Source of the DNA: a virus
Lineage: Duplodnaviria > Heunggongvirae > Uroviricota > Caudoviricetes
IMG/VR virus record: IMGVR_UViG_2651869782_000024
Reading direction: 5' to 3' (one strand)
DNA length: 6,524 nt
Notes under the pieces: model-generated
Database searches by the model: none
What the model was told of the DNA's origin: nothing
The model's input: the letters and a program-made list of their open reading frames with translations, nothing else
Translations under genes and position numbers: made by a program
Part shown: positions 1 to 6,524 of the stretch, one piece after another
How positions within the stretch are numbered: the stretch's first letter is position 1
Layout of the letters: each line of letters starts with the position of its first letter

Positions 1-39
1 GAAGTCGCTGTCGTTCTCAAAATCGGTGGAGCTGCATGA
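1..39 (+). CDS. 3' end of an upstream gene, possibly a tail assembly protein I homologue by synteny (partial; frame uncertain)
   Basis: Frame 1 reads ...EVAVVLKIGGAA then TGA at 37..39. Frame 2 is also open from position 2 to a TAA at 80..82, so the true frame cannot be fixed from 39 nt. Assignment rests only on position immediately upstream of J in a lambda-type tail cluster. Confidence 0.25.
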   Translation, partial: EVAVVLKIGGAA

Positions 40-297
40 CAAAGTCATCGGGCATTATCTGAACATAAAACACTATCAATAAGTTGGAGTCATTACCTAA
101 CATCCCTTCCTATTGAGAATGGGGTAAGCCTTTTAGTTCCACAGGCTATGGGGGGATATGATGTTGTGCTTGATATCAAAAAAGCAGGAAATGGCAGTAG
201 TTTTACTCTTTATGAACGTGTACCAGCATTAACGCCAAAAATTTTTGCTGATAGTGTTAATGCATGTAAATAATAGTTAATCCTGTCGTAACTCATG

Positions 298-325
298 AGC
301 CGCCTTTTGGGCGGCTTTGTTGTTT
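298..325 (+). terminator. Putative rho-independent terminator immediately upstream of the J ribosome-binding site
   Basis: Perfect 7-bp inverted repeat AGCCGCC (298..304) / GGCGGCT (310..316) with loop TTTTG, followed by TTGTTGTTT (317..325). The reverse complement has no downstream T-tract, so it is + strand only. GGAG at 328..331 lies 8 nt before the J ATG. Confidence 0.45.
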
Positions 326-339
326 ATGGAGTGTGAGGA

Positions 340-3300
340 ATGGGTAAAGGAAGCAGTAAGGGGCATACCCCGCGCGAAGCGAGGGACAACCTGAAGTCCA
401 CGCAGCTGCTGAGTGTGATCGATGCCATCAGCGAAGGGCCGGTTGAAGGTCCGGTGGACGGATTAAAAAGCGTGCTGCTGAACAGTACGCCGGTGCTGGA
501 CAGTGAGGGGAATACCAATATATCCGGTGTCACGGTGGTGTTCCGGGCAGGTGAGCAGGAGCAGACACCGCCGGAGGGATTTGAATCCTCCGGCTCCGAG
601 ACGGTGCTGGGTACGGAAGTGAAATATGACACGCCGATCACCCGGACCATCACGTCGGCAAACATCGACCGTCTGCGCTTTACCTTCGGTGTGCAGGCAC
701 TGGTGGAAACCACCTCAAAGGGGGACAGGAATCCGTCGGAAGTCCGCCTGCTGGTTCAGATCCAGCGTAACGGTGGCTGGGTGACGGAAAAAGACATCAC
801 CATTAAGGGCAAAACCACCTCGCAGTATCTGGCCTCGGTGGTGGTGGATAACCTGCCGCCGCGCCCGTTTAATATCCGGATGCGCAGAATGACGCCGGAC
901 AGCACCACAGACCAGCTGCAGAACAAAACGCTCTGGTCGTCATACACCGAAATCATCGATGTGAAACAGTGCTACCCGAACACGGCACTGGTCGGCGTGC
1001 AGGTGGACTCGGAACAGTTCGGCAGCCAGCAGGTGAGCCGTAATTATCATCTTCGCGGGCGCATTCTGCAGGTGCCGTCGAACTATAACCCGCAGACGCG
1101 GCAATACAGCGGTATCTGGGACGGAACGTTTAAGCCAGCATACAGCAACAACATGGCCTGGTGTCTGTGGGATATGCTGACCCATCCGCGCTACGGCATG
1201 GGGAAGCGTCTCGGTGCGGCGGATGTGGACAAATGGGCGCTGTATGTCATCGGCCAGAATTGCGACCAGTCGGTGCCGGATGGCTTTGGTGGCACGGAGC
1301 CGCGCATCACCTGTAATGCCTACCTGACCACACAGCGCAAGGCGTGGGATGTTCTCAGTGATTTCTGCTCGGCGATGCGCTGTATGCCGGTATGGAACGG
1401 GCAGACGCTGACGTTCGTGCAGGACCGACCGTCGGATAAGGTGTGGACCTATAACCGCAGTAATGTGGTGATGCCGGATGATGGCGCGCCGTTCCGCTAC
1501 AGCTTCAGTGCCCTGAAGGACCGTCATAATGCCGTTGAGGTGAACTGGATTGACCCGGATAACGGCTGGGAGACGGCGACAGAGCTTGTTGAAGATACGC
1601 AGGCCATTGCCCGTTACGGTCGTAACGTCACGAAGATGGATGCCTTTGGCTGTACCAGCCGGGGGCAGGCGCACCGCGCCGGGCTGTGGCTGATTAAAAC
1701 GGAACTGCTGGAAACGCAGACCGTGGACTTCAGCGTGGGTGCGGAAGGGCTTCGCCATGTACCGGGGGATGTCATTGAAATCTGCGATGATGACTATGCG
1801 GGTATCAGCACCGGCGGGCGCGTGCTGGCGGTGAACAGCCAGACCCGGACGCTGACGCTCGACCGTGAAATCACGCTGCCATCCTCCGGTACCACGCTGA
1901 TAAGCCTGGTTGACGGTCAGGGTAATCCGGTCAGCGTGGAGGTCCAGTCCGTCACCGACGGCGTGAAGGTGAAAGTGAGCCGTGTTCCTGACGGCGTTGC
2001 AGAATACAGCGTGTGGGGGCTGAAGCTGCCGACGCTGCGCCAGCGCCTGTTCCGCTGCGTGAGTATCCGTGAGAACGATGACGGCACGTATGCCATCACC
2101 GCCGTGCAGCATGTACCGGAGAAAGAAGCCATCGTGGATAACGGGGCGCACTTTGACGGTGACCAGAGCGGCACGGTGAATGGTGTCACGCCGCCAGCAG
2201 TGCAGCACCTGACCGCCGAAGTCACTGCAGACAGCGGGGAATATCAGGTGCTGGCGCGATGGGACACACCGAAGGTGGTGAAGGGCGTGAGCTTCCTGCT
2301 CCGTCTGACCGTAACAGCGGACGACGGCAGTGAGCGACTGGTCAGCACGGCCCGGACGACGGAAACCACATACCGCTTCACGCAACTGGCGCTGGGGAAC
2401 TACAGGCTGACAGTCCGGGCGGTAAATGCCCGGGGGCAGCAGGGCGATCCGGCGTCGGTATCGTTCCGGATTGCCGCACCGGCAGCACCGTCGAGGATTG
2501 AGCTGACGCCGGGCTATTTTCAGATAACCGCCACGCCGCATCTTGCTGTTTATGACCCGACGGTACAGTTTGAGTTCTGGTTCTCGGAAAAGCGGATTAC
2601 CGATATCAGGCAGGTTGAAACCACAGCCCGCTATCTTGGTACGGCGCTGTACTGGATAGCCGCCAGTATCAATATCAAACCGGGCCATGATTATTATTTT
2701 TACGTTCGCAGTGTGAACACCGTTGGCAAATCGGCATCCGTGGAGGCTGTCGGTCGGGCGAGCGATGATGCGGAAGGTTACCTGGATTTTTTCAAAGGAG
2801 AAATCGGGAAAACACATCTGGCCCAGGAGTTGTGGACGCAGATTGATAACGGTCAGCTTGCGCCGGACCTGGCTGAAATCAGGACGTCCATTACGAATGT
2901 CAGCAATGAAATCACGCAGACCGTCAATAAAAAACTGGAAGACCAGAGTGCGGCAATCCAGCAGATACAGAAAGTTCAGGTTGATACAAATAATAACCTG
3001 AACAGCATGTGGGCCGTGAAACTGCAGCAGATGAAGGACGGACGCCTTTATATTGCGGGTATCGGAGCCGGTATTGAGAATACGCCAGCAGGTATGCAGA
3101 GTCAGGTGCTTCTGGCTGCTGACCGGATTGCGATGATTAATCCTGCGAATGGCAACACAAAGCCGATGTTTGTTGGTCAGGGCGATCAGATATTCATGAA
3201 CGACGTGTTCCTGAAACGCCTGACGGCTCCGACCATTACCAGCGGCGGTAATCCTCCGGCATTTTCCCTGACACCGGACGGGCGGCTGACGGCGAAAAAT

Positions 3301-3819
3301 GCCGATATCAGCGGTAACGTGAATGCGAACTCCGGGACGCTCAACAACGTCACGATTAACGAGAACTGTCGGGTTCTGGGAAAATTGTCCGCCAACCAGA
3401 TTGAAGGCGATCTCGTTAAAACAGTGGGCAAAGCTTTCCCCCGGGACTCCCGTGCACCGGAACGGTGGCCATCAGGGACCATCACCGTCAGGGTTTATGA
3501 CGATCAGCCGTTTGACCGGCAGATTGTTATTCCGGCGGTGGCATTCAGCGGCGCTAAACATGAGCGGGAGAATAACGATATTTATTCGTCATGCCGCCTG
3601 ATAGTACGGAAAAACGGTGCTGAAATTTATAACCGTACCGCGCTGGATAATACGCTGATTTACAGTGGTGTTATTGATATGCCAGCTGGTCGCGGCCACA
3701 TGACGCTGGAGTTTTCGGTGTCAGCATGGCTGGTGAATAACTGGTATCCCACAGCAAGTATCAGCGATTTGCTGGTTGTGGTGATGAAGAAAGCCACCGC
3801 AGGCATCAGTATCAGCTGA
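340..3819 (+). CDS. J: Host specificity protein J (tail tip / central tail fibre), 1159 aa
   Basis: Complete ORF from the six-frame track. N-terminus [34 protein letters not shown]... and most of the length match phage lambda gpJ as I recall it. Position upstream of lom and stf matches lambda gene order. Shine-Dalgarno GGAG at 328..331. Confidence 0.95.
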
Positions 3820-3838
3820 ATTTTATAACCCATATACG

Positions 3839-3862
3839 GGCGCCAGAAATGGCGCCTTTTTT
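3839..3862 (+). terminator. Rho-independent terminator downstream of J
   Basis: GGCGCCA (3839..3845), loop GAAA, TGGCGCC (3850..3856), then TTTTTT (3857..3862). Starts 20 nt after the J stop codon (TGA 3817..3819). Confidence 0.6.
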
Positions 3863-3886
3863 ATTGCAGAAAAGCGAGAGGTAATT

Positions 3887-4486
3887 ATGCGTAAAGTTTG
3901 TGCAGTCATTTTGTCCGCAGCCATCTGTCTGTCCGTATCCGGTGCGCCTGCATGGGCGTCTGAACATCAGTCCACACTGAGCGCGGGGTATCTTCATGCC
4001 CGTACGAACGCTCCCGGCAGCGATAATCTGAACGGGATTAACGTGAAATACCGTTATGAGTTTACGGACGCGCTGGGGCTGATTACGTCCTTCAGTTATG
4101 CCAATGCTGAGGATGAGCAAAAAACGCACTACAGCGATACCCGCTGGCATGAAGATTCCGTGCGTAACCGCTGGTTCAGCGTGATGGCGGGGCCGTCTGT
4201 ACGCGTGAATGAATGGTTCAGCGCGTATTCGATGGCGGGTGTGGCTTACAGCCGTGTGTCGACTTTCTCCGGGGATTATCTCCGCGTAACTGACAACAAG
4301 GGGAAAACGCACGATGTGCTGACCGGAAGTGATGACGGTCGCCACAGCAACACGTCTCTGGCGTGGGGGGCTGGCGTGCAGTTTAACCCGACCGAATCCG
4401 TGACCATTGACCTTGCTTATGAAGGTTCCGGTAGTGGCGACTGGCGAACGGATGCATTTATTGTTGGTATCGGATACCGTTTCTGA
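3887..4486 (+). CDS. lom: Lom-family outer membrane protein (Ail/Lom/OmpX/PagC/Rck 8-strand beta-barrel family), 199 aa
   Basis: Complete ORF. N-terminal signal peptide MRKVCAVILSAAICLSVSGAPAWA with likely cleavage after AWA. Conserved family motifs GINVKYRYE, SVMAGP, AYEGSGSGDWRTD and a C-terminal ...GIGYRF ending in Phe, typical of outer-membrane beta-barrels. Shine-Dalgarno GAGAGG at 3876..3881, 5 nt before the ATG. Sits between J and stf as in lambda. Confidence 0.9.
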   Translation: MRKVCAVILSAAICLSVSGAPAWASEHQSTLSAGYLHARTNAPGSDNLNGINVKYRYEFTDALGLITSFSYANAEDEQKTHYSDTRWHEDSVRNRWFSVMAGPSVRVNEWFSAYSMAGVAYSRVSTFSGDYLRVTDNKGKTHDVLTGSDDGRHSNTSLAWGAGVQFNPTESVTIDLAYEGSGSGDWRTDAFIVGIGYRF

Positions 4487-4591
4487 CAACAGACGCCGAT
4501 TTATCTTCTGTAAATATTGTTATGATACGCAGGTTCATCCACTTTATGGGGTGAACTGCGTTTGAGGAAACGTAAAGTTACACTGTCCTGA

Positions 4592-4623
4592 AGCCCGTGG
4601 CGTCACTGCTGCGGGCTTTTTTT
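4592..4623 (+). terminator. Rho-independent terminator downstream of lom
   Basis: AGCCCG (4592..4597) pairs with CGGGCT (4612..4617); the stem can extend with G-U wobbles around a 4-nt loop. Followed by TTTTTTT (4617..4623). Located between the lom stop (4486) and the stf start (4638). Confidence 0.6.
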
Positions 4624-4637
4624 ATTGGTGGAAAAGT

Positions 4638-6524
4638 ATGACAGTAAAAATTTCTGGCGTGCTTAAAGATGGCACAGGAAAACCAGTACAGAACTGCACC
4701 ATTGTGCTGAAGGCCAGACGAACCAGCAGCACGGTGGTGGTGAACACGGTGGCCTCTGAAAATCCGGATGAAGCCGGACGTTACAGCATGGATGTTGAGC
4801 ATGGTCAGTACAGCGTCACCCTGCTGGTTGAAGGTTTTCCGCCTTCACATGCCGGGACCATTACCGTCTATGAAGGTTCCAGACCAGGTACGCTGAATGA
4901 TTTTCTCGGTGCCATGACGGAGGATGATGTCCGACCGGAGGCACTGCGCCGCTTTGAGCAGATGGTGGAAGAGGTGTCACGTAACGCCTCCGCGGTTGCA
5001 CAGAATACGGCAGCCGCGAAAAAATCAGCCAGCGATGCCAGTGCATCAGCCAGCGAGGCGGCAACTCATGCAACCGATGCTGCAGCCTCAGCACGTGCCG
5101 CCAGCACGTCAGCCGGACAGGCCGCGTCGTCGGCTCAGTCAGCGTCTTCCAGCGCAGGAACGGCATCGACAAAGGCCCGTGAAGCAGCAAAAAGTGCTGC
5201 TGCTGCAGAGTCATCAAAAAGCGCGGCAGCTACCAGCGCCAGTGCCGCGAAAACGTCAGAAACGAATGCCGCAGCGTCACAACAATCAGCAGCCACTTCT
5301 GCATCCACCGCGACCACGAAAGCGTCAGAAGCAGCCACTTCAGCACGGGATGCGTCGGCTTCAAAAGAGGCGGCAAAATCATCAGAAACGAACGCAGCCT
5401 CGAGCGCCAGCAGCGCAGCTTCCTCGGCAACGGCGGCAGCAAATTCTGCGAAGGCGGCAAAAACGTCCGAGACGAACGCCAGGTCTTCTGAAACGGCAGC
5501 GGGACAGAGCGCCTCAGCTGCGGCAGACTCAAAAACAGCGGCTGCATTATCTGCCAGTGCCGCGTCAACAAGTGCCGGGCAGGCCTCAGCCAGTGCCACC
5601 GCCGCCGGAAAATCGGCAGAAAGCGCCGCATCATCCGCTTCAACAGCCACAACGAAGGCTGGCAAAGCCACTGAGCAAGCCACTGCAGCAGCGAGGTCTG
5701 CTTCTGCAGCAAAAACCTCTGAAACAAATGCAAAGACTTCAGCAGACAATGCTGCTTCCTCTAAGGCGGCAGCCGCATCGTCAGCCAGTTCAGCGGCGTC
5801 ATCGGCATCATCTGCGTCTGCTTCAAAAGATGAGGCGACCAGACAGGCGTCAGCAGCAAAGGGCAGCGCCACGACGGCATCCACGAAGGCGACAGAGGCA
5901 GCTGGCAGTGCGACGGCGGCAGCTCAGAGCAAAAGTACGGCGGAATCCGCGGCAACGCGCGCCGAGACAGCGGCAAAACGGGCAGAGGATATTGCATCCG
6001 CCGTGGCGCTTGAGGATGCGAGCACGACGAAAAAGGGGATAGTACAGCTCAGCAGTGCGACCAACAGCACTTCCGAGTCACTGGCGGCAACGCCAAAAGC
6101 GGTTAAGGCGGTAATGGGTGAAACGAACAAGAAAGCGCCCTTAAATAGTCCTGCACTGACCGGAACGCCAACAACACCAACTGCGCGACAGGGAACGAAT
6201 AATACCCAAATCGCAAGCACGGCTTATGTTATGGCTGCGATCGCTGCCCTCGTGGACTCGTCGCCTGACGCACTGAATACGCTGAACGAGCTGGCTGCGG
6301 CGTTGGGCAACGACCCGAATTTTGCGACCACCATGACTAGCGCGCTTGCGGGTAAGCAACCGAAAGATGCCACCCTGACGGCGCTGGCCGGGCTTGCTAC
6401 TGCGGCAGACAGGTTTCCGTATTTTACGGGGAATGATGTTGCCAGTCTGGCAACCCTGACAAAAGTTGGGCGGGATATTCTTGCGAAATCGACCGTTGCC
6501 GCCGTTATCGAATACCTCGGTTTA
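4638..6524 (+). CDS. stf: Side tail fibre protein Stf, N-terminal 629 codons (3' end beyond window)
   Basis: ATG at 4638 preceded by GGTGG (4627..4631). I translated the frame by hand and it is open for all 629 codons to the window edge, which is why the track (which needs a stop) does not list it. N-terminus MTVKISGVLKDGTGKPVQNCTI... and the later ...DALNTLNELAAALGNDP...GKQPKDATLTALAG... segment match lambda Stf (orf-401 region) as I recall it. Confidence 0.9.
   Translation, partial: MTVKISGVLKDGTGKPVQNCTIVLKARRTSSTVVVNTVASENPDEAGRYSMDVEHGQYSVTLLVEGFPPSHAGTITVYEGSRPGTLNDFLGAMTEDDVRPEALRRFEQMVEEVSRNASAVAQNTAAAKKSASDASASASEAATHATDAAASARAASTSAGQAASSAQSASSSAGTASTKAREAAKSAAAAESSKSAAATSASAAKTSETNAAASQQSAATSASTATTKASEAATSARDASASKEAAKSSETNAASSASSAASSATAAANSAKAAKTSETNARSSETAAGQSASAAADSKTAAALSASAASTSAGQASASATAAGKSAESAASSASTATTKAGKATEQATAAARSASAAKTSETNAKTSADNAASSKAAAASSASSAASSASSASASKDEATRQASAAKGSATTASTKATEAAGSATAAAQSKSTAESAATRAETAAKRAEDIASAVALEDASTTKKGIVQLSSATNSTSESLAATPKAVKAVMGETNKKAPLNSPALTGTPTTPTARQGTNNTQIASTAYVMAAIAALVDSSPDALNTLNELAAALGNDPNFATTMTSALAGKQPKDATLTALAGLATAADRFPYFTGNDVASLATLTKVGRDILAKSTVAAVIEYLGL
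4998..5984 (+). repeat. Uninterrupted array of 47 heptads (21-nt period) encoding an Ala/Ser-rich probable coiled-coil shaft within Stf
   Basis: Translating the stf frame in 7-residue blocks from 4998 gives AQNTAAA, KKSASDA, SASASEA ... KTSETNA ... ETAAKRA with Ala at position 7 in all 47 blocks and Ser at position 3 in most. KTSETNA/KSSETNA recurs at 5250, 5376, 5460 and 5712, spacings that are all multiples of 42 nt. Confidence 0.75.

Follow-up and report, generated by a model that had tools for sequence, protein, structure and literature searches.

The window analyzed here is the whole of draft contig JHRV01000078.1, 6524 nt in length and flanked by repeats, with an IS1 element at the left and an Ala/Ser-rich tail-fibre gene at the right. 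On the plus strand, the gene for the tail tip/host specificity protein J (340..3819; 1159 aa, 84% identical to lambda J) is preceded by a ribosome-binding region (GGAG..GAGG, 326..339) that is conserved with lambda. Divergence from lambda J is sharp in two parts of the protein: one starts near residue 820, at a 23-residue insertion, and the other is the receptor-binding region formed by the last 150 residues. Because of this divergence, the receptor recognized may be different from lambda's LamB. Directly after J comes a gene encoding an outer-membrane (OM) beta-barrel protein of the Ail/Lom family (3887..4486, 199 aa), at the classic lambda lom moron site. The last gene, encoding a side tail fibre (stf-like, PF08400 phage_tail_N; 4638..6524), runs off the end of the contig. 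In a sister assembly this fibre is 968 aa long. It carries a long Ala/Ser/Thr-rich low-complexity region, which gives rise to long but spurious ORFs, both in alternative frames and on the opposite strand (e.g. 5135..5884, minus), and which probably also caused the assembly to break there.

Upstream of J, the original prediction had described an AT-rich spacer of about 260 bp, lying between the stop codon of an upstream gene and J, and containing two weak candidates for small genes. The low-GC stretch is present: GC is 0.372 over 40..297 versus 0.569 for J, or 37% against 57% in round figures. In the GC profile of the whole contig, only 0.16% of all 258-bp segments are equally AT-rich, and the minimum lies at position 36. 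Both ORFs are also found, one on the plus strand (148..273, 41 aa) and one on the minus strand (210..296, 28 aa). The labels attached to the segment did not hold, since positions 40..97 are IS1 DNA and 98..273 are coding sequence of a truncated gene. The presumed upstream stop at 37..39 is a TGA in an unused frame; the true upstream frame is that of the IS1 gene insB, ending at 80..82. Lambda gene I is thus ruled out as the upstream gene, the first 97 nt of the window being IS1 instead.

The IS1 sequence at 1..97 (plus strand) is the right end of the element, so that the contig begins inside it, and 94 of its 97 positions align to the annotated IS1 end of strain 3045. The 3' end of the transposase gene insB occupies 2..82 on the plus strand, with its TAA at 80..82. 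A public gene call of 26 aa on the same contig (2..82) matches PF03400 (DDE_Tnp_IS1), and the IS1 family transposase CDS of strain 3045 ends at the equivalent position. The terminal inverted repeat lies at 75..97; its reverse complement, GGTAATGACTCCAACTTATTGAT, is the IS1 right inverted repeat (IRR). The 1..97 segment has a median of 11 matching places per E. coli genome. Similarity to IS1 stops exactly at 97, and identity to the target gene starts at 98. The left end of the element lies outside the contig, leaving only one end within the window. A simple IS1 insertion at this point would be expected to leave an 8-9 bp duplication, TAACATCC(C). At the left flank, the event could have been either a simple insertion or an IS1-mediated deletion such as that in strain 3045, both being compatible with one visible end.

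Starting at 98, the window matches the prophages of UTI89, APEC O1, S88, O104:H4 and many other strains at 100% identity, as it does the sister assembly. In these prophages, the intact counterpart is a 339-nt gene between those for tail assembly protein I and J, its product being a RefSeq 'hypothetical protein' (WP_001332187.1). The 112-aa translation of the UTI89 gene is MNKTILFCTIIALTGCKSLDYVKSGKPVMEGNSLKNIDELSGCISRQWAGNGTPITSLPIENGVSLLVPQAMGGYDVVLDIKKAGNGSSFTLYERVPALTPKIFADSVNACK. It has a signal peptide and a lipobox, MNKTILFCTIIALTG|C, in which G15 and C16 are invariant among 15 homologues. The 176 nt at 98..273 on the plus strand comprise two nt of codon 55, codons 56-112 and the stop codon at 271..273. 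Having lost its start codon and signal peptide together with the lipobox Cys16 and Cys43, the remnant is unable to yield the lipoprotein and is best considered a pseudogene. The segment ahead of J is therefore very probably a composite scar, in which an IS1 end is joined to the surviving 3' half of a prophage lipoprotein gene. This is ordinary mobile-element damage, involving a known element and a prophage gene that is catalogued but uncharacterized, and the apparent anomaly of a long AT-rich "I-J gap" is explained away as an IS1 end plus a gene fragment. The original prediction had allowed that its spacer might turn out to lie inside a gene whose frame had been mis-assigned, and this is what was found, in modified form.

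The same comparison bears on the two small ORFs. The plus-strand ORF is in a real coding frame; it is not a small gene of its own, corresponding instead to residues 72-112 of the 112-aa lipoprotein cut by IS1. It is conceivable that either this ORF or the one on the minus strand is a genuine small gene, given that both are open with ATG starts, that the equivalent 41-codon CDS of strain 3045 is annotated by RefSeq as a 'hypothetical protein' (WP_000509652.1), and that a single promoter-like site is found on the minus strand (270..241). We regard this as very improbable. The 41-aa ORF starts at an internal Met of the longer protein with no Shine-Dalgarno sequence ahead of it (ccacaggctATG), in 331 genomes these bases belong to the reading frame of the longer gene, and in the AlphaFold model the 41-aa product would have two of the four sheet strands (beta 3-4) plus the last helix but lack the rest of the fold. 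The ORF on the minus strand runs antisense to this conserved gene and is without support; its one promoter-like site compares with 0.7 expected from shuffled sequences, which is equal to chance. For annotation purposes, 98..273 is better labeled as a pseudogene remnant than as a 41-aa hypothetical protein.

In UTI89, the intact insert is 435 bp long with 33.6% GC, compared to about 20 bp at the corresponding site in lambda. Its left limit is the I stop codon and its right limit the pre-J hairpin, and the sequence on either side is homologous to lambda. Its GC content of 0.336 contrasts with 0.566 for gene I and 0.581 for the 1.5 kb downstream, and it is absent from lambda, PhiR40_1 and Tritos. 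The idea that DNA had been inserted at the I-J boundary was thus correct in so far as intact relatives carry this extra low-GC DNA in place of the short lambda gap, and incorrect for 40..97, which is IS1 DNA. A nucleotide search against phages had been proposed as a check. By blastn, 95..335 gave no match to phage nucleotide sequences, and the segment was found instead in E. coli prophages: among 5426 complete genomes of this species, 337 carry it, and 331 have it at full length, including UTI89, O104:H4 and APEC O1. A tblastn search of phage genomes identified homologues in Fraca and LMessi only, at ~30% identity; among deposited phage genomes, the gene is rare. Scanning one-genome-per-species contigs for the exact junction, a set in which E. 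coli and Shigella together have one representative, found nothing.

On these features the intact gene is a moron-like low-GC insert, with expression from the prophage independent of the late genes being putative. No consensus promoter passed the scan upstream of the intact gene, and the best site in a relaxed scan had 8 of 12 sigma-70 matches in AT-rich DNA. For the Klebsiella homologue, the upstream gap is just 32 nt.

On the 3' side of the remnant, a short AT-rich untranslated end of 23 nt (274..296, plus strand) forms the right edge of the moron, and lambda-type I-J homology resumes right after it. The hairpin with its T-rich tail occupies 297..325 on the plus strand and resembles an intrinsic terminator: a GC-rich stem of nine pairs (297..317) is followed by TGTTGTTTAT. 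The terminator-like hairpin that had been predicted ahead of the J ribosome-binding site is therefore present, with the J start at 340. However, homologous hairpins occur in the 60-bp I-J gaps of lambda (15445..15504), PhiR40_1 and Tritos, all of which are without the lipoprotein gene. The lambda hairpin is AAACCGCC-TGC-GGGCGGTTT, and in the comparison of I-J gaps, one double change from G-C to A-T keeps the pairing. Because the lambda I-J gap has a homologous hairpin, the structure is not specific to the insert and is ancestral to the I-J site, which argues against a terminator imported by the insert at this site. In the Q-antiterminated late operon, candidate roles for the hairpin are as a terminator, as an mRNA stabilizer, or as a scar or docking site for morons.

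With its AT-rich stretch ending in a terminator-like hairpin just ahead of the J ribosome-binding site, the segment could also be thought of as regulating J expression without coding for protein, either as a spacer or as a small RNA, an option raised in the original prediction. An Rfam search gave a single, sub-threshold match, to GcvB, spanning 100..325 (E 0.055). At 19.6 bits, this match is far under the gathering score of 42, and we dismissed it as chance. The fold of 270..345 has a z-score of -1.8, which is due entirely to the hairpin, and lambda has the hairpin without this segment. Moreover, 40..97 is IS1, and 98..273 matches the 3' half of a protein-coding gene at 100% identity. Throughout the Enterobacteriaceae, the encoded protein is conserved at the level of 50-60% identity, with invariant residues and a confident fold. 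A regulatory or small-RNA reading is accordingly extremely improbable.

The composite-scar reading suggests the following history. A lambda-like prophage would have gained a low-GC accessory gene (moron) encoding the 112-aa lipoprotein, between the I stop codon and the pre-J hairpin. IS1 would then have transposed into the middle of this gene, at codon 55. As the contig breaks inside the multi-copy IS1, what is visible is the 97-nt IS1 end, the 3' half of the gene (98..273) with the 23-nt trailer, and the ancestral hairpin with the J translation signals, these last being untouched. The lipoprotein gene is intact in a sister assembly of the same project whose J protein is identical, which suggests that the disruption in this strain was recent. 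That observation could be turned around, however, as the window is a short draft contig with repeats at both ends: the IS1 junction could be an assembly artefact in a strain that keeps the whole lipoprotein gene. We find this highly unlikely. IS1 gives way to the target gene precisely where its inverted repeat ends, as in a true insertion, and in a third assembly, in which the J protein is also identical, the contig begins 2 nt from the same point. In addition, complete genomes have real IS insertions within 50 bp of the junction.

Taken together with the window, at least four independent IS events, three involving IS1 and one IS3, fall within a 90-bp stretch of the 339-bp gene. Numbered on the 481-nt UTI89 query (L001:3765-4245), the IS1 of the window is at position 237. 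In GN05476, an IS3 element with a 3-bp duplication is found at positions 238-240, only 1-3 bp from the IS1 junction of the window, and 24AR0376 has an IS1 in the opposite orientation with an 8-bp duplication, AGCCTTTT. The IS1 in strain 3045 lies 49 bp upstream of the window junction, and its far side abuts exo-xis-int, which implies a large deletion in that prophage. There, the lipoprotein remnant is linked directly through IS1 to exo, xis and int, which are encoded on the opposite strand. Assuming the standard lambda gene order, the early genes through gene I have mostly been deleted in this strain, and what persists is a cryptic remnant with J, lom and the fibre genes. Behind the recurrent hits could be a local hot spot for insertion, in AT-rich DNA, or else selection that has repeatedly favored loss of the gene. 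IS1 prefers AT-rich targets, and this preference, together with dispensability of the gene for the prophage, suffices to explain the recurrence.

The intact UTI89 protein has a single PHROG match, to PHROG 914, a family of unknown function (E 7.3e-33, residues 1-112 against positions 1-118 of the 118 in the profile); of these residues, the window keeps only 56-112. A word-indexed search and an exhaustive profile search yielded ~122 clusters at 50% identity, nearly all of them 90-150 aa, with named members in Escherichia, Klebsiella, Enterobacter, Kluyvera and Jejubacter. Among 15 sequences, G15, C16, S18, K35, C43, S45, S57, P59, G63, G74 and V78 are invariant, and C111 is nearly so. For the intact protein there was no Pfam match at E<=1, no PDB sequence match, no PADLOC family at E<=1, and in NCBIfam only a signal-peptide-level match to VirB7; Pfam searches with ten distant relatives returned nothing. 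Literature searches with the accession, and with combinations of lipoprotein, moron and IS1, found no paper on the lipoprotein gene. The AlphaFold model of the intact protein (pLDDT 83.7) consists of a helix, a strand, a long helix, a four-stranded antiparallel sheet and a C-terminal helix. Its top structural matches were generic, with DUF302, KA1 domains and the BamC N-terminal domain at similar scores, and a weak match to an Flpp3-like fold was among the structural matches listed. The BFVD match was to a single uncharacterized Pseudomonas phage protein.

The family is not confined to one gene boundary. Homologues were found between I and J in E. coli, between K and I in Klebsiella prophages and phage Fraca, immediately upstream of an I-like gene on a metagenomic contig, and, in Enterobacter, between the genes for tail chaperone T and the tape measure. 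Wherever flanking sequence was available, the homologue was lower in GC than its flanks. In all five contexts examined, the gene is followed on its 3' side by a GC hairpin and T-run just ahead of the next ribosome-binding site, with the next gene starting within about 20 nt. As this hairpin follows every homologue examined, the cassette may travel with it. Several homologues have a similar TTTATGGAG/TTTATGGGG stretch ahead of the start of the next gene. The lipoprotein family is thus mobile between the gene boundaries of the tail module in Enterobacteriaceae prophages, including those of UTI89, APEC O1 and the O104:H4 outbreak strains.

As for function, the lipobox (L-x-G-C) is followed by Lys at position +2 rather than Asp, the residue that directs retention in the inner membrane. 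On this basis, we infer that the intact product is an OM-anchored periplasmic lipoprotein. The conserved Cys43 and Cys111 probably form a disulfide. By analogy with other small phage lipoproteins (Cor, Llp and Bor), the likeliest role would be modification of the envelope, for example by receptor masking, superinfection exclusion or the shielding of released virions from debris.

Set against known systems, the left part of the scar is that of IS1 insertions generally (InsAB' transposase): the terminal 97 nt with the 3' end of insB and the IRR, a junction at the exact end of the element and an AT-rich target are all as expected, as are the 8-bp duplication in 24AR0376 and the adjacent deletion in strain 3045. 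One end is visible in the window, and nothing about it is unusual. The intact insert resembles the morons of lambdoid phages, in the sense of the Hendrix/Juhala concept, of which lambda lom and bor and HK97 gene 15 are examples. Like these, it is a low-GC gene between conserved late genes, missing from close relatives, with a terminator-like hairpin after it, varied boundaries across phages and a predicted envelope protein as its product. It differs in that the hairpin at the I-J site is also present in phages without the gene, and in that a promoter of its own is only putative here. With respect to fold, the comparison with Flpp3/DUF3568 of Francisella tularensis, at 6-9% identity, gives no sequence-level relation, and the fold class is very common.

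Among phage lipoproteins, lambda Bor, like the Iss serum-resistance lipoprotein, is also a prophage-encoded lipoprotein moron of ~100 aa in lambdoid phages. However, bor occupies a different locus, by the lysis genes, and an hhalign comparison with lambda Bor gave a probability of 13%, confined to the signal peptide, with no match to Pfam Lambda_Bor. The Cor proteins of phi80, N15 and HK022 and Llp of T5 share with the present protein a small size, a lipobox signal peptide and predicted OM sorting, as well as a location within or beside the tail/receptor-binding gene cluster. The likeness does not extend to sequence or profile past the signal peptide: hhalign against the Cor of phage Fraca gave a probability of 2.6%, through the signal peptide only, and the listed fold matches include neither Llp nor Cor structures. 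In Fraca, the lipoprotein homologue lies between K and the I-like gene (5725..6336), adjoining another small hypothetical gene, and a separate cor superinfection-exclusion gene is annotated downstream of J (11579..11812). Since Fraca has both genes, the lipoprotein homologue and Cor are not simple alternatives. We would offer, as a tentative and rather doubtful proposal by analogy, that PHROG 914 is a new, unrelated family of OM lipoproteins from siphovirus tail modules which mask or alter receptors as Cor and Llp do, whether to keep out superinfecting phages or to spare progeny from debris, and that the IS hits reflect a cost of carrying the gene. If receptor masking or envelope modification proves to be its role, the family would be one more on the short list of phage lipoproteins of this kind, and natural IS-disrupted alleles, such as the one in the window, would be ready-made controls, in effect natural knock-outs.

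Follow-up and report, generated by a model that had tools for sequence, protein, structure and literature searches.

Gene J of the window (the whole analysed stretch of 6,524 nucleotides) is best explained as the mosaic J of a lambdoid E. coli prophage with a tip of the 1A2 type that probably binds OmpC, and this explanation as a whole is considered likely. The gene and the modules into which it can be divided are as follows (RBD, receptor-binding domain):

340..3819, plus strand: gene J, central tail fibre / tip attachment protein, an intact open reading frame of 1159 aa (ORF list, NF049904, six Pfam domains).
340..2799, plus strand: aa 1-820, lambda-type N-terminal two thirds with hub domains, FNIII-A and two Ig/FNIII domains (98% amino acid and 91-98% DNA identity to lambda; Pfam).
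2800..3159, plus strand: aa 821-940, diverged fibre-shaft module, a long-form alpha-helical shaft with the upper beta-prism (36% amino acid identity to lambda).
3160..3345, plus strand: aa 941-1002, conserved block of the lower beta-prism, PMFV...NANSGTL (81-100% amino acid identity to every J compared).
3346..3816, plus strand: aa 1003-1159, Ig-like RBD module of the 1A2/O157-prophage type, predicted OmpC binder (PF12421, identities, DNA).

The translated gene matched the NCBIfam profile NF049904 (lambda_TipJ) with 2383.8 bits at a cutoff of 1950, residues 1-1159 of J lying on profile positions 1-1163. Six gpJ-specific Pfam domains, each with E <= 1e-30 and above the gathering score, follow each other in the order Phage-tail_3 (hub), FNIII-A_GpJ, Ig_J, Ig_J_second, Phage_Tail_Tip fibre and Ig_GpJ_C. 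The last of these (PF12421, the gpJ C-terminal RBD) covers the final 131 amino acids (aa 1029-1159, E = 2e-38). The domain order is like that of lambda gpJ (P03749; PDB 8iyk, and 8xcj/8xck with LamB), namely hub, two FNIII domains, helical shaft, beta-prism and Ig-like RBD. As judged from these matches, the product of gene J is a tail-tip and central-fibre protein of the lambda family and is probably trimeric. An AlphaFold2 model of aa 790-1159, calculated from the single sequence without an alignment, gave a hint of a helix at about aa 801-897 and was unusable due to its mean pLDDT of 38 and pTM of 0.33. The fold of aa 801-1159 is settled by the sequence matches to PDB 9wca ('A8 gpJ 713', E = 1.5e-130) and to lambda gpJ 8xcj (8xcj/8xck, E = 7e-110), all with E <= 1e-108.

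According to the earlier note, J follows lambda gpJ up to about nt 2795, diverges, returns to a conserved block and diverges again over roughly the last 150 residues. The multiple alignment bears this out, and the C-terminal residues are those given in the note. In aa 1-820, 801 of 820 residues are identical to lambda J (98%) and the first break lies directly after aa 820 (nt 2797-2799), followed by 36% identity in aa 821-940 (43/120), 90% in aa 941-1002 (56/62), where the PMFV...NANSGTL block was found, and 45% in aa 1003-1159 (70/157). Compared to lambda, the last diverged part comprises 157 aa, while compared to J of the phage 21 type the junction lies deeper, at about aa 1033. The heterogeneity of the identity between these segments is far above chance (chi-square p = 2e-107). 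The J protein was also correctly described as longer than that of lambda (1159 compared to 1132 aa, NC_001416), and the difference is accounted for exactly by 28 inserted residues, 21 at aa 836-856 and seven at aa 860-866, offset by a one-residue deletion in the RBD.

At the DNA level, a sliding window showed 91-98% identity to lambda up to about nt 2740, DNA of the phage 21/Sakai type from nt 2740 to 3220, a conserved stretch with 88% identity to lambda from nt 3220 to 3339 and O157-like DNA (93-99%) from nt 3340 to 3819. Identity of 97-99% to VT1-Sakai starts at about nt 2500. Compared to J of O157 Stx phages, aa 1-820 showed an amino acid identity of only ~73%. The shaft module is 97% identical at the amino acid level to those of phage 21, mEp460 and 640R1, and its equivalent in the lambda map is the AHS (residues 809-861) together with the upper CSF (PMC11101478). 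Based on their length (28 aa) and the visible local spacing, the additional residues would correspond to four heptads with a putative coiled-coil register; scoring of the heptad register over aa 809-899 gave no single dominant register and a hydrophobic a/d fraction of 0.27-0.42.

The same modules occur in other combinations. In phage 21 and mEp460, an A8-like RBD follows the long shaft, and the first ~30 residues of this RBD are shared with J of the window. The natural phage 2G7b combines the short lambda shaft with an RBD of the 1A2/O157-prophage type, an architecture as in 1A2, and h434 combines a short shaft with the 434 RBD. As far as can be read from these phages, the modules of J assort independently, and modular exchange of the J C-terminal region was already reported in 2018 (PMC6646904). 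J of the window would be a recombinational mosaic of four parts, i.e. the lambda hub/FNIII part, the long shaft with the upper prism, the conserved lower prism and the 1A2/O157 RBD, in which the lower-prism block would provide the homologous crossover point. This block (aa 941-1002) is common to all lambdoid J types and is a natural as well as an engineered crossover site.

Downstream of J, two further genes are located in the window:

3887..4486, plus strand: lom, beta-barrel protein of the outer membrane (Ail/Lom), commonly encoded 3' of J and no part of the fibre (PF06316, E = 3e-126; PHROG 108 Lom).
4638..6524, plus strand: 5' part of stf, side tail fibre, running off the window; a second determinant of host range in this tail (PHROG tail fibre families, E to 2e-165).

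The closest counterpart is the ompW-locus prophage of UTI89, the gpJ of which (WP_000515773.1, 'phage attachment tail tip protein J') is identical in 1158 of 1159 residues, the single substitution being S800 in J of the window and F in UTI89. The gene order is alike (small ORF, J, lom, stf) and the DNA is 99.0% identical over nt 98-6109, with a patch of 480 nt at 96-97% (nt 1420-1899) and a divergent stf past nt 6109. The stf counterpart is annotated in UTI89 as prophage tail fiber N-terminal domain protein. Upstream of J, the near-identical UTI89 locus carries H-M-L-K-I, while the upstream side of the window is cut by an IS1 that is missing upstream of J in UTI89. The genes of the distal tail in the window, J, lom and stf, would belong to a lambdoid E. 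coli prophage like the one at ompW in UTI89. The end of the IS1 is located 242 bp 5' of J, where it disrupts the small ORF separating I from J. It may block expression from the late transcript, so that J is possibly silent in its host.

This insertion, with its potential polar effect on the late operon, together with the frameshifted J of VT1-Sakai as an example of J decay in prophages, could also be taken to mean that J is left over from a defective prophage, is undergoing decay and has a C-terminal sequence without present function. Such a reading is unlikely, since the ORF of 3480 nt is intact and one residue off the UTI89 protein, and the RBD is conserved at 97-99% in the inducible, plaque-forming phages 640R1, PhiR55_1 and 2G7b. 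Moreover, an IS insertion affects the expression in the host, not the function of the protein.

With regard to the receptor, the suggestion of the earlier note that a swapped C-terminal module implies a different receptor or host range gains support from the relatives of the RBD. Its amino acid identity is 97% to 1A2, 97% to Stx2a_WGPS2, 65% to phage 21, 61% to A8, 44-45% to lambda and 43% to 434. The alignment to lambda J and lambdoid relatives showed a C-terminal RBD that is not near-identical to lambda; for residues ~975-1132 of the LamB-binding lambda J, the identity was likewise 44-45% at the amino acid and 49-61% at the DNA level, compared to 93-99% DNA identity of the RBD to O157 phages. 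The match to 1A2 comprises 149 of 154 readable positions (~97%), with two to three residues uncertain because the 1A2 sequence was taken from a machine-read supplement with frame-breaking errors.

The 1A2 C-terminus originates from a natural E. coli prophage and was joined by Brödel et al. (Nature 2024) to residues 1-964 of lambda J, resulting in OmpC-dependent delivery for which LamB was not used (PMC11338833). This junction corresponds to aa 992 of J of the window and lies within the conserved block. Chimeras with 1A2 and A8 were screened in a lamB-deleted recipient and in a lamB/ompC double deletion with plasmid OmpC, and the use of plasmid-borne OmpC variants in lamB/ompC-deleted cells showed that 1A2 on lambda J redirected lambda particles to OmpC (PMC11338833). 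Delivery by 1A2 was observed with the OmpC of EDL933, but not with that of MG1655, which, unlike 1A2, A8 does use; A8 and 1A2 jointly covered 21 of 23 OmpC variants (PMC11338833). Due to the 97% identity to this relative, the receptor of the J RBD type is most likely OmpC and not LamB, the receptor of lambda gpJ.

By homology to lambda, the fibre would end in three RBDs, the bottom loops of which enter a trimeric porin of the outer membrane, and binding would be relayed up the prism and shaft until the tail tip opens. RBD binding and tail-tip opening were shown for lambda by cryo-EM (PMC11101478), and together with the 98% identity of aa 1-820 to lambda this makes a trimeric fibre that opens the tail tip upon receptor binding a reasonable expectation for J.

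Two further lineages bear on OmpC as the receptor. A8 (PDB 9wca, 9wcb) is a solved OmpC-binding relative with an RBD of like fold, and 9wcb contains its gpJ713 together with OmpC. The RBDs of A8, phage 21 and mEp460 are 61-65% identical to that of J, with indels in the two loops that correspond to hotspots 1012 and 1048-1049 of lambda. The classical OmpC-using lambdoid tip, on a lambda-type N-terminus, is that of phage 434 J (lambda h434); with an RBD identity of 43%, other loop lengths and a short shaft, it represents an independent OmpC-binding lineage. In the literature, no outer-membrane receptor data were found for PhiR55_1, PhiR46_1, 640R1 and the long-tailed Stx2a phages; the SNIPE paper on the PhiR panel reports dependence on ManYZ, but not an outer-membrane receptor. 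Lambdoid J RBD types are absent from the BASEL papers and a 2026 receptor-prediction preprint.

The ~5 differences between the RBD and 1A2 (HERENND compared to HEKEHTD, AGRGH to AGHGH and GISIS to GITIS, J first) raise the question whether a few substitutions in variable loops could direct J to another outer-membrane protein, e.g. OmpF or another porin, or to a narrow set of OmpC variants unlike that of 1A2. They are concentrated in two loops, HE(R/K)E(N/H)(N/T)D, which is the most variable one, and AG(R/H)GH, and the first cluster adjoins lambda residues 1048-1049, one of the indel hotspots tied to the natural diversification of J lineages (PMC6646904). In lambda J, four substitutions suffice for the gain of a receptor and can shift its porin specificity (PMC6646904), and 1A2 itself distinguishes between the OmpC of EDL933 and MG1655 (PMC11338833). 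Against this, natural alleles mix these residues, as 640R1 combines RENND with GHG, while Stx2a_WGPS2 and 2G7b combine REHTD with GHG. Such mixing resembles polymorphism inside one type and holds no pointer to another receptor, so that a change of this kind is also improbable for J.

Compared to the 1A2 chimera, which has the short lambda shaft, J of the window has the long one. There is a slight chance that the long shaft with its presumably four extra heptads and the own loop residues of J (RENND, GRG) make a functionally distinct tip. In that case, the tip could stand off further, be triggered at another threshold or favour the OmpC variants found in B2/ExPEC strains, and the host range would be tuned by the shaft module too and not by the RBD alone. 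Published tests of the shaft length variant were not found.

Among 5426 complete E. coli genomes, the RBD type of J was present in ~3350 and the long-shaft module in 3546, while the lambda RBD was found in ~96-98, mostly laboratory lysogens and at identities of at least 99%. The long shaft and the 1A2-type tip hence occur in ~62-65% of the complete genomes and the LamB tip of lambda in ~2%. The 1A2/O157 type is the predominant J in E. coli prophages, and the LamB-binding tip of lambda is a rare exception. That J of the window still binds LamB and diverged by drift within a LamB-binding family is very improbable: although its RBD shares the fold family of lambda (PF12421) and nearly the loop lengths, with a single one-residue deletion, the low identity to lambda, the confinement of lambda RBD DNA to a discrete type at >= 99% identity and the function of the 97%-identical 1A2 in lamB-deleted cells, in which its activity is determined by the OmpC variant provided (PMC11338833), all speak against LamB.

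OmpC-type J tips are already documented, and J of the window is one residue off the RefSeq-annotated UTI89 gpJ and belongs to the commonest J type of E. coli. The result consequently carries little weight as a discovery and is of use as a corrective, in that the lambda tip is exceptional and the long-shaft 1A2-type tip usual. The prevalence of 1A2-type tips agrees with the published retargeting of lambda particles to OmpC, a reliably expressed gut porin, and 'OmpC-type (predicted)' is proposed as the annotation label for J.

Delivery to UTI89 was considered as a further point for 1A2 and was dropped, as it is assigned to A8 in the text of the Nature paper and to 1A2 in its legends and methods. 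The listed DNA of 1A2 is 67% identical to that of J, with differences mostly at third codon positions, which probably results from recoding or from old synonymous divergence.

The long ORF of the window was identified as the J gene of a lambdoid phage. Its product scored 2383.8 bits against NCBIfam NF049904 'lambda_TipJ' (cutoff 1950) and comprises six gpJ Pfam domains in the order FNIII-A, Phage-tail_3, Ig_J, Ig_J_second, Phage_Tail_Tip and Ig_GpJ_C. The following features were assigned:

nt 1-97: terminal end of IS1, ending ...GGAGTCATTACC, 100% identical to IS1A/IS1B ends in thousands of E. coli records
nt 98-273, plus strand: 3' part of a small ORF between tail genes I and J (full ORF at 5838-6176 of the UTI89 prophage locus)
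nt 297-317, 3838-3857 and 4590-4619, plus strand: terminator-like GC-rich hairpins with T-runs, one shortly before J, one in the J-lom gap and one past the end of lom
nt 340-3819, plus strand: J, 1159 codons (ORF list, profile matches)
nt 3887-4486, plus strand: Ail/Lom gene, 199 codons
nt 4638 to 6524, plus strand: side tail fibre gene stf, 5' part only, continuing past the window end

The prophage of E. coli UTI89, which is adjoined by a truncated ompW, and many other ExPEC genomes showed 99.0% DNA identity to nt 98-6109, and the UTI89 J protein (WP_000515773.1) differs from the window J in one residue. Since the identity to UTI89 ends at nt 6109, inside stf, this gene has a mosaic junction of its own with a distal part unlike that of UTI89. 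The Ala-rich, repetitive N-terminal part of stf also reads as long ORFs in alternative frames and on the opposite strand (e.g. 4924-6042 plus, 5135-5884 minus), which are spurious.

Alignment of the window J with lambda J (NC_001416) gave the following identities, which are heterogeneous beyond chance (chi-square p = 2e-107):

aa 1-820: 801/820 identical (98%)
aa 821-940: 43/120 identical (36%)
aa 941-1002: 56/62 identical (90%)
aa 1003-1159: 70/157 identical (45%)

The first break lies directly after aa 820 (nt 2797-2799), in accordance with the earlier note, which had placed the end of the lambda-like part near nt 2795. The conserved block which it described between two diverged stretches was recovered at aa 941-1002, and the divergence of the last 150 residues or so was likewise confirmed for aa 1003-1159. 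The product is also longer than the lambda protein, as had been stated; the excess of 27 residues results from insertions of 21 and 7 residues (aa 836-856 and 860-866) minus one deletion in the last domain.

In the cryo-EM structure, the C-terminal part of lambda gpJ comprises two FNIII domains followed by an alpha-helical shaft (residues 809-861), a beta-prism and an Ig-like receptor-binding domain (RBD), of which four bottom loops enter LamB (PMC11101478). Mapped from lambda, aa 821-940 of the window J correspond to the shaft and upper prism, aa 941-1002 to the lower prism and aa 1003-1159 to the RBD, with Pfam PF12421 spanning aa 1029-1159 (E = 2e-38). The 28 extra residues belong to the shaft, where they fall between positions 835 and 839 of lambda gpJ, and would by their length extend the shaft by four heptads; a heptad register scan of the shaft showed no decisive register, and a single-sequence AlphaFold model (pLDDT 38) was too poor for use. 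Among determined structures, aa 801-1159 matched PDB 9wca ('A8 gpJ 713') with E = 1.5e-130 and lambda gpJ713 (8xcj/8xck) with E = 7e-110.

A8 and 1A2 are natural prophage gpJ C-termini which were joined to lambda J at residue 964 (Brödel et al., Nature 2024, PMC11338833), corresponding to window aa 992 inside the conserved block. Screening of the chimeras used one recipient lacking lamB and another lacking both lamB and ompC but complemented with OmpC variants; A8 used both MG1655 and EDL933 OmpC, while 1A2 used EDL933 but not MG1655 OmpC, and together they covered 21/23 OmpC variants (PMC11338833). A8 was also deposited together with three OmpC chains (9wcb). Both genes were taken from the supplementary file of that study, of which the machine-read text contains frame-breaking errors, and three-frame tblastn with the window protein was used to recover the 1A2 tail. 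Aa 1003-1159 were identical to it at 149/154 readable positions, the differences being HERENND/HEKEHTD, AGRGH/AGHGH and GISIS/GITIS (window/1A2). The natural alleles of 640R1, Stx2a_WGPS2 and 2G7b carry mixtures of these variants. The A8 RBD is closer to that of phage 21 (82% identity) than to that of the window (61%).

We infer that OmpC, rather than LamB, is the most likely receptor of the window RBD, as OmpC-dependence was demonstrated experimentally for the 97%-identical allele 1A2; this supports the proposal of the earlier note that the diverged C-terminus suggests a receptor or host range different from that of lambda. The range of OmpC variants may differ from that of 1A2 because the substitutions sit in variable loops. 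The UTI89 delivery experiment (PMC11338833) was not used as support, since the paper is inconsistent on A8 versus 1A2. As a side observation, the published 1A2 C-terminal DNA (Supplementary file 1, PMC11338833) is 67% identical to nt 3246-3819 at a protein identity of about 97%, with nearly all differences at third codon positions. The listed 1A2 sequence appears recoded and the A8 DNA looks natural; according to the methods, 1A2 was amplified from a strain (PMC11338833).

By homology with lambda, the RBD loops of the trimeric tip would insert into the trimeric porin, the RBD bases would then move apart and the prism twist, the helical shaft would flip and partly refold, and finally the FNIII strings would be released and the hub would open. 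The mechanism would differ from that of lambda in the receptor only.

DNA identity along J was computed in 120-nt windows against lambda and other lambdoid J genes:

nt 340-2740: lambda 91-98%; J of O157 Stx phages about 60-89%
nt 2740-3220: lambda 28-74%; phage 21 and mEp460 87-96%; VT1-Sakai 92-99%
nt 3220-3339: lambda 88%; conserved across every J type in the comparison
nt 3340-3819: lambda 49-61%; VT1-Sakai and Stx2a_WGPS2 93-99%

Judged from these identities, gene J of the window is a recombinational mosaic. Near-identity of VT1-Sakai J (AP000400, 1000-4472) begins at about nt 2500, so that the C-terminal third is in common (92-99% DNA). In phage 21 and mEp460 the long shaft is paired with another RBD, which shares 65% identity with that of the window, phage 2G7b combines the short shaft of lambda with a window-type RBD (97%; protein of 1131 aa), and lambda h434 comprises the short shaft and the 434 RBD. 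These combinations show that J modules assort independently in nature, with the conserved lower-prism block as the obvious site of homologous crossover. Maddamsetti et al. (2018, PMC6646904) aligned 1207 J homologs and described lambda J 960-1132 as 'an evolutionary module' recombining independently of the remaining J; indel hotspots were located at 1012, 1048-1049, 1077-1078 and 1107.

Within J, a patch of about 480 nt (nt 1420-1899) showed 96-97% identity to UTI89, compared to 100% elsewhere in the gene, and vB_EcoS-640R1 is 100% identical to the window over nt 1660-1899 of this patch. The pattern points to gene conversion over a short tract between J alleles that were co-resident. The annotation of VT1-Sakai (Sp15) J consists of two truncated CDSs that overlap, i.e. 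the gene is frameshifted, and window-type J thus also exists as a pseudogene in O157 prophages.

Among 5426 complete E. coli genomes, the window RBD DNA (nt 3340-3819; at least 80% query coverage) was found in 3350, nearly all with at least 90% identity, the long shaft (nt 2800-3100) in 3546 and the lambda RBD in 96. The latter matches were all at least 99% identical; those at the top of the list come from laboratory DE3 and K-12 lysogens. Furthermore, 52 phage-collection records carry an RBD 95-100% identical to that of the window, among them many Stx2a phages of O157 as well as PPompW prophages. The finding of the earlier note is correct but already known, both as sequence and as phenomenon, and the likely receptor is already established experimentally for a near-identical allele.

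Since homology to the UTI89 prophage begins exactly at nt 98, the IS1 insertion site lies 242 bp ahead of J. The element may have a polar effect on late transcription of J-lom-stf, so that J may be unexpressed in the present host. A similar IS1-J arrangement was found in strain 3045 (NZ_CP103570.1; two-piece match at 98.6%). IS1 interrupts the small ORF at about codon 55. This low-GC ORF (about 39-46%), of which the UTI89 version is a hypothetical protein of 112 aa (WP_001332187.1; PHROG 914, unknown function), looks like a moron; lambda and phage 21 comprise just a 60-nt gap at this point. Terminator-like hairpins are not enriched in the window (4 found, 4.0 expected from shuffled sequence). 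A 37-nt stretch that immediately precedes the J start and follows closely on the first hairpin (nt 309-345) shows 86-89% conservation in lambda and phage 21, and the phage 21 record has a terminator annotated at the matching position upstream of J.

Follow-up and report, generated by a model that had tools for sequence, protein, structure and literature searches.

The alanine/serine heptad array of a lambdoid prophage side tail fibre is the described coiled-coil shaft in its common long form

A stretch of viral DNA 6,524 nucleotides long, which we call the window and analysed over its whole length, carries a tail fibre gene in which 47 consecutive heptads end in alanine. What kind of structure does such an array encode, and how did it come to have this length? 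A first-pass annotation had read it as a long alpha-helical coiled-coil shaft, longer than that of lambda and expanded by internal duplication.

The gene that carries the array is the stf (side tail fibre) gene of a lambdoid prophage. Pfam searches and the list of open reading frames identify the window as the distal end of a lambdoid tail module with the order J-lom-stf, which is common to the window, lambda and PhiR26_1. All three genes are on the plus strand: gpJ, the central tail fibre or tip attachment protein of 1159 residues, at 340..3819, recognised by six gpJ-specific Pfam domains; lom, an Ail/Lom outer-membrane protein of 199 residues, at 3887..4486 (PF06316, E=3.2e-126); and the 5′ part of stf at 4638..6524, which begins with the ATG at 4638, has 629 codons inside the window and is still open at the window end. 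Residues 1–134 of the stf product match the family 'Prophage tail fibre N-terminal' (PF08400, E=2.7e-70) over positions 1–134 of its 134. Within this region, residues 1–94 (4638..4919, plus strand) form the N-terminal collar domain, a β-sandwich plus helix, by correspondence with the solved structure of lambda Stf 1–94 (9e7m/9mgh, E=1.7e-47). The collar domain of Stf anchors the fibre at the gpV/gpM junction of the tail (PMC12617516).

The same protein is already in the databases. An E. coli protein at NCBI (P0001), 968 residues at full length and annotated as 'prophage tail fiber N-terminal domain-containing protein', is 100% identical across all 629 in-window residues, and window positions 98–6109 share 99% identity with prophages of UTI89 and many other strains. 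The shaft is closed by a conserved KGIVQLSSATNSTSESLAATPKAVK motif at residues 466–490 (6033..6107, plus strand), which matches the Mu tail fibre protein S (5yvq/8ju3). Identity to the UTI89-type prophages and to lambdoid phages stops at window position 6109, and the alignments thus place what appears to be a mosaic recombination boundary directly after this motif. Pfam holds no model that covers the Stf shaft, nor one for the distal part of the full 968-residue protein.

Retranslation of 4998..5984 in the stf frame (plus strand) bears out the heptad array. Residues 121–449, 329 in all, make up 47 heptads with Ala at position 7 in every one of the 47 and with zero register breaks. The register in fact runs two heptads further on each side, with Val or Thr at position 7 (EQMVEEV and SRNASAV before the strict array, EDIASAV and ALEDAST after it), and this extended array, with Ala, Val or Thr at position 7, spans residues 107–463 (4956..6026, plus strand); MVEEV and KGIVQL lie 357 residues apart, equal to 51 × 7. 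The array is real, and chance is a very poor explanation for it. When the residues of the segment were shuffled 5000 times, the longest run of Ala at period 7 had a mean of 5.7 and a maximum of 13, against the 47 observed, and the chance of 47 alanines in one given register at 40% Ala is 1.6e-19. A Fourier transform of the Ala indicator gives its strongest peaks at periods of 3.5 and 7. This repeat is visible in the protein and not as a tandem repeat in the DNA, where Tandem Repeats Finder reported no 21-nt or 42-nt array, just two trivial short arrays with periods of 12 and 9.

Long ORFs overlap the array at 4924–6042 on the plus strand and 5135–5884 on the minus strand, and at the corresponding site the lambda record carries a minus-strand frame, orf206b. 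It might be supposed that the periodicity reflects a gene in one of these other frames. The stf frame, however, is continuous with a domain of solved structure and with conserved motifs downstream, and the insertions and deletions that distinguish its relatives, described below, preserve the Stf heptad register. We regard an origin in another frame or strand as negligibly probable, and the overlapping ORFs themselves probably result from the scarcity of stop codons in a GCN-rich repeat.

The array is 40% Ala, 24% Ser and 12% Thr, with large hydrophobic residues nearly absent. Ser or Ala had been reported at both positions 3 and 4 of the heptad. This is mostly true of position 3 (39 of 47, with Ser in 37 and Ala in 2, the others being four Lys, two Gln, one Asn and one His), but position 4, which has Ala in 34 of 47, contains no Ser; its other residues are six Lys, five Glu, one Thr and one Gln, so that 11 of the 47 are charged. 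A check for apolar a and d positions finds the invariant Ala of position 7 (47/47) partnered either by position 4, with its 11 charged residues, or by position 3, with its four lysines. The assignment is therefore ambiguous (a = 4 and d = 7, or a = 7 and d = 3), and not all of the core is apolar. It is made of small residues and is not classically hydrophobic.

A stretch so rich in Ala, Ser and Thr, and almost without large hydrophobic residues, could also serve as a flexible low-complexity spacer, disordered or at most a single helix, in place of a packed coiled coil. We examined an AF2 single-sequence monomer model of Stf residues 95–500. It consists of one unbroken helix that covers fragment residues 4–389, or Stf 98–483, with a mean pLDDT of 72.8 and a pTM of 0.27; the pLDDT is moderate and dips below 50, which fits a spacer, with dips at fragment residues 161–169 and about 290–300. 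Being a monomer with a pTM of 0.27, the model is silent on oligomer state and packing. Its continuous helix nevertheless rules out the β-rich or disordered outcomes that would have spoken against a coiled coil, and it counts against the spacer as well. Disorder, moreover, would neither keep period-7/3.5 order across 51 heptads nor favour indels of whole heptads, and in tomograms of Ur-lambda the proximal domain of the fibre is seen to rotate as a rigid body (PMC12617516). We consider a flexible spacer very unlikely.

Similarly small odds attach to a different packing of the helices, as an antiparallel Alacoil-like fold-back or as some other oligomer, in place of an extended parallel trimer. 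The presence of small residues at three positions per heptad may resemble Alacoil-type packing, and the two dips in pLDDT can be counted on the same side. Such a fold-back has its counterpart in a folded AF3 model of Ur-lambda Stf, which is at odds with the authors' own cryo-ET, where the fibres are extended, and the twelve collar domains of Ur-lambda give four trimeric fibres (PMC12617516).

The reading as a long α-helical coiled-coil shaft, already favoured in the first-pass annotation, agrees with the AF2 helix and with two published accounts. Ur-lambda Stf is described as a collar domain (residues 1–91), a flexible linker (92–101), a proximal trimeric coiled coil (102–393), a hinge and a distal domain (Wang et al. 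2025, PMC12617516). That description draws on cryo-EM for the collar and the linkers (those leading into the coiled coil were seen by local refinement), on cryo-ET for the fibres and on segment-wise AlphaFold3 modelling, the shaft as published being an AF3 model fitted to the tomograms (PMC12617516). Lambda Stf was also among the long bacterial coiled-coil proteins listed in 2005 (PMC1322226). The Ala/Ser heptad array is the already-described coiled-coil shaft of lambda-type Stf, in the long form that is common; reading it as a coiled coil is correct but not new, having been published for lambda. The trimeric state and the function as a rod are probable by analogy with Ur-lambda, where AF3 modelling and cryo-ET/EM point to both. 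The PDB contains Stf at residues 1–94 only, and sequence searches there found no solved structure for the Ala/Ser heptads, the one hit, a weak one, being gp53 of Pseudomonas phage DEV. A match to the RNA polymerase CTD in these searches (E=5.1) was set aside as compositional noise.

We propose, with a probability of roughly 0.85, that the array forms the proximal trimeric coiled-coil shaft of Stf, some 51 heptads long, and that its length varies mostly by in-register recombination or slippage. The N-terminal collar (1–94) would be followed by a short flexible linker and then by about 51 uninterrupted heptads folded as a long α-helix, whose inner stripe would be formed by heptad positions 3, 4 and 7, almost all Ala and Ser. 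Three parallel chains would twist together as a thin trimeric coiled coil whose core is made of small residues, and the resulting rod, on flexible linkers, would keep the distal receptor-binding part away from the tail. At the standard coiled-coil rise of 0.148 nm per residue, the 47 strict heptads should span about 49 nm.

Comparisons with other proteins show which parts of this architecture recur elsewhere. The E. coli Lpp-56 alanine zipper is a parallel three-stranded coiled coil with Ala in core positions. Layers of Ala are mixed with layers of large hydrophobic residues in the Lpp core, but the inner stripe of Stf is almost only Ala and Ser over about 350 residues. The proximal shaft of T7 gp17, also from a phage fibre, is likewise a coiled coil, with no significant relation to Stf in the PDB sequence search (E=0.39). 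Closer in layout is gp53 of Pseudomonas phage DEV (PDB 9cod), in which a β-barrel collar (1–91) and a flexible linker precede a trimeric coiled coil (115–250) (PMC11445570). This collar–linker–coiled-coil arrangement is shared with Stf, the gp53 heptads include KVSETNA, and residues 124–256 of gp53 align weakly to Stf 176–304 (E=1.5e-4 for the whole protein and 0.012 for the array by itself). DEV differs in being a podophage with a 15-copy collar, and the gp53 N-domain gave no sequence match here. The gp53 coiled coil is also much shorter than that in the window, at about 135 residues, and is an AF2 model fitted to low-resolution density, the deposited model covering the N-terminal barrel only.

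The array is indeed longer than that of lambda, as the first-pass annotation had suggested. Lambda Stf has 32 heptads where the window has 47, and the difference comes down to one gap 105 residues long, or exactly 15 heptads. The missing block corresponds to residues 304–408 (5547..5861, plus strand) in the alignment with lambda orf-401. Counted as extended arrays the two have 36 and 51 heptads respectively, and the unbroken run with Ala alone at position 7 is 29 heptads in lambda compared with 47 in the window. The likeness is otherwise close, extending to gene family, gene order, the collar domain of residues 1–94, the heptads of the shared part, the K(T/S)SETNA motif and the closing KGIVQLSSATNS motif, and the distal part after residue about 490 differs as another mosaic module. 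The 15-heptad block would make this segment of the shaft ∼15.5 nm longer than the equivalent lambda segment.

Stf of the Escherichia phages PhiR26_1, mEp460_ev081 and Turner, like P0001, has the same 47-heptad array of the same length, as do further phages, and the stf genes of these three named phages share 90–91% DNA identity with the window over stf nt 1–1472. Differences among all four and the window are confined to the distal receptor-binding modules, the shaft being indistinguishable. In PhiR26_1, Tfa directly follows Stf; in the prophage studied here a tfa gene and the C-terminal receptor-binding domain would fall past the window end.

Heptad counts across a wider set of homologues, a comparison that the first-pass annotation had suggested, were obtained from searches with the N-domain only, as a whole-protein search gave only near-identical 968-residue proteins. 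They show that array length does vary. The uninterrupted period-7 run in representatives at 50% identity is anywhere from about 5 to 51 heptads long; it usually begins at residue 113, and its lengths cluster near 19, 24, 35–36 and 50–51 heptads. The distances between the flanking anchors in relatives are 133, 245, 252, 350 and 357 residues, all multiples of 7. The 51-heptad class to which the window belongs is the longest seen, with no array above 51 heptads among the scorable homologues drawn from 80 loci and 150 representatives, and it accounts for 34 of the 80 viral contigs that the N-domain search returned. Since the 15-heptad block of residues 304–408 is found in 3667 of 5426 complete E. 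coli genomes, we conclude that the long form is the common form and not an unusual one.

The first-pass annotation attributed this length to internal duplication, on the strength of a KTSETNA heptad recurring at spacings of 6, 4 and 12 heptads. The spacings are correct: the copies are heptads 13 (5250..5270), 19 (5376..5396), 23 (5460..5480) and 35 (5712..5732), all on the plus strand. One of the four, heptad 19, reads KSSETNA. Were the 47 heptads the product of recent duplication of multi-heptad blocks marked by this motif, its recurrence would be readily explained. Glu at position 4 together with Asn at position 6 occurs four times where position-specific composition predicts 0.53 (P=0.0004), and identical heptad pairs number 7 in the array against an expected 0.62. 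The DNA also has short direct repeats spaced by multiples of 21 nt, and heptad arrays must ultimately stem from duplication.

The array as a whole, however, gives no sign of repeated blocks. A self-comparison by heptad offset is flat at every offset, with identities of 0.31–0.48 for protein and 0.35–0.49 for DNA. The best pairs of 3-, 5- and 8-heptad blocks, in protein or DNA, are no better than those of a column-shuffle null in which position-specific composition is preserved (the fraction of nulls reaching the observed value being 0.12–0.70), and the four K(T/S)SETNA copies have a DNA identity to the reference copy of merely 72–79%. Every shorter relative, furthermore, is a simple left-to-right subset of the window array, and none is longer. 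Without block-level self-similarity above the composition null, and with short forms that are no more than subsets of the long one, the array gives no support to internal duplication. Any duplications that built it are too old to detect. Recent duplication appears to us improbable.

The recent history of the array looks instead like in-register deletion from a long form, since the short forms are subsets of it and none exceeds 51 heptads. We counted indels among cleanly aligned relatives, with at least 75% identity and at most 3 gaps, leaving out four divergent loci (L028, L041, L051 and L069) with many small, unreliable gaps. Whole heptads were involved in six of eight distinct events, of 7, 105 (at three positions), 112 and 224 residues; with a 1-in-7 chance for each event, the binomial probability is about 2e-4.

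The crossovers are clean, run from left to right, and fall within heptads that resemble one another locally. A deletion of 16 heptads (L011 class) joins KSSETNA of heptad 19, its left endpoint, to KTSETNA of heptad 35, its right endpoint. One of 15 heptads (P0140 class) joins ATSASAA to ALSASAA, one of 32 heptads (L045 class) has its junction within AASSA.SAS, and one of a single heptad joins SASDA to SASEA (L008). At the 15-heptad junction in lambda there is only GCx-GCA microhomology. The two exceptions to the whole-heptad pattern are a one-residue deletion in AKSAAAA (L014–L017) and a gap of 220 residues that leaves a four-residue stutter (L052). Because these occur naturally, an unbroken register seems to be favoured but not obligatory.

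These events are what would be expected if similar heptad-coding units recombined or slipped in register, with the loss of whole numbers of heptads, and it is because whole numbers are removed that the coiled-coil register would be kept. To judge from the alignments, the K(S/T)SETNA repeat does seem to matter, as the recombination junction at which heptad 19 was joined to heptad 35 in the L011 class. That the shaft probably changes length by whole heptads, at junctions between similar heptads, is a modest addition to what has been published and is unsurprising. A literature search that combined 'heptad' with 'side tail fiber' returned no description of variation in Stf heptad number, and one that combined 'alanine-rich' with Stf returned nothing.

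Since the array is the already-described shaft of lambda-type Stf in its common long form, the finding is an ordinary one, and it carries little weight as a discovery, the protein being an annotated and very common E. coli prophage tail fibre. The length classes raise the further idea that shaft length is a discrete, selectable trait. Classes of ∼19, 35–36 and 50–51 heptads, corresponding to ∼20 to 53 nm, would arise when similar heptads, such as K(S/T)SETNA, recombine in register, and would determine how far the receptor-binding tip extends in comparison with the central fibre, to suit the depth of the host O-antigen or capsule. We put this forward tentatively and think it rather unlikely to hold. 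The length classes and the junctions are observed directly; it is an adaptive, as distinct from a neutral, role for length that we infer.

Two by-products may be of practical interest. The lambda shaft turns out to be one without a 15-heptad block that most complete E. coli genomes carry, and the whole-heptad rule for indels suggests how Stf chimeras of defined length could be designed with the register intact.

The heptad array of the Stf coiled-coil shaft contains four K(T/S)SETNA heptads, at 5250-5270, 5376-5396, 5460-5480 and 5712-5732, which introduce Glu and Asn into a stripe that is otherwise made up of Ala and Ser. A counterpart, KVSETNA, is found in the coiled coil of the Pseudomonas phage DEV long tail fibre gp53 (residues ∼190-200 of 9cod_A), and K(T/S)SETNA may represent a conserved structural layer. 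Natural Stf variants in which the heptad register is interrupted are seen among the viral loci that were retrieved with the Stf N-domain alone. In four of these (L014-L017), encoding proteins of up to 1680 aa, the heptad AKSAAAA is shortened by one residue at Stf residue ∼187, and in a fifth (L052) a 220-residue gap at residue ∼143 results in a four-residue stutter, ATNA.

The shaft is closed by the conserved KGIVQLSSATNSTSESLAATPKAVK motif (6033-6107), which is also matched in the Mu tail fibre protein S (5yvq/8ju3) and which directly precedes a mosaic recombination boundary at window position ∼6109 (Stf residue ∼490). The matches to UTI89-type prophages (99%) and to lambdoid phages (about 90%) both end at 6109, and window 6023-6524 is matched at 92-93% in P88, Xuanwuvirus and Yersinia phages. 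The post-shaft segment, IASTAYVMAAIAALVDSSPDALNTLNELAAALGNDPNFATT... (window 6150-6524, Stf residues ∼505-629), matches the 'tail collar fibers gp4' of PDB entry 9d93 (E=7.5e-11), and no Pfam family is found for these residues at E<=0.1. Residues ∼505-629 are a conserved fibre module that lacks a Pfam model.

Outside the stf reading frame, three long 'shadow' open reading frames overlap the array: one of 372 aa on the plus strand (4924-6042), and two on the minus strand, of 249 aa (5135-5884) and 167 aa (5230-5733). We think that these frames arise because the GCN-rich repeat has few stop codons, and do not consider them to be real genes. A minus-strand 'orf206b' is annotated at the homologous position in the lambda reference record.

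Upstream of the shaft, a terminator-like hairpin (4590-4629, plus strand), comprising a 13-pair stem with 7 G-C pairs followed by a T-run, lies downstream of lom and ahead of the start codon of stf (4638), within the expected late tail operon. The gpJ protein of the window (340-3819) has 1159 aa, compared with 1132 aa for lambda J (15505-18903 in the reference record; 3399 nt including the stop codon), and retains the C-terminal receptor-binding domain PF12421.
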